Of a stretch of 64,000 bases of DNA, positions 1 through 64,000 are shown one piece after another. Every line of letters starts with the position of its first letter. Within the stretch, counting starts at the first letter, position 1. Under the pieces are notes generated by a model. That model ran no database searches, was not told where the DNA came from, and saw nothing but the letters and a program-made list of their open reading frames with translations. The position numbers and the translations under genes are program-made. The stretch is from Polyangiales bacterium (GTDB taxonomy: Bacteria; Myxococcota_A; Polyangia; Polyangiales; Ga0077539): the NCBI GenBank assembly GCA_044229975.1, contig JBGARZ010000008.1, positions 64,001 through 128,000 on the forward strand. The letters are read 5' to 3'.

Positions 1-101
1 GCCTCAAGCGCGACCCTGGCCCGAAGTGGGCGCGCGGCTCCTTCCTCCTCTCGCTCATCTATCTCACCGGGCTCTTTGGCGCGCTCAGCCTCCGCGGCTG
101 A
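1..101 (+). CDS. ctaB: Heme o synthase (protoheme IX farnesyltransferase), 3' end only
   Basis: Frame from nt 3 reads LKRDPGPKWARGSFLLSLIYLTGLFGALSLRG*, resembling the CtaB/CyoE C-terminal helix; lies directly upstream of SCO-coxB-coxA. Confidence 0.6.
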   Translation, partial: LKRDPGPKWARGSFLLSLIYLTGLFGALSLRG

Positions 102-112
102 GACCTCAGCGC

Positions 113-763
113 ATGAGCGACGCGCCGCCCAACCGCCTCGTCGCCGCCCTTCGCCGCCGCCCCCTCGCGGCCACGCTCTGGTTCGTCCTTCTCATCGCCG
201 CGCCGGTGGTGTTCTTCCTGCGACACCGGGCGCCGCCGCCGCCGTTGCCGGTGTTCGCGCAGCTCCCGACGTGGCAGCTCGCCGACCAGACCGGTCATCC
301 CTACGGCAGCGCGCAGCTCCGCGGTCACGCCTGGGTGGCCAACTTCATGTTCACGTCGTGCCCCACCATCTGCCCGGTGCTCTCTCGGCACATGGCGCTG
401 GTGCAACAGCGAACGAGCGATCTCGGCGACCGCCTGCACCTCGTGTCCATCTCGGTGGACCCCGTCGTCGACACCCCCGCGCGGCTCAACGAATACGGGC
501 AACGGTATCGCTTCGACCCGCGGCGCTGGCACTTCGTGACGGGCGAGGCCGCCGAACTCCAGCGCATCGCCGCCGACGGGTTTCGCGTGGCGCTCGGGCA
601 GACTCCCACGACGGCCGAAGGGCGGCCCGACAACTTCAACATCCTGCACAGCGCGCACATCGCCCTCGTCGACGGCGACGGGCGCATCCGTGGGCTGTAC
701 CGCGCCGACAACGACGGCCTCGCCGAGCTCGACCGGGAAGCACACGCGCTCGTCGGGCGATGA
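113..763 (+). CDS. SCO1/SenC family copper chaperone
   Basis: N-terminal TM, FMFTSCPTICP (CxxxC), ISVDP..DTP, conserved His in ILHS; start set at ATG 113. Confidence 0.93.
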   Translation: MSDAPPNRLVAALRRRPLAATLWFVLLIAAPVVFFLRHRAPPPPLPVFAQLPTWQLADQTGHPYGSAQLRGHAWVANFMFTSCPTICPVLSRHMALVQQRTSDLGDRLHLVSISVDPVVDTPARLNEYGQRYRFDPRRWHFVTGEAAELQRIAADGFRVALGQTPTTAEGRPDNFNILHSAHIALVDGDGRIRGLYRADNDGLAELDREAHALVGR

Positions 764-807
764 AGATCCGAGGTCGCTGCGCCACGAGCACCACAGGCGA
801 CTGACCC

Positions 808-1506
808 GTGCCTCCCGACCTCTCCGCCGACGGCCACCGCATCGACTCGCTCCTGCGCGTCACCCTCGCGCTCACCGGCGCCATCGGCGTCGCCTTCGTG
901 CTCGCCCTCGCCGTCGTCGTCTGGCGCGCTCGTCGCCGCACCACGGACACCCCCGTCGGGTCGACTGCTCCCATCGCCCTCGGCCTCGCGCTGCTCGTCT
1001 TCGCCTGCGTCGACCTCACCCTCGCCTCGCGGTCGCGTCGTGACACCGCGGGCCCTCCGCCCGCCGATGCGTTGCGTGTCGAGGTGCTCGCCCAGCAGTG
1101 GGCGTGGCGCTTCCGCTACGCCGGTCCCGACGGCGTCTTCCACACCGATGACGACGTCACCACGCTCAACGACCTGCGGCTCCCGGTCGGGCGCGCCGTG
1201 TCCCTCCAGGTGCGCAGCCTCGACGTCGCCCATGGGCTCTTCCTGCCGACGCTCCGCGCCCGCGTCGACGCGTGGCCCGGCCGCACCGCCCGCGGGTGGT
1301 TTCGCCCCACCCGCGAAGGCGACACCGAGCTCGCCTGCGCCGCCCTCTGCGGAACCAACCACTACCAGATGCGCGCCCGCGTCTCCGTGCTCCCGGTAGA
1401 AGCGTATACCCGCTGGATGGACGGCCTCCTCGACGACCAGCGACGCCTCGACGCCGCCTCCGGCATCCCCCGCGTCGACCGCTGGGGATGGCCCTGGCAG
1501 CCGTAG
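808..1506 (+). CDS. coxB: Cytochrome c oxidase subunit II (CuA)
   Basis: Two TMs, QQWAWRFRY, DVAH, CAALCGTNHYQM CuA motif (usual Glu replaced by Ala). Confidence 0.9.
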   Translation: MPPDLSADGHRIDSLLRVTLALTGAIGVAFVLALAVVVWRARRRTTDTPVGSTAPIALGLALLVFACVDLTLASRSRRDTAGPPPADALRVEVLAQQWAWRFRYAGPDGVFHTDDDVTTLNDLRLPVGRAVSLQVRSLDVAHGLFLPTLRARVDAWPGRTARGWFRPTREGDTELACAALCGTNHYQMRARVSVLPVEAYTRWMDGLLDDQRRLDAASGIPRVDRWGWPWQP

Positions 1507-1513
1507 GTCTTCG

Positions 1514-2983
1514 ATGCACCCCGACGACCGACGAACGGCCCGGTGGACGCTCAGCCTCGCGGCGGTGGGGCTCGCGTTCGGTGGGGTTCTCTCACTCCTC
1601 ATCCGATGGCAGCTCGCGTTTCCGGGGACGGCGGTTCCGTTGTTGGGTGGGGCGCTCTTCGGTGACCACCACGGAGTAGTCACCCCGCATGGCTACCCCG
1701 CGCTCTTCACCCTCCACGGCACGGTGATGATCTTCTTCGCCGTCACCCCCGCCCTCTCCGCCCTCTCCCTCGCCCGCCTGCCTCCCCTCGTTGGCCTCGA
1801 TCGCCCGGTGTTTCCGCGGCTCCAGCGTGTCGCCCTCGCCCTCTTCGCCGTCGGCCTCGTGCTCCTCGTGGCGGGTCTGCACGGCCGCTCGGGCGGCCCC
1901 GGCTTCGGCTGGTCGGCCATCGCGCCATTGAGCACAAGTCGCAGCCCTGGCATGGGCGCAACGCTCTGGCTCATCGCGGTGGCGTGCTCGGCATTGGCCA
2001 CATTGCTGGGCTCATTCGACATCATCGCGACGGTGGTGTCGGCGAGGAAGGTGCGGTGGGCAGAGGTCCCGGTGTCGGCGTGGGGGCACCTCTTCGCGGC
2101 GACCCTCAACGCGCTCTTCCTCCCGGTGCTGCTCGGCGCGCTCGCGCTGCTCTTCTCCGACCGCCACCTCGGAACCGCCCTCTTCACCGCCCCTGCGCGC
2201 CACGGCGGCGACCCCCTCGTCTACCAGCACCTCTTCTGGATCTTCGGACACCCCGAGGTCTACATCCTCATCCTGCCCGTGTGGGGCGCGCTCACCGACG
2301 CGCTCGCTCGCGCCGCCGATCGCCCGCCCGCGCTGCGCCGCGCGGTGATCGTCGCCATGGGCGCGGTCACGCTGCTGAGCGGTCTCGTCTACGGGCACCA
2401 CCTGCTCACGGCGGGGCTGTCGCCGCTGCTGGCGCGCGGGTTCATGACGCTGACGCTGCTCATCTCACTACCATCGACGGCCTTCCTCGCGTCGTGGCTG
2501 GCGACGCTCCACGGCGCGGCGTTGAAGGCCGACGCGGCGGCCTCATACAGCCTCGCGGCGGTGGTGGTCTTCGTGCTCGGCGGGCTCACCGGAATCCCGC
2601 TGGCGCTCTTGAGCACCGACCGCTACCTGCACGACTCGGCCTTCGTGGTGGGGCATTTCCATCTCGTGATGGGCGCCACGTTGTTGCTTGGGTTGTTTGC
2701 GATGCTGCAAGAGGGAGCGGCGCGTCTCGGGATGCGCGCGGTGTCCGTGCGGGTCGCGCGCTGGCACGCGGCGGCGACGGCGCTGGGGGCGCTGGGGGTG
2801 TTTGTTCCGATGCTGCGGTTGGGGATCGGTGGGATGCCGAGGCGGCTGTATGACCCGACGGTGTATCGCTACCTGAGCCCGCTGGGGGACTGGCAGCGCG
2901 CCGCGACGGTCGCCGCGGGAGCGCTCGCGCTGGCGCAGGTGGCGTGGCTGGTGGCGTGGTGGCGTGGTGGCGAGAAGAAGTAG
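1514..2983 (+). CDS. coxA: Heme-copper oxidase subunit I, A-type-like, divergent
   Basis: LHGTVMIFF, WIFGHPEVYILILP, GHH, HDS..VVGHFH, MPRR; about 12 hydrophobic segments. Confidence 0.93.
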   Translation: MHPDDRRTARWTLSLAAVGLAFGGVLSLLIRWQLAFPGTAVPLLGGALFGDHHGVVTPHGYPALFTLHGTVMIFFAVTPALSALSLARLPPLVGLDRPVFPRLQRVALALFAVGLVLLVAGLHGRSGGPGFGWSAIAPLSTSRSPGMGATLWLIAVACSALATLLGSFDIIATVVSARKVRWAEVPVSAWGHLFAATLNALFLPVLLGALALLFSDRHLGTALFTAPARHGGDPLVYQHLFWIFGHPEVYILILPVWGALTDALARAADRPPALRRAVIVAMGAVTLLSGLVYGHHLLTAGLSPLLARGFMTLTLLISLPSTAFLASWLATLHGAALKADAAASYSLAAVVVFVLGGLTGIPLALLSTDRYLHDSAFVVGHFHLVMGATLLLGLFAMLQEGAARLGMRAVSVRVARWHAAATALGALGVFVPMLRLGIGGMPRRLYDPTVYRYLSPLGDWQRAATVAAGALALAQVAWLVAWWRGGEKK

Positions 2984-3015
2984 GTGGGCCGTCGTCGCTC
3001 ACGCGTGCCGCGCGT

Positions 3016-3381
3016 TCACAGCGGCGTGAGGTCGATGGTCACGGCCTGTCCCCGCACGTGGCACTCGTCGCCCGTCACCACGATGGTTCGCGGCGCCGAG
3101 GGCTGATACCCCTGCGCCGTCACGGTGAGGATGTACGTTCCCTCCCGCTCGCCCGCCCCCGCGTACGAGCCCGGAACGCCGAAGGTCATCATCGTCTCGC
3201 GGTACGCGCCGTCGACCAGCACCAGCGTCGCGTTGCTGACCGGGGCGCCGGTTCGCGTATCGCGGACGGTGGCGCTCACCCCAAAGGCGTAGTTCGTGGT
3301 GCAGGGCGTCCCGCCAAGACAGGCGGGAAGGGTGAGTGCGCCGACAGTGAGCAGCGCGGCGCAGAGAAGCAGGTGTCGCAT
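3016..3381 (-). CDS. Small lipoprotein with carboxypeptidase-regulatory-like beta domain
   Basis: MRHLLLCAALLTVGALTLPAC lipobox; ATVRD..TGAPVSNAT, GTYILTVTAQGY. Confidence 0.65.
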   Translation of the reverse strand: MRHLLLCAALLTVGALTLPACLGGTPCTTNYAFGVSATVRDTRTGAPVSNATLVLVDGAYRETMMTFGVPGSYAGAGEREGTYILTVTAQGYQPSAPRTIVVTGDECHVRGQAVTIDLTPL

Positions 3382-3425
3382 CGGTGTCTCCTGTCGAGAC
3401 TCTCTGCAGACGGCGTACCGCGTGC

Positions 3426-4751
<1,326 letters not shown>

Positions 4752-4756
4752 GGCGC

Positions 4757-6019
4757 TCAACCCTCCTCCGCGGCGAGGGTGAGGCGCGCACGCGTCCCCT
4801 TCCCCGGTGCGCTCTCGAAGACCAGTGCGCCGCCGTGCTCCTCGGCCACCCGGCGCGCCAGCCTCACGCCGAGGCCCGTTCCGCCTTCGCGCGTCGTGAA
4901 GAACGCCTCGCCCACCCTCGTCGCCACCGCCTCGCTCATGCCGCGACCCGTGTCCTCTACCGTCACTGCCACTGCTCCATCGATGCGCTCCCACGACACG
5001 CGCACCGTGCCTCCGCGCGCGGTCGCTTCGAGGGCGTTGAGCACCAGGTTGAGCACGGCCTCCTTCACGCGACGCGCGTCGACCCGCGCCACCAGCGATG
5101 CACCCGCGAGGTCGAGGCTCACGCCCGCCCGCTCGGCGCGGTGACCCAACAGCCCCTCGAACGATCGCAGCGTATCGGCCACGTCCACCAACTCGCGCGT
5201 GAGCTCGCCCAGCGGTCGCGAGAACGAGAGGTAGTCCTGGAGGATGCGCTCGATGCGCGCGACCTCGCCGCTCATCACCTCCAGCTTCTTGCGGTCGTCG
5301 GGGCGCTCGGCGCTCTCGGCCAGCAGGTCGGAGAGACCCTTGATGGCCGTGAGCGGGTTCTTGATCTCGTGGGCCACCTGCGCGCCCATGGCCTCCATCG
5401 CGTGGTGCCTCGCTTCGGCGCCCGCGAGGAGCTCTTCGCCGGCGCCCGCGAGCGCGTCGCCCGCGTGGGCGTAGGCGTCCGAGAGGCTCGTCACGCCGAC
5501 CCAGAGGAGCGCGAGCGCGGTGAGCGTCGCCACCGCGGACATCGCCCGCGCCGTCGACGAGGCCAGCGGCGGAAAGGGGAAACCCGATGGGACCAACGTC
5601 AACACGACGAGCACGACGACGAGCGCGATGAGCAACGCGCGGCCCGATGGGGCGCGACCGAAGGCGGCGAAGCCCACCACCGTCGGCGCGAAGAGCAGCG
5701 GGAGCAGCGGGCTGGTGAGGCCGCCGGTGCCGAGGGTCCCCATGGTGATGCCGAGGAGGGTGACGAAGAGCGAGAGCAGAAACGCGCGCTCGGTGACCAG
5801 CGAACGACGACCGCGCCACGCCTCCCAGGCGAAGAAGCAGAGCAGCACCGAGAAGCCGGCGAGCACGACGCCGACCTGACGCTGTGGTGCATCGCTCGCC
5901 GAGAGCAGCGCGGACTGGAGGAGGATCGCGGGCGCGACGATCCACGGGCGGCGACGGAGGAAGGCCGTCGCGACGGCGCGGAGCTGCGCGGGCCGGAGCG
6001 GGGTGGACGGCGCAGACAT
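4757..6019 (-). CDS. Multi-pass membrane sensor histidine kinase
   Basis: 5-6 TMs, AHEIKNPL H-box, NLVLNA, DTGRG, FFTT, GTGLG boxes; 5 nt upstream of the regulator. Confidence 0.95.
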   Translation of the reverse strand: MSAPSTPLRPAQLRAVATAFLRRRPWIVAPAILLQSALLSASDAPQRQVGVVLAGFSVLLCFFAWEAWRGRRSLVTERAFLLSLFVTLLGITMGTLGTGGLTSPLLPLLFAPTVVGFAAFGRAPSGRALLIALVVVLVVLTLVPSGFPFPPLASSTARAMSAVATLTALALLWVGVTSLSDAYAHAGDALAGAGEELLAGAEARHHAMEAMGAQVAHEIKNPLTAIKGLSDLLAESAERPDDRKKLEVMSGEVARIERILQDYLSFSRPLGELTRELVDVADTLRSFEGLLGHRAERAGVSLDLAGASLVARVDARRVKEAVLNLVLNALEATARGGTVRVSWERIDGAVAVTVEDTGRGMSEAVATRVGEAFFTTREGGTGLGVRLARRVAEEHGGALVFESAPGKGTRARLTLAAEEG

Positions 6020-6130
6020 CGGGCGACTCTATCGCAAGCGACGAGCCGCTCTCGCCAACGCCCCCCAGTGCGTCCTTACCCGGAGGGACGCGTTGGGGTG
6101 GCCCTGGATGTCCAGAAGACCGTCAGCGCC

Positions 6131-6148
6131 TGTAAGGCACTCCGTACA
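6131..6148. promoter_or_regulatory. Possible enhancer-binding-protein site, TGT-N12-ACA
   Basis: TGTAAGGCACTCCGTACA, with a related TGTCCAGAAGACCGTCA at 6109-6125, between the divergent kinase and its putative target. Confidence 0.3.
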
Positions 6149-6190
6149 GCGCCGCTCGAATCCTGCTGCCAACCAGGCCGTTCGTGCACA

Positions 6191-6206
6191 TGGCACGCGC
6201 CGTGGA
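6191..6206 (+). promoter_or_regulatory. Putative sigma-54 promoter with non-canonical -12
   Basis: TGGCACG-CGCC-GTGGA: perfect -24 box, GG-N10-GG instead of GG-N10-GC; adjacent to a sigma-54 activator gene. Confidence 0.5.
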
Positions 6207-6218
6207 GACACCGCCGCC

Positions 6219-6866
6219 ATGTCCACCACCATCATCGCCTCGCCATCGCCTGCTCCCCCCTCGCGCCACGTCTGGTCGGCGCTCGCGCTCTGGGCCGCTG
6301 CCGCCGTCTCCTTCGCCGCATCGGGCCTGCTCAGCGTTCTGCCGCGACCGGCCATCCCGCTGCTGATCTGGAGCCCGGTGGTGACCTTCGTGGTGGCCTA
6401 CTGGCAGAGCCCCACGCTCCGTGCCTTCGTGGCCAACGTCGACCTCCGCATCCCGGTGCTCTACCACCTCGTGCGCGTGCTCTTCGGCGCGCTCTTCTTG
6501 ATGGAGATGAACGCCGGCAACCTCCCCGCCGCCTTCGCGAAGATCGCAGGCCCCGGGGACATCGCCGCCGGGCTCCTCGCCCTGCCCGCCGCGCACCTCG
6601 CCACGCGCTCCGACAAGACCTCCCGCACGCTCCTCCTCGCCTGGAACGTCCTCGGCCTGCTCGACATCCTCGCCGTCTTCTTCACCGCTCAGCGGCTGCT
6701 CCTCGTCGTGCGCGACGAGCGCTTCTTCCAGACCTTCCAGCGCATGCCGTACGCCGCGCTCCCGCTGCTCGTGGTGCCGCTCATCCTCGTCACGCACCTC
6801 GTCGTCTTCCTCCGCCTGCGCGCCAACGCTGGTAACCTCCCGCGCCATGAAGAGCGCGAAGTGTGA
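6219..6866 (+). CDS. Uncharacterised multi-pass membrane protein
   Basis: About 6 TMs, H..R..G..F, AG.GD, WN..G.LD patterns; start ATG 6219. Confidence 0.75.
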   Translation: MSTTIIASPSPAPPSRHVWSALALWAAAAVSFAASGLLSVLPRPAIPLLIWSPVVTFVVAYWQSPTLRAFVANVDLRIPVLYHLVRVLFGALFLMEMNAGNLPAAFAKIAGPGDIAAGLLALPAAHLATRSDKTSRTLLLAWNVLGLLDILAVFFTAQRLLLVVRDERFFQTFQRMPYAALPLLVVPLILVTHLVVFLRLRANAGNLPRHEEREV

Positions 6867-7110
6867 GAACTGCGGCGCGGGCGTCTCCCCCGGCGCAGTG
6901 AGCTGCCCCTACTGCGGAACGACCTTCGTGGCGGCGGCGCCCGGCGCGCCGAGCGCCCCGTCGGGCGCCAACCCCGAGGTGGTGCGGCTCATCCGCACGG
7001 GCGACAAGATCGGCGCCATCAAGGTCTATCGCGAAGCGACGAAGTGCGGCCTGCGCGAGGCGAAGGACGCCGTCGAGGCCATCGAGCGCACGCTCAGCGG
7101 CGGACGCTGA
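6847..7110 (+). CDS. Zinc-ribbon protein fused to a ribosomal L7/L12 C-terminal-like domain
   Basis: CENCG..CPYCG followed by KIGAIKVYREATKCGLREAKDAVE. Confidence 0.8.
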   Translation: MKSAKCENCGAGVSPGAVSCPYCGTTFVAAAPGAPSAPSGANPEVVRLIRTGDKIGAIKVYREATKCGLREAKDAVEAIERTLSGGR

Positions 7111-7116
7111 CCGACC

Positions 7117-7992
7117 TCACCAGCGCAGCGTGCGTAGCGTCGTCGCAGCGAGCAGCCCGACGCCCCCGAGCACCACGCCCGACGCCGCCATACGGAGCCA
7201 CAGCGCGTTGGTCACCTGGCCTACCTCCAGCGGCGTCGCGGTGATCGCCTGCTCGACCTCGCCCTCCCGGTAGCGGCCCGCGTCCTTCGTCGCGTGCCTC
7301 ACCACGACCACCCCGTCGTTCGACATGCCCGCCAGCCGCAGCCACGACCGCGCGGGGACGGCGCCCGTCCAACGCTCGATAGGCTCGACGCGCGCTCCCT
7401 CTGTGGCGAGCAGCCGGCGCCAGCGCCACAGCCACCGTGCGCTCGACAGCAACGCTGCCAGCGCACCAACCGCAGCGACGGCTGTCAGCGCCAGCATCGT
7501 CGGCCCCAGCACCACGCTCGCGGCCTGCCCGTAGAACCGCCCCGAGGTGCGCGCGTTGTCGACGCGCAGGAGGGTCTCGCACAGCGCCGCGAAGGCCGAC
7601 GCCGCCGCGCCGAGCGTCACCCGATCGCGCGCGTCGTCGGAGTCGTGGGGGACACCTCGGTGCAACGCGAAGGTGAGCGGCGCCAGCAGCGCGGCGTGGA
7701 GCACCGGCTCGATCACGCGGTCGATGCTCACGAAGGTGCGGCCACCCTCATGCGAGAGCCACGCCATGGAGTCCGGTGCCGCGAGATGGCGGACGGCGAC
7801 GAAGCCCACGATGGTCACGACGAAGGCCGCCTCGGCGCGCTCGGCATACGAGGCCGCCGCGACGAGCAACGCCGAGAGCAGCGCCAGCAGCGCCACCCGA
7901 TGGTCGCCGTCGACCTGCCCGGCGAGCACCGGCGCGAACACCACCACCACGGCGACCACCCGCGCGACCCAGCGCAGCGTCGACCCTCTCAC
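7117..7992 (-). CDS. Uncharacterised multi-pass membrane protein
   Basis: Hydrophobic helices; GTG 7992 overlaps the upstream stop (GTGA). Confidence 0.65.
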   Translation of the reverse strand: MRGSTLRWVARVVAVVVVFAPVLAGQVDGDHRVALLALLSALLVAAASYAERAEAAFVVTIVGFVAVRHLAAPDSMAWLSHEGGRTFVSIDRVIEPVLHAALLAPLTFALHRGVPHDSDDARDRVTLGAAASAFAALCETLLRVDNARTSGRFYGQAASVVLGPTMLALTAVAAVGALAALLSSARWLWRWRRLLATEGARVEPIERWTGAVPARSWLRLAGMSNDGVVVVRHATKDAGRYREGEVEQAITATPLEVGQVTNALWLRMAASGVVLGGVGLLAATTLRTLRW

Positions 7993-8594
7993 GGCGCGAA
8001 CCACCCCGCAGGAACGGTCCCCTGCAAGCAGCTGATGGTGCGCGGCGCCCACGGCGTCGACCACCTCGCGCGGCGCGGGGCGTCGGCCGTCCCTTCGATG
8101 ATCCCCTCGTCGGCGGACCAGTCGGCGCGCACCCCCGGCGCGACGCCGTGCAGCCCGCTCTGGTGGTACGCGACGATGTACGTGTGACCCGCGACGCGCG
8201 CGCCGAGGAAGTCCGAGAGGCGCTCGGCGAAGTCGATGCCGACGCGAGCGCCGACGGTGTGGCAGGTGCGAAACCACACGAGCGCGTCGGGGGCGAGACG
8301 CTCTCGCAGCGCCTCCATCTTCGCGCGCTGACGGTGCCCCGCGGTGAGCGCCGACGCATCCAACGGAACGCCATCGATGAGGGCGCTGCCCCAGGTTCCG
8401 TGTCCCCAGTATTGGATCTCGCGGATGGGCTCTGGCTGTGATGCAAGCCAGGTGAGGGCTTCGTCCCAGCTCTCGGCGCCGAGGGTGGCGTCGATGCGAT
8501 CGAGCGCGCGGTAGAGGCCGCCGCCGACGCGCCACACCGGGGAGAGGCCGCGACCCTTGGTCACGCAGGTTCGGTCGTAGACGAGCACGCGCAT
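7989..8594 (-). CDS. DUF4347-like protein, possible caspase-hemoglobinase-fold His/Cys dyad
   Basis: EIQYWGHG and LVWFRTC motifs, each following a beta-strand; start ATG 8594. Confidence 0.55.
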   Translation of the reverse strand: MRVLVYDRTCVTKGRGLSPVWRVGGGLYRALDRIDATLGAESWDEALTWLASQPEPIREIQYWGHGTWGSALIDGVPLDASALTAGHRQRAKMEALRERLAPDALVWFRTCHTVGARVGIDFAERLSDFLGARVAGHTYIVAYHQSGLHGVAPGVRADWSADEGIIEGTADAPRRARWSTPWAPRTISCLQGTVPAGWFAP

Positions 8595-8638
8595 GGCACC
8601 GCGATGGTGGGTGGAGCGACGACGCAGGGCAAGCGCCT

Positions 8639-9349
8639 CTACGGCTGGACGGGCAGGCGCGGCAGCGAGCGGTCGATGCTGATGTCGAGCGGAAAGCCGA
8701 CGCCCACGCGGAGATACGGGCCGTGCTGCCCGTAGGCGTACTCCCACCCGGCGTCGACGTTGAACGACAACCCCACCGGGATGACTGCCCGCGCGAAGAC
8801 GCCCGCCGCGGCGCCCCCGCCGAGCTGCAACGGAGAGAGCTCGGACTGCGGACGCCCGCGCGAGTCGAGCCCGTCGGGCACCCAGCGCCCTTCGCCGCCG
8901 ATGATCCCCTCCACCAGCGCCCCCACCGAGAACGCCTCGCGAAACGCCCGCCCGTCGTACTCCCTCACGTGGAAGTGGTTCCCGCAGGGGTCGCGCCGCA
9001 GGTGAGGGTCGTTGGGGTCGAAGGGCCGATCGCTGTTGACCCAGTGGTTGTTGACCTCGAAGACCCGCCACAGGTGCAGCCGTAGCTGCAACGCTCCCTC
9101 GAACCGCCCCTCGTCGTCGCGCCCTCGCATGAGCCGTGGCGACACCGCCGCGGTCACCGACTGTCGCCGCGCACCACCCGGTCCCATCTCCACCGAGGGC
9201 AGTCCCATCTCGACCCAGTGTCCGCCGCCGCGCACCGCCCAGTTCATGCGCGCAGGCTCGATGCGGGTCTGCGCCATGCAGCCCGCGACGCTGGCCAGCG
9301 CGATCGTGAGGAGCAGTGGTGGGGTTGGGGTGGGTCGCCGCCGACGCAT
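8639..9349 (-). CDS. Putative lipoprotein with amphipathic beta-strands (outer-membrane-like)
   Basis: MRRRR...LASVAGC lipobox; C-terminal strands FNVDAGWEY, YLRVGVGF. Confidence 0.55.
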   Translation of the reverse strand: MRRRRPTPTPPLLLTIALASVAGCMAQTRIEPARMNWAVRGGGHWVEMGLPSVEMGPGGARRQSVTAAVSPRLMRGRDDEGRFEGALQLRLHLWRVFEVNNHWVNSDRPFDPNDPHLRRDPCGNHFHVREYDGRAFREAFSVGALVEGIIGGEGRWVPDGLDSRGRPQSELSPLQLGGGAAAGVFARAVIPVGLSFNVDAGWEYAYGQHGPYLRVGVGFPLDISIDRSLPRLPVQP

Positions 9350-9442
9350 CACCCTTCGTCTACGCGCGAGCTCGCCCGAACCTTCCCGCGCGACGAAGGC
9401 AATGCTTGAACGCCCGGCGCAGCCACCGTAGACGATGAAGGG

Positions 9443-11722
9443 ATGCACGGAGTCATCACGCGAGAGCGCGTCGCCATCGGCTGTATCTCTCTCGCGGTGG
9501 TGCTCTTCGAGGTGCTCGTCACCCGGGTGCTCAGCGTCACGCTGTCGTATCACTTCGCGTTCCTCGCGGTGTCGCTCGCGATGCTCGGGCTCGGGGCGCC
9601 CGGCGTGTGGTTCTCGCTGTCGCCGCCGGGGCCGCTCGCGCTGCGGCGCGCCCTCTTCGCGAGCGCCGTCGCCCTGCCGCTGTCGATGCTGCTCATCGTC
9701 CACATCGGCGCCCCCTTGCGCGGCGTGACGACCTTCTGGGTGCTCTGCCTCCTCGGCCCGATGCTGTGCCTCGGGGCGGCCGTCTGCCTGCTCCTGCTGC
9801 GGGCGCGCGGTCGCGAGGTGGGCCCCATGTACGCCGCCGACCTCGCGGGCGCCGCGCTCGGTGCGGTGCTCGCCGTTCCGCTGCTGCACGGGCTTCCGAC
9901 GCCGTCGGTCATCGCCTCACTGGCGCTGCTCCCGCTCGTCGCGCTCGCGGCCCTCGACCCCGCGGCAAGACGCGCGGCCCTCGCGCTCGGCCTCGTCGTC
10001 GTGGCGGGCGTGGCGTGGGGCAGGCCGTTTCGTCTGCGGTACACGCGCTACTACCTGGAGACCCGTCCCTCGATGTACGAGCGGTGGACCCCGACGGCGC
10101 GCGTCACCGTCAACGACCGCAGCGCCGTCGGCCAGTTTCTCGGCTGGGGCATGGGGACGCGCTGGCAACGCCACGACGTCGAGCACCTCTGGATCGACCA
10201 GGACGGCAGCGCGGGAACCGAGATCCTGCGCTACCGCCGCGGCGACCCGTACCCCGACCCGCTGCTCTTCGACGTGACCGCCGCGGCCTACCAGATCGGC
10301 ACTCCGCGACGCGCGTGCATCGTGGGTGGCGGCGGCGGGCGCGACATCCTCACGGCGCTCGCGGCGGGGGTTCCGTCGGTCGACGTGGTCGAGCTCAACC
10401 CGTACATCGTCGACGCCGTCTCACGCGCCTTCGGATCGTACTCGGGCGACCCCTACCACCTGCCCGGTGTGACGGCGTACGTCGGCGAGGGGCGCAGCCA
10501 TCTGAGCCGCTCCACCACGCGCTGCGACGTGCTCCAGATCTCCCTCATCGACACCTTCGCGGCCTCCTCCGCGGGCGCCTACGCGCTCACCGAGAACAGC
10601 CTCTACACCGTCGAGGCGATGCGAACCTACTGGTCGCGTCTCGGCCCCGACGGCGTGCTCTCCATCAGCCGCTACTCGCGCGGCGCGGGCTGGGTCGAGT
10701 CGGTGCGCCTGCTCCTGCTGGAGCTCGAAGCGCTGCGCGCCGAAGGAGTCGACAACCCCCATCAGCACATCGTGGTCTTCGACACGGGTGGCGTGGCCAA
10801 CACGATGGTGTTCCGCCGACCCGTCGATGCGGCGCGCATCGCCGAGCTGTCCCGCGTGGCCGCGCTGCGGGGCTTCACGCCGACGTGGCCCGTCGTGTCG
10901 ACGGAGCGCACGGTCGCGCCGATGGTCGCCGCGATGCGCTTCGGCGAGCGGCCCTTCGTGCAGCGGGGCTTCGACGTGTCGCCGCCGACGGACGACCGGC
11001 CGTTCTTCTTCCAGACGCTCGACATCCTGCGCGGGTCGGACAGCACCGCGGCCCGCGGCTCGGCCGAACGCGAGCAGAGCGTGTCGCTCCTCCGCCGCCT
11101 GATGCTGGGCCTCGCGGGTCTCACGATGGCGCTCTTCGTGCTGCCGCTGGTGCTGCGGGGAAGACTGCCGTCGGCGCCGGGCGCGGGGCGGGCGACGGCG
11201 TTCTTCGCGGCGCTGGGCTTCGGGTTCATGTTCGTGGAGATTCCGCTGGTGCAGCGGCTGGCGCTGTACCTGGGGCACCCGAGCTACGCGACGACGGTGG
11301 CGCTGGGCGCGCTGCTGCTGGGCGCGGGCGTCGGGTCGGCGCTGGCGCCGCGGGTGCCGACCGCACGAGCGACGACGGCGCTGCTGGTGGTCCCGGTGGT
11401 GGTGGCGGTGACGACGCAGCTCCTCATCGGGCCGGTGGCGCGGGCGACGGAGCACTGGTCGCTGGGGGCGCGCATCGCGCTGACGGCGGCGGCGGTGTTC
11501 GCGGCGGGCGTGGCGATGGGGGTGCCGTTTCCGCTGGGGATGTCGCGCTTCGATGATCGCGACCGGAGCTGGTACTGGGCGGTCAACGGCGCGGCCGGGG
11601 TGCTGGCGAGCGTGCTGGCATTGGGGCTGTCGCTGATCGCGGGGCTGTCGAGCGTGATGATGATCGCGCTGGCTTGCTACGCGCTGGCGGCGCTGCTGTA
11701 TCCGAAGGTGGAGGAGGGCTGA
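9443..11722 (+). CDS. Membrane-fused spermidine-synthase-like SAM-dependent transferase
   Basis: N- and C-terminal TM bundles, MYAADLAGA, IVGGGGGRD, VVELNP, PTDDRPFF. Confidence 0.8.
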   Translation: MHGVITRERVAIGCISLAVVLFEVLVTRVLSVTLSYHFAFLAVSLAMLGLGAPGVWFSLSPPGPLALRRALFASAVALPLSMLLIVHIGAPLRGVTTFWVLCLLGPMLCLGAAVCLLLLRARGREVGPMYAADLAGAALGAVLAVPLLHGLPTPSVIASLALLPLVALAALDPAARRAALALGLVVVAGVAWGRPFRLRYTRYYLETRPSMYERWTPTARVTVNDRSAVGQFLGWGMGTRWQRHDVEHLWIDQDGSAGTEILRYRRGDPYPDPLLFDVTAAAYQIGTPRRACIVGGGGGRDILTALAAGVPSVDVVELNPYIVDAVSRAFGSYSGDPYHLPGVTAYVGEGRSHLSRSTTRCDVLQISLIDTFAASSAGAYALTENSLYTVEAMRTYWSRLGPDGVLSISRYSRGAGWVESVRLLLLELEALRAEGVDNPHQHIVVFDTGGVANTMVFRRPVDAARIAELSRVAALRGFTPTWPVVSTERTVAPMVAAMRFGERPFVQRGFDVSPPTDDRPFFFQTLDILRGSDSTAARGSAEREQSVSLLRRLMLGLAGLTMALFVLPLVLRGRLPSAPGAGRATAFFAALGFGFMFVEIPLVQRLALYLGHPSYATTVALGALLLGAGVGSALAPRVPTARATTALLVVPVVVAVTTQLLIGPVARATEHWSLGARIALTAAAVFAAGVAMGVPFPLGMSRFDDRDRSWYWAVNGAAGVLASVLALGLSLIAGLSSVMMIALACYALAALLYPKVEEG

Positions 11723-11733
11723 CGAGGTTGCCC

Positions 11734-11876
11734 GGCCCGGCCGCCGCGGGTTGGAAACCCACGGCAGCCAAGGGAAAGCCCGCGCGGCGGGCTGGTCACT
11801 GTCCTCGCACATGGACAGGCCGCTCAGCGGCCTTTCCCTTGGCTGCCGTGGGTTTTCAACCCGCGGCGGCCGGGCC
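11734..11876. repeat. REPIN-like inverted repeat (arms of about 57 bp)
   Basis: GGCCCGGCCGCCGCGGGTTGGAAACCCACGGCAGCCAAGGGAAAG... and its near-perfect reverse complement; each arm has an internal hairpin; central CTGTCC/GGACAG stem. Confidence 0.9.
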
Positions 11877-11936
11877 AGACGACATCAAGAGAGATGTGCC
11901 CCTGACGGGTGGACGGCCGCGCGCTACGGTCGTCGC

Positions 11937-12239
11937 ATGGGATGGGCGGACGGACATATCAGTCGGCTGTTGGGTGGTGAGACGGTGCAGTTTCGGCCGC
12001 GCGGCAACAGCATGGTGGGGAAGATTTCGAGCGGCGACCTGTGCAGGGTGACGCCGCTCGGAGAGACGGTGCTCACGACGGGCGACATCGTGCTGTGCCG
12101 GGTGAGCGGCAGCCAGTACCTGCATCTGGTGAAGGCGATTCAGGGGGAGCGGTTGCAGATCGGCAACAACCGCGGCGGCATCAACGGGTGGGTGACGCGG
12201 CGGCAGATCTTCGGGCGGCTCGTCGCCGTCGAGCCGTAG
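11937..12239 (+). CDS. Stand-alone S24/S26 peptidase-like small protein
   Basis: PRGNSM, GDIVLC, YLHLV, GNN and IFGR motifs; start ATG 11937. Confidence 0.7.
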   Translation: MGWADGHISRLLGGETVQFRPRGNSMVGKISSGDLCRVTPLGETVLTTGDIVLCRVSGSQYLHLVKAIQGERLQIGNNRGGINGWVTRRQIFGRLVAVEP

Positions 12240-12246
12240 TCCCCGC

Positions 12247-13167
12247 TCAGGCACCACCGCAGCCACACTCTTCATACCGGCAGTCCATGATGATGTTGTC
12301 GCCGCGCGTCGGGAAGCGCGGCGCCGCGGACCCCTCCGGCGGTGGCGTCGACATCACCAGTCGTTGCCTCTCCAAGCTCCTCTGCTCGCGTCGGATCCAG
12401 GCGCCTGCCCACAGGTTCGTCACGACCGTCAGGCAAACGAGCCCCCGCATCCACGGCCCGACGGCAGTCGTCGTCGGAGCCCCCGACCGCACCGCGACGG
12501 AACGATACGGCAGCGTTCCGACCAACCGCTCGGACGACGCGCGAGCCCGACCGGTGCGCGCGATGAGCGCCAGCGTCAGCAGCGCTGATCCGGCGAGCAC
12601 GCCCCACGCGACCGACGTCGCCCGATCAAGCCGATGGATGAGCGCGAGCCGCGCCGACCGCTGCGGGTACGTCGGCACCCACGCGCGAAACCTCACGGAC
12701 AGTCGCGCCCCCGGCTCTCCCCGACACCGGAACTGCATCAGTCGGTCATCGCTGCTCTGTCGCACCTCGATGGGACCGTGCGTACAAGCGAACCGTCGAC
12801 GCCCCAGGAGCCACACCTCTCCTGCTTCGCCGCGCTCCGACGGCAAGCTCCCGCCCCCCACAAACGACAGGTTGCCGAAGTCCGCCGTCAACTTGGAACG
12901 AGACGGCGTCTCACCAGGGGCGAGCGGCGCGACGGGGCGCCACTCCGGGTTGATCGTATCCCACGCGTCCTCCATGCGCGCGGGGTCGGCGGCGACGGCG
13001 TGGTCGACCGGCTCCCACTCGTGCACGTCGGTGCCGCCCCTCGTGACGCGATCGACGGATGACCTCGCGCGCCCGACGAGACGCGACGTGCTCGCGAGGT
13101 AGGCCCCGAAGAGCGCGAGAAGGACAACCAGCGGAGCCCATCGGCGGAGCGAGCGCGGCGTGACCAT
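12247..13167 (-). CDS. Hypothetical membrane protein
   Basis: N-terminal TM, soluble domain, then two TMs around a PYR-containing loop. Confidence 0.55.
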   Translation of the reverse strand: MVTPRSLRRWAPLVVLLALFGAYLASTSRLVGRARSSVDRVTRGGTDVHEWEPVDHAVAADPARMEDAWDTINPEWRPVAPLAPGETPSRSKLTADFGNLSFVGGGSLPSERGEAGEVWLLGRRRFACTHGPIEVRQSSDDRLMQFRCRGEPGARLSVRFRAWVPTYPQRSARLALIHRLDRATSVAWGVLAGSALLTLALIARTGRARASSERLVGTLPYRSVAVRSGAPTTTAVGPWMRGLVCLTVVTNLWAGAWIRREQRSLERQRLVMSTPPPEGSAAPRFPTRGDNIIMDCRYEECGCGGA

Positions 13168-13203
13168 GAACACCACCACGCGCGAGTCGCGAGAATCTTT
13201 GCG

Positions 13204-13566
13204 CTACTCGCACTCGGTGGTGATGACGATCTGTGTGCCCGGGATCTCACCCGCCACGCGCACCTGCACCGCGGGCATCGCCCGTCGCGTCACGGCTTGC
13301 GTCGCTGCTGCGCTCCGTCGATCGAGCCGCCACGCCCACAGCGCGAACACCGCCGCCATCGCCGCCACCGCCGCGAGCACCCAGGGGCGCGCTCGTCGTC
13401 GCGGTCGACGCTCCTCGCGGTACATCGCGGTCAGCAACGTCGCCATGGCCCGCGTGCGCGCGACCTCCTCGCGGGCCTCCGGGTCGCGGCTGAGCGCATC
13501 GACCACCTCGGGTGACGTCGGCTCTCCCAGCGCGAGGGCGGTCCAGCGGTCGTCGTCAGAGTCCAT
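13204..13566 (-). CDS. Putative single-TM anti-sigma factor
   Basis: Overlaps the ECF stop; N-terminal TALALGE helix, one TM. Confidence 0.6.
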   Translation of the reverse strand: MDSDDDRWTALALGEPTSPEVVDALSRDPEAREEVARTRAMATLLTAMYREERRPRRRARPWVLAAVAAMAAVFALWAWRLDRRSAAATQAVTRRAMPAVQVRVAGEIPGTQIVITTECE

Positions 13567-14053
13567 CGTCGTCCTCCATCTGCTCGCGCAGCGCGCGGAG
13601 CGTGGTGTGCAGCAACCACCCCACGTACGAGACGCTCCACCCGGAGCGCTCGTGGATCTCCTGGTAGCTCAGCCCCTCGTCGAAGCGCATCCGCAGCACA
13701 TCCCGCTGTCGCTCGGGGAGCGCCGCCACCGCCGCCCGCAGCCGCCCGATGCTCTCGGCGAGCAGCAGCGCCTCGTCGGGCGTCGTCGCGGAGTCGGGGG
13801 TCGGCAGGTCGCGGGCGCGCACGCGGTCACGGCGGTGCAGGTCGACGGCGCGGTGGCGGCATACGGTGAAGAGCCACTCGGCCTCGCGGCCTTCGACATC
13901 GCGACGGTCGGCCTCGCAGAGACGGGCGAAGGCGTCCTGCACCATGTCGGCACCGCGGTCGCGGCCAGCGAGACGCGCCGCGAAGCGCACCAGCCGGGGT
14001 GCGGTCTGGGCGATCACGTCGCGCAGCCAGTGCGGCCGCTCGTCAGGGGTCAT
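13556..14053 (-). CDS. ECF RNA polymerase sigma factor
   Basis: ADMVQDAF, WLFTVCRHRAVD (region 2), LPERQRDVLRMRF.EGLSYQEI (region 4); start ATG 14053. Confidence 0.9.
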   Translation of the reverse strand: MTPDERPHWLRDVIAQTAPRLVRFAARLAGRDRGADMVQDAFARLCEADRRDVEGREAEWLFTVCRHRAVDLHRRDRVRARDLPTPDSATTPDEALLLAESIGRLRAAVAALPERQRDVLRMRFDEGLSYQEIHERSGWSVSYVGWLLHTTLRALREQMEDDDGL

Positions 14054-14160
14054 GGCGCATCGAAGGGCACACTCGACCGCTACCACGCATGAGCGCGGCG
14101 GATCTTTGTGACAATCGACGAAGGGTGGGGGGTGAGGGCGAAGGGAACGGGCAGATGCGA

Positions 14161-14961
14161 TCAGGCGACGGGCGCGGGTTCGGGCGCGGGCTCTCCGGCG
14201 GGCTCGTCGGAGCCGCGCTTGCTGGACCACAGCGGCGGAACCTTCGCGTCGACGTCGCGGAGGCCGAAGCAGACGACACCGGCGACGCGGAGCTGGTCGT
14301 AGCGCTCTTCGAGGAGGCGCAGGAGGCGGTCGCGGTCGAGGCGTTCGGCCTTGCCCAGCGGCGCCGTCGTGACGAAGCCGTTGGTGGGGGTGATGTGCTG
14401 GACGAGCCAGGTTCCCTTGGTGGCCAGGGTGGCGAGCTGCTCGTCGGTGAAGGGGTGACGGTTGGCGAGGGCCGTGGCGCACTCGCGGAAGAGGGCGACG
14501 ATGGCGACGCAGTCGCGGGCCTCGTCGAGCTTGCCGCTGCCTTCACGAATGGCGCACACGCGACCGGCGGGCACGAGGTTGAGCGCGGCGGCGATCTCCA
14601 GATAGGAGAGCGTGAGAGAGCGTAGCGGGCGGACAATGGCGAGGGCCGCGTCGATCTCGCGGGTGGACGGAGGGGCGACAGGCACGCGGTCGGCCGCATG
14701 GACCACAGCGAGCGCGAGCGTGGGGAGCTCGGCGAGGGCGACGACGTCGACGGCGGGGAGCAGGCGGGCGACGGCGGGGAGGCGCGCGGACATGACGGAC
14801 ATCGCGCGGTCGACGTTGTGCCGGAGGATGGCGACGTCGCGGCGGGGCGCGTAGGCGGCCGGGAGGGCGACGGCCTCCGCCACGACGCGGAAGTGGGTGA
14901 AGGCGCGCGCGGCGTCGGTGGTGACGAAGGCGCTGGAGAGGATGGCGGCGAGGTTCTTCAT
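14161..14961 (-). CDS. Hypothetical alpha-helical protein
   Basis: Open frame with coding-like codon use; GGAG upstream of ATG 14961. Confidence 0.7.
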   Translation of the reverse strand: MKNLAAILSSAFVTTDAARAFTHFRVVAEAVALPAAYAPRRDVAILRHNVDRAMSVMSARLPAVARLLPAVDVVALAELPTLALAVVHAADRVPVAPPSTREIDAALAIVRPLRSLTLSYLEIAAALNLVPAGRVCAIREGSGKLDEARDCVAIVALFRECATALANRHPFTDEQLATLATKGTWLVQHITPTNGFVTTAPLGKAERLDRDRLLRLLEERYDQLRVAGVVCFGLRDVDAKVPPLWSSKRGSDEPAGEPAPEPAPVA

Positions 14962-15184
14962 GGTGGACTCCGATGGCGCTCGGGGGGTTGGAGAGGGGAC
15001 CCGATGCGCGGGGTGTCTTCGGAGCGGTGGGTCGGCGGGGTTTCGTGATCGGAGGAGAAAAGTGATGACGCGGAGGTTTAGGGCGCGAGAGCCATGGAAC
15101 GATGACGCACCGCCCCAGGAGGCAACGGGCGACGGGTCGAGAGGTGATTGGCAGGGTGGGGAGGCTACCGGGCGACCTGGCGGA

Positions 15185-15252
15185 GGGTGATGGGCAGGGT
15201 GCAGAGGCAACGGGGCGATGGGGCGATGGGTGATGGGCAGGGTGCAGAGGCA
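15185..15252 (+). repeat. 25-bp direct repeat within a G-rich, roughly heptameric tract
   Basis: GGGTGATGGGCAGGGTGCAGAGGCA at 15185-15209 and 15228-15252. Confidence 0.85.
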
Positions 15253-15354
15253 GCGGGCGACAGCGCGAAGGGGTGATCGGGAGGGTGGGGAGGGTGGGAA
15301 GGATGGATCGGTGGGTTCGTGCGGGTGTGTCGCGCGACGTGATAGATCGCGTTC

Positions 15355-15831
15355 ATGCCCTGGCAGCACGCTCTCTCTCCCAAGCGGACAGCGCTGGTCT
15401 CCGCGGCCCTCCGGCATGTGGATGACGCGACGGCGCTCCTCGCGTCCTCGCCGGTGCAGGCGTTTCACCTCGCGGGATTCGGGCCCGAGTGCGCTCGAAA
15501 GGCTGCGCTGACCGTCCCCGAGGCATCACAGATCGCCCTGGACAAGGCGATCGGCCATGGGTTTCACGATGTCACCGAGCTAGCGCTGGCCATCGCCATT
15601 AACCTCGACCCGCTGGCCTCCCGCTACGAGTTGACGGACTGGCAGACGCGCTTTCCGGCCATGGTGAAGTGGAACGAACAGGCCCGTTACGAAGCGAGTG
15701 ACGGACGATCCCGTCGTGAGGCTGAGGTGGTGCTCCGGGAAGCCGCGGACGCCGTTTCCGACGTTGTCGCCGCACTCTGGGCTGATGGTCGCCTCCCCCC
15801 CTTGAACCATCTCACTCAGGTGCGCCCATGA
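15355..15831 (+). CDS. HEPN-domain-like protein
   Basis: RH..DA..L, HLAGFGPECARKA (matches Y/H-L-x-G-x-x-x-E-C-x-x-K-A), GH, W....RY. Confidence 0.7.
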   Translation: MPWQHALSPKRTALVSAALRHVDDATALLASSPVQAFHLAGFGPECARKAALTVPEASQIALDKAIGHGFHDVTELALAIAINLDPLASRYELTDWQTRFPAMVKWNEQARYEASDGRSRREAEVVLREAADAVSDVVAALWADGRLPPLNHLTQVRP

Positions 15832-17141
15832 CCTTCGATGAGGTTCTTCCGACGCTCCTTCGCGCCGGCGAGGAATGGCCGCACGCGGCGAACCTGAAGC
15901 GGGTCGCGGTCGTGAGAGACCTGCGTGGTCGGGTGCGCGTCGTGGTCGAGCAATTCAAGCGCGACAACGCACAGATCAAGGATCTTACCGCACATCTCAG
16001 GCAAGAGCTGGGTGACTGGTTCGCGGACGACGTGCTCAGTACTTCCGGGGGAACACCCGCGGAGAACAGCGTGGCATCGAAGGTCTTGGACAACGCGAGG
16101 GAACCGGTCACCGTGGGGTATCCGGACGGCGCTGGCGGCATTTCGCCGCTCACGGCGAACAGATGGTGGCTGCTTGAGCGTCGTGTTGGCAAGCAACCCT
16201 GGCTTGAGGGATCTACAACCCCGCCTTGGAGGCTGACGGCAGCCGGACCCTCGACAGTGACTTTCTACTCGTTCAAGGGAGGCGTTGGGCGCACGACGAC
16301 ACTCGCCGCGTGCACGCTGCTTGCCGCGGAGGCTAGCGAGGACGTCGTCGTGATCGATCTCGATCTGGAAGCACCGGGCCTCGCATCTCTATTCGGCATC
16401 ACCTCGAGTCGCGGGGTGTTGGACTTCCTGGTCGATCATGTTGCCACCAGGAGCACAGACATCGGGCAGATCGTTTTCGCACCCACCAACCTCCCTTCGC
16501 GACTCTCAGATCGAATCAAGGTGATTCCAGCCGGCGCGTTGGGGCATGGATATCTGGAGAAGCTCGCTCGCCTCGACTTCGCGAGCAGCACCATCGATCA
16601 GAAAGCTCAGTCGCCCATGCGGGCGGCACTACACGCTCTGCTCCATCAGGTCAGAACGCAGCTCAACCCACGCTGGATCTTCGTCGATGCGCGAGCGGGC
16701 TTGCATGACCTTGCGGGTCTATCGCTGCACGGGCTCGCGCACCTCGATGTGTTGTTCTCGCGAGCCAATCGCCAGGGATATGATGGCCTGGGCATCGTCC
16801 TTCGAGCGTTGTCGCGACAGACGCACAGCAGTGCTGCGCGCGTAGTCTTGGTCCACGCGATGGCCGCAGTGAGCGATGAGGTAGCGGAAACGCAAAACTC
16901 CAGACTCCGCCATGTGGCGTACGAACTCTTCAAGGATCTGGTTTACTCGGCGCGAGGCGTGACGTTTCAGGAAATGGCCCTGGACGGCGACCACTTCCCT
17001 TGGATGATTCGGAGGAACGAGCGCATCGAGCTCAACGACAACCTGAATGATGTGACTGAAGCGCTCGGCAGCCTCGACTATCGGGAGGTCTGGAAGCGGA
17101 TCCGCCTACTGACGACACCGGTAGGGACTGGTGCGCCGTGA
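15828..17141 (+). CDS. ParA/MinD-type ATPase, KGGVGR variant
   Basis: TFYSFKGGVGRTT, IDLDLEAPG, FVDARAG; about 140-aa N-terminal extension with VRDLRGR; ATGA overlap with the HEPN gene. Confidence 0.9.
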   Translation: MTFDEVLPTLLRAGEEWPHAANLKRVAVVRDLRGRVRVVVEQFKRDNAQIKDLTAHLRQELGDWFADDVLSTSGGTPAENSVASKVLDNAREPVTVGYPDGAGGISPLTANRWWLLERRVGKQPWLEGSTTPPWRLTAAGPSTVTFYSFKGGVGRTTTLAACTLLAAEASEDVVVIDLDLEAPGLASLFGITSSRGVLDFLVDHVATRSTDIGQIVFAPTNLPSRLSDRIKVIPAGALGHGYLEKLARLDFASSTIDQKAQSPMRAALHALLHQVRTQLNPRWIFVDARAGLHDLAGLSLHGLAHLDVLFSRANRQGYDGLGIVLRALSRQTHSSAARVVLVHAMAAVSDEVAETQNSRLRHVAYELFKDLVYSARGVTFQEMALDGDHFPWMIRRNERIELNDNLNDVTEALGSLDYREVWKRIRLLTTPVGTGAP

Positions 17142-18595
17142 ACTCCGCTGAAGTACGATCGTCCCGATTGGAGGCACTTGAGAACCTGGGGGACGCAGCG
17201 AGTGCACGAACGTTCCTTCCGCCAAGGACTGCGAAGCGAATTCTCGATCCGTCCGTGGTCGTGCTGTTGGGTGCCAGGGGCAGCGGGAAGACCGCGTTGG
17301 CGAGGCTCCTGGTTGAAGCGATGCCGGGGGCCCCTGACAACAAGTATGAGTTCGTGCGCGCCATTGGGGCACCGCCCAACTTCTGGTTTGACGCGTTCTC
17401 TCAGGCGTCGGCCCATCATCCCGACGCGAGCGTGCTTGATGATTTTGTGCGACGTGCAAGCGATGAAGATCTACGCAACTTCTGGCTAGTCCGTCTTCTG
17501 CTGCGACTGAGCGACAGCGCAGGTCAGATCCCCGGATTTTCCGAGTCGATCAACGAACCGGAAAAGATGGCGAGGGCGATCGAGTATGACCGCTGGGCAG
17601 ACGGGGAGATCAGGAAGAACCTGAATATCGTGATCAACCTGCCCTCTTCGGAGCGGGCGCGACTGATCGCAATGCTTGATCAAGGGGAAAAGGCGATGAC
17701 GTCCGGGTTTGTGACCGCCGTCTATGACGACCTCGACGCCATCGGCAGCTTCGACCCGACGCTCCGCGCTCGCTTCATCCGTGCGCTGCTCGCGATGTGG
17801 TCGAGTCTCTCCACCCGCTACCGGCACATTCGCGCAAAGATCTTCCTCCCCGCAGACCTCTTCGACACGCGGCAGCTCGACACCGTCGACGGCAGCAAGC
17901 TCCTCGCCCGCGCCGAGCGCATGGAGTGGGACGGCCTCTCCCTCTATCGACTCGTGCTCCGTCACCTTGCCCAACAGGGTGAGGACACGCGCGCCTGGCT
18001 CAGTGAGTTCGGCCTACGCTTCGATGACCTCGGCACCGACCTCGGTTGGATGCCCATCGACGTCACCGAAGAGGCCATCGCTCGTTGGCTCGGCACCACG
18101 TTCCACCCGATCATGGACGTCAACGGCACCCGCGACTACGTCCAACACTGGATCCTCCATCGCCTCCGTGACGGTCGCGATCGCGTGTCGCCTCGCACTC
18201 TGCTTGGCTTCTTTTCCGGCGCCGCAAAGGCCGCGCTCCACCGCCTCCCGACCGCCCATCACGGGCAACTGCTCGATACAGTCGACGCTGTCGACGCCAT
18301 CCAGCAGGCCGGATCCGACCGCGTCGCGGAGATTCGCGGCATCTACGAGTGGGTTGATCGACTTGGTGCGCTGCGCGGGCGCGTTGTCCCGCTTCCCCGC
18401 GCCGAGGTGGAGCGACTGATGGCGACCGACCCTGACAACGCTCCGCGCCCAACGGGTACACGCGACGGGCGCACGGTCACCGAAGAGCTGCTCCGGCTCG
18501 GCATGCTGCGTGACCTCCGCGTTGACGACCTGCTCGATGTCCCCGACGTGTTCATCAAGTACTTCGGAGCACTCCGAACCGCTGCCCCCCCATGA
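17138..18595 (+). CDS. Large P-loop ATPase (Sll1717-like)
   Basis: LLGARGSGKT Walker A, AVYDDLD Walker B, KIFL..D, PR.L; GTGA overlap with the ParA-like gene. Confidence 0.8.
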   Translation: MNSAEVRSSRLEALENLGDAASARTFLPPRTAKRILDPSVVVLLGARGSGKTALARLLVEAMPGAPDNKYEFVRAIGAPPNFWFDAFSQASAHHPDASVLDDFVRRASDEDLRNFWLVRLLLRLSDSAGQIPGFSESINEPEKMARAIEYDRWADGEIRKNLNIVINLPSSERARLIAMLDQGEKAMTSGFVTAVYDDLDAIGSFDPTLRARFIRALLAMWSSLSTRYRHIRAKIFLPADLFDTRQLDTVDGSKLLARAERMEWDGLSLYRLVLRHLAQQGEDTRAWLSEFGLRFDDLGTDLGWMPIDVTEEAIARWLGTTFHPIMDVNGTRDYVQHWILHRLRDGRDRVSPRTLLGFFSGAAKAALHRLPTAHHGQLLDTVDAVDAIQQAGSDRVAEIRGIYEWVDRLGALRGRVVPLPRAEVERLMATDPDNAPRPTGTRDGRTVTEELLRLGMLRDLRVDDLLDVPDVFIKYFGALRTAAPP

Positions 18596-19455
18596 CCCCC
18601 GCCCGCGCCGCTGCCGCGCTCTCTGTTGCGATGTTCGTCGCCACAGTTGCCGCCGGCTGGGCCGCCTCCGGCCAACCCTTCTCCCTCCGTTGGTCCCCCT
18701 CCTCCGCGCCCGCCTCCCCCACGCGCCCGCTCGTCCTCCCCGATCGCACCATCCCCGTCGCCACCCTTCGCCTCGGCCACGCCAACTACCAGCGCCACTG
18801 CGCCCACTGCCACGGCCCTTCCGGCGACGGCGCTGGACCCTCTGGCCTCTCGCTCTCCCCTCCCCCTCGCGACTTCCGCCGCGCCGTCTTCAAGTTCGCC
18901 GCCGTCCCCAGCGGCTCGCTCCCACGCGACGCCGACCTCGCCCGCACCATCCGCCACGGCCTCTCCGGCACTGCCATGCCCGCGTGGTCCTTCGGCGATC
19001 GCGAGCTCGACGCGCTCATCCAGTATCTCAAGACCTTCTCCCCCCGCTGGCAGCGCGAGTCCCCTCCCTCCCTTGCCGACCCCGCCACCCCCGCTCCCGC
19101 CCCCGACCCCTGGCGCGCCAACCCCTCCGACGCCGTCGCTGAAGGCGAGCGCGTCTATCACCGCGAGGCCCTCTGCGCGACCTGCCACCCCGCCTACGAC
19201 CCCACCGCCCCCGCACCTTCGCGTCCCGACCCGCTACGCCCCGTCGCCCTCTACGAGCCCGCCCACGCCACCTGGGCGCTCGCGCCCGACTTCCGTCGCC
19301 AACCGATGCGCGCGGGCAACTCCGTCGACGACCTCCACCGCGCCATCGCCTTCGGCCTCGGCGGAACCCCGATGCCCACCTGGCAGGGTTCCCTCCCCGA
19401 CCGCTCGCTATGGGCGCTCGCCTACTACGTTCGCTCCCTCACGCCGCGCGAGTGA
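18592..19455 (+). CDS. Di-heme c-type cytochrome
   Basis: Signal peptide, CAHCH and CATCH, PRDF, GTAMP and GTPMP Met ligands. Confidence 0.9.
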   Translation: MTPARAAAALSVAMFVATVAAGWAASGQPFSLRWSPSSAPASPTRPLVLPDRTIPVATLRLGHANYQRHCAHCHGPSGDGAGPSGLSLSPPPRDFRRAVFKFAAVPSGSLPRDADLARTIRHGLSGTAMPAWSFGDRELDALIQYLKTFSPRWQRESPPSLADPATPAPAPDPWRANPSDAVAEGERVYHREALCATCHPAYDPTAPAPSRPDPLRPVALYEPAHATWALAPDFRRQPMRAGNSVDDLHRAIAFGLGGTPMPTWQGSLPDRSLWALAYYVRSLTPRE

Positions 19456-19735
19456 TCGTCTCGAACTCCCGCTGCAAGAACTCCTCGATCTTCCCCTTGA
19501 ACGCCCGCGCGAAGAACGGCAGCTCCAGCACCACCGCGATGTTCGTCGCGTCGAAGCTGATCTTCCCGTCGGCCCCGCGGTAGCTCCCCTCGGCCGTCGT
19601 CGCCGACGTCCAGCGGTACAGCGAGCCCACGTCGTACTTCGGGTACCGCGCGGTGTAATCCGCCACCCGCGCCTCGATGCGCTGCCGCAGCGTCTCCACC
19701 GACAGCGAGTGACCCCTTCGGAATTCGAGCTTCAT
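19439..19735 (-). CDS. Polyhydroxyalkanoic acid system protein (PHA_gran_rgn-like)
   Basis: 98 aa; H.LS...R, W, ELPFFARAFKGKIE pattern. Confidence 0.65.
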   Translation of the reverse strand: MKLEFRRGHSLSVETLRQRIEARVADYTARYPKYDVGSLYRWTSATTAEGSYRGADGKISFDATNIAVVLELPFFARAFKGKIEEFLQREFETITRAA

Positions 19736-19814
19736 CGCGGCGCAACCTCGTTCACCGCTCCCGGCCCGTCAACCATTGCGACGTCCGCCCCCGACCGGGC
19801 ATCCAATCACCCTG

Positions 19815-21203
19815 ATGCCGCGACCTCTCGTCTGGTTTCGCCGCGACCTCCGCGTCGACGACAACACCGCCCTCCTCGCCGCCGCCGCCCGCGCCGACGA
19901 CGGCCTCCTCGCCCTCTACGTCGTCTCCCCCGCCGAGTGGCGCGCCCACGACGACGCCCCCGTGAAGGTCGACTTCTGGCTCCGCAACCTCACCGCGCTC
20001 TCCGACTCCCTCGCTCACCTCCACGTCGCCCTCCTCATCGAGACCGCCGACCACGCCGCCGATGTCGCCGCCGTGGTGAAGCGCGTCGTCGAGACGCACC
20101 ACTGCACCGAGGTTCACGCCAACCGCGAGTACGAGGTCAACGAGGCACGCCGCGACGTTCGCGTGGGCGAGGCCATCGGCGTCCCGCTGCACCTGCACGA
20201 CGACCGCCTGCTCTTCGCACCAGGGACCGTGCGGACGAAGACCGGCGGTCCGTACACGGTGTTCACGCCGTTTCGGCGCAACTGGGAGTCGCTGCTGAAG
20301 GAGTCGCCGCCGAAGGCTCACTCGAAGCCGATGCCGCTCGCTCCCATCGCGAAGCTGCACCCGTCGAAGGTTCCCGCTGCCATCGATGGCTTCGCGTCGG
20401 AGGTCGACGCGGCGCTGTGGCCCGCGGGTGAGGACGCCGCGAAGAAGCGCCTCAAGCGCTTCACCCACGACGCCATCGCCGACTACCACACGGGCCGCGA
20501 CCGCCCCGCCCTCGACGGAACCAGCCAGCTCTCGCCCTACCTCGCCGCGGGCGTGATCTCGCCGCGTCGTTGCCTGGAGGCTGCCCTCGCGGAGGGCCAC
20601 GGCAAGGGCCCGTCGACGTGGGTGTCGGAGCTGTGCTGGCGCGACTTCTACGCTCACGTGATGGTGGCCTTTCCGCGGGTGAGCATGGGCCGTGCGTTTC
20701 GGACGGAGCGCGACGCGGTGAAGTGGCGCCACGCGCCGAAGCAGCTCGCGCAGTGGGAGGCGGGGGAGACGGGGTTCCCGCTGGTGGACGCGGCGATGCG
20801 ACAGCTCAGGGGCATCGGGTGGATGCACAACCGCCTGCGCATGGTGGTGGCGATGTTTCTGACGAAGGACCTGCTCATCGACTGGCGCGAGGGCGAGCGG
20901 CACTTCATGCGCCACCTCGTCGACGGCGACCTCGCGGCCAACAACGGCGGCTGGCAGTGGTCGTCCTCCACCGGAACCGACGCGCAACCGTACTTCCGCA
21001 TCTTCAACCCGTCCTCGCAGGCGAAGCGCTACGACCCGGACGGGGCCTTCGTCCGCAAGTGGGTGCCGGAGCTGAGGGATGTGCCCGCGAAGGATCTATC
21101 GGCGCTGAGCAGCGCGACGCGGAAGAAGTGCGGATACCCCGCGCCGATGGTCGACCACGCCGACGCGAGGGCGCGCACGCTCGCGGCTTTTCGGGGGGAG
21201 TGA
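19815..21203 (+). CDS. phrB: Class I CPD photolyase
   Basis: WFRRDLR.DDN, TSQLSPYL, WRDFY, TGFP.VDA.MRQL, WMHNR.RM, NNGGWQW, YFRIFNP. Confidence 0.97.
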   Translation: MPRPLVWFRRDLRVDDNTALLAAAARADDGLLALYVVSPAEWRAHDDAPVKVDFWLRNLTALSDSLAHLHVALLIETADHAADVAAVVKRVVETHHCTEVHANREYEVNEARRDVRVGEAIGVPLHLHDDRLLFAPGTVRTKTGGPYTVFTPFRRNWESLLKESPPKAHSKPMPLAPIAKLHPSKVPAAIDGFASEVDAALWPAGEDAAKKRLKRFTHDAIADYHTGRDRPALDGTSQLSPYLAAGVISPRRCLEAALAEGHGKGPSTWVSELCWRDFYAHVMVAFPRVSMGRAFRTERDAVKWRHAPKQLAQWEAGETGFPLVDAAMRQLRGIGWMHNRLRMVVAMFLTKDLLIDWREGERHFMRHLVDGDLAANNGGWQWSSSTGTDAQPYFRIFNPSSQAKRYDPDGAFVRKWVPELRDVPAKDLSALSSATRKKCGYPAPMVDHADARARTLAAFRGE

Positions 21204-21221
21204 TCAGGACATTGCGCCCGG

Positions 21222-22270
21222 CTACCGCCCCACGTCCCTCCCCAACGCGTGCTCCAGTCGTACGCGCGCCACCCGCCCCTCGCTCGCCACCCGCAGCGTC
21301 GTCGCACGCATGGTCGCCTCCGCCGCGCGCTCGCTCTCCCGCGACGCCGAGACCGACTGCGGGATGCGCAGCAGGTAGTCCGTCAGCGGGATCGACAGCG
21401 TCGCCTGCGTCACGAAGGAGTCCGTCAGAAACGGAATCGCCAACGGAACGCTCACGAATTGCGTCCCCTGCGGAATGGGCCCGGCGCTGACGCCCGGCGC
21501 CGCGACGAGCGTCCCGAGGTTGGCCCGGTCGAGCGGTGACAAACGGTTGTAGCGGGCCGCGAGGTTGAGCCGCGGGAGGTACGCGACCCACGCCTGCTCG
21601 ACACCCGCCGCGGCGGCGGAGAGTTCGTCGCGTCGGGCGCGCAGGTCGAAGCTGGTGCGCGCGGCGGCGGCAGCGACGGCGTCGGCGGTGAGGCCACCGG
21701 GCTGCGCGAGCAGCGACGAGAGGTGCGCGTCGAGGGTGGTGAGCGTGTCCTGCGCGACGGGGTTGTAGACGTCGACGTGGCTGGTGATGTGCTCGACGTG
21801 GAGCTTCGTCTGCGAGTCGATGAGGGTGCCCATCCAGGCGGTTCCGATGGAGCCGCCGACCTCGCGGGTGAGCGCGTAGAGGCCGGTGGCGCCGCCGCGC
21901 TGCGACATCGGCAGGTCGGCGAGGCTCATCACCGTCAGCGGCACGAACACGAAGCCCAGGCCGAAGGCGCGGAGCATCTGCGGGTGGGTGGGGTCCCAGA
22001 AGCTCGCGGTGCCCGTGAGGCTGCCCGACATGAAGAGGCTCGCAGCGACGAGGACGATGCCGAAGCCCACGAGGTAGCGGCCGTCGACCTTTCCCCCCGA
22101 AGCGCCCGATGAGCGGCATGATGAAGATCTGGATGACGCCCGCGGCGAGGAAGATGCGGCCGATCTCCAGCGCCGTGTAGCGCATCACCGCGCCGCAATA
22201 GAGCGAGAAGGCGTAGGCGCCGGAGAAGAGCGCGACGCCGACGAGGAAGTTGATGCCCGTGCCCGCGCCG
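21222..22270 (-). pseudogene. Chimeric relic: DHA2/EmrB transporter C-terminal fragment fused to TolC-family fragments
   Basis: No 5' end; frame change near 22090-22098; GLGFVFVPL and REVGGSIG (DHA2) join near 21720 to A...YLPRLNL.A (TolC N-terminus), then near 21265 to RVRLEHALG (TolC C-terminus). Confidence 0.8.
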
Positions 22271-22599
22271 AGTGGCCCGGCAACGTGCGCGAACTGGAGA
22301 ACACCCTCGCCCGACTGATCGCGCTGGGCGACGGCGGCGAGCTGGGTCTGTCGTCGCTGCCCGTGGTGACAGGCGTTGCGCGCACCCCGACGGTCGCACA
22401 CGACGACGAGCCCGCGGACGAGGTCGCGCGCGCGGCGGGCGATCGGCTGACGCTGCGCGAGCAGGTCGAAGCCTTCGAGCGCGGGATCATCGCCCACACG
22501 CTCCGCACCTGCGGCGGCAACCAGTCCGAGGCGGCGCGGCGGCTGGGGACGAGCCGGGTGACGCTCATCGACAAGATCCACCAATACAAGCTCGGGTGA
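22270..22599 (+). pseudogene. C-terminal fragment of a sigma-54 activator
   Basis: Begins at EWPGNVRELEN and ends in the HTH GNQSEAARRLG.SR.TL; no Walker A or GAFTGA upstream. Confidence 0.85.
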
Positions 22600-22601
22600 G
22601 G

Positions 22602-22638
22602 CACGCGGCCGACGCAAGCGGTGGGCGTCGGCCGCGTG
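22602..22638 (+). terminator. GC-rich hairpin, possible terminator
   Basis: CACGCGGCCGACGC / GCGTCGGCCGCGTG perfect 14-bp stem with 9-nt loop, directly after a stop; no U-tract. Confidence 0.45.
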
Positions 22639-22886
22639 AAAGACAAAGGCCGCCAGGGCGCGAGGGTCGCAAGGGACAGAGACATTGATGAGGGCGGATG
22701 GGCCGGCCTGCGATCTTCCACGCCACCCACTTGCCCACACCGCGCGGTCTCGACTTCTCCCGAAACACCATCCTCCTTGCGGTCCTCGCGTCCTGGCGGC
22801 CGTATGTCTTCCACGCCGCCAACACCTGGCCTCAACTCCATGAGCACGACGATCGCCGCCGACATGCGCTATCAACGCGCTCGCTC

Positions 22887-23834
22887 ATGACCAAAGCCCG
22901 CCCCCGCATCGGCGTCGTGCTCAACGCCAACGCCGGACGCACCCGCCGCGACCCCGGCCTCGTCGACCGCCTGCGCGCCCGCCTCACCGCCGACGACATC
23001 ATCGAGGCAACGCGCTCGCCCGATGAGCTCGCGGAGGCGGCGCGGCGCTTTCGCGAGCACGGCATCACCCACCTCGGCGTGGTGGGCGGCGACGGGAGCG
23101 CGAGTGTCACGCTGTCGACCTTCGCGACGTTGTACGGCTCTGACCCGCTGCCGCCCGTCGCCTTCTTGCGCGGCGGGACGATGAACACCGTCGCCAACGG
23201 CTCCGGGCTCCCGCGCGGCAACCCGCTCTCGTTGCTCACCTCGCTCACGTCGCGCCTCCGTAACGGTGGCGCCGTACACACCTCGCAGCGCGCGACGATC
23301 AAGGCGGGCGAGCGCTTCGGTTTCTTGTTTGGGACGGGCGTGGTGGAGGGCTTTCTGCACGCCTACTACGCCAACGGAACGCCCACCCCGCTCAGCGCCG
23401 CGGGCGTGCTGATGCGCGGCGTAGCGTCGGCCATGGTGGGCGGCCCGATGGTGCGTCGCATGGCGGCCCCGTCGCGCGCGTCCGTCGACTTCGACGATGG
23501 GGCGCACTGGCCCTTGCAGGACTACCTCACGCTCGCGGCCGGGACGGTCGACCAGATCGGGCTGGGATTCAGGCCCTTCCTGCGATGCCAGGAGCGGCCG
23601 GGGCACTTCCATCTGCTGGGCATCTACGCGCGGGTGATGGACTTCGCGCTGGAGCTGCCGCGCATCCGGCTCGCGCGCCCGATGCGGCCGGGCCACGCGC
23701 TCGACCGCGTCACCGACCGCGCGACCATCCGCTTCGACGGCGGCGTCGCCCGCTACATGCTCGACGGCGAGCTCTTCGAGACGCCGGGTGAGCTCACGCT
23801 CATCGCCGGTCCGACGATCACACTCGTCCGCTGA
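22887..23834 (+). CDS. Diacylglycerol/lipid kinase family protein
   Basis: VLNANAG, VVGGDG, LRGGTMN, LDGE; start ATG 22887. Confidence 0.88.
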   Translation: MTKARPRIGVVLNANAGRTRRDPGLVDRLRARLTADDIIEATRSPDELAEAARRFREHGITHLGVVGGDGSASVTLSTFATLYGSDPLPPVAFLRGGTMNTVANGSGLPRGNPLSLLTSLTSRLRNGGAVHTSQRATIKAGERFGFLFGTGVVEGFLHAYYANGTPTPLSAAGVLMRGVASAMVGGPMVRRMAAPSRASVDFDDGAHWPLQDYLTLAAGTVDQIGLGFRPFLRCQERPGHFHLLGIYARVMDFALELPRIRLARPMRPGHALDRVTDRATIRFDGGVARYMLDGELFETPGELTLIAGPTITLVR

Positions 23835-23938
23835 CCGCGTTTTCTTCCCAAGGGTTTGGGAACCCCGCGCTCGCGTCGCTGTCACAGAGCCCGTACGCAG
23901 CGCCGCATGGAAACGGCGCCGCGAGAGAGGCTACTGCC

Positions 23939-25660
23939 ATGACGACGCTGCGCACCGTGACGCCCGCCACCTCCGTCGCTGCCCCCGAGACCGACGTGCT
24001 CTACCAGCTCGTAAAGCGCGCCGACATCAACCCGATGGAGGTCGAAGACCTCACCCGCAGCGCCATCGAGGTCACCGTCCTCTGGAACCGCACGGCCCTC
24101 CACGTCGCTCACCTCGACGACGACCGCGGCTTCGCGCTCACCAGCGTCGCCCCGACGCTCCCGTCGCCCGCGAAGCACATGCTCCCGGGCCTCGGCCTCG
24201 GCGGCGCGGCGATGCTCGGCGGCGCGGTCGCAGCGAGCCTCGCGGTGGCCTCGGCGGGCGCCCTCGCCACGGTGGTCGGCGTCGGCCTCGGCGTGCGCCG
24301 CCACCAACAGAACGAAGCCCTCCGTCAGGACGGTGGTCGCTTCGTGGTCGACGCCGAGATGCTCGGCGCGGAGGAGCTCCCGGTGATCGCCCGCGAGGGC
24401 GCCGGGGCGCGCTTCGTCTTCGCTCCGGGCGCCGTCGGCGAGGTGGAGATCGACGGCGAGAAGCGCTCGCTCACCGACCTGACGGCACAGGGCCTCGCTC
24501 GCCCGTCGTCGGTGCTGGAGGGCGCGCTCGAAGTGGCGATGGTTCCGGGCGGCAAGTACCGCATGGAGATCAACGGGCTCACGGTGGTGGCCAAGGCCGT
24601 CCGCGCCGGTCGTCGGGCGCTGGTCTCCGCGGGCCGCGACCGCTCGCTGCGCGGCGCCTCGGTGGGCGCGGCGCTGGCCGTCGCCGCACTGCTGGGCGTG
24701 ATGCGCGTCGCCGCGCCGGACAACAACGGGCTGCTCTCGCAGAACGACCAGGACCAGCGCCTCGCCGAGCTGCGCGACTTCCTCGCGCGCCACACCGAGC
24801 AGCCGGAGCCGCCGGCCCCGCGCGAGGGTTCGGCGACGCCCGACCACGGCGGCCGTGATGGAGCAGCGCACGCAGGCGCGGCGGGCGCAGCGGGCCGACC
24901 GTCGTCGACGCAGTCGAACCGTCACTACGAGATCCGCCGCACCAACGAGCCGGCGCACCTGACCAACCAGACCGCGGCGCAGCAGGTGGCCAACCGTGGG
25001 GTGTTCGCGGCGATGGGGGGCGCGCTCCCGATGAACAGCGTCGCGTCGAGCGGCATGGTGAGCCCCTTCGGGTTGATGACCGAAGCCGGCGACGCCGACG
25101 AGACGCACCAGGGCAACCTCACGGGCGACATGGCGGGCGACGCCTTCGGGATGAACGGCCTCGACGGCGCGGGCCCCGGCGTGGGCGGCGGCGGCCGCAG
25201 CGAGCAAGGCATCGGCGTCGGACGCCTCAACACGATGGGCAACAGCGCTGGCTGCGCGGAGGGTCAGGACTGCCGCTACGGCCACACCGTGGGAGGAATC
25301 CGCGGCGGCAACCGCACCCCGCACGGCCCCATCGTGAGGCCCAACGGCCAGCCGGAGGTGGTGGGCATCTCGCGCGACGTGATCCGCCGCGTGGTGCTGC
25401 GTAACATCGGGCAGGTCAACCACTGCTACGAGCAGGGCCTCTCGACGAGCCCCGGGCTCCAGGGCCGCGTCTCGGTGCGCTTCGTCATCGGCTCGGGCGG
25501 CAACGTCCTCGCATCGAACGTCGACAGCTCGACCCTCGGCGTGCCGTCGGTGTCGCAGTGCATCGCCAACGCGGTCGGTCGGTGGAGCTTCCCGGTCCCG
25601 CCCGACAGCGGCGCGATCTCCGTGGTCTACCCCTTCTCGCTGGTCCCCGCCGACGGCTGA
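23939..25660 (+). CDS. AgmX/PglI (GltG-like) TM protein with TonB-C-like C-terminal domain
   Basis: TMs, Gly-rich linker, IRRVV....V.HCYE..L...P.L.GRV.VRF.I...G.V, W.FP, V.YPF. Confidence 0.8.
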   Translation: MTTLRTVTPATSVAAPETDVLYQLVKRADINPMEVEDLTRSAIEVTVLWNRTALHVAHLDDDRGFALTSVAPTLPSPAKHMLPGLGLGGAAMLGGAVAASLAVASAGALATVVGVGLGVRRHQQNEALRQDGGRFVVDAEMLGAEELPVIAREGAGARFVFAPGAVGEVEIDGEKRSLTDLTAQGLARPSSVLEGALEVAMVPGGKYRMEINGLTVVAKAVRAGRRALVSAGRDRSLRGASVGAALAVAALLGVMRVAAPDNNGLLSQNDQDQRLAELRDFLARHTEQPEPPAPREGSATPDHGGRDGAAHAGAAGAAGRPSSTQSNRHYEIRRTNEPAHLTNQTAAQQVANRGVFAAMGGALPMNSVASSGMVSPFGLMTEAGDADETHQGNLTGDMAGDAFGMNGLDGAGPGVGGGGRSEQGIGVGRLNTMGNSAGCAEGQDCRYGHTVGGIRGGNRTPHGPIVRPNGQPEVVGISRDVIRRVVLRNIGQVNHCYEQGLSTSPGLQGRVSVRFVIGSGGNVLASNVDSSTLGVPSVSQCIANAVGRWSFPVPPDSGAISVVYPFSLVPADG

Positions 25661-25872
25661 CCGTCGTCCCCTCCCTCTCCAGGCTCGACCCTCTCATCTC
25701 CTGCGCACCACACCCGTCGATGTCGACCATCACGACCCGCCGTGTGTTCGTCACGGTGGGCTCGTGTAGGCCACGGAATTCGCGGCCCGCGTGTTGTCGG
25801 CGCGCGAGTACCGCGTGCTAAGGTCGACGCGCCTCGTGTGTCTGAGACGCATCGACGGGGTTTAGCAACACC

Positions 25873-27870
25873 ATGGCAGAAGATCCCCTAGTCACCCACG
25901 CTCGCACCCGCATCGGCCGCACGCTCCGGGGCAAGTGGACGCTCGACAAGCTGCTCGGGGTAGGCGGCATGGCGGCCGTCTACGAGTGCACGCACCGCAA
26001 TGGCTCCAAGGTGGCCATCAAGATGCTGCACCCGAACCTGATGTTCGAGACCAACTTCGCCCAGCGCCTGGTGCAGGAAGGGTACGTCGCCAACAAGATC
26101 AACCACCCGGCCGCGGTGAAGGTCTACGACGACGACACCGACGACACCGACGGGTCGGTCTTCCTCGTGATGGAGCTTCTGCCCGGCCAGACGCTCTCGC
26201 AGTACCGCCGCCACAAGAAGCGCTTCACCGAGCTCGAGGCGCTGAAGATGCTCGCGCCGGTGCTGGAGTGCCTGGGCAACGCGCACCAGCACAAGATCAT
26301 CCACCGCGACATCAAGCCCGAGAACCTCTTCGTCCAACCCGACGGCCAGGTTCGTGTGCTCGACTTCGGCATCGCGCGCGTCAGCGACAGCTCCAACGTG
26401 ACGGCCACCCGCACCGGCATGGTGGTCGGCTCGCCCGCGTACATGTCCCCCGAGCAGGCCCTCGGGAAGATGAACTCCGTGGGCCCGCAGACCGACGTCT
26501 ACGCGGTCGGCGCCACGATGTTCGCGCTCATCTCGGGCACCACGCCGCACGCCGGCGAGTCGACCCAGGAGATGATCGTCCTCGTCGCCACGCAGCAGGC
26601 CCGCAAGCTCGCGGCGGTGTTTCCCGAGGTGAACCCGCGGGTCGCCGAGGTCATCGACCGCGCGCTGCTCTACAACATCGCCGAGCGCTACCCCGACGCC
26701 TTCGCGATGCTCAACGACGTCCGCGAGGTCGTCGCCGAGCTCGAAGGCACCAAGCCCGCCAAGGTGCTCCCCACCTTCGTCGACGACGAGGAGGAGGGCG
26801 CCACGCAGGTCGCCCCGGCGCTGAAGAAGCCCGGCGCCACCTCGCAGCAGCGACCCGCCGTCGGAGCCGACGCAGCCCCCGGCGCGGGCAACAACCGCGT
26901 GGGCACACCGCCGCCCGCGATGACCGGCGATGTCCCCGGCAGCAAGATGCGCCAGGCCACCATGGCCCCGATGGGTGCGCCCTTCCGCGCGGCCTCGGGC
27001 GCCGCTCCGCTCATCGGCGCACCCCCGTCGCGACCGGCGCAGCCCGCGCTCCCGGCCACGCAGGCGATGGAGGCGTTCCCTGTCAGCGGCACGGGCAACA
27101 CCGGGCAGCACGAGGCGCAGCAGCAGCCGGGCTTCGCGAGCCTGCACGGTCAGCCCCCTCCCGGGTCGACCTCGGGCATGGGTTTCCCCGGCAGCACCAG
27201 CGGCGTCAACGCCTTCCCTGGCACGAGCAGCGGCATCAACTTCCCGCCGCCCGGCGTCGGCACCGCGAGCGGTCAACAGCCCGGGGTCAACACCAACCAG
27301 GCGTGGGCGGGTCAGCCCGTCGCCGACGCTCCGCTCCCCAAGCCGCGCAACAACCGCATGGTCTTCGGTCTGGTGGGTGGCCTGGTGCTGCTCGGTGCGG
27401 TGGGCTTCGGCATCAGCTCGATGTCATCGAGCACCACGACGCCGACCACGGCGGCGATCCACAACCGCCCGGCAGCTCCTCGTCCCGTCACCCCGCCGCC
27501 CGCACCACCCACGCCTGAGGTCGCGCCCACGCCGCCTCCGACGCCTCCGCCCGTGGTGGCAGCGCCCATCCCGACCCCGGTCGTGGTCCCGCCGCCGGCG
27601 GTCGATCCCGCGCCGGTGGTCGCACCGACCGCTCCGACGCCGCCCGCTGCGGTCGAGGCCAACGACGACCACGGTCATCGCCGTCCTCATCGTCGCGATC
27701 ACGACACCACCACGCCCGCGGCCGCGACGCCCCCGGCGACGCCGCACGTCACCACGCCCGCGGCGACCCATCCGAGCACCAACACCAACACCACCACCCC
27801 GCGGTCGCCCCGTCGCCCGCGCGGCGGCACCACGACGCCCGCCGTCGACCCGTCCGGCCTCGGGTACTGA
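25873..27870 (+). CDS. Hanks-type Ser/Thr protein kinase with TM and Pro-rich tail
   Basis: LGVGGMAAVY, VAIK, HRDIKPEN, DFG, YMSPEQ, DVYAVG. Confidence 0.96.
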   Translation: MAEDPLVTHARTRIGRTLRGKWTLDKLLGVGGMAAVYECTHRNGSKVAIKMLHPNLMFETNFAQRLVQEGYVANKINHPAAVKVYDDDTDDTDGSVFLVMELLPGQTLSQYRRHKKRFTELEALKMLAPVLECLGNAHQHKIIHRDIKPENLFVQPDGQVRVLDFGIARVSDSSNVTATRTGMVVGSPAYMSPEQALGKMNSVGPQTDVYAVGATMFALISGTTPHAGESTQEMIVLVATQQARKLAAVFPEVNPRVAEVIDRALLYNIAERYPDAFAMLNDVREVVAELEGTKPAKVLPTFVDDEEEGATQVAPALKKPGATSQQRPAVGADAAPGAGNNRVGTPPPAMTGDVPGSKMRQATMAPMGAPFRAASGAAPLIGAPPSRPAQPALPATQAMEAFPVSGTGNTGQHEAQQQPGFASLHGQPPPGSTSGMGFPGSTSGVNAFPGTSSGINFPPPGVGTASGQQPGVNTNQAWAGQPVADAPLPKPRNNRMVFGLVGGLVLLGAVGFGISSMSSSTTTPTTAAIHNRPAAPRPVTPPPAPPTPEVAPTPPPTPPPVVAAPIPTPVVVPPPAVDPAPVVAPTAPTPPAAVEANDDHGHRRPHRRDHDTTTPAAATPPATPHVTTPAATHPSTNTNTTTPRSPRRPRGGTTTPAVDPSGLGY

Positions 27871-27903
27871 CCACTCCCCAACTCCTCGGTAACCTCGCGC
27901 CCG

Positions 27904-28290
27904 TCAGTGGGCAGGCGCGGGCGTTCGTTGGTCGGTCGACGCGTGGATCGCCAGATCGACGAGCCACGCGGTGAGTACGCCGACGCCGGTTCCGAGCGCG
28001 TCCCAGGTGAAGTCGCGCCAGGACGGATCACCCGCGCCGGTCGCGTCGTAGAGCTCCTTCGCGATGCCCAGTGAGAGCGCGAAGCCCGCGCCAACGCCCA
28101 CCCGCACGGCAGTGCGCTCGGTGAAGGGCGCGGTCGCCGCGTAGCCCGCTCCCGCGAGCAGCGCACTCACGGAGAAGTGCAGCGCCTTGTCGGGGCCGAA
28201 CCAGTCGTCCATCGACTGAGCACGCGCCGGGGAAGACGCGACCAGGACCACCACCAACGACGTGGTGGCCAGCCGCCTCCGATGCAGCAC
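27904..28290 (-). CDS. YfiM-like small membrane protein
   Basis: DDWFGPDKALHF, KELYD, SWRD..WD..G; start uncertain. Confidence 0.7.
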   Translation of the reverse strand: MLHRRRLATTSLVVVLVASSPARAQSMDDWFGPDKALHFSVSALLAGAGYAATAPFTERTAVRVGVGAGFALSLGIAKELYDATGAGDPSWRDFTWDALGTGVGVLTAWLVDLAIHASTDQRTPAPAH

Positions 28291-28291
28291 G

Positions 28292-28801
28292 TCACACCCC
28301 ATCGAGCGACCACACCACGCGCACGTCAGCCTGCACCCGCAGCGCACCCAGCATCGCGCGAAACGGCGTGATCCCCCACGTCGGCTGGTGCACCGTCGCC
28401 TCGCAGACGAGTCGCCCCGCCTCGCGCCGCAGCCGCACCACCAGCGGGCGCGTCACCCCGCAAAGCGTCAGCGCGCCCTCCACCACCCGCGGGTCGTCGC
28501 CCTCCCAGCGGCCCTCGAAGCGCACCTCGGCGTAGCGCCCGCAGCGCAGCACTTCGCCCCGTAGCGACGCCTCGATCTTCGCGCGGTCGCCCGTCGACAG
28601 CCTACCGTGGTCGTCGGCGCCGTCACGTCGCGCGCAGATCACTTCGACCGACGGAGACTCCACCCGCGCGGCCACCCGACGCGCGTCGCGGTCGAGCTCC
28701 ACCTGCCAGCGCGTGGCCCGCAGCGCGAGGTCGTGACCCACCGCCGAGAGCGCGCCCTCGCGGAACGTGTACAACCGCAGCTCGCCCGCGGTGACGATCA
28801 C
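28292..28801 (-). CDS. YceI family protein
   Basis: TFREG..SAVGHDL, EVL...RY.EVRF, G.LTL.GVTR, WGI.P. Confidence 0.75.
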   Translation of the reverse strand: MIVTAGELRLYTFREGALSAVGHDLALRATRWQVELDRDARRVAARVESPSVEVICARRDGADDHGRLSTGDRAKIEASLRGEVLRCGRYAEVRFEGRWEGDDPRVVEGALTLCGVTRPLVVRLRREAGRLVCEATVHQPTWGITPFRAMLGALRVQADVRVVWSLDGV

Positions 28802-28804
28802 CCG

Positions 28805-30013
28805 TCAGCTCTTCAGCACGCCGAGGCGCTTACCAATCGCAGTAAAAGCCGCGACGGCGTGGTCGAGGTCTTCGCGCTCGTGCACCGCCGAGAGCTGCAC
28901 GCGGATGCGCGCCTCGCCCTTGGGCACCACCGGGAAGAAGAACCCGATCACGTAGATGCCCTCGTCCAACAGCGCCGCGGCGAAGTCCTGCGCGAGTCGC
29001 GCGTCACCGAGCATCACCGGCACGATGGGGTGAAACCCCGGCTTCAGCGTGAAGCCCGCGCGGGTCATCGCCTCGCGGAAGTACAGCGCGTTGCCCATCA
29101 CCTTGTCGCGCAGCGCCGTGCTCTGCGAGAGCAGGTCGAGCACCGCGATGGACGCGCCCACGATGGACGGCGCCACCGTGTTGGAGAAGAGGTACGGTCG
29201 CGACCGCTGGCGCAGCAGCTCGACGACCTCCCTGCGCGACGCCGTGAAGCCGCCCGATGCGCCGCCGAGGGCCTTGCCCAGCGTCCCCGTGATGATGTCC
29301 ACCCGGCCCATCACGTTGCAGTGTTCGGCGGTGCCGCGGCCGGTCTTCCCGATGAAGCCCGTGGCGTGGCACTCGTCGATCATCACCAGCGCGTCGTACC
29401 TGTCCGCGAGGTCGCAGATGGCGTCGAGCTTCGCGAGGTAGCCGTCCATCGAGAACGCCCCGTCGGTCGCGATGAGCCGCGTGCGCTTGTCCTGCGTGGC
29501 CTTCAAGAGTTCTTCGAGCGCGGCCATGTCGCCGTTGGGGTAGCGGTGGCGGTCGGCCTTGCAGAGACGGATGCCGTCGATGATCGAGGCGTGGTTGAGC
29601 GCGTCGGAGATGACCGCGTCCTCCTCGCCGAGGATCGTCTCGAACAAGCCTCCGTTGGCGTCGAAGGCCGAGCCGTAGAGGATGGCGTCTTCGGTTCCGA
29701 GGAAGGCGGCGAGCTTGCGTTCGAGGGTCTTGTGGAGATCCTGCGTGCCGCAGATGAAGCGCACCGACGAGAGGCCGAAGCCGTGCGAGTCGATGGCCGC
29801 GTGGGCGGCCGCGATCACCGCGGGGTGGGCGCTCAGTCCGAGGTAGTTGTTGGCGCAGAAGTTCAGCACCTCGAGCTGCTTCGTCTCGCCCGGCGGGACC
29901 ACCCCGATGCGGGCGCCCTGCGGGCTCACGATGACCCGTTCGGTCTTGAAGAGACCGGCGGCGCGAATCTCGTCGAGGGTGCTGGCGAAGCGTTGCTGGG
30001 CGTTGCGGTACAT
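28805..30013 (-). CDS. kbl: Glycine C-acetyltransferase (2-amino-3-ketobutyrate CoA ligase)
   Basis: [47 protein letters not shown]. Confidence 0.96.
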
Positions 30014-30073
30014 CGGTCTTCCTCCGGGCCGTGCGACGGCGACCGGAGGGATATCAGACCGCGGGGACGGGCG

Positions 30074-31054
30074 TCACTGGATGCAGAACATCCCAGGAGC
30101 CGTGCAGATGTTGCGAAGCGGGTTGCAGCACACCATGCCCGCGGCGCAGGTGGTGGTTCCACAGCGCGGGCCCGTGGGGTTGGGCTGGCAGCGAACGCCC
30201 GCCGCGTCGGCGACGCAGGTGGTGCCCGCGGTGCAGCGCACGGTGGCGCAGCGGGTGATGCACGCCGGGCCCGAGTCGCTCTGGTAACACATCTGACCCG
30301 CGGGGCAGCCGGGGTTGCTGTTCTCGCAGGTGCGCGGAACGCAGTGGGCGCCGGTCGCATCGGCGACGCAGGTGGTGGTCGCCGTGCAGCGAACGGTGGC
30401 GCAGGCCGTGATGCACTGCGCGCCATCAGGGGTGTCCTGGCAGATGTTGCCCGGCGCACAGGTGGTGGTCGCGCAGGTGGGGCGCGGCGGCTGGCCGCAG
30501 CGGTAGCGGCAGGCGTTGGCCTCGCACGAGAAGTAGCCCACGCAGCGCGGGGTGATGAGGCCCTGCTCGGCGCACTGGTCAGCGTCGGAGCAGTACGAGG
30601 TGGCCTTGCGAAGGCGCGCGACGATGCGGCCGCCCTGCGCGAGGGTGAGCGTCGTGCCGTTGAGCGTGTACGCGTAGGCCGTCCCATAGAAGGGCGCCGC
30701 CTCGGGCGAGGGGCGGTCGGGGTGACGGAAGGTGAGGTTGCGGGTGCCGGCGGTCACGCGGCCTTCGAGGTGCGCCTGCGAGGGGCACGGCGTGGTGATG
30801 CAGCGGATGCCCGTGTCGACGTCGGCGAAGAAGTGCCGGCCCTGACCCTCAGGAGTGCGGGTGATCACGAGGCCCTGAAACGGACCGCTCACGTTGACCC
30901 AGGCGCCCGCGAGGCGTTCCCAGTCGCGGTTGCTGAGCTCGTCGGCCGTGACGTCGGTCTCGTCGAGGGTGTTGTCACCGCCGCCGATACAGCCGGCCGA
31001 GAGCGCGCCGACCACCAGGAGACCCGCGAAGCCGAAGAACGAAGAGCGCAACAT
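30074..31054 (-). CDS. Cys-rich lipoprotein
   Basis: LSAGC lipobox, GIRCITTPCP, duplicated CIT.CATVRCT..TTCVADA.G.C unit; start ATG 31054. Confidence 0.8.
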   Translation of the reverse strand: MLRSSFFGFAGLLVVGALSAGCIGGGDNTLDETDVTADELSNRDWERLAGAWVNVSGPFQGLVITRTPEGQGRHFFADVDTGIRCITTPCPSQAHLEGRVTAGTRNLTFRHPDRPSPEAAPFYGTAYAYTLNGTTLTLAQGGRIVARLRKATSYCSDADQCAEQGLITPRCVGYFSCEANACRYRCGQPPRPTCATTTCAPGNICQDTPDGAQCITACATVRCTATTTCVADATGAHCVPRTCENSNPGCPAGQMCYQSDSGPACITRCATVRCTAGTTCVADAAGVRCQPNPTGPRCGTTTCAAGMVCCNPLRNICTAPGMFCIQ

Positions 31055-31194
31055 GGATGAAAACCTCCTGAAAACAGGATGAACAGGTTGATGCGGACCC
31101 AAAGCCCGGGCGCTACCTAGCACCACTTGCACCTACATGGAAGTACCCCTTCCTTCATGGAGCAATCCGGGTGGATCGGAAGGGGCGGAGGGGC

Positions 31195-32385
31195 CTATCG
31201 GGTGGGGTCGCGGAAGGCAGGCCCGCGACGTGGTGCCCGACGCTGCACCTCGGCGAGGAGCCCGGTGAGGTTTTCGCAGACGGGCGTCGGCGGCGTCGGG
31301 GTGACGCGGGCGCGCAGGGCCTGGACACGCTCGGCGGCTTGCGTGAGCCGGGCGTGGAAGCCCTCGTCCTCGGCGGCGCGGCGAGCCATCGCGTGGCGGG
31401 CCTCCTCGGCCTGCGTCGGGGAGTGGGCGATGGTGATGAGGTCGTTGCCCGCGGCCATCGCCCGCACGGCGGCCGCAGCGACTCCCCAGGTGTCGCGGAC
31501 GGGAGCCATCTCCAGGTCGTCGGTGACGGCCACACCGCGTACGCCCGCCACGTCGCGCAACAGGTCCGTCACGCAGCGGGCGGAGAGCGACGCGGGGAAG
31601 TCGCGGTCGACGCCCTCGTAGACGACGTGCGCGACCATCACGGCCGCGACGGTCGAGGCCACGGCCTGGAAGGGGATGAGCTCCACGCGGCGCAGCGACT
31701 CCACCGTCGCCGAGACGCGGGGGAGGACGTGGTGGGAGTCCTCGCGCGTTCCGCCGTGACCGGGGAAGTGCTTGGCGCAGGCGAGCACGCCGGTCGCCTG
31801 CATCGCGCGCACGAAGACCTCGCCGTGACGCGCGACCTTCGCCGCGTCGCCACCAAAGACGCGACCCGGGACCACCCCGTTGTTGGGGTCGGTGCACACG
31901 TCGAGGACGGGCGCGAGGTTCATGGAGACGCCCACGTCGAGGAGGCTGCGGCCCAGCGCGGCAGCGACGCGGCCGGTGAGCTCGACGTCGTCGATGGACC
32001 CGAGCGTGGTGAGCGACGGAAGACGAACGAGCGGCGGCGAGAGGTGCGAGACGGCGCCGCCCTCCTGGTCGCTCGCGATGATGATGGGAGGCGTTCCGGT
32101 CGGGCGGCGGGCGTTGATGGCGGCCGTGAGGACACACAACGCAGCGGCCGATGGGGCGTTGTCGCGGGTGAGGATGACCGCGCCGAGGGCTCCTTCGGCG
32201 ATGCGATGGGCGGCCCATGGATGGAGGCCGCGGGTGCGCCAGCCCGCGAGGAGGCAGCGGCCGGCGAGCGCGAGGAGTTCGGGCGGTGGCGGCGGGAGCG
32301 CGGCGATCGGGCGGCGGAGCTGCGCGAGGGAGGTCGCGCCGTGCAGGCCCAGGGTGATCGCGGCGAGGGCCGTTCGTCGGTGCAT
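31195..32385 (-). CDS. nagZ: GH3 beta-N-acetylhexosaminidase
   Basis: SDQEGG, APVLD, KHFPGHG, DSH, TDDLEM; N-terminal RR. Confidence 0.88.
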   Translation of the reverse strand: MHRRTALAAITLGLHGATSLAQLRRPIAALPPPPPELLALAGRCLLAGWRTRGLHPWAAHRIAEGALGAVILTRDNAPSAAALCVLTAAINARRPTGTPPIIIASDQEGGAVSHLSPPLVRLPSLTTLGSIDDVELTGRVAAALGRSLLDVGVSMNLAPVLDVCTDPNNGVVPGRVFGGDAAKVARHGEVFVRAMQATGVLACAKHFPGHGGTREDSHHVLPRVSATVESLRRVELIPFQAVASTVAAVMVAHVVYEGVDRDFPASLSARCVTDLLRDVAGVRGVAVTDDLEMAPVRDTWGVAAAAVRAMAAGNDLITIAHSPTQAEEARHAMARRAAEDEGFHARLTQAAERVQALRARVTPTPPTPVCENLTGLLAEVQRRAPRRGPAFRDPTR

Positions 32386-32461
32386 CGGGTGGTGGAGGGT
32401 GCTCGGCAGGGGGAGGAGGGCCCTTGCGGTGGAGCGAGGCGGAGGGTACCTGACGCGGACC

Positions 32462-33394
32462 ATGTCGGAGAAGCCCGCAGTGAGTGAAGGTCCGAGCGCG
32501 CCCCAACTGCCCGAGATGCCACGGCTGAAGTGGCAGAACCTCGCCGTCATCGGCGCCGTCATCGTCGGCATCTGGGTGATGGTGATTGCCAGCGGGTCCA
32601 AGGTCGCCCTCGGGGTGACGGCAGTGCTCACGCTGGCGCTCGCGGGCGCGGGCATCTGGGTGTGGCGCTTCATCACGAAGCAGCAGGCGCTGATGAAGAT
32701 CGCGCAGAAGGGGACCGCGAGCCCGGAGGGGCGCGAGGAGGCCCTGAAGGAGCTGGCCGCAGCGGGCGACAAGGACGTCATGAACGTCGTGCTGCGCGCG
32801 CAGTTGGAGGCGCAGACGGACCCCGATCAGGCGCTGGCGACGCTCAACAAGATCGACATGAAGAAGGTTCCGGCGCTGGCGGTGGACCAGGTGCGGGGAC
32901 TGAAGGCGCAGCTCCTGCTGCTCAACGGCGGACTCGACGAGGCGAAGTCGCTGTGCGCGGACATCCAGCCGAGCAAGGCGCAGGACGCGGCCTCGCGGGG
33001 CATGCTCGCGGCGACGGTGGCCGAGACCTGGGCGCGCACCGGGCGCGGGAAGGAAGCGCGGGAGATGCTCGCGACCATCTCACCCGACGACAAGGCGTAC
33101 GAGCAGTCGAAGATCCCGCTGCTCATCGCGCGGGTGTTCGCCAACTACGCGGAGACCAAGAACGGCCTCGTGCGCAAGGACCTCACCGCCCTCGCCAAGG
33201 AGAACATCAACCTGCTGGGGAGGTTCATGGACCCGCGCTTCAAGACCGAGGCGGGGCTCACCAAGATCGCGCAGGAGATCATCATGAGCGACCCCGAGAT
33301 GCAGAAGATGGCGATGAAGATGTCCGGTGGCGGTGGTGGTGGTGGCGGCGGTCGCGGACGACCGGGCACCTCGATGCGACCGACGCGTCGGTAG
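32462..33394 (+). CDS. Two-TM protein with TPR-like helical domain
   Basis: Two N-terminal TMs, Lys/Ala-rich helices, strong coding bias; ATG 32462. Confidence 0.75.
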   Translation: MSEKPAVSEGPSAPQLPEMPRLKWQNLAVIGAVIVGIWVMVIASGSKVALGVTAVLTLALAGAGIWVWRFITKQQALMKIAQKGTASPEGREEALKELAAAGDKDVMNVVLRAQLEAQTDPDQALATLNKIDMKKVPALAVDQVRGLKAQLLLLNGGLDEAKSLCADIQPSKAQDAASRGMLAATVAETWARTGRGKEAREMLATISPDDKAYEQSKIPLLIARVFANYAETKNGLVRKDLTALAKENINLLGRFMDPRFKTEAGLTKIAQEIIMSDPEMQKMAMKMSGGGGGGGGGRGRPGTSMRPTRR

Positions 33395-33395
33395 C

Positions 33396-34754
33396 TCAGC
33401 GTCGCTCGTCCACTCGCGGCAACGACCGCAGCCCCACCACCAGCGCCAACGCCACCAGCGCACTGACCGCCACGGTTCCAGATCGCATCGCCGAGGCGCG
33501 TCGCGTGAGGTCGATGGTCGGGCTCGCGAGCGCTCCGTAGAGGGCGCTGCCGGTGAGCAGCCCGAGGTTGGTCACCAGCGACAGCAGCGCCTGCGCCCGC
33601 GCGCCATCTGCACCACCCACCACGCCGACGAGGTGACGAATGGGTCCGCCCGAGAGCGTGCAGATGCCCGCCCCGATGACCGCCGACGTCAACGCATACG
33701 CGGGGCGTGACCCGGGTGCCCACGCGAGCGCCCACGCGCCAACCACGATCGCCGCGCCCGTGACCCTCACCACCTGCCGCGCACCGAGGCGGTCGATGAC
33801 CACGGCCGCGAGCACGGTGCCCACGAGGCCCGCCAGCACGAAGGGCAGGCTCCACGGCCCCACCTGCGACGGGGCGATGCCGACCACCACCGCCGCGTAG
33901 CTCGGGAGCGACACCGCGAACACCTGCCCCGCCCCCGTCGCGAGCGCGAGCACGCAGGTCGCGCGCACCACCGGCTCACGCAACAGACCCAACGGGACGA
34001 AGGGCTGCGCCACGCGACGCCCCGACGCCACGCTCGCCGAGAAGAACACCACCGCGGCCAGCACCGCTGCCACGAGCACGGGCGCTCCGAGCGCGCCGCC
34101 GCGCATCTGCCAGATCACGACAGCGAGCGAGGCCACCGTCGCGCACCACAGCGCGAAGCCGCGCAGGTCGAAGGGCGCCGGCTCCGTCGGGCGCTGCGAG
34201 GGGAGGAGCAGCGCCGTGAGCGCACCGCCCGCGAGCGACGCGACCGCGAGACCGGCGTAGAGGGCTCGCCAGGCGCGCGCGCCCACCACCGACCCGAAGG
34301 CCGACGCCACCAGGAAGGCCACGCCGTACGCCAGCCCGAGCAGCATGATGGCCCGACCGCGACGCTCCGCGGGGACCGACGCCGCCAGCGTCGCCGTCGC
34401 CAACGGGAGCAGCGGGCTCGCGCCGAGGCCCTGCATCCAACGACCCGCGCACGCCGCCACGATGCCGTGCGACGAGGCCGTCACCAGCGCCCCGACGGTG
34501 TACACGGCGAAGCCCAGCGACAGCGCGCGCGAGGCGCCGTGGCGGGCGTTGATCCACGCGGTCGTGGGGTTGCCGAGCAGGGTGCCGACGACGTACGCGC
34601 TGAGGAGACCGGCGGCCTGCGCGTCGTCGAGGCCGAGGCCCGCGCGCAGCGAGGGGAGCGCCGGACCGAAGCTGCCTCCGTCGAGGCCCGTGAGCATCGC
34701 GGCGAGCGCGAGCGTCACCGTCCCCCGCGCTGCTGCTTCCGATGATTGACGCAC
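33396..34754 (-). CDS. MFS transporter (DHA2-like)
   Basis: About 14 TMs, GRWMQGLG, ERRGRA, PFD..G, DRLGAR. Confidence 0.85.
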   Translation of the reverse strand: MRQSSEAAARGTVTLALAAMLTGLDGGSFGPALPSLRAGLGLDDAQAAGLLSAYVVGTLLGNPTTAWINARHGASRALSLGFAVYTVGALVTASSHGIVAACAGRWMQGLGASPLLPLATATLAASVPAERRGRAIMLLGLAYGVAFLVASAFGSVVGARAWRALYAGLAVASLAGGALTALLLPSQRPTEPAPFDLRGFALWCATVASLAVVIWQMRGGALGAPVLVAAVLAAVVFFSASVASGRRVAQPFVPLGLLREPVVRATCVLALATGAGQVFAVSLPSYAAVVVGIAPSQVGPWSLPFVLAGLVGTVLAAVVIDRLGARQVVRVTGAAIVVGAWALAWAPGSRPAYALTSAVIGAGICTLSGGPIRHLVGVVGGADGARAQALLSLVTNLGLLTGSALYGALASPTIDLTRRASAMRSGTVAVSALVALALVVGLRSLPRVDERR

Positions 34755-34791
34755 CTCGACGGCGCACGATACACGCGAGCGGAGGAGACAC

Positions 34792-35724
34792 GTGGGAACA
34801 CTCGTTCGCCTCGCCCCAACACCCCTGTGGGTCGCGCTCGGCTGGGTCTACGCCTTCATCGCCGTGAGCACCGCGGTGGCGATGTCCATCCCCCGCGTGC
34901 GGCGCTCGCCCGCCGTGCGCGCGCCCATCCTCGCCTGGTGGCCCGTGAGCGTCGTCGGAACCCTCGCGGTCTACTTCGGTCGACTGCCAACGGTGGTCGT
35001 CCTCGCGGCGGTGAGCGCGGGCGTGTACCGCGAGGCCCTCGCGCTCGTCGGCCTCCCCCCGCGGCTGCACCGCGCGCTCTGGGTCATCGGCGTGGCGCTC
35101 ACGGCGACCGTCCACGGGCTCATGCTGGTCGACGGGTCGGTCGCGACGGCGGTGGCGATGGGGGTCCCGCTGGCGGTGGTTCCGGCGGTGCACCTCGCGA
35201 TGGAGGGGAGCGCGGGCTTCGTGCGCGGGGCGGGCGGCGCGCAGTGGGCGATGCTCGCGACGGTGGGGCTGTTCTCCTTCGCCGCGCGGCTCGTCACGGG
35301 CGACGCGGGTGGGCCGTATGGAGGGCTGGGCGCGGGGTACGTGTTCTTCGTGCTGGTGATGTTGTCCGACGCGACGCAGTGGCTCGGTGGGAAGCTCTTC
35401 GGGCGACGGCCGCTCATCCCGCGGGTGTCGCCCAAGAAGACCTGGGAGGGCTTCCTCTTCGGCGCGGCGGCGTGTGCGCTCGCCGGTGCCCTCGCGGTGC
35501 CCTCGATGATGGGACTGTCGCGTGCGCTGGGCGCGGCGCTCGGGACGAGCGTGGTGGCGCTCGGACTGCTCGGTGACCTCATCGCGTCAGGGTGGAAGCG
35601 CGACGCCGGGGTGAAGGACTCCGGCAACGTCATCCCAGGCCAAGGGGGATTGCTCGACCGCTGCGACAGCATCCTCTTCGTGGCCCCGTGGTTCTATGCC
35701 TTCGTCGTCGCGACCCGGCCATGA
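34792..35724 (+). CDS. cdsA: Phosphatidate cytidylyltransferase
   Basis: SD...W..GK.FG, SPKKTWEG, KRDAGVKDSG..IPG.GG.LDR.DS. Confidence 0.88.
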   Translation: MGTLVRLAPTPLWVALGWVYAFIAVSTAVAMSIPRVRRSPAVRAPILAWWPVSVVGTLAVYFGRLPTVVVLAAVSAGVYREALALVGLPPRLHRALWVIGVALTATVHGLMLVDGSVATAVAMGVPLAVVPAVHLAMEGSAGFVRGAGGAQWAMLATVGLFSFAARLVTGDAGGPYGGLGAGYVFFVLVMLSDATQWLGGKLFGRRPLIPRVSPKKTWEGFLFGAAACALAGALAVPSMMGLSRALGAALGTSVVALGLLGDLIASGWKRDAGVKDSGNVIPGQGGLLDRCDSILFVAPWFYAFVVATRP

Positions 35725-36296
35725 ACCCCGCCCACGCCCTCACCCTCCTCTCCGCCGCGTCGGCCCTCACGGGCGTGCTCACGCTGGTGGTCGTTCGTGG
35801 GCCCGTGGCCGTCGCGGTCGCGGTCACCTGCGCGGCCCTCTCGATGCTGCTCGATCGCGTCGACGGCGCCGTCGCGCGCAAGCTCGGGCTCGTCTCTCCG
35901 ATGGGCGCGCAGCTCGACAGCCTCGCCGACCTGCTGGCCTTCGGCGCGCTTCCGGCGGTGATCGTCGTCGCACGACACCCGTCGCTCATCGCGGGTGCGA
36001 TCGCGGTGCTCTACGGGCTCGGCGCGGTGTGGCGGCTCGCGCGCTACGAAGAGGGCGAGCTGGTCGTCGGGCGATGGGGGGAGACGTTCAAGGGGGTTCC
36101 GACGCCGGCAGCAGCGGGAGCGGTGCTCGTGGCTGTGACGGTCGGTGTGGCGGAGCTGCCGATGGTGCTCGCGATGGCGGTGCTGATGCCGTCGGCGGTG
36201 CGCTATCCGAAGCGCGGCATCGGGGCGTGGCCGTGGATGGTGATGGTTCCGCTGGCGGTGGTCGCGCAGTGGTGGCGGGTGCTCGCGGGGCGATAG
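35721..36296 (+). CDS. pssA: CDP-alcohol phosphatidyltransferase (PssA-like)
   Basis: DRVDGAVAR...G..LDSLAD, RLARY, FKGVPTPAAA; ATGA overlap with cdsA. Confidence 0.75.
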   Translation: MNPAHALTLLSAASALTGVLTLVVVRGPVAVAVAVTCAALSMLLDRVDGAVARKLGLVSPMGAQLDSLADLLAFGALPAVIVVARHPSLIAGAIAVLYGLGAVWRLARYEEGELVVGRWGETFKGVPTPAAAGAVLVAVTVGVAELPMVLAMAVLMPSAVRYPKRGIGAWPWMVMVPLAVVAQWWRVLAGR

Positions 36297-36307
36297 GGAG
36301 GTGTGAC

Positions 36308-36589
36308 GTGAGAGGGAGCGAGGCCCGTTCGACGCTGCTGCTGTTGGCCGTGGTGTGCGCGACGCTCGCGCATGCGCGGCGCGGCGAGGCTCTGAGTTGC
36401 GAGCTACCGACGGAGCGATTCACGGCGACGCTCGTCTCGGTGACCGTCAACGGCGTGCCGGTGAGCGAGCTCGCCCCATGGCAGCGCCACGACATCAGCG
36501 TGATCGGAGCGGGCAACGACGGGCTGTCGTTCAACGCGTATCGGAGCGGTGAGGCGTCGGCCTATGGGTACCTGGGGCGGGTGCCGTGA
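36308..36589 (+). CDS. Small secreted protein A (paralog of 39970-40251)
   Basis: Signal-like N-terminus ending GEA|LSC; GGAGG upstream of GTG; clear paralog in the window. Confidence 0.75.
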   Translation: MRGSEARSTLLLLAVVCATLAHARRGEALSCELPTERFTATLVSVTVNGVPVSELAPWQRHDISVIGAGNDGLSFNAYRSGEASAYGYLGRVP

Positions 36590-36852
36590 AGTGGGTCGCG
36601 CTGGTGTTGCTGGCGATGACGGTGGGCTGCGAGGCGTGTCCCGACTACGGTGACGCGGCGCCGCTGCGGGGCGGGGAATTTCGCGGCGTTCTGTCGGGTG
36701 CGTCGCCGACGGGCGGGTCGACCTTCCCCGCGGTGGGCGCCGAGGTCACCGCGACCGTCGACCGCGACGCGGGAACGCTCGTGCTGCGATGGATCGCGGC
36801 CGATGGAGGCGTGGTCGTGGAGACCCGGCGGATGATCGCCGTCGCTCGGTAG
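36586..36852 (+). CDS. Small lipoprotein B (paralog of 40248-40550)
   Basis: TVGC lipobox, CPDYGD, ATVDR.AGT; GTGA overlap with A. Confidence 0.75.
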   Translation: MKWVALVLLAMTVGCEACPDYGDAAPLRGGEFRGVLSGASPTGGSTFPAVGAEVTATVDRDAGTLVLRWIAADGGVVVETRRMIAVAR

Positions 36853-36905
36853 CGCTCTCTTCCGCGTGATAGCGTCGGTCGTTGCTCCGAACCGGGGATG
36901 TGACG

Positions 36906-39821
36906 ATGCGGCTGTCGATCTGCTTGATGCTCCTGAGCCTGCTCGCGGCGTGTACGCCGAGGGTCGAGCTGCTGCCAGCCAACGACGCCAGCGCCGACGG
37001 GGCGACCGGGCGCGACGCGACGGCCGACGCGCGGGTTGCGACCGAGTGCAGCTCTGACCGCGACTGCTCCTCGCAAGGGCTCGTCTGCGACCTCGACCAG
37101 GGGCTCTGTGTGGACTGCAACGCCCAGACGGACTGTCCGAGCGGCCTCGTCTGCCTGCGCCACGAGTGCCGGGCGGTGACCGCGTGCACCTCGTCGCGAA
37201 CGTGCCCCGGGCAGGTGTGCTCGACGCGGCTGGGGTTCTGCGTGGACTGCGACGCCGACCGCGACTGCCCCGAGACGCAGTTGTGCCGCGAGAGTCTGTG
37301 CGTCGATCGACCGACGCCGTGCCGCTCGTCGCGCGATTGCTCCGCCGGGGGATTGGTGTGCGACGAGGCGCAGGGGTTCTGCGTGGCGTGCGTCACGGAC
37401 GTGGACTGCCCCAGCGGGCGATACTGCAACAGCGCTCGCACCTGCGTCCGGCAGGCGTGCGTGCCCAACGAGACGAGCTGCCAGGACACGACGCGACAGC
37501 GCACCTGCAACGCCCGCGGGTCGGCCATCGCGGTCGCCGAGTGCGCCGCGGGGCAGACGTGCCGGGAGGGGCGGTGTCAGGTTCCGGTGTGCGTGGCGGG
37601 GGCGACGAGCTGCGACGCGGAGACGGGTGCGCGCCGCGTGTGCAACGCCGAGGGCAGCGGCTACGACGCGATGCCCTGCGAGGCGAGCCAGAGCTGTCGC
37701 GCGGGGATGTGCGTGGCGCGGACGTGCACGCCGGGCAGCGCGACGTGTGTGACGACGAGTGCGAGGAGTGTGTGCAACGCCGACGGACTCGGGTCGACCT
37801 CGGCGGCGTGCGCGACGGGCGAGAGCTGCCGCGAGGGCGTGTGCATGGCGCGGACGTGCACACCGGGGAGCGCGACGTGCGCGAGCGCGACGGCGAGGAG
37901 CGTGTGCAACGCCGACGGACTCGGAGCGACGGAGACGCTGTGCGAGGTGTCGCAGCGGTGCATGGACGGCGTGTGTCGCGCGCTCGCCTGCACGCCGGGC
38001 GCGTCGAGCTGCGCGGACTCGCGGACGGCGCGGGTGTGCAGCGCCGACGGGCTGAGCAGCATGACGCTGACGTGCCCGGGGATGTCGAGCTGCGTGGGGA
38101 CGGTGTGTAGCTCGTGGGTGTGCACGCCGGGCAGTGCGACGTGCGCGTCGACCACGACGCGGAGCGTGTGCAACGCCGATGGGTTGGCGAGCACGACGAG
38201 CGCGTGCCCGACGCCCGCCAACGGGACCGCGCCGCGGTGCGCGGATGGGGCGTGCGCGTTTGATTGCAATGCGGGCTTTGCGGACTGCAACCGCACGGCA
38301 GCGGATGGCTGCGAGGTGGGCACGGCGACGAGCGTGGCGCACTGCGGCGGCTGCGGGCGAGCCTGCGAGGCGCGGCCCAATACGTCGGCGAGCTGCGCGA
38401 GCGGGAGCTGCGTCTACGTGTGCGCGGCGGGGTTCGCGGACTGCGATGGGTCGGCGGCCAACGGCTGCGAGGTGAGCCTTGCGTCGACGACGGACTGCGG
38501 CGCGTGCGGTGTGCGGTGTGCGGCGAGCGAGGCGTGCGTCGCGGGACGCTGCGGGCCGGGGGCTACGTGCGCGCTGCCACAACGGGCGTGCGGGACGAGC
38601 TGTGTGGACCTTCGCAACAGCCTCACCAACTGTGGCTCATGTGGCAACGCGTGTCCGACAGGCCAGTCGTGCGTCAGCGGTCGATGCGCGCCGAGCTGCC
38701 CGGCGCAACGAGGCTACGTGGGCACCACGGGCAGTACGTGCCGCCTCGCGCTCGGTGATGCTTCGTACTGTCGCAGTGACGCCTCGTCTTCGACCCCGAC
38801 CCTCTGCCGCAATGGTGGTGTCTGCAATGACCAGGTCTGCAGCAGCACCTGCTCTCCCGGTCTCGCCCTCTGCGGCCGTGACTGCGCCAACCTCCAGGTG
38901 AGCCACCGCCATTGCGGCGCCTGCGACAACTCCTGCCTCTATGACCAGGACTGCGTCGACGGTCGCTGTGTGAACGCAGCCGGCTCCTGCACGTTGCCAC
39001 AGACCTCTTGCCCCAGTGGCTGCGTCGACCTTCGCAACAGCCTCACCAACTGCGGCTCATGTGGCAACGCCTGTCCGACCGGCCAGTCGTGCGTCAGCGG
39101 TCGATGCGCCCCGAGCTGCCCGGCGCAACGAGGCTACGTGGGCACCACGGGCAGTACGTGCCGCCTCGCGCTCGGTGATGCCTCGTACTGCCGCAGCGAC
39201 GCCTCCTCCTCAACCCCCACCTTCTGCCGCAATGGTGGTGTCTGCGACGGTGAGATCTGCCGCAGCACCTGCTCGCCTGGTCTCGCACTCTGCGGTCGCG
39301 ACTGCGCCAACCTCCAGGTGAGCCACCGCCACTGCGGCGCCTGTAACAACTCCTGCCTCTACGACCAGGACTGCGTCGACGGTCGCTGCGTCGCCGCAAT
39401 GGGCTCCTGCACGTTGCCGCAGACCTCCTGCCCCAGTGGCTGCGTCGACCTTCGCAACAGCCTCACCAACTGCGGCTCATGCGGCAACGCGTGTCCGACC
39501 GGCCAGTCGTGCGTCAGCGGTCGATGCGCCCCGAGCTGCCCAGCGCAACGAGGCTACGTGGGCACCACGGGCAGTACATGCCGCCTCGCCCTCGGCGATG
39601 CTTCGTACTGTCGCAGTGACGCCTCGTCTTCGACCCCCACCTTCTGTCGCAATGGCGGCGTCTGCGACGGCGAAGTCTGCAACAGCACCTGCTCTCCCGG
39701 TCTCGCGCTCTGCGGTCGTGACTGCGCCAACCTCCAGGTGAGCCACCGCCACTGCGGCGCCTGCAACAACTCCTGCAGCGTCGACCAGGACTGCGTCGGT
39801 GGTCGCTGCGTCGCTCCCTGA
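36906..39821 (+). CDS. Large Cys-rich repeat lipoprotein
   Basis: LLAAC lipobox; 44-aa repeats, ADC.G...NGCE units and three 140-aa C-terminal units. Confidence 0.88.
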   Translation: MRLSICLMLLSLLAACTPRVELLPANDASADGATGRDATADARVATECSSDRDCSSQGLVCDLDQGLCVDCNAQTDCPSGLVCLRHECRAVTACTSSRTCPGQVCSTRLGFCVDCDADRDCPETQLCRESLCVDRPTPCRSSRDCSAGGLVCDEAQGFCVACVTDVDCPSGRYCNSARTCVRQACVPNETSCQDTTRQRTCNARGSAIAVAECAAGQTCREGRCQVPVCVAGATSCDAETGARRVCNAEGSGYDAMPCEASQSCRAGMCVARTCTPGSATCVTTSARSVCNADGLGSTSAACATGESCREGVCMARTCTPGSATCASATARSVCNADGLGATETLCEVSQRCMDGVCRALACTPGASSCADSRTARVCSADGLSSMTLTCPGMSSCVGTVCSSWVCTPGSATCASTTTRSVCNADGLASTTSACPTPANGTAPRCADGACAFDCNAGFADCNRTAADGCEVGTATSVAHCGGCGRACEARPNTSASCASGSCVYVCAAGFADCDGSAANGCEVSLASTTDCGACGVRCAASEACVAGRCGPGATCALPQRACGTSCVDLRNSLTNCGSCGNACPTGQSCVSGRCAPSCPAQRGYVGTTGSTCRLALGDASYCRSDASSSTPTLCRNGGVCNDQVCSSTCSPGLALCGRDCANLQVSHRHCGACDNSCLYDQDCVDGRCVNAAGSCTLPQTSCPSGCVDLRNSLTNCGSCGNACPTGQSCVSGRCAPSCPAQRGYVGTTGSTCRLALGDASYCRSDASSSTPTFCRNGGVCDGEICRSTCSPGLALCGRDCANLQVSHRHCGACNNSCLYDQDCVDGRCVAAMGSCTLPQTSCPSGCVDLRNSLTNCGSCGNACPTGQSCVSGRCAPSCPAQRGYVGTTGSTCRLALGDASYCRSDASSSTPTFCRNGGVCDGEVCNSTCSPGLALCGRDCANLQVSHRHCGACNNSCSVDQDCVGGRCVAP
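38601..39815 (+). repeat. Intragenic tandem repeat, 3 x 420 bp
   Basis: TG.GT.GACCTTCGCAACAGCCTCACCAACTG... recurs at 38601, 39021 and 39441. Confidence 0.95.
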
Positions 39822-39929
39822 TCGACACCGTCACTCCTCCGCCCGACGCCGAGCGCCAACGGCCCGTTCAGTGTGACCAACGGGCACCGCTGTCGCCGTG
39901 GCCTTTGCTACGTTGCGCCCGCGGCGCGC

Positions 39930-39945
39930 TGGCATCGCGCTCGCT
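39930..39945 (+). promoter_or_regulatory. Putative sigma-54 promoter
   Basis: TGGCATC-GCGC-TCGCT (GG-N10-GC), then GGAGG and GTG 39970. Confidence 0.5.
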
Positions 39946-39969
39946 ATGACGCCGGTCGGAGGCTTTGCT

Positions 39970-40251
39970 GTGAAAGTACGTGACGCCCGCTCAACGCTGC
40001 TGATGTTGACCGCCCTGTGCGCCGTGCTCGGGCACGCCCGTCGCGGCGAAGCGCTGAGCTGCGCCCTCCCGACGGAGCACTACACGTTGACCATCGTCTC
40101 CGTCACGGTGGACGGCTCGCCCGCGAGCGACCTCGGCCCCTGGCAGCGTCACGCGATCACCATGACCAGCACCTACAACGGCGTCGCCAGCGTGCGCGGG
40201 TACCGCGCCGACGAGGCGGACTTCTACCTGTCGCTGGAGCCGCAACCGTGA
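39970..40251 (+). CDS. Small secreted protein A' (paralog of 36308-36589)
   Basis: RSTLL..HARRGEALSC.LPTE..VSVTV.G....L.PWQRH shared; same 282-bp length. Confidence 0.78.
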   Translation: MKVRDARSTLLMLTALCAVLGHARRGEALSCALPTEHYTLTIVSVTVDGSPASDLGPWQRHAITMTSTYNGVASVRGYRADEADFYLSLEPQP

Positions 40252-40550
40252 GGCGCTTCGTTTGGAGCTCGCTCGCGTTCGTGCTGTCGACGCTCGCGCT
40301 GTCTGGTTGTCTCTGGGAGGAAGGGTGCCCCGACTACGGAGATCCGCCGCCGGTCGCGAGCGGGCGCTATCGGGGCATCGTGCTCGGCAACCCGTCGCCG
40401 ACGCTCGTCGCCCCGTCGTCGATCCCGTCCGAGGGCGCCCCGGTGAGCGCGACCGTCGACCGCAACGCCGGGACGGTGCAGATGCGCTGGACCGCGTCCG
40501 ACGGCCGCGTCGTCGTCGAGACGTGGCGCCTGCAGCGGCTCAACCCCTGA
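40248..40550 (+). CDS. Small lipoprotein B' (paralog of 36586-36852)
   Basis: LSGC lipobox, CPDYGD, ATVDRNAGT..RW..DG.VVVET; GTGA overlap. Confidence 0.78.
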   Translation: MRRFVWSSLAFVLSTLALSGCLWEEGCPDYGDPPPVASGRYRGIVLGNPSPTLVAPSSIPSEGAPVSATVDRNAGTVQMRWTASDGRVVVETWRLQRLNP

Positions 40551-40559
40551 CCGCGCCCG

Positions 40560-42143
40560 TCACTGGCGCAGACGCAGCCTGATCACGAACCTCGCCCGCG
40601 ACGCGTCCCACGCTTCGGCCTGCGCCTCGACCACGTCGCCCATCACGAAGGCCGGCGCCCCGCCCTCGCGCGACGCGGGCAACATCGCCACCTGCCGATC
40701 GGGCCGGTACGTCGTCCCGTACGCGTGCTCCAGGTCGACCGAGTACACCTTCAGGTCCACCGCGCATCCGTCGAGCGCGACGTACACCCGCGTCGAGCGA
40801 ACCCCCACCACCGTCCCCACCCGCCACGGCCGCCGCGCGGGCTCCACCGCGAGGTCGTCGCCCAGGAGCTGATCGAGCACCAGCAGATCGACCGCCTTGT
40901 CCACCTCGCCCTGCCGACGGCGCGCTTCGTTGGCCGACGCGATCACGGCCTCTCTCGTGACGAGGTCTTCCTCCCGCGGACGCGGCGTCACCAGGCGCAG
41001 CGCCTCCAGCAGCTCCTTGTGCGAGAAGACGCCCACCGCCTCGCGCATGGGCGCCGTCATTCGCGCGTAGCCATCGACCCCGAGCGCGTGGTGGGGACCG
41101 CTCCTCGCCTGAAACGACGACGCCCGATATGTGTAGCGGACCTGCCGCTCTACCGCCTGCGAGAGCCTCTCGGTCGTCGCGTCGCGCGGGAGCGACGACA
41201 GCCACGCCGCGAGCTCATCGCCGCGGCGCCAGCGCCAGCGATCGTCGAGGCCACGCTGCTCGGCGAGGGCACCGAGGAGTTCTTCGAGCTCGGCGAGGCG
41301 GTCGTACAGCGGCGGGAGGTGGACCCGAAACACCGCCTGCACGTCGTCGTTGTAGCGACCGAAGGTCTGCAACATCTTCGCGCCCTCGATGTTGCAGAGG
41401 AGGGAGATCTGCTCGTTCCAGCGCTCGACGTCGTTGCGGCCGCGGGTCGTGGCGCGCAGGCGCTTCGGGTCGTCGGGGTCGACGTCCACGTTGGCCTCGT
41501 CGCGTTGCAGGGTGAGTACCCCGCGCGAAGCAGCCTCGGCGATGCGCCGCTTGCCCAGCTCGGCGAACATCCGCAGCGAGGTCTTCACCGCCGGATCGTC
41601 GCAGCGCGGGTCGCCCGAGCACCCCGCGTCGAACCACCGCTGCACCCCTTCGTAGGAGAGCTTCGCGCGGCTGCGGATGCGCGCCCGGTGCACCACCGCG
41701 CTCACACAACGCCCCGACGCGTCGGTCTGGACGATGAACACCAACGCCCGACGCAGGACGTTGGGGTTGAGCGAGACGAGCCCCTCGGAGAGCGCCTCCG
41801 GCAGCATCGGGATCGCGAAGCCCGGCAGGTAGAAGCTCGACCCCATGGCGAGCGCGCGGCGCCAGAGCGCTGTGCCCGGACGGGCGTAGTACGACGCGTC
41901 GGCGAGGGCGTAGCGCAGCACGAAATCGCTGCCGCGGCGGTCGACGAAGAGGGCCTGGTCGAGGTCGCGGGAGCCCTCGTTGTCGATGGTGACGTAGGGG
42001 ATGGCGGTCTCGTCCACGAGGCCATGGTCGAGGCCGGGGGAGGCCACCCACGCGGCGACCTCGGCGTCCACGGCGGGGTCCGGCGCGGGGCGAAGTTCGA
42101 GGCGGTCGACGAGGTCGCGGAGGCGCTGCGAGAGGTCGCTCAT
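40560..42143 (-). CDS. RNB-domain (RNase II/R family) ribonuclease
   Basis: VTIDNEGSRDLDQA, YLPG....MLP, FRVH, HHAL...Y.R.TAPMR. Confidence 0.88.
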   Translation of the reverse strand: MSDLSQRLRDLVDRLELRPAPDPAVDAEVAAWVASPGLDHGLVDETAIPYVTIDNEGSRDLDQALFVDRRGSDFVLRYALADASYYARPGTALWRRALAMGSSFYLPGFAIPMLPEALSEGLVSLNPNVLRRALVFIVQTDASGRCVSAVVHRARIRSRAKLSYEGVQRWFDAGCSGDPRCDDPAVKTSLRMFAELGKRRIAEAASRGVLTLQRDEANVDVDPDDPKRLRATTRGRNDVERWNEQISLLCNIEGAKMLQTFGRYNDDVQAVFRVHLPPLYDRLAELEELLGALAEQRGLDDRWRWRRGDELAAWLSSLPRDATTERLSQAVERQVRYTYRASSFQARSGPHHALGVDGYARMTAPMREAVGVFSHKELLEALRLVTPRPREEDLVTREAVIASANEARRRQGEVDKAVDLLVLDQLLGDDLAVEPARRPWRVGTVVGVRSTRVYVALDGCAVDLKVYSVDLEHAYGTTYRPDRQVAMLPASREGGAPAFVMGDVVEAQAEAWDASRARFVIRLRLRQ

Positions 42144-42236
42144 CGTGGAAGAGCGTACGACGAAGCGACGGTCGAGAGCGGTGGGTCACCCGACGGGTTG
42201 ACGCCGCTCGCGCGATGCCCGTATCAGCCGTTCGCC

Positions 42237-43052
42237 ATGCCGAAGATCTCGCTCACGGGGAAGTACACGCTCGTCACCGGCGCGTCGTCGGGCCTCGGCC
42301 TGGAGATGGCGCGCATCATCGCCCGCGACCACAAGGGGCACCTCGTGCTCGTCGCGCGGCGGCTCGACCGGCTGGAGGCGCTCGCGACGGAGCTGCGGGC
42401 AGCGCACGGCGTCGAGGTGGTGTGCATCCAGGCCGACATGACGAAGCGCGACGACGTCACGCGAACCTTCGAGGAGGCGACGGCAGGGAGGAGCATCCAC
42501 GCGGCGATTCTCAACGCGGGCGTGACCTACTTCGGCCGCGGGCTCGACCTCGGCTTCGATGACTTCTCGGCGATGCTCGCGACCAACGTCACGAGCGTCG
42601 TGTGGCTCACGCAGCGCTTCGCCGAACACGTCATCGCGCACAGCCCCGGCGGCGGCGTGATGATCGTCTCCAGCGTCGCCGGAACCACCGCCACCCCCTT
42701 CCAGGCCGCCTACTCGGGGACGAAGGCCTTCCTCAACAACTTCGGCATGGCCCTCGCGGAGGAGCTCGTCGGCGAGCCCGTGTCGGTGACGGTGTTCGTC
42801 CCGGGCGGCATCGCGACGGAGATGGGGGAGAAGTCGGGGACGGCGAAGAAGTTCAAGAAGGGCGACGTCGGGATGATGGACGCCGACGTGTGCGCCCGCC
42901 GCGCCGTCAACGGCCTCGTGCGACGCGAGCGCTTCGTGATCCCCGGCGCGCTCAACCTCCTCAATGACCTCGTGCTGCGCTTCACGCCGCGGGCCCTCGC
43001 CGCCGCCATGGCCGCGCGCATCTACCGCGGCGCGCTGCCACCGAAGTCCTGA
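42237..43052 (+). CDS. Short-chain dehydrogenase/reductase
   Basis: TGASSGLG, NAG, YSGTK. Confidence 0.93.
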   Translation: MPKISLTGKYTLVTGASSGLGLEMARIIARDHKGHLVLVARRLDRLEALATELRAAHGVEVVCIQADMTKRDDVTRTFEEATAGRSIHAAILNAGVTYFGRGLDLGFDDFSAMLATNVTSVVWLTQRFAEHVIAHSPGGGVMIVSSVAGTTATPFQAAYSGTKAFLNNFGMALAEELVGEPVSVTVFVPGGIATEMGEKSGTAKKFKKGDVGMMDADVCARRAVNGLVRRERFVIPGALNLLNDLVLRFTPRALAAAMAARIYRGALPPKS

Positions 43053-43066
43053 TATCGTCGGCCGTC

Positions 43067-44500
43067 ATGTCGTCGGACCATGATCCGCTCCCCCCGGCGG
43101 GCCGACTGAAGACGCTCCTCGGCTACGGCGCGATGACCGGCGCGGCGGTGGCGGTGTTCGTTGCCATCCGCTCGGCGGGCGCCGGGCTCGTCGCACCCGT
43201 CACGACGGGCGCCACCTTCGGGCGCACCCACAGCCCGGGCCACAGCGACGCCCTCTTCCACGTGCTGCTCGCGCTCATCGTCATCATCGTGGCGTCGCGA
43301 CTCACAGGGGCGTTGTTTCGCCGCCTCGGACAGCCACCGGTCATCGGTGAGGTGATCGCGGGCATCCTCCTCGGGCCGTCGCTGCTCGGCCGGATTTCGC
43401 CCGCCGCCGGGGCGTGGCTGCTGCCGCCGTCGGTCGCGCCGCACCTCGGCGTGCTCGCGCAGGTCGGGGTGATCCTGTTCATGTTCCTGGTGGGTTTGGA
43501 GCTCGACACGGGAGTGTTGAAGCGGCGGGCGCACGTCACCATCGCCATCTCGCACGCGAGCATCGTCGCGCCCTTCCTCCTGGGCTCGGCGACGGCTCTC
43601 TGGGTCTATCCGAAGCTCTCGCACCGGGGCGTTCCGTTTGGTGTCTTCGCGCTGTTCATGGGCGTCGCGATGTCGGTCACGGCGTTTCCGGTGCTCGCGC
43701 GCATCCTCACCGACCGGGGCATCCAGCGAACGCGCCTCGGCGTCATCGCCCTCGCCTGCGCGGCCGTCGACGACGTCACCGCGTGGTGCCTGCTCGCGCT
43801 CGTCTCGGGCGTGGCGCAGGCGCAGCTCGGCAACGCGGCGCAGACCCTCGGGTTCGCGGCGCTCTACGTCACCGTGATGCTCGGCGTGGTGCGACCGGCC
43901 GTCACGCGCGCCGTGCGAAAGCAGGAGCTCGTCGGCGCCCTCAGCCCGCACGCCACGGCGGTGGTGCTCGTCGGGCTGCTGGCCTCTGCGCTCGCCACCG
44001 AGGCGATCGGCATCCACGCGCTGTTCGGGGCGTTTCTACTGGGGGCGATCATCCCGCACGAGTCGCTGCTCGCGAAGTCGATGCGGCAGAAGCTCGAAGA
44101 CGTGGTGCTGGTGTTTCTGCTGCCGGCGTTTTTCGCCTTCACGGGGATGCGCACGCAGATCGGGCTCGTGCACGGGTTCGACCAGTGGCTGGTGTGCGCC
44201 GTGCTCATCGCGGTGGCCTGCGCCGGCAAGTTCGGCGGGACGATGGTGGCCGCGCGCCTCTCGGGTCTCGACACGCGCGACGCCGCGAGCCTCGGCGTGT
44301 TGATGAACACCCGCGGCCTCATGGAGCTCATCGTGCTCAACGTGGGCTTGGACCTCGGGGTGCTGTCGCCGACGCTCTTCGCGATGATGGTGCTGATGGC
44401 GCTCGCCACGACGCTCGCCACGACGCCGCTCTTCCTGCTGCTCCGCCGCGGGCACGCGCTCGACGACGAACGCGGCAACCTCGCTCGCGCGGGGGGCTGA
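43067..44500 (+). CDS. CPA2-family cation:proton antiporter
   Basis: QPPVIGE..AGI.LGPS, TAFPVLARIL, DDV.AW, MNTRGL.EL. Confidence 0.93.
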   Translation: MSSDHDPLPPAGRLKTLLGYGAMTGAAVAVFVAIRSAGAGLVAPVTTGATFGRTHSPGHSDALFHVLLALIVIIVASRLTGALFRRLGQPPVIGEVIAGILLGPSLLGRISPAAGAWLLPPSVAPHLGVLAQVGVILFMFLVGLELDTGVLKRRAHVTIAISHASIVAPFLLGSATALWVYPKLSHRGVPFGVFALFMGVAMSVTAFPVLARILTDRGIQRTRLGVIALACAAVDDVTAWCLLALVSGVAQAQLGNAAQTLGFAALYVTVMLGVVRPAVTRAVRKQELVGALSPHATAVVLVGLLASALATEAIGIHALFGAFLLGAIIPHESLLAKSMRQKLEDVVLVFLLPAFFAFTGMRTQIGLVHGFDQWLVCAVLIAVACAGKFGGTMVAARLSGLDTRDAASLGVLMNTRGLMELIVLNVGLDLGVLSPTLFAMMVLMALATTLATTPLFLLLRRGHALDDERGNLARAGG

Positions 44501-44549
44501 GCCGCTCTACGCATCCGCCGACGCGTCGGTGGTAGCGTCGTCGGTGTCC

Positions 44550-45362
44550 ATGTCCACTCGCCCGACCAGGGGTCGCGCGCGTTCGCTCGGCTGCGTCGTC
44601 AGCCTCGCCGTCGCGCTCGTCCGCTGCGCCCAAGGGAACGTCGCGGACGACGCCGCGTCTCTCGACGTGGCAGACGTCGTCGCGGTCGCCAATGATCGAG
44701 GCGTCGACGTGGTGGTCGCTCCCATCGACGCCGCGGTGATGGACGCCGCTCGCCCCGCCATGGACGTCCCCTCGCCCGTCGATGCGCCTCGCGCTCCCGA
44801 TGCGGGCGCTGCTGATGCGGGCACTCCCGACATGGGCGCTTCCGACGTGGGTGCTTCGTCGGTGGCGTGCGGTGACGGCTTCATCGACCGGGCCTCCGGC
44901 GAGGTGTGCGACGACGGCAACCGCATGGATGACGACGCGTGCGCGGCCGACTGTCGACGCGTGTTCTGCGAGGACGGATCGTGGCGCACCATCGATCCGG
45001 CGACGGCGCGCTGCTACTGGCGTGACACCAACGTGTCCGTGCGCGACGCCGCGGTCACGCGCTGCACCGCCCGCGGCGGACAGCTCGCGGTGTTCGAGAC
45101 CGCGGCGGAGGCAGCCGTGGTCTACCCGGCAGTCGGGCTCAGCGGCGGCACGAGCACCGTCTGGATCGGGCTGCGCCGCGTCGGCTCGGCGTGGACCTGG
45201 GACAACGGAGTGGCACTCGCGTTCACGGGCTTCCGCGAGGGCGAGCCGGCCGGAGACGGAGCCTGCGCCGAGTGGGGGCCGACCAACGACTTCAACGACC
45301 TCCCCTGCGAGGTGCGGCGCGACCTGCTCTGCGAACGAGCGCCGCCGGGGCGACCACGCTGA
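44550..45362 (+). CDS. Exported protein with myxobacterial Cys repeat and C-type lectin domain
   Basis: CGDG....EVCDDGN...DDAC..DC, then WIGL, W.W.NG, ND.PC..LCE. Confidence 0.8.
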   Translation: MSTRPTRGRARSLGCVVSLAVALVRCAQGNVADDAASLDVADVVAVANDRGVDVVVAPIDAAVMDAARPAMDVPSPVDAPRAPDAGAADAGTPDMGASDVGASSVACGDGFIDRASGEVCDDGNRMDDDACAADCRRVFCEDGSWRTIDPATARCYWRDTNVSVRDAAVTRCTARGGQLAVFETAAEAAVVYPAVGLSGGTSTVWIGLRRVGSAWTWDNGVALAFTGFREGEPAGDGACAEWGPTNDFNDLPCEVRRDLLCERAPPGRPR

Positions 45363-45369
45363 TCACCGG

Positions 45370-46863
45370 TCAGTTGCAGCGCGGCGCCGGATCGGGGCAC
45401 GCGCCGTTGGCGTCGGCCTGCGGCGACTGGTGGCAGCCCGTCCCGAACTGCGTGAAGTCGTTGCCCGCCGTGGGGAGGTTGAAGTCGATGGGAGAGCCGT
45501 TCCAGTGGCGGCCGATGGCGACGCCGTTGGGGTCTGCGCCCGCGAAGCTGAGGTGCTCGATGGCGCCCGCGTTGGGCTGCGCCTCGATCATCAAGAAGGG
45601 GTTGTCGCTCGACGTCCCCTCCCAGTCGCAGAGCTGGCCGTTCCACGCTTCGCCCGCGTTGCGGATCGTCACGTAGCGCAGCCGCGTCGCGGTGCGGTTG
45701 TAGCGCGGTCCGAGGTACACCCCGTGCCACTGCGCGGGGCCCTCGTCGGTGCCCGCCGGGCGCAGCGTGATGCGCGTCGCCTCGGCCCCGCCGTCCATCA
45801 CCAATCCGCCTTCGGCGTCGTAGCCCACGCTGATGCCCGCGCCGCGTCCGAAGCGCAGCGTGGTGCCCGGCGCGATGGTGAGCACCGGCGCCGTCGGGCC
45901 GTCGACGCGGAGATCAGTGCCGTCGGCGAGGTGGTACGGCACGCCCGGGTTTCGCCACGTCGCGCTCTGCCGGATGGTGACCTGGTCGTTGCCACCGACC
46001 GCCTCGGCGACGAACACCTCGTCGACGGCGTTGCCCGTGTACGCCCCCGCGGGGAGGCTCCCGACGGAGGGCGCGCGCTGCACGTACACCGCGCCCGTGA
46101 CCGCCGCGTTGCCTGCGACGGTGCCCGTCACCGTGAGGTCGGACGAGTCGGGGGTGAAGGTTCCGCCTTCGACGAGGGCGACGCCGAAGCCACGGCACTG
46201 CCGGGCGCTCAGGTGGTCGACGTGGAGGCCGGGCGCGGCCACGTAGAGGCACGCCGTGCGGCTGTCCCAGTCGGCGCCGCCGTGCTCGATGACGACGTGC
46301 GAGAGGCGCTGGTTGCGCCGGGCGTGGGCGTTGAACCACACGCCCTTCCAGTCGCCCGCCTGGGGCTGCGGGTTGTTGGAGCCGAAGCGGATGGGGTGCT
46401 GCGCGTCGCCCACCGCGGAGAGCCCGGCGCCGTCGCGCACCCACACGCCGTTGCCGCCGCCGACGAGCACCACCGCGCACGGGGCGATGGTGAGCGTCAC
46501 GCCGTCCTGCACCTCCAGGCCGTCGGGGAGGCGGTGCGGAGAGTCTTCGAGGGTCCAGGTCTCGTTGCGCTGAACGCTCGCGTCGTGGATGGTGCCGGGC
46601 AGCAGCGCGGCCATGTCCGCGAGCGCGGGGCAGCCCGAGGCGCGCGACGGCGCCGGGGTGCGAACGCTCGACGGAGTGGGTGGGGTCGCCGGCGCAGCGC
46701 CGTTGCCCGGTGCGGGCGCTGCGGGGTCGGCAGCAGGCGCAGCCGTCGCCGGTGCGGGCGCGCTGCCCGTGAGCCCATGAACGATGTCCATCACCTTGCG
46801 GCACCCGAAGGAGCCGGACACCGCGAGCGAGAGCGACAACAACACGATGGGGCGATGGTTCAT
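45370..46863 (-). CDS. Lipoprotein with repeated beta-helix-like modules
   Basis: SFGC lipobox, Pro/Ala linker, two TLTI.PG..L..G / W.G..F/L units. Confidence 0.75.
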   Translation of the reverse strand: MNHRPIVLLSLSLAVSGSFGCRKVMDIVHGLTGSAPAPATAAPAADPAAPAPGNGAAPATPPTPSSVRTPAPSRASGCPALADMAALLPGTIHDASVQRNETWTLEDSPHRLPDGLEVQDGVTLTIAPCAVVLVGGGNGVWVRDGAGLSAVGDAQHPIRFGSNNPQPQAGDWKGVWFNAHARRNQRLSHVVIEHGGADWDSRTACLYVAAPGLHVDHLSARQCRGFGVALVEGGTFTPDSSDLTVTGTVAGNAAVTGAVYVQRAPSVGSLPAGAYTGNAVDEVFVAEAVGGNDQVTIRQSATWRNPGVPYHLADGTDLRVDGPTAPVLTIAPGTTLRFGRGAGISVGYDAEGGLVMDGGAEATRITLRPAGTDEGPAQWHGVYLGPRYNRTATRLRYVTIRNAGEAWNGQLCDWEGTSSDNPFLMIEAQPNAGAIEHLSFAGADPNGVAIGRHWNGSPIDFNLPTAGNDFTQFGTGCHQSPQADANGACPDPAPRCN

Positions 46864-46979
46864 GGGGTCTCCTTCGGCCCCGATGCTACGGCGTCCGCCC
46901 ACGGGTCCAGCAGCGAAAGTGCGCGCGGTGCCGCCGAGGAGAAACGCCCCGTTCGTGAGGTCGACTAGACTCCGCCGCG

Positions 46980-47735
46980 ATGAGCGCGCCGTCGCCCGAA
47001 GCATCGTCGTCCACCTCGGCCTACCGACCACTGCCGGAGGGTCCATCGCCCCGGTGGCGCCGTGCCGCGAGCGGCCTCCGGCTGGTGCGCGTCGCGACCT
47101 GGGTGCAGTTCGCCGCGCGCACGGCGAACGGCCTGCTGATGTCCGTGGCCATGAGCTACGGGACGGCTGGCGTGCGCCTCTTCTCGATCGCCTCGGTGGG
47201 CAACCTCGTCGCGCTGGTCGCGAGCGGCGTGGTGGTGGTGGGCCTCTTCCGCTTCGGCGACGCGCCGCCCTCGGTCGGCGTGATGGAGCCCGCCCGACGC
47301 GCGATGGCGGCCGCGTTCGGGACGTTGTCGACCGCGCTGCCCGGCTTCCTGATGACCGCGCTGGGTCTCCATCGCTGGGCCAACCCCTCAGTGCTCGGCG
47401 CGGTCGCGAGCTTCCAGCAGCTCGCGAGCTTTGCGCTCACCGTCGCGTACCTCGTGTTGCTGCGGCGGGCGCTGGCCGTGACGGTGCAGGCGCTCGGCGG
47501 ATCGTGGCCCACCTGGACGGAGCGGCTCGTGCCGGCCTACGTCGCGTGGCGCATCGTCGCGACCGCCTCGCAGGTGGGCGTCAGGGTGTTCTCTGGCGGG
47601 ACGTTGAACACCGTGTGGGGTCTCGTCTCGCTCGCCATCGACGCGGCCTTCGTGCTGGCGTTTACGCGGCTCATGCGGCTGGCCGAGGAGTCGCTCGCGC
47701 GGCAGGAGACGACCGAGTCCGCGCTGGCTCGGTGA
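46980..47735 (+). CDS. Hypothetical multi-pass membrane protein
   Basis: About 6 TMs; N-terminal SAYR. Confidence 0.65.
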   Translation: MSAPSPEASSSTSAYRPLPEGPSPRWRRAASGLRLVRVATWVQFAARTANGLLMSVAMSYGTAGVRLFSIASVGNLVALVASGVVVVGLFRFGDAPPSVGVMEPARRAMAAAFGTLSTALPGFLMTALGLHRWANPSVLGAVASFQQLASFALTVAYLVLLRRALAVTVQALGGSWPTWTERLVPAYVAWRIVATASQVGVRVFSGGTLNTVWGLVSLAIDAAFVLAFTRLMRLAEESLARQETTESALAR

Positions 47736-47762
47736 CGCGAAGCACCCGAGGCGTTTGCGCGC

Positions 47763-47778
47763 TGGCACGCGAGTTGGA
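47763..47778 (+). promoter_or_regulatory. Putative sigma-54 promoter with non-canonical -12
   Basis: TGGCACG-CGAG-TTGGA in the intergenic gap before ATG 47792. Confidence 0.5.
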
Positions 47779-47791
47779 ACACTCGCACTCC

Positions 47792-48754
47792 ATGTGGACG
47801 CGCGCGGCGGGGATGGCGGCTCGGGTGGCGGTCATGGCCGCGGGTGTCGCGCTGACCGTGGGTGTGGTTCCGCTGCCGTCGGCGCCCGCGCCCGAGCGGG
47901 TGCTGAGCACGGGCATCGAGGAGATCGACCCCGCGTCGCAGTCGCTCACGTATCACGGCGGGTACTGGTTCAACTGGCTGAGCGACTCCACCTGTGTCGT
48001 GCCCGGAGAGCGACGCTGCGTCGACGAACCGGACCCTCGCTGCCAGACCGACGTGACCTTCGGCCCGCTCCATCTCGTCGTGCGAGAGCCGCGCACCGAT
48101 CCATCCTCCGAGTTCTCCATCGAGACGCTGCCGGGTGAGCCCGTCGCCTTCCGCTGCGCGTCCATGGGCGTGCTCTCCTCGCCCGGCTGGAGCCGCTTCG
48201 GCGCGGCCTGCGACGGCCATCGTCGAACCTTCGCGCTGGCCTGCACCTCCAACGCCGGCGTCGATCGGCGCGTCGCGTTTCGGATGACCGACTCGGTGCG
48301 CGTGACTCCCTCGCCGGGCGCGATGGCCCGATGGCGCGAGGCCACCTCCACGGCCTGGATGACCCGCGGCGCGCTCTCACTCGCGTGGATCACCGGGGTG
48401 CTGCTGGGCTCGCTCGTCGCGTTCGCGCATCGGCGTTGGGCGAGAGCGCTGGGTGCGCGGCGTTGGGTCGCGGCGACGCACCGGGGCGGCGGGGTGGCCT
48501 TCGTCGTCGATGGCGGCACGATGGTCGATGGGCTTCCGAAGGAGTTGCCTCGGGGAGCGGCCCTGGTCGAACTGGCAAACGACGAGACGGCCGAGCCGTA
48601 CCGCGCGGCGAAGCGCACCGTCGCGGCGGCTCGCGCTGGAACGTGGGCCGACCTCGCGCGCGACGTGCGCCGTCTGCGGGTGCGCGGCATGGCGTTGGGT
48701 CTGGCGATGGTGGCCCTGGGCGGGCTGCCCATGGCCTGGCTGTGGCGGCACTGA
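47792..48754 (+). CDS. Hypothetical membrane protein
   Basis: N-terminal TM, Cys-containing soluble domain, TM-loop(EPYR)-TM. Confidence 0.65.
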   Translation: MWTRAAGMAARVAVMAAGVALTVGVVPLPSAPAPERVLSTGIEEIDPASQSLTYHGGYWFNWLSDSTCVVPGERRCVDEPDPRCQTDVTFGPLHLVVREPRTDPSSEFSIETLPGEPVAFRCASMGVLSSPGWSRFGAACDGHRRTFALACTSNAGVDRRVAFRMTDSVRVTPSPGAMARWREATSTAWMTRGALSLAWITGVLLGSLVAFAHRRWARALGARRWVAATHRGGGVAFVVDGGTMVDGLPKELPRGAALVELANDETAEPYRAAKRTVAAARAGTWADLARDVRRLRVRGMALGLAMVALGGLPMAWLWRH

Positions 48755-48770
48755 CGCCGATCGGCCTCGA

Positions 48771-49047
48771 CGACGTTCGCGAAGCGGGCCGGGGTTCACG
48801 GTGCAGGCTCCGCGTCCATCGCGCTCCGTTCACCGCCGGGCAAAGGTAAGGGGTCACCCCGTCGCTGCGCGACGGGGTTGCAGGCTGAGGACCCATCGCG
48901 ATCCCAATCGGCACCGTGGAAGTCGCGACCTCTGTTGCAACCCCGGCGCGCAGCGACGGGGTGACCCCTTACCTTTGCCCGGCGGTGAACGGAGCGCGAT
49001 GGACGCGGAGCCTGCACCGTGAACCCCGGCCCGCTTCGCGAACGTCG
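48771..49047. repeat. Long inverted repeat (112-bp arms, 53-bp spacer), REPIN/MITE-like
   Basis: 48771-48882 is the reverse complement of 48936-49047 with one mismatch by hand alignment. Confidence 0.95.
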
Positions 49048-49088
49048 ACGGGGTGAATCGGTATGAGTGCGCCGCCCGCGACAAGGCT

Positions 49089-49601
49089 TCAGCGCGTGCG
49101 GCTGTCCTGCCAGAGGAGCGTGCAGGTGGTGCGCGAGAAGTCGGTGCAACGCCCGTCGCCGCGGCCCGAGAAGCCGCCGTCAGGGGCGCAGATCGAGGCG
49201 CAGTTCGACGAGATCAAGGAGCTGAACTGATCGCAGCACTGGGCCGGGAGGTAATAGACGGTCGCGCCGTTGTAGGTGCACCGATAGATCGACCCGGGCG
49301 GGTTGCCGACGGGCTGGGACATCATGGCCGTGATGAGCGTCTGCACGCACATGGGCGGCGCCTCGGGCGCATCGGTCGCAGCGGGCGTGTCCGTCGCGGC
49401 AGACCCCACGTCGCGCGCGGTGGCCACGTCGACGGTGGACCCCGCGTCGGGAGTGGTGCCAGCGTCGAGCGTCGCAGGCACATCCGTCACGGTCGGGACG
49501 TCGCCCGGAACATCGGCCGAGACCACCGGGGTCGAGTCACCCGAGCAGGCGACGAGGAGACAGAGCGCGAGGGGCCCCGAGGCACGAAGGAAGACGTTCA
49601 T
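49089..49601 (-). CDS. Lipoprotein with DUF6970-like Cys-rich domain
   Basis: LVAC lipobox; NPPGSIY...Y.G..VYY.P.QCCDQFS, ICAPDGG..G.GDG.C. Confidence 0.75.
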   Translation of the reverse strand: MNVFLRASGPLALCLLVACSGDSTPVVSADVPGDVPTVTDVPATLDAGTTPDAGSTVDVATARDVGSAATDTPAATDAPEAPPMCVQTLITAMMSQPVGNPPGSIYRCTYNGATVYYLPAQCCDQFSSLISSNCASICAPDGGFSGRGDGRCTDFSRTTCTLLWQDSRTR

Positions 49602-49650
49602 GGCCCCGACGATAGGGCACCCCGGAGCGGAGCGATACGGAGGCGCGGCG

Positions 49651-50184
49651 CTACGGCGCGGCGGCGGGCTCGGTGATGGTGAACTCGACGCGGCGGTTGC
49701 GGTCGTGGCAGGCGTCGGTGGCTTCGGTGCAGAGCGGCTGCGTGGCGCCGTTGCCGGTCGCCTCGAACTGGATGCTCTCGAAGCCGTGACCGTGGAGGTA
49801 GTCGGCGACGGCCTGCGCGCGGCGCTGCGACAGGCGCTGGTTGTGCGAGGCGTCGCCGCGGGTGTCGGTGTGGCCCTCGACGCGGATGCGACGGACCTGG
49901 GTGTTCTCGCGCAACAGGGCGATGAGGTCGGTGAGCGTCGCCTGCGACTGCTGCTCCTGGATGTGGTCGGAGTCCGTGTCGAAGAGGATCTGGTGCTCCA
50001 GCGTGATGTGACCGCCCGCGAGGTGCGCCTCGGCGTGCACGGGGGCCGGCGCGGGCGCGGCGACGACGGGCGCGGGCGCCACGACGATGGGCGCCGGCTG
50101 CGGCGCCGGAGCGGGAGTGGAGGCGCAAGCCGCGAGCGTCGCGGAGAGCATGAGCGGGAGGGTCTTCGTCCAACGAGAAGTCAT
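49651..50184 (-). CDS. OmpA-family lipoprotein
   Basis: LAAC lipobox, ILF..DS, VEGHTD, N..LS.RRA, NRRVEF. Confidence 0.93.
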   Translation of the reverse strand: MTSRWTKTLPLMLSATLAACASTPAPAPQPAPIVVAPAPVVAAPAPAPVHAEAHLAGGHITLEHQILFDTDSDHIQEQQSQATLTDLIALLRENTQVRRIRVEGHTDTRGDASHNQRLSQRRAQAVADYLHGHGFESIQFEATGNGATQPLCTEATDACHDRNRRVEFTITEPAAAP

Positions 50185-50333
50185 GGTCGGCCTCGCAGAG
50201 TGGCGTGAGGGTGGTCGATCAACGCGGCGGTTCTATCGTCCGCGCAGGCGCCCGCTCAACCGCGACCTGGAGCACCTATCGAAAGATAACTTTCTGGCTC
50301 ACCGACCTATCCAGAGACGCTGCGACCACTCGC

Positions 50334-50906
50334 TCAACAGCGCCCATCGAGGAAGTTGCGCACCAGCACATCGCCTCCCTCCGTCAGCACCGACTCGGGA
50401 TGAAACTGCACGCCCACCACGGGCCGCTCGCGGTGGCGCAGCGCCATCACCACGCCCTCCTCCGTGTCGGCGCACACCTCCAGGCACGCGGGCACCGTCT
50501 CTCTCGCCACCACCAGCGAGTGATACCGCGCGGCCACCATCGTCTCGCCCATCCCCGCAAACACTCCGTTGCCGTCGTGACGCACCCTCCACGCGCGCCC
50601 GTGCACCGGCTCCGGCGCCCGCTCCACCCGCGCGCCCCACGCCGCCCCGATGCACTGGTGCCCGAGGCACACGCCCAGCACCGGCGCTCGCCCGCCCATC
50701 ACCATCGCGGTGCTCACCCCCGCGCGCGTCGGGTCGCCCGGTCCCGGTGAGATCACCACGTGCGACGGCCCCCACGACCACAGCGTCTCCGCGTCGTGCG
50801 CGTCGTTGCGTACGACCCGCAGCTCGGTCCCCTCCCCCGCCACGCGCCCGATGAGCTGCACCAGGTTGAACGTGAACGAGTCGTAGTTGTCGACGACCAG
50901 GATCAC
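50334..50906 (-). CDS. Anthranilate/aminodeoxychorismate synthase component II (TrpG/PabA glutaminase)
   Basis: DNYDSFT.NL, SPGPG, GVCLGHQ, RYHSL, QFHPES. Confidence 0.93.
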   Translation of the reverse strand: MILVVDNYDSFTFNLVQLIGRVAGEGTELRVVRNDAHDAETLWSWGPSHVVISPGPGDPTRAGVSTAMVMGGRAPVLGVCLGHQCIGAAWGARVERAPEPVHGRAWRVRHDGNGVFAGMGETMVAARYHSLVVARETVPACLEVCADTEEGVVMALRHRERPVVGVQFHPESVLTEGGDVLVRNFLDGRC

Positions 50907-51655
50907 CGCACCACGCCCAGCGACTCGCACACCTCCGTCACGATCATCGTCGACAGCAGCCCATAGAGCGCCTCGCCCTCCGCCGCGCTGCCCGCCGCGG
51001 GCGCACCGAAGTACCCGCGCTCGCTGCCCATCGCCTTGAAGGTGGTCTTCCCCTCCTTGATGGCCTTCGACAACGAAATCGGAACCACCGCCAACCCCGC
51101 CCTCACCTCGTCGCGCACGAGGTCGGGACGCGCCGCCAGCACCAGCGAGGTCTCGTAGCTCCCCGCGTGGCAGTCACCGCGCTTGAACTCCTCGCTCAGC
51201 GTTCGCCCCCAGCGTCGCGTGAGCTGGTTGGGAAAGAGCGCGCCGTCCACCTCGGCCACGGCCGCGAGCAGCGCCTCGACGTGCTCGGGTTCGAGGTGGT
51301 TGTTGACCACCGCCACGCGCGCAAAACCCGCCGCCCGGTACGCCGCGCAGAGCTCACGCACGACGGCCCGCGTGGTCTCCGGCGACAGCGAGATGGCGCC
51401 CGCAAACTCCGACGCGTAGTGGGTCACCCCGTACGGGAGCGTGGGGCACACCACCGCCGTCACGCCCGCGGCGCGCAGCTCGGCCGCCGCTCGCAGGCAG
51501 GCGTGCTCGGACAGCAGCGCGTCGGTCAGCAGCGGCAGGTGCGGACCGTGGGGTTCGGTGCTCCCCACCGGCAGCAGCGCCACCGGGAAGGGCAAGCGCA
51601 GGAGGGCGTCGACGTCGGTCGTGGCGAGCTCGGCGAGGCGGAGGGAGGGCGTCAT
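50903..51655 (-). CDS. Creatininase-family amidohydrolase
   Basis: PVGSTEPHGPHLP..TD, VNNH, HAG.YETS. Confidence 0.88.
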   Translation of the reverse strand: MTPSLRLAELATTDVDALLRLPFPVALLPVGSTEPHGPHLPLLTDALLSEHACLRAAAELRAAGVTAVVCPTLPYGVTHYASEFAGAISLSPETTRAVVRELCAAYRAAGFARVAVVNNHLEPEHVEALLAAVAEVDGALFPNQLTRRWGRTLSEEFKRGDCHAGSYETSLVLAARPDLVRDEVRAGLAVVPISLSKAIKEGKTTFKAMGSERGYFGAPAAGSAAEGEALYGLLSTMIVTEVCESLGVVR

Positions 51656-51788
51656 TCTTACGGGGGAGTGTATGCGCCGCACGGCCTCGGAGCGCAGGAG
51701 AATCGCGTGTGCCGGGTTGTGCCTGCGGCCGCAGCCGGACGTGGCGCCGTGCACCACCGTGGGGATGCTTTTGCCGACAACGCTCGCG

Positions 51789-51804
51789 GGGCACGCGAGG
51801 TGCT
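51789..51804 (+). promoter_or_regulatory. Putative sigma-54 promoter
   Basis: GGGCACG-CGAG-GTGCT (GG-N10-GC) about 20 nt before the DUF2330 start. Confidence 0.55.
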
Positions 51805-51825
51805 GACGATCGCGCGCGGAGACGA

Positions 51826-53274
51826 ATGACGATGCGAACGAAGCGCTGGGCGTTGGTGACGATCGGGCTGGCCGTGGCCCTCGGGGCGACGGAGGTGCTG
51901 GCCTGTGGTGGGTGCTTCGCGCCGCCTGGTGCGGTGCAGGTGGTGACCGACCACCGGATGGTGCTGGCGCTGTCGTCGACGCAGACGACGCTGTGGGATC
52001 AGTTCTCGTACAGCGGTCGGCCGTCGGAGTTCAGTTGGATCCTGCCGATTCGCTACACCGACCGTCTGCAGGTCGCCATCGCCGACGACAACTTCCTCAC
52101 CTTCGTCAACAACGTCACGTCGCCGCGCCTCGTGCAGCCCAACGACCCGTGGCCGCCGTGCCCGGGGCCGCCCTTCTCGGGCGGGTTCGCAGACGCCTCG
52201 TTCAGCTCCGACGCGCCGTCGGCAGACCGCCCGGCGGTGGTGGTGCTGCGCATGGAGACCGTCGGTCCCTACGCGGTGTCCATCATCCGCGGGACGGACC
52301 CGATGGCCATCCGCGACTGGCTCCGCGACAACGGATACAGCGTTCCGAGCGCGATCAGCCCGGTGATCGATCACTACACCGCGCTCAGCATGGACTACAT
52401 CGCGCTGCGGCTGCGGCCCGCGGGTGAAGGCGTCGTGCCGCGCATGCAGCCGGTACGGGTGACCATGGAGGGCTACGTGCCGAGCCTCCCGCTGCGGATG
52501 ATCGCCGCGGGCGTGGCCGACCGCGTGGGGCTCTCGCTGGTGGTGTTCGCCAACTCGCGCATCGAGGCGGAGAACTTTCCCAACGGCGAGCTCTCCGACG
52601 CCGACTTCACCTGGGACTGGGCGCGCTCGCAGAACCCCTCGACGGACTTCCTCAACGCCTTCACCGCGCTCAACAACAGCAACGGTCGGCGCCTCTGGCT
52701 CACCGAGATGGCGGCGCGTCAGGAGACCGCGCGGTGGTTCATTCCGCCGAGCTCCATGGTGACGACGGTCGATGCGGGCGGCGCCATCTCGACGACGCCC
52801 ACCAACCCGATGGACGACGTTCGCTTGATCACGGCCGCGCTCGGCGCGTCTCCCTACGTCACACGGCTGCGCGCCGACCTCCCGGCCGCCATGCTCGACC
52901 GCGACCTCGCGCTCCAGGCGAGCGACCGCGCGACTCGTTCGGAGACGTACCAGTACGGCGCGCAGCTCAACGTTCCGCCGCGCCCGGTGTGCCCCAGCTA
53001 CGACGACGCCGGGATGGTCGCCCGCCGCGACGCGGGCGCGGTCACGACGGACATCGGGGGGACGGTCGTGAGCGACGCGGGCGCGGTCGTGATGACGATG
53101 GACAGCGGGACGGTGGCCGACGCGGGTGTGAGCACGGCGCCAACGCCCGCGACGGCGAGCGGCGGCGCGTCGTGCGCGGTGGACGTCGCGGGTGCGACGA
53201 AGAGCGGTTGGGGCGCGTGGGCGCTGGGCGCGCTGGCGTGTGCCGCGGGCTGGCGTCGTCGGCGTCGCGGATGA
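51826..53274 (+). CDS. DUF2330-family exported protein with MYXO-CTERM-like tail, copy 1
   Basis: A|CGGCF, F.W.LP, VGPY, WL..NGY, LPLR; C-terminal SCAV..TM..RRRRR. Confidence 0.82.
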   Translation: MTMRTKRWALVTIGLAVALGATEVLACGGCFAPPGAVQVVTDHRMVLALSSTQTTLWDQFSYSGRPSEFSWILPIRYTDRLQVAIADDNFLTFVNNVTSPRLVQPNDPWPPCPGPPFSGGFADASFSSDAPSADRPAVVVLRMETVGPYAVSIIRGTDPMAIRDWLRDNGYSVPSAISPVIDHYTALSMDYIALRLRPAGEGVVPRMQPVRVTMEGYVPSLPLRMIAAGVADRVGLSLVVFANSRIEAENFPNGELSDADFTWDWARSQNPSTDFLNAFTALNNSNGRRLWLTEMAARQETARWFIPPSSMVTTVDAGGAISTTPTNPMDDVRLITAALGASPYVTRLRADLPAAMLDRDLALQASDRATRSETYQYGAQLNVPPRPVCPSYDDAGMVARRDAGAVTTDIGGTVVSDAGAVVMTMDSGTVADAGVSTAPTPATASGGASCAVDVAGATKSGWGAWALGALACAAGWRRRRRG

Positions 53275-53306
53275 CGGATGCGAAGCAAGAGAAGGAGGCG
53301 ATGACC

Positions 53307-54674
53307 ATGCGAACGAAGCGTTGGGCAGGAGTGACGATGGGGTTGGCGGTGGCGCTCGGCGCGACGGAGGCGCTGGCGTGCGGCGGGTGTTTCGGTCCGC
53401 CGCCGCCCACGCCGCGGGACGTGCAGGTGGTGACCGACCACCGGATGGTGCTGTCGCTGTCGTCGACGCAGACCACGCTGTGGGACCAGTTCGCGTACAG
53501 CGGGCGGCCCGCGGAGTTCAGTTGGATCCTGCCGATCCGCTACACGCCGGGGCTTCGCGTGGCCATCGCCGACGACGGCTTCCTGTCGTACGTGAACACC
53601 ATCACGGCGCCGCAGCTCATCCCGCCGCCGTTTCCGTGGGGTCCGTGTGCGTTCGCGCCGTCGGCGGGCGGGTTCGCCGATGCGGGCTCCTTCGCCTCGG
53701 ACGCGGGCGCCGCCGACCGTCCGGTGACGGTGCTGCGCATGGAGACGGTGGGCCCGTACTCGGTGTCCATCATCCGCGGAGCCGACCCGATGGCCATCCG
53801 CGACTGGCTTCGCGACAACGGGTACAGCGTGCCGGTCCAGCTCAACCCCATCATCGATTTCTACACCGCGCAGAGCATGGACTACATCGCGCTGCGGCTG
53901 CGGCCCGCGGGCGAAGGGATGGTTCCGCGGATGCAGCCGGTGCGGGTGACCATGGAGGGCTACGTGCCGAGCCTGCCGCTGCGGATGATCGCCGCGGGCG
54001 TGGCCGACAAGGTGGGGTTGTCGCTGGTGGTGTTCGCCAACTCGCGCACCGAGGCGGGCAACTTCCCCAACGGCGAGCTCTCGGACGCGGACTTCACCTG
54101 GGACTGGCAGGGACCGCAAAACCCGGTGACGGACTACCTCAACGCCTTCAACACGCTCAACAACCGCAACGGGCGGCGCCTCTGGCTCACCGAGGTCGCC
54201 GGCCGGCAGGACCTCAACACCTGGAGCATCCCGGCCAGCGGCGAGTTTCGTCCGCCCGTCGACGGCGGCGCGACGGAGGACGGCGGCGTCTCGACGACGC
54301 CCACCGACCCGATGGACGACCTCCGTGTGATCCGCACGACGGTGGGGAGCAACGCCTACGTCACCCGGATGCGGGCCGACCTCCCGGCCGTCATGCTCGA
54401 CCGCGACCTCACGCTCCAGTCGAGCGATCGTGGGACCCGCGCGCAGCTCTACCAATACGGCAGCCAGGCGAACATCCCGCCGCGCCCGATGTGCCTCGGC
54501 CCCGGCGGCACCGATGGCGGATTCGCGAGCGCGATCGACAGCGGAGTGCCGACCAGCGGGACGTTGAGCGTGGCGTCGTGCTCGGTGGGTGGGGTCGGCG
54601 CCGCGAAGGTCGGTTGGGGCGCGTGGGCACTGGGCGCGCTGGCGATGGTGCTCGCGCGTCGGAAGCGCCGGTAG
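53307..54674 (+). CDS. DUF2330-family exported protein with MYXO-CTERM-like tail, copy 2
   Basis: Close tandem paralog of copy 1; AAGGAGG upstream; SCSV..TM..RRKRR. Confidence 0.82.
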   Translation: MRTKRWAGVTMGLAVALGATEALACGGCFGPPPPTPRDVQVVTDHRMVLSLSSTQTTLWDQFAYSGRPAEFSWILPIRYTPGLRVAIADDGFLSYVNTITAPQLIPPPFPWGPCAFAPSAGGFADAGSFASDAGAADRPVTVLRMETVGPYSVSIIRGADPMAIRDWLRDNGYSVPVQLNPIIDFYTAQSMDYIALRLRPAGEGMVPRMQPVRVTMEGYVPSLPLRMIAAGVADKVGLSLVVFANSRTEAGNFPNGELSDADFTWDWQGPQNPVTDYLNAFNTLNNRNGRRLWLTEVAGRQDLNTWSIPASGEFRPPVDGGATEDGGVSTTPTDPMDDLRVIRTTVGSNAYVTRMRADLPAVMLDRDLTLQSSDRGTRAQLYQYGSQANIPPRPMCLGPGGTDGGFASAIDSGVPTSGTLSVASCSVGGVGAAKVGWGAWALGALAMVLARRKRR

Positions 54675-54679
54675 TCGGC

Positions 54680-54776
54680 GACCTCACCTTCCTCGGTCTC
54701 AAGGTCATCGCGTCCGGCTACCGCGGGTTGAAAACCCACGGCAGTCGGGCGCGATGGCCTTGTGAGGAGTGAGGTC
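54680..54776. repeat. Long imperfect hairpin capped by the REP core also seen at 11734-11876
   Basis: CCGCGGGTTGAAAACCCACGGCAG at 54721-54744, flanked by AAGGTCATCGCG/CGCGATGGCCTT and GACCTCAC/GTGAGGTC; lies between convergent genes. Confidence 0.8.
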
Positions 54777-54803
54777 AGCAGAGAGAGAGGAAGGGAGCAG
54801 CGC

Positions 54804-57800
54804 TCAGCGCACGCACTCGCCCGTCATCACGTTGCAGCGCGTGCCAGCGAAGAAGTTGCTGCAGAAGAGGTTGCCGCCCAGCAGGTCGCACCGCGGGGCG
54901 CAGACGCGGAACGTGGTGTTCCAGCAGGCCGTCGAGGGGAAGCGCCCGCCCGAGCCGACGCCCGCGCACTGCGCGTTGGTCTCACACGCGCACGCAAACT
55001 CGTCGATGATCGTGTTGCCGTTGTCGTCGATGCCGTTGCAGCACTCGCCGCCCGGCACCGAGGTCGGGCGGCAGTCGGAGTCGGCGCAGTCGGACACGCC
55101 GTCGCAGTCGTTGTCGACGCCGTCGGTGCAGGCCCCGACGCCCGTCTCGCGCATCATCGTCGGGCGGCAGCACATCGGCTGCGCCGCGCACCCCGGGTCG
55201 GCGCAGTCGCGCAGGCCGTCGCAGTCGTTGTCCAGGCCGTCGAAGCACGAGCGCGCGTCGGCCTCGGCGCCCGTCGGGCGGCAGCACACCCGCGACGCCG
55301 CGCAGTCCACGTCGGCGCAGTCGGACTGACCATCGCAGTCGTTGTCGATGCGGTCGCTGCACGCGCGGTCGTTGTTCTCGAGCACCGGCATGCACCGGCA
55401 CGACGGGAACATCGCGCACTCCGCGTCGGCGCAATCGACGGCGCCGTCGCCGTCGTCGTCGCGCGCGTTGTCGCAGATCTCCGTGCCCGCCGACTCGGTG
55501 ATGTTGAGCACGAAGTCGCCGCGCGCCCCTTCGTTGAATCCGTCGACGAAGATGAAGTAGGTGCCGCGCGTCGCGGCGAAGGTGACGCGCGAGACGGTGC
55601 CGCCCGAGTCGTCGTTGCAGGCGAGCTGCGTCCCGGTCTCGCACGGCTCGCGTCGCACGTAGAGCACCGTGTCGAAGGTGCTGCCCACCGTGTCGATGGT
55701 GATCACCGTCGGGGCGCTGACCTGGAGGGTGTAGACCACGTCGCCGCCCGATCCGCCCGCGCAGCCGGGAGCGCCGAGCACGGGGGTGAAGTCGTTGCGC
55801 GCCCCGTTGAGGTTGCCGCGCGTCGTCGACGGGAGCCCCACCCGGATGGCCCCCGCACAGGTGTCGTTGACCGGTGAGGGCGCGCACACCGGCAGCGTCG
55901 CGCAGCGCGGGTCGGTGCAGTCCGTCCGGCCATTGCAGTCGTTGTCGCGACCGTCGGAGCACGACGCGTTGTCGAACTCCGGCCCCGTCGGCACGCACAT
56001 CATGCACGCGGGGTTGCCGCGGCAGTCGAAGTCCGAGCAGTCGATGAAGCCGTCGCAGTCGTTGTCGCGACCGTCGCCGCACGCCTCCGGGGTCGACACG
56101 CAGCCGCAGAACCCGCCCGCCACGCACTCCGGGTCGGCGCAGTCGAAGAGCCCGTCGCAGTCGTTGTCGCGACCATCGAGGCAGGCCATCGGGTCGCGCT
56201 CGGGACGGTCGGGCATGCACATCAGGCAGAACGGGTTGGTCGCGCAGTCGGCCCGGTCGAGGCAGTCGATGAGGCCGTCGCCGTCGTCGTCGAGGCGGTT
56301 GGTGCACACCTCCGTCGCGCCGACGTTGACGTTGAGCTGGAAGGCGCCGCTCGCGCCGTTCCAGCCGTCGACGACGATGAAGTACGTCCCCGGCTCGGCG
56401 TTGGTGAGCACGATGCGCGAGGCCGTCCCGACGCCCGCGCCGTCGTCATCACAAGCGATGGGCGTCCCGCCGCACATGTCGCGGAAGACGATGAGCGCCG
56501 TGTCGTACGCGCTGCCCAGGGTGTCGATGGTGATCGTCTGCCGCGTCGGGTTGCGGATCACGTACACCACGTCGGGCGCACCGGTGCCGGCGCAGGTCGG
56601 CGTGAAGTCGTCGCGCGCCCGGCTGGTGTCACCGCTCGCGCGCCCGGGGACCGAGAGCAACGTCGGGCTCGCGCAGGTGTCGTTGACCACCCGGCACGCG
56701 TCGGTGTCGCGGCACGCCCCGTCGGCGCAGTCGCGGGCGCCGTTGCAGTCGTTATCCCGGCCGTCGCCGCAGATCTCGATGCGCGAGTCGGGCACGCACA
56801 TCATGCAGCCCGGCAGGAAGCGGCAGTTGGCGTCGGCGCAGTCACGCACGCCGTTGCAGTCGTTGTCGATGCCGTCGGCGCAGCGCATCGGGTCGAACTC
56901 CGGCCCCGTCGGGATGCACATCATGCACGCCGGAGACATCGCGCACTCCGAGTCGGCGCAGTCGAGCAGCCGGTCGCAGTCGTTGTCGCGCCCGTCGCCG
57001 CAGACCTCGGGGCCCGTCGGCACGCAGGGTCCGCACGCGGGCGTCCCGGCGCAGGTGACGTCGGCGCAGTCGGAGCGGCCGTCGCAGTTGTTGTCGCGGC
57101 CGTCGTTGCACAGCTCCGGGGCGCCGGGGTTGACCGTTCGGTCGGCGTCGTTGCAGTCGCGACCGCCCGCGCAGGTGACCGGACCGAAGCCGTCGCCGTC
57201 ACCGTCGGTTGGCGCCGTGATGCACGTGCGACGCCCTTCGTCGCAGCGATCGCTCGTGCACGGGTCGCCGTCGTCGCAGAGCACGGGCATCTCGGAGAAG
57301 CACCCGCGGCGCGCGTCGCAGCGCTCGACGCCATTGCAGAAGAGCCCGTCGTTGCAGCGCGTGTCGTCGACCCGGTTGAGGCAGCCGCGGCCGGGCAGGC
57401 AGAGGTCGATGGTGCACGCGACGCCGTCGTCGCAGGTGAGCGCCGGCCCGCGAGCGCAGCGGCCGGCGCGGCACGACTCGGCGCCGTCGCAGGGGTCGCC
57501 GTTGTCGCAGTTGGCGTCGCTGGTGCACTCCACCGGGGTGCAGTCGCGCATCGGGTCGCAGAACGCCGGCGCGAAGCAGCGGCTGTTGTCGGGGCTGAAG
57601 ACGCAGCCGCGGCCCTCGACGCACTGGTCGACGGTGCAGACGACGTTGTCGTTGCAGGCGAGCGCGGGGCCCGGGGCGCAACGGCCCTGGAGGCAGACCT
57701 CGGCGCCGTTGCAGGAGAGACCGTCGTTGCACTGGAAGTCGTTGGTACAGCTCGGCTCGGTGTCGGGGACGTCGGGCCGGTCGACGGGCGGTGTGTCAGG

Positions 57801-57935
57801 CCGGTCGAGTGGCACATCGACCACGACATGGGCGTCAGGGACGTCTTCCGGGACGTCGAGCTCCGAGCGGCCGCACGCCGCGAGGGCGTAGCTGGCGAGG
57901 AGGACACCGGCGAGCGAGAGAGCGTGGCGCTTCAT
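54804..57935 (-). CDS. Large Cys/Asp-rich lipoprotein with DG.DNDC.G repeats and two PPC-like domains
   Basis: LAAC lipobox; CDDG..CT.D.C and more than 10 C.DG.DNDC.G..DC.D..C repeats; two NDTC...DVVY...DT.GS.[YF]DT...GTYF..VDG units. Confidence 0.88.
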   Translation of the reverse strand: MKRHALSLAGVLLASYALAACGRSELDVPEDVPDAHVVVDVPLDRPDTPPVDRPDVPDTEPSCTNDFQCNDGLSCNGAEVCLQGRCAPGPALACNDNVVCTVDQCVEGRGCVFSPDNSRCFAPAFCDPMRDCTPVECTSDANCDNGDPCDGAESCRAGRCARGPALTCDDGVACTIDLCLPGRGCLNRVDDTRCNDGLFCNGVERCDARRGCFSEMPVLCDDGDPCTSDRCDEGRRTCITAPTDGDGDGFGPVTCAGGRDCNDADRTVNPGAPELCNDGRDNNCDGRSDCADVTCAGTPACGPCVPTGPEVCGDGRDNDCDRLLDCADSECAMSPACMMCIPTGPEFDPMRCADGIDNDCNGVRDCADANCRFLPGCMMCVPDSRIEICGDGRDNDCNGARDCADGACRDTDACRVVNDTCASPTLLSVPGRASGDTSRARDDFTPTCAGTGAPDVVYVIRNPTRQTITIDTLGSAYDTALIVFRDMCGGTPIACDDDGAGVGTASRIVLTNAEPGTYFIVVDGWNGASGAFQLNVNVGATEVCTNRLDDDGDGLIDCLDRADCATNPFCLMCMPDRPERDPMACLDGRDNDCDGLFDCADPECVAGGFCGCVSTPEACGDGRDNDCDGFIDCSDFDCRGNPACMMCVPTGPEFDNASCSDGRDNDCNGRTDCTDPRCATLPVCAPSPVNDTCAGAIRVGLPSTTRGNLNGARNDFTPVLGAPGCAGGSGGDVVYTLQVSAPTVITIDTVGSTFDTVLYVRREPCETGTQLACNDDSGGTVSRVTFAATRGTYFIFVDGFNEGARGDFVLNITESAGTEICDNARDDDGDGAVDCADAECAMFPSCRCMPVLENNDRACSDRIDNDCDGQSDCADVDCAASRVCCRPTGAEADARSCFDGLDNDCDGLRDCADPGCAAQPMCCRPTMMRETGVGACTDGVDNDCDGVSDCADSDCRPTSVPGGECCNGIDDNGNTIIDEFACACETNAQCAGVGSGGRFPSTACWNTTFRVCAPRCDLLGGNLFCSNFFAGTRCNVMTGECVR

Positions 57936-58103
57936 GGGTTGACCTGTGGGGAGACGGGTAGTGGGTCAGCGAAGAATCGCCCCACAGGATGCGCCACACG
58001 CGCCCCGCGGGTGAACCTTCTGGCAGAGCACCGGTGCACGGGCCGGGCCGCCACGAAGCGGACCGTTGACCTCACCCACTGTGATCGTCGACCCTCAGCG
58101 CCC

Positions 58104-58940
58104 ATGCGAACGTGGGCCGCGGTGCTGGGGGTGCTGCTGATCGGGTGCTCGGAGGAAGAGGCGTTTCCGGCGGAGGATGTGCCGTCGGTGGAGGACGTCG
58201 GGAGCGTCGTGGATGTGCCCGCGGATGTCCCGACCATCGACGCCGGTCGAGCCGATGCGGGTCGTGCGGATGTGGGGACGCCCGACGTGGGCCGAGCCGA
58301 CATCGGGACACCCGACGTGGGCAGAGCCGACATCGGGACACCCGACGTAGGCAGGGTCGACGTGGGGACGCCCGATGCGGGCCGGGTCGACGCGGGGCCC
58401 TCGTCGCCGGTCTTCTTCGCGACTGGTGACATCACGACCACCGCCTCCGTTGGCGGAACGGGCGGAACCCTCTTCAACGACGACTGCCCGGCGGGCGCCG
58501 CGATGGTCGGCTTCGAGGGCGTCGTGGGCGCCGACAACTACATCACCCAGATCGCGATCGTGTGCGCGACGCTGCGCGTCGAGGGTGATCGCGTCGTCAC
58601 GGGCGCGACCACCACCTCCCCGCGACGCGGCATCAACCCCGGGACGGACGTCTCGCTGCGCTGCCCCGCCGACCAGTTGATCGTCGGCTTCGAGGGACGC
58701 GCGGGCGGACTGATCGATCAGGTTCGCTTCGCGTGCGCCCCGTACACGGCACCAGTCGCAGACGGAGGGCGCGTCGTGGTGCGCGGGACCGTCACGCTCA
58801 CCGAGCCGGTGGGCGGCACCGGGGGCGCTCCCTTCGCGCGCATCTCGTGCAGCGACGGGGCTGCTCAGGGCGCCGCGGTGCGCGCGGGCGATGGCGTCGA
58901 CTCCATCGCGCTGCGGTGCGCCGCTCTCAACGCGCGCTGA
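58104..58940 (+). CDS. Lipoprotein with jacalin/beta-prism-like domain
   Basis: LIGC lipobox, D-x-G linker, GGTGG..F...C and G..GRAG..ID....C units. Confidence 0.7.
   Translation: MRTWAAVLGVLLIGCSEEEAFPAEDVPSVEDVGSVVDVPADVPTIDAGRADAGRADVGTPDVGRADIGTPDVGRADIGTPDVGRVDVGTPDAGRVDAGPSSPVFFATGDITTTASVGGTGGTLFNDDCPAGAAMVGFEGVVGADNYITQIAIVCATLRVEGDRVVTGATTTSPRRGINPGTDVSLRCPADQLIVGFEGRAGGLIDQVRFACAPYTAPVADGGRVVVRGTVTLTEPVGGTGGAPFARISCSDGAAQGAAVRAGDGVDSIALRCAALNAR
58252..58400 (+). repeat. 30-bp intragenic tandem repeat (DVGRADIGTP-like), about 5 copies
   Basis: CCCGA(C/T)G recurs at 58281, 58311, 58341 and 58371. Confidence 0.85.
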
Positions 58941-59038
58941 GCGAGCACGGCGAGCCCGGTGCCGGGGCGCGGTTGACGTCAACATGGCGACGCGCGTCTG
59001 ATCGCGCGGTGCACGCCACAGAAGCGGAACGGGCTCCG

Positions 59039-60181
59039 ATGCTCCGCGCCTCACGGCTGACGCGACGAGCCGCGCGGTGGCTCGGGACGGCGGGCTACCT
59101 GTGTCTCACCGTTCCGCTGTGGCTCTTGCTGGCGCCGGAGCTGCTCGGGATCAACGAGCAATGGATGCCCCTGTGGCTCCTCGCGATCAGCGGGCTCGCG
59201 CTCGGCGTCCTGAGCTGGGTGTGCCTGGTGGTCGGGTGGATGTACGCCCGCGCGCGCTGGGCCCCGACGGAGCTGACGGTCCGGTCAGACGCTCTGATCC
59301 TCCACACGCTCCAACGCGCGGTGGTCGTTCCTCGCGACTCCGTCGTCGGTGGGACCCGGCGCGGTGCGCTCGGCGGCTTCGAGCTTCACCTCCGCGGCGG
59401 AGACCACCTCGTCGGAGACGCATCGCCAGACGACACTGCGCGCCTCCTCGCTGAGCTCTCGCTCGACGCCCCGCGACGCGCGGTCACCCTCGGCACCACG
59501 ACCGCGGTCACCCCGGCGTTTCGCGCGGCCTGGATCTTCGCGGCATTGGCCGTCGCCACCGGAGGACTGCTGCACGCTTCGCCGCCCCGCACCGGGCTGT
59601 TGCTCGTGAACACCTTGGTGGCATGGCTCCTCGCCGTCGCGACGCTCGGGCCGACGGTGACCGTCGGCGTCGACGGGCTGCGCATACGTCAGCTCGGAGT
59701 CGAGCTGTTCATCGCGTGGTCGGAGGTCGTCGACGTGACGAAGACGGGCGCCCTGAGGCTCACGCTGACGAGCGGCGAGGAGGTGTCCCTGGGCCGCAGC
59801 AACGCCGCCGTGGAGACGCTGCGCGTCCGCATCGACGAGGCGCGCGACGCGGCGGCGACCAGTGGTCCGATGGCGGCGGCGGCCCGGGGCGGGCGCTCCG
59901 TCGAGCAGTGGCGCAAGGCGATGGACACGCTGCTCGAAGGCACTGGCTACCGCGACGGGGCGGTGAGCGAAGACGCGCTGGTGGGCGCGCTGCGAGGCGG
60001 CGCCGTGGGCGACGAGCGGGTGGGCGCGGCGCTGGCGCTGGTGGCCATCAACCGCGAGCGGCATGTGACGGGCGTGCGCGTGGCGGCAGAGGCAGTGGCC
60101 GACGAGCGGGTGCGCGTGGCGCTGGAGCAGATCGCGGATGGCGTGGCGGACGACGCGACGCTGAAGCGGGCGGCGCGGTAG
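59039..60181 (+). CDS. Membrane protein with bacterial PH-like segments
   Basis: 2 x (two TMs plus beta-rich segment, VGVDGLRI, FIAWSEV); C-terminal GYR and ERVGAA.AL. Confidence 0.65.
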   Translation: MLRASRLTRRAARWLGTAGYLCLTVPLWLLLAPELLGINEQWMPLWLLAISGLALGVLSWVCLVVGWMYARARWAPTELTVRSDALILHTLQRAVVVPRDSVVGGTRRGALGGFELHLRGGDHLVGDASPDDTARLLAELSLDAPRRAVTLGTTTAVTPAFRAAWIFAALAVATGGLLHASPPRTGLLLVNTLVAWLLAVATLGPTVTVGVDGLRIRQLGVELFIAWSEVVDVTKTGALRLTLTSGEEVSLGRSNAAVETLRVRIDEARDAAATSGPMAAAARGGRSVEQWRKAMDTLLEGTGYRDGAVSEDALVGALRGGAVGDERVGAALALVAINRERHVTGVRVAAEAVADERVRVALEQIADGVADDATLKRAAR

Positions 60182-60247
60182 GGCGAGCGGGTGCTCTGCG
60201 AGCCCCTCGGAGTTGACGGACCATCGACCCGGCGGTGGGATGCGCGG

Positions 60248-61375
60248 ATGTCGTTCCGCGATGACCGCGAAGCCGCCCACCAACGCGCCGACCACCTGGA
60301 GCGGGAGCTCAAGCGCACCCAGGACGAGCTTGCCCGACTGAAGGACCCATCGCGGCGCCGTTCCGGCAGCGCGCGCGCCGGTGTCGTGATCGCCGCGGCG
60401 GTGACCGCAGCGACGCTCGTCACGGGCGGGGTGTTCTGGTCGGTGCAACGGGTGGAGGCGCAGAAGCAGGAGGCGCGGGCCCTGGCGCTGCGCGCGCAGG
60501 CGACCGAGGACGCACGGAGCGCCGAGGCCGAACAGGCGAGGGCGCTGGCCGACGCGGAGCGGGCGGCCGACCAACACCGGCGAGAGGTGGCTTCGGCGGC
60601 GGCCGCGACAGCCGCAGCGGAGGCGATCGCCGCGACGACGGCGGCGCGCATCACGTGGCACGGCGTGGTGGGGGCGGCCACGGGCGTCGCGCTCGCGGCT
60701 GACACGCCCTGCACCATCGAGGGGTCCTTCACGCCTACGCCCGGCGGCAACTTGCGCGGACTCACCATCACTTGCGGTGGTCAGCCGATCTACCGCGGGA
60801 GCTCGTCCGCCGGGGTGTCGCTTCGCGAAGGCGCGGTGTTCGGCGGGACGGCCCACGAATACATGCTGCGGTATGCCGACGAGGTCTCGCCGACGCGGGT
60901 GACGCTGTCGACGCTCCAGCACACCGCGACGGTGTGGCGCGAGGGCGACGATGCGATGCGGGTGACGATCTACGTGCGCGACGTGAGCGACGCGCGGGAG
61001 GGTGAGTCCCTGGAGAGAAGATCGGGCACGCGAGCACCGTCCTTCGCGGGCGCGGTCGCGGGCACGGCGCGGGTGACGGCCGTGCGCGGGCGGGCGCCAG
61101 TCGCGGCGGGCGCGCGGTGCGCGTTCGAGGTGCGGTCGGTGTGGGAGTTCCCGGAGAACTGCCGCATGGCGTTGCGCTGCGGGACGACGTGGCTCTACGG
61201 CGCTGGCGAATCGGGCTACCTGACCTGCGAGGTTCCGGCGGGGCGGCCGGTCGGTGCGCTCGACGAGAACACCACCGCGCAGGGCGGCGATCCGCGGGTG
61301 ACGTGGCGGGGGAGGCGGTTGACGGTGAGCGACTTCACCGAGGCCGGCGAGTGGGCCGTCGATCTGGCGCTGTAG
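60248..61375 (+). CDS. Hypothetical protein (coiled coil, TM, duplicated Cys-containing beta domain)
   Basis: MSFRDD..AA..RA..LE; one TM; two C...C-G...Y units. Confidence 0.7.
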   Translation: MSFRDDREAAHQRADHLERELKRTQDELARLKDPSRRRSGSARAGVVIAAAVTAATLVTGGVFWSVQRVEAQKQEARALALRAQATEDARSAEAEQARALADAERAADQHRREVASAAAATAAAEAIAATTAARITWHGVVGAATGVALAADTPCTIEGSFTPTPGGNLRGLTITCGGQPIYRGSSSAGVSLREGAVFGGTAHEYMLRYADEVSPTRVTLSTLQHTATVWREGDDAMRVTIYVRDVSDAREGESLERRSGTRAPSFAGAVAGTARVTAVRGRAPVAAGARCAFEVRSVWEFPENCRMALRCGTTWLYGAGESGYLTCEVPAGRPVGALDENTTAQGGDPRVTWRGRRLTVSDFTEAGEWAVDLAL

Positions 61376-61397
61376 CGTCGGCCGACCTCTCGGACGC

Positions 61398-63257
61398 CTA
61401 CTCGACGACGGCGCTGAGGTCGACCAGACCGCTGACCCGCGCGCGGTCGGACTCGCCAACGGCGACGATCAGCGTCTGCGCGGTACCACGGTGGACATAG
61501 GTGAACGTGCCGTATCCCTGCGCGAGGCACGCGCCGCCGCACCTGTCCGACAGGGACAACCGGGCGCCCGCTCCACCGACCGGTGAGTTGGTCGCTTCTA
61601 CAGTGAGCCGCGCACCCGTCGTGACCTGCACGGCGTAGTAGAGCACCGGGCCGCGGAAGCCGGTGCACGTCGCGGGCGCGCGCGCTTCGAGGAGGTCGAT
61701 GCCTCTGATGGGCGTCACCGGCGTGAGCGGGAGGGCGCCCGCGCACGTGACGTTGGCGGCGACGGGGCGGAGCGTCGCGCGCACCTCCGCGGGCGAGACG
61801 GAAGAGGAGCGCACGGTCCCCACCGCGACGACCACGGAACGCGCCGCGGTTTCGGTGTTGGAGAAGAGCGCGCGAGTGGATCGACTCCCCATGACGGACG
61901 CGCCGAGACAGTCTCCACTGCAACCGTTGAGCAGGCGCACGAAGCTTCCGTTCTCTCCCTCGCGAAGACGAGCGCTGGTGACCGTGAGCGCTTGCCCGGG
62001 CGGAACCGTGATCGCGTAGTGCAGCGCGGGCAGCAGGGCATCGTCCGCGCCGCAGCGGGGCGTCGGGTCGGTGGCGTCCTCCGGATGCTCGACGCGCGTC
62101 GCGGTGTCGACCGCCAGGGGTAGCGCGGCAGCGCACACCCTCTCGGGTGGCAGAGCCCGGAAGGCCGCGTTGACGTCGACCGCAAGCGAGGGATGGCTCC
62201 CCTGGAGCGCCACCATGGCGATGACGTCCATGGGCGTGTCGGCGCTGTTGTTGTACTGGGCCATGTCGGCGGTCGAAGGCACCGTGGGTAGACAGCCTGT
62301 TCCCCCGCAGGCCGGGTGCATCCGGACGAGGACGTCTGCCGGAGAGGTGTCCCGGCGGACGGTGCTCACCACGAAGGCGGTGCGCGGCGGAACCCGGGCC
62401 GAGTAGTAGAGCGGGTAGACGCCCGAGAAGAGGATGCTTGAGCCCGCGCACAGTCCGACTTGATGGGCGGTCGCGCCGAGGTTCTGGTCGCGCAGGGTGA
62501 CGTCGCCGGCGAGAGGTAGGGCGGTGGCGCAGGTGCGGTTGGGCGCGGGCACATGGAACCGGGCGGCGACCGTGAAGGTGAGCCCAACGCTGAAGGGCAA
62601 AGCCTCCCTGCTCAGGACCACCCGCACGGTGCGCGGGGTCGCCCCGTCGTTGTGAAACATCAGTGGCGCGATGGGGAGGCCAAACCTGGTGTTGGCGAGG
62701 CAGGACGACGCCTCGCACTCCGCGAAGGCTCTCATCGCGAGGCTAGTCCTCTCGGTGCCCTCGTTGGCGACGTCGACCTCCAGGATCGTGTTCGCAGGGA
62801 CGGTGACCCGATACCAGCGTTCGTAATAGTTGCTGGAGGGCGACCCGTCGCAGTTGCGGAGCGTCCCCGGCGTCCCCCGAACCAGGGACTGACTGGTAAG
62901 AATCTCCCCGCCCCGCAGCTCCGTGGCGACCTCGCAGCGCCCGCCTGAAGGAGCCACCCCGGCGTCGAGGTGGTCATCCCCTGGCACGTCGATGCGGTCG
63001 TTCGCCACGTCCATCGGAGCAGACACGCCGACGTCGGACACGCCAACGTCGGGCGCGCCAACGTCGGGCGCGTCGAAGCCCGGTGCGTCCACCACCAGTG
63101 CGTCGATTCCGGTCGGTGGCCGATCGGGGACCGATGGGACATCGACACGCTCGATCGTGCGCTCGTCGTCCATCGACGCATCGGTCGCCCGTACCGTCGC
63201 GCTGCACCCCAGCGCGCACGTCACCGCGACGACCCACCCACGCACGAGCGCTCCCAT
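61398..63257 (-). CDS. Lipoprotein with four repeated beta-sandwich (PPC-like) units
   Basis: ALGC lipobox, D-x-G linker, repeated C..A.PL...Y...VP......V...C...CL. Confidence 0.75.
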   Translation of the reverse strand: MGALVRGWVVAVTCALGCSATVRATDASMDDERTIERVDVPSVPDRPPTGIDALVVDAPGFDAPDVGAPDVGVSDVGVSAPMDVANDRIDVPGDDHLDAGVAPSGGRCEVATELRGGEILTSQSLVRGTPGTLRNCDGSPSSNYYERWYRVTVPANTILEVDVANEGTERTSLAMRAFAECEASSCLANTRFGLPIAPLMFHNDGATPRTVRVVLSREALPFSVGLTFTVAARFHVPAPNRTCATALPLAGDVTLRDQNLGATAHQVGLCAGSSILFSGVYPLYYSARVPPRTAFVVSTVRRDTSPADVLVRMHPACGGTGCLPTVPSTADMAQYNNSADTPMDVIAMVALQGSHPSLAVDVNAAFRALPPERVCAAALPLAVDTATRVEHPEDATDPTPRCGADDALLPALHYAITVPPGQALTVTSARLREGENGSFVRLLNGCSGDCLGASVMGSRSTRALFSNTETAARSVVVAVGTVRSSSVSPAEVRATLRPVAANVTCAGALPLTPVTPIRGIDLLEARAPATCTGFRGPVLYYAVQVTTGARLTVEATNSPVGGAGARLSLSDRCGGACLAQGYGTFTYVHRGTAQTLIVAVGESDRARVSGLVDLSAVVE

Positions 63258-63330
63258 CGTCGTCTCTTGTAACAGATCGCCTTCGCTTCCGGGGCGACCA
63301 CCCCTCGGCGCCTGGCGCTACCCTCGTCGC

Positions 63331-63777
63331 ATGAGCCCACGTGTCGCCCTGCTCACCGCGGTCCTGTTCGCGACGGTCGCGCGCGCCGATCCGCCGCCGC
63401 GCAGCACGGTCACCGTCGGCGGCGTCCGCCTCGCTGGCGAGATGGACTCTTCCAGCACCGGCGTACGCCGCGAGCCCGGCTACGTGCTCACCAACCTCAC
63501 GGGCTCACCGCGCGCGGTGGGACTCGTCACGCTCGTGGGCCTCGGCGACGCGAGGCCGCTGCCGCTCCCCATCGAGGGCCCGCGGCGCATCGTGCTCGCG
63601 CCCCACGAGACACTCCCGCTGCTGATCGCCTACTCGGGACAGCCCGTGCACCTCGGCGGGGGGCTCTCGTACTATCGATTCTCACTGACCATCGCGGTCG
63701 GCGGTCAGCGCGCCTCGGCGCTCGCAACCAACGCCTATGTGTGCCGTATCCCGATCCGCCACCTCTCACCCCCGTAG
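63331..63777 (+). CDS. Hypothetical secreted protein
   Basis: Signal peptide ending ARA|DPPP. Confidence 0.6.
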   Translation: MSPRVALLTAVLFATVARADPPPRSTVTVGGVRLAGEMDSSSTGVRREPGYVLTNLTGSPRAVGLVTLVGLGDARPLPLPIEGPRRIVLAPHETLPLLIAYSGQPVHLGGGLSYYRFSLTIAVGGQRASALATNAYVCRIPIRHLSPP

Positions 63778-63805
63778 ACGCAAACCCGGATTGCCCTCGA
63801 CTTCG

Positions 63806-64000
63806 ATGTCGCGCCTGAGGCTCACCGCGACGCTCCTGCTGGGCGCGCTGGCCGCAGCCGTCGGTGCGTGCACGTCGACGACGGAGCACCACCGCGCCGC
63901 CGCATCGGCCCTGATGCTCGACCCCGCGCGGATAGGCGACGGCGTGAAGGAGACCCTCGCCGCGGATGGTCGGGCGCGCGTGCTCGTCCTGCTCGTCGAC
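63806..64000 (+). CDS. Lipoprotein, 5' part only (possibly a protease pro-region)
   Basis: MSRLRLTATLLLGALAAAVGAC...DGRARVLVLLVD, open to the window end. Confidence 0.5.
   Translation, partial: MSRLRLTATLLLGALAAAVGACTSTTEHHRAAASALMLDPARIGDGVKETLAADGRARVLVLLVD

Follow-up and report, generated by a model that had tools for sequence, protein, structure and literature searches.

A three-gene operon of a Polyangiales bacterium encodes a HEPN-like protein, a ParA-type ATPase with Arg in its Walker A motif, and a second P-loop ATPase. It raises the questions of whether these genes form an undescribed defense system and how their products might act together. An earlier note, made from the letters of the window (the whole 64,000-nucleotide stretch of DNA analyzed here), had proposed such a system. 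Its reading of the operon as a defense candidate is supported, and the label "undescribed" had to be dropped: a PADLOC check matched the genes to PDC-M28A/B/C, and the arrangement also appears as HINPO in a 2026 preprint. Identity with PDC-M28 was judged from adjacent genes that each match one model, following the order of the models and along most of the gene length. The operon is a member of the catalogued candidate defense system PDC-M28/HINPO, and the discovery of the system is not new. The present analysis adds a predicted interface between the HEPN protein and gene B, a BolA-type alternative domain, and a subclade of gene C.

Operon composition and distribution

The operon is real, intact, low in GC, and conserved (Table 1). 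As the earlier note had described, its three open reading frames are joined by an ATGA and a GTGA overlap. A third ATGA overlap connects gene C to a downstream cytochrome c gene, which was rejected as a fourth member, with an orthologue in 4/7 congeners. In the three congeners whose flanks were examined, no operon genes were found within 5 to 10 kb upstream of the cytochrome c orthologue; these genomes are syntenic with the window from the cytochrome c gene (18614-18628) onward, and 3/3 lack the operon at that site. The operon has a GC content of 0.633, compared with a mean of 0.713 ± 0.024 for the genome, which places it in the lowest 1.1% of 4,158 segments of 2.4 kb, and the GC counts made by hand in the note (33, 35, and 46 of 60) were exact. 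GC3 is 0.72 to 0.76 in the operon versus 0.88 to 0.94 in four flanking genes. Genes A, B, and C are each single copy in the 10.0-Mb assembly. A sigma-70 promoter search at the operon gave zero matches, one terminator-like site was found at a frequency equal to chance, no conspicuous insertion repeats flank the operon, and no RNA holder is listed.

Table 1. Positions of the operon genes and of their domains and motifs in the window
Feature	Position	Strand	Basis or remark
Gene A (modeled HEPN-T)	15355..15831	+	158 aa ORF; PDC-M28A / PA-HEPN1
Conserved HEPN residues	E45-C46-x2-K49 15487-15501; H68 15556-15558; R111-Y112 15685-15690	+	50-sequence alignment
Gene B (N-terminal domain + KGGVGR-type ParA ATPase)	15828..17141	+	437 aa ORF; PDC-M28B
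N-terminal alpha/beta domain of gene B (residues 1-135; predicted to bind HEPN)	15828..16232	+	Secondary structure, predicted complex
Gene B ParA/Soj domain (modeled), residues 139-430	16242..17117	+	Foldseek Soj 2bej E 8.6e-10; ParA 8ray fold
Gene B Walker A KGGVGRT	16275-16295	+	Further motifs: DLDLEAPG, Walker B FVDARAG
Gene C (Sll1717-like, ORC-CDC6/STAND-like P-loop ATPase)	17138..18595	+	485 aa ORF; PDC-M28C
Gene C Walker A GARGSGKT	17270-17293	+	Intact
Gene C Walker B VYDDLD	17720-17737	+	Intact
Gene C subclade marks	Pro238 17849-17851; hydrophobic loop 18107-18151 (replaces basic MGKGxKKG-type loop)	+	

A scan of GTDB confirmed at least 579 of 601 candidate stretches, of which the best 80 were analyzed. 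Among these best 80 of at least 579 loci, B and C are separate in 28 (Myxococcota, Planctomycetota, Bacillota, and others) and fused into a protein of ∼890 aa in 44 (Cyanobacteriota, Chloroflexota), and three further loci carry a second Walker A motif. A HEPN open reading frame lies immediately upstream in 70 of the 80, and the conserved linkage of the three genes, which the note had proposed to survey, is borne out; KGGxGR[ST] is present in 79/80. The best relatives among the matches listed are from Polyangiales and other Myxococcota, and the PDC-M28 models also match four sets of relatives. When 40 relatives of the host were searched, any match to B was found in 10 and the three-gene locus in 4; the flanks of these four loci are all different, and one has B split. 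The low GC, patchy presence, and differing flanks indicate that the operon was likely gained horizontally, as the note had suggested.

The window does not look like a defense island, and the operon stands alone among housekeeping genes. PADLOC matches at 1e-15 were found for 9/134 neighbors of three-gene loci, several of them partial, versus 3/52 genes of the window, all three with generic domains; a clear defense-island signal is therefore absent. This survey used our own rough gene calls and covered 134 of 139 neighbors at 29 three-gene loci, fused loci being excluded. Because candidates of the embedded type have other systems nearby less frequently, according to the available part of Payne et al. 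(10.1101/2024.01.29.577857), the absent island signal speaks neither for nor against defense.

Three proteins and a predicted complex

Gene A matches PDC-M28A among the PADLOC models (E 2.1e-7), and its structure model is confident (pLDDT 91.6). The top five folds for this model are all HEPN (1ufb, 2hsb, sacsin, 4nqf, and 1wol; Z 10.3 to 12.0, the next row at 7.7), led by 1ufb (Z 12.0, rmsd 2.7 over 117) and 2hsb (Z 11.2, rmsd 3.3 over 122); Z values below ∼13 can be common among helical bundles, and Foldseek and Pfam agree on HEPN for this protein. Foldseek ranked the HEPN-T family at the top, with E > 0.1, and PF05168 matched 24/50 homologues of gene A at E ≤ 0.1; PF18728 was matched weakly by 6/50. 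The modeled fold of gene A is thus HEPN-T, and the HEPN assignment of the earlier note holds. Its motif readings are likewise borne out by an alignment of 50 homologues, in which L28, E45, C46, H68, R111, and Y112 are invariant (50/50), K49 is at least 90% conserved, and the classical Rx4-6H is absent from the conserved positions. For 2hsb-like HEPN-T proteins, the available part of Anantharaman 2013 (PMC3710099) proposes that a different His, located between helices 2 and 3, serves in catalysis. The invariant H68 sits in the helix 2-3 loop in the alignment and the model, and a gene A family lacking Rx4-6H fits this alternative-His type. Because H68 occupies the proposed position, RNase activity of gene A is likely, as judged from sequence and model.

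Gene B matches PDC-M28B over residues 2 to 413 (E 7.5e-61) and passes NCBIfam NF047398 (144.9 bits; cut-off, 90). Its KGGVGRT motif and extra N-terminal domain are present as the note had reported. The C-terminal part is modeled as a ParA/Soj fold (ParA 8ray, Z 23.2, rmsd 2.9 over 244). The N-terminal extension of ∼135 residues is well modeled and runs helix-strand-strand-helix-strand-helix-strand, an order that a shortened MNT devoid of GS and DxD could have; D31 and R118 are its sole invariant residues. The GS/DxD catalytic motifs are absent from the 27 aligned window-type domains, and AMPylation by gene B is therefore unlikely. Since the domain is called an inactive Pol-beta nucleotidyltransferase in the available text of Li, Burroughs, and Aravind (10.64898/2026.10.19.760177), the claim of the note that there is no MNT partner is probably wrong. 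A comparison with profiles of 23 MNT sequences gave 0.7%, so this assignment is unconfirmed by profile. A profile search of the domain against small proteins gave 11 matches, nucleotidyltransferase families being absent from them, the Atlas yielded zero usable matches and Pfam zero, and fold searches with the whole gene B model were filled by the ParA domain. The window-type domain also failed to match a BolA profile. In the fused relatives, the N-terminal domain did match BolA (93.7%, E 1.9e-7, in a pairwise comparison with 11 BolA sequences) and was unmatched by the window-type domain. Window-type and BolA-like domains occur in 27 and 50 loci, respectively, of the best 80 of at least 579 and never together, suggesting by sequence that a BolA-like domain replaces the window-type one in the fused cyanobacterial relatives.

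Gene A is predicted to bind the N-terminal domain of gene B. The complex of HEPN with B(1-140) scored 0.88 (runs of 0.88, 0.87, and 0.89), against 0.02 for the best of three controls, with a partner pLDDT of 81 to 83 and at least 80% of contacts common to the runs. The mark for this score was reached by 116/157 solved pairs and 2/215 mismatched pairs, rates that apply only roughly here, the alignments being self-built. Predicted contacts lie on helix 1 and residues 131 to 154 of gene A and on residues 29 to 37, 66 to 89, and 116 to 118 of gene B, including the invariant D31 and R118. The prediction suggests that a HEPN-MNT-like toxin-antitoxin pair was captured and placed under the control of ATPases. 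Binding does not equal inhibition, and the score may reflect likeness to solved HEPN-MNT complexes, of which 5yep is one. The conserved HEPN residues are outside the listed contacts; therefore, control of gene A would be allosteric or exerted via dimer geometry. A C-terminal [DSN]G motif, noticed post hoc, is present in 24/24 HEPN proteins of three-gene loci versus 0/44 of the fused type; because these are two clades, the split counts as one event and not as independent support for binding.

Gene C matches PDC-M28C (E 7.2e-35) and falls just under the family cut-offs for NF047389 (the Sll1717 family; 70.1 bits, cut-off 75) and PF24389 (25.8 bits, cut-off 27); its AAA_16 and nSTAND3 matches are also under their cut-offs. 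Its Atlas match is the Sll1717 cluster (score 0.99), with which the Atlas neighbors agree, and PDB matches to its sequence cover the P-loop only. The Walker A and B motifs are intact, as the note had read them, and by these motifs gene C is a putative STAND-like ATPase. Position 238 is Arg in 72/77 sequences; in the remaining five, the window copy included, it is Pro or Ala, and these exceptions form one branch (SH-aLRT 99) in a quick tree of 44 rows, from which 32 fused-type and 4 partial or duplicate rows were left out. Given that it follows Walker B, the Arg at this position may be the STAND sensor-1 residue. Of the 37 closest gene C clusters, 36 have Pro here and one has Ala, and a mostly VAVNGTR-like sequence stands in place of the basic MGKGxKKG-type loop; most of the basic tail is also replaced in this subclade. 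Decay of gene C was rejected as unlikely, with Walker A retained in 32/32 and DDxD in 36/36 covered sequences of these clusters; because the subclade is stable, an altered trigger or altered kinetics would be the better explanation. Gene C may be a mosaic, since its third-position use changes beyond residue 190 (GC3 from 0.69 to 0.79; C share from 0.41 to 0.71), but the same shift, weaker, is found in three subclade relatives. Locus L003 carries a TPR extension on C.

Proposed mechanism and alternatives

The mechanism that we consider most likely, at an evenly balanced confidence, is that a HEPN RNase is held by gene B and released through two ATPases. The operon would be horizontally mobile and would defend against phages or other mobile DNA. 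The N-terminal domain of gene B is predicted to hold gene A, likely an RNase toxin, and would restrain it by this binding. The Arg in Walker A would make gene B a slow, ATP-held switch, an idea that draws on the behavior of P-loops with Lys-to-Arg substitutions. Gene C would be an infection sensor that acts on gene B and unleashes gene A, whose cleavage of RNA would lead to dormancy or death. Counted in support are the three PADLOC matches, the HINPO match, the HEPN-T fold, the A-B score, the low GC, and the patchy presence, and the predicted HEPN-gene B complex fits the two-ATPase switch suggested in the earlier note. Broken loci, mostly from draft genomes, are also counted: HEPN and B occur without gene C in L057, L065, and L079, and B-C is largely retained with HEPN partial or missing in L022, L025, L038, L047, and L052. 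In L020, A is fused in frame to B. Counted against the mechanism are the lack of a clear defense-island signal, the absence of Rx4-6H from HEPN, the conserved HEPN residues lying outside the listed contacts, and the possible influence of solved HEPN-MNT complexes on the A-B score. Counted against an antitoxin role is L027, in which HEPN is full length despite the loss of ∼80 residues from the N-terminal domain of B.

Li et al. (10.64898/2026.10.19.760177) proposed, in the available text, that gene C detects the DNA of invaders and directs ParA multimers that coat this DNA as the main effector, with the N-terminal domain as a nucleotide sensor and HEPN as a backup suicide effector. The fusion of B and C in 44 of the best 80 of at least 579 loci, the basic motifs suiting DNA binding in most C proteins, and the survival of B-C where HEPN is broken all favor ParA coating. 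However, the only two invariant residues of the N-terminal domain fall in the predicted HEPN interface, and in the C subclade of the window the basic loop is replaced, as is most of the basic tail; we consider this model rather unlikely here. Toxin release and ParA coating are not mutually exclusive, and the predicted interface is a point at which they could be told apart. A selfish or stress-responsive toxin-antitoxin-like module, spreading by addiction or causing dormancy with zero phage protection, appears distinctly unlikely. The solitary position of the operon among housekeeping genes would suit such a module, but STAND-like ATPases, TPR-extended in L003, are typical of immune sensors. 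HEPN-T/MNT pairs are classic toxin-antitoxin modules (PMC3710099, available part), and PDC systems are predictions; yet, according to the available part of Payne et al. (10.1101/2024.01.29.577857), the definition of the PDC candidates started from cassettes that lie inside BREX, DISARM, or type I RM systems.

It is very improbable that HEPN is a noncatalytic adaptor or RNA binder, or that the gene C of the window has lost its switch activity, such that the toxin is never released. The absence of Rx4-6H, the lack of catalytic residues in some MNT-associated HEPNs (PMC3710099, available part), the change of Arg238 to Pro, and the tolerance of HEPN in L027 with a mostly missing binding domain point in this direction. 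Against it, all 50 homologues have the same five polar or reactive residues in HEPN, and Walker A and DDxD are retained across the gene C subclade. HINPO may derive from an ancient HEPN-MNT toxin-antitoxin pair whose antitoxin lost its catalytic activity and became coupled to a double switch of ParA and STAND, with a later BolA-like swap in cyanobacteria and Chloroflexi and a move of the STAND sensor from a nucleic acid to a protein trigger in the myxobacterial-type subclade; this history is doubtful.

Relation to known systems

A partition or division ATPase was rejected for gene B: its Walker A is KGGVGR and not KGGxGK, MinD and ParA models are far under cut-off, and neither ParB nor MinE was found among the 14 flanking proteins scanned, in line with the note. 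The Lactococcus HEPN RNase AbiV (10.1101/2024.05.05.592566) has a fold related to that of gene A (9bj5, Z 6.4), and the weak PF18728 matches of gene A homologues are a further likeness; AbiV is a demonstrated RNase with an RNHKSKH motif and an RNA antitoxin, and ATPases are absent. HEPN-MNT pairs (PF05168; HepT/MntA type VII) share the HEPN-T fold, E-x3-K, and alternative His with gene A, and the gene adjoining A carries a predicted binding domain, reportedly of MNT-like fold. Unlike in these pairs, the N-terminal domain of gene B lacks GS/DxD and shares one protein with a ParA domain, and another ATPase gene follows. Within the literature covered, which mostly excludes subscription papers, we found no experimental test of PDC-M28 or HINPO, no experimentally characterized system of the same composition, and no other relevant papers on PDC-M28, KGGVGR, sll1717, or HINPO.

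Models A, B, and C of PDC-M28 (Payne et al., 10.1101/2024.01.29.577857) match the genes of the window in the same order. The window copy does not sit inside a BREX, DISARM, or RM cassette; the name M28 is absent from the main text of that paper. HINPO, as defined computationally in the available text of Li et al. (10.64898/2026.10.19.760177), comprises an upstream HEPN, a ConB2 ParA whose N-terminal domain is called an inactive Pol-beta nucleotidyltransferase, and a downstream ORC-CDC6/STAND NTPase that is sometimes fused to ParA. In ConB2, Arg replaces the Lys of Walker A, and PG follows DxD. The gene order HEPN-ParA-ATPase, the B-C fusions in relatives, and hosts with a multicellular habit agree with this definition, and gene B has both ConB2 marks (KGGVGRT and DLDLEAPG) together with the ParA fold (Z 23.2). 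Two differences stand out: the main text on HINPO suggests that the N-terminal domain senses nucleotides and not that it binds HEPN, and the C subclade of the window lacks the family Arg and basic loop. The terms BolA, PDC, and PADLOC are absent from the available HINPO text. We infer that PDC-M28 and HINPO are the same system, which links two catalogue entries. The system is widespread, and its ParA-type ATPases with Arg in Walker A belong to a newly proposed class of immune switches.

Surroundings of the operon

The features flanking the three-gene operon, together with those of homologous loci from the best 80 of the GTDB scan, are collected in the table. About 1 kb of the upstream stretch has a second copy on contig C23 (76% identity), where it occurs without the operon. 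Apparent gene fragments follow the photolyase, and no matches to them were found at the corresponding site in three congeners. Among the neighborhoods that were inspected, only the Sorangium locus (L008), in which the operon homolog is flanked by genes for a DpdE-like helicase and a Uma2/PDC-S03 protein, is clearly defense-like.

Features around the operon and in homologous loci
Feature	Location	Strand	Remark
Hypothetical gene, 266 aa	within window 14161-15297	minus	just 5′ of operon
Tandem repeat, 43-bp unit x 4	window 15126-15297		just 5′ of operon
Stretch with second copy	window 14171-15166		copy on contig C23
Composite frame	within window 21225-22600	minus	apparent fragment
Lone Fis-type HTH	within window 21225-22600		apparent fragment
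DpdE-like helicase	L008:8877-12488		flank
Uma2/PDC-S03 gene	L008:4447-5034		flank
HEPN-gene B fusion	L020:5617-7251		in frame
Gene C homolog, 766 aa	L003:7320-9620		longer
Gene C homolog, 836 aa	L005:1682-4192		longer

Base composition of gene C

Third-position base use changes within gene C (window 17138-18595) from ∼17710 onward, where it comes closer to the C-rich pattern seen in the cytochrome c gene that lies downstream (C versus G, Fisher P = 4e-9). Either amelioration or recombination may account for this shift.

Domain layouts in relatives

In homologs that carry genes B and C as one protein (L029-L080), profile comparison of the first 100 residues indicated that a BolA-like domain replaces the window-type N-terminal domain; the main text on HINPO (Li, Burroughs, and Aravind, 10.64898/2026.10.19.760177) makes no mention of this domain. 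The L020 fusion joins HEPN and gene B at a common RD; A lacks its final part there, and B's domain lacks its first 28 residues. The extension of the L003 gene C homolog contains TPRs, and its predicted architecture corresponds to the full STAND-like layout.
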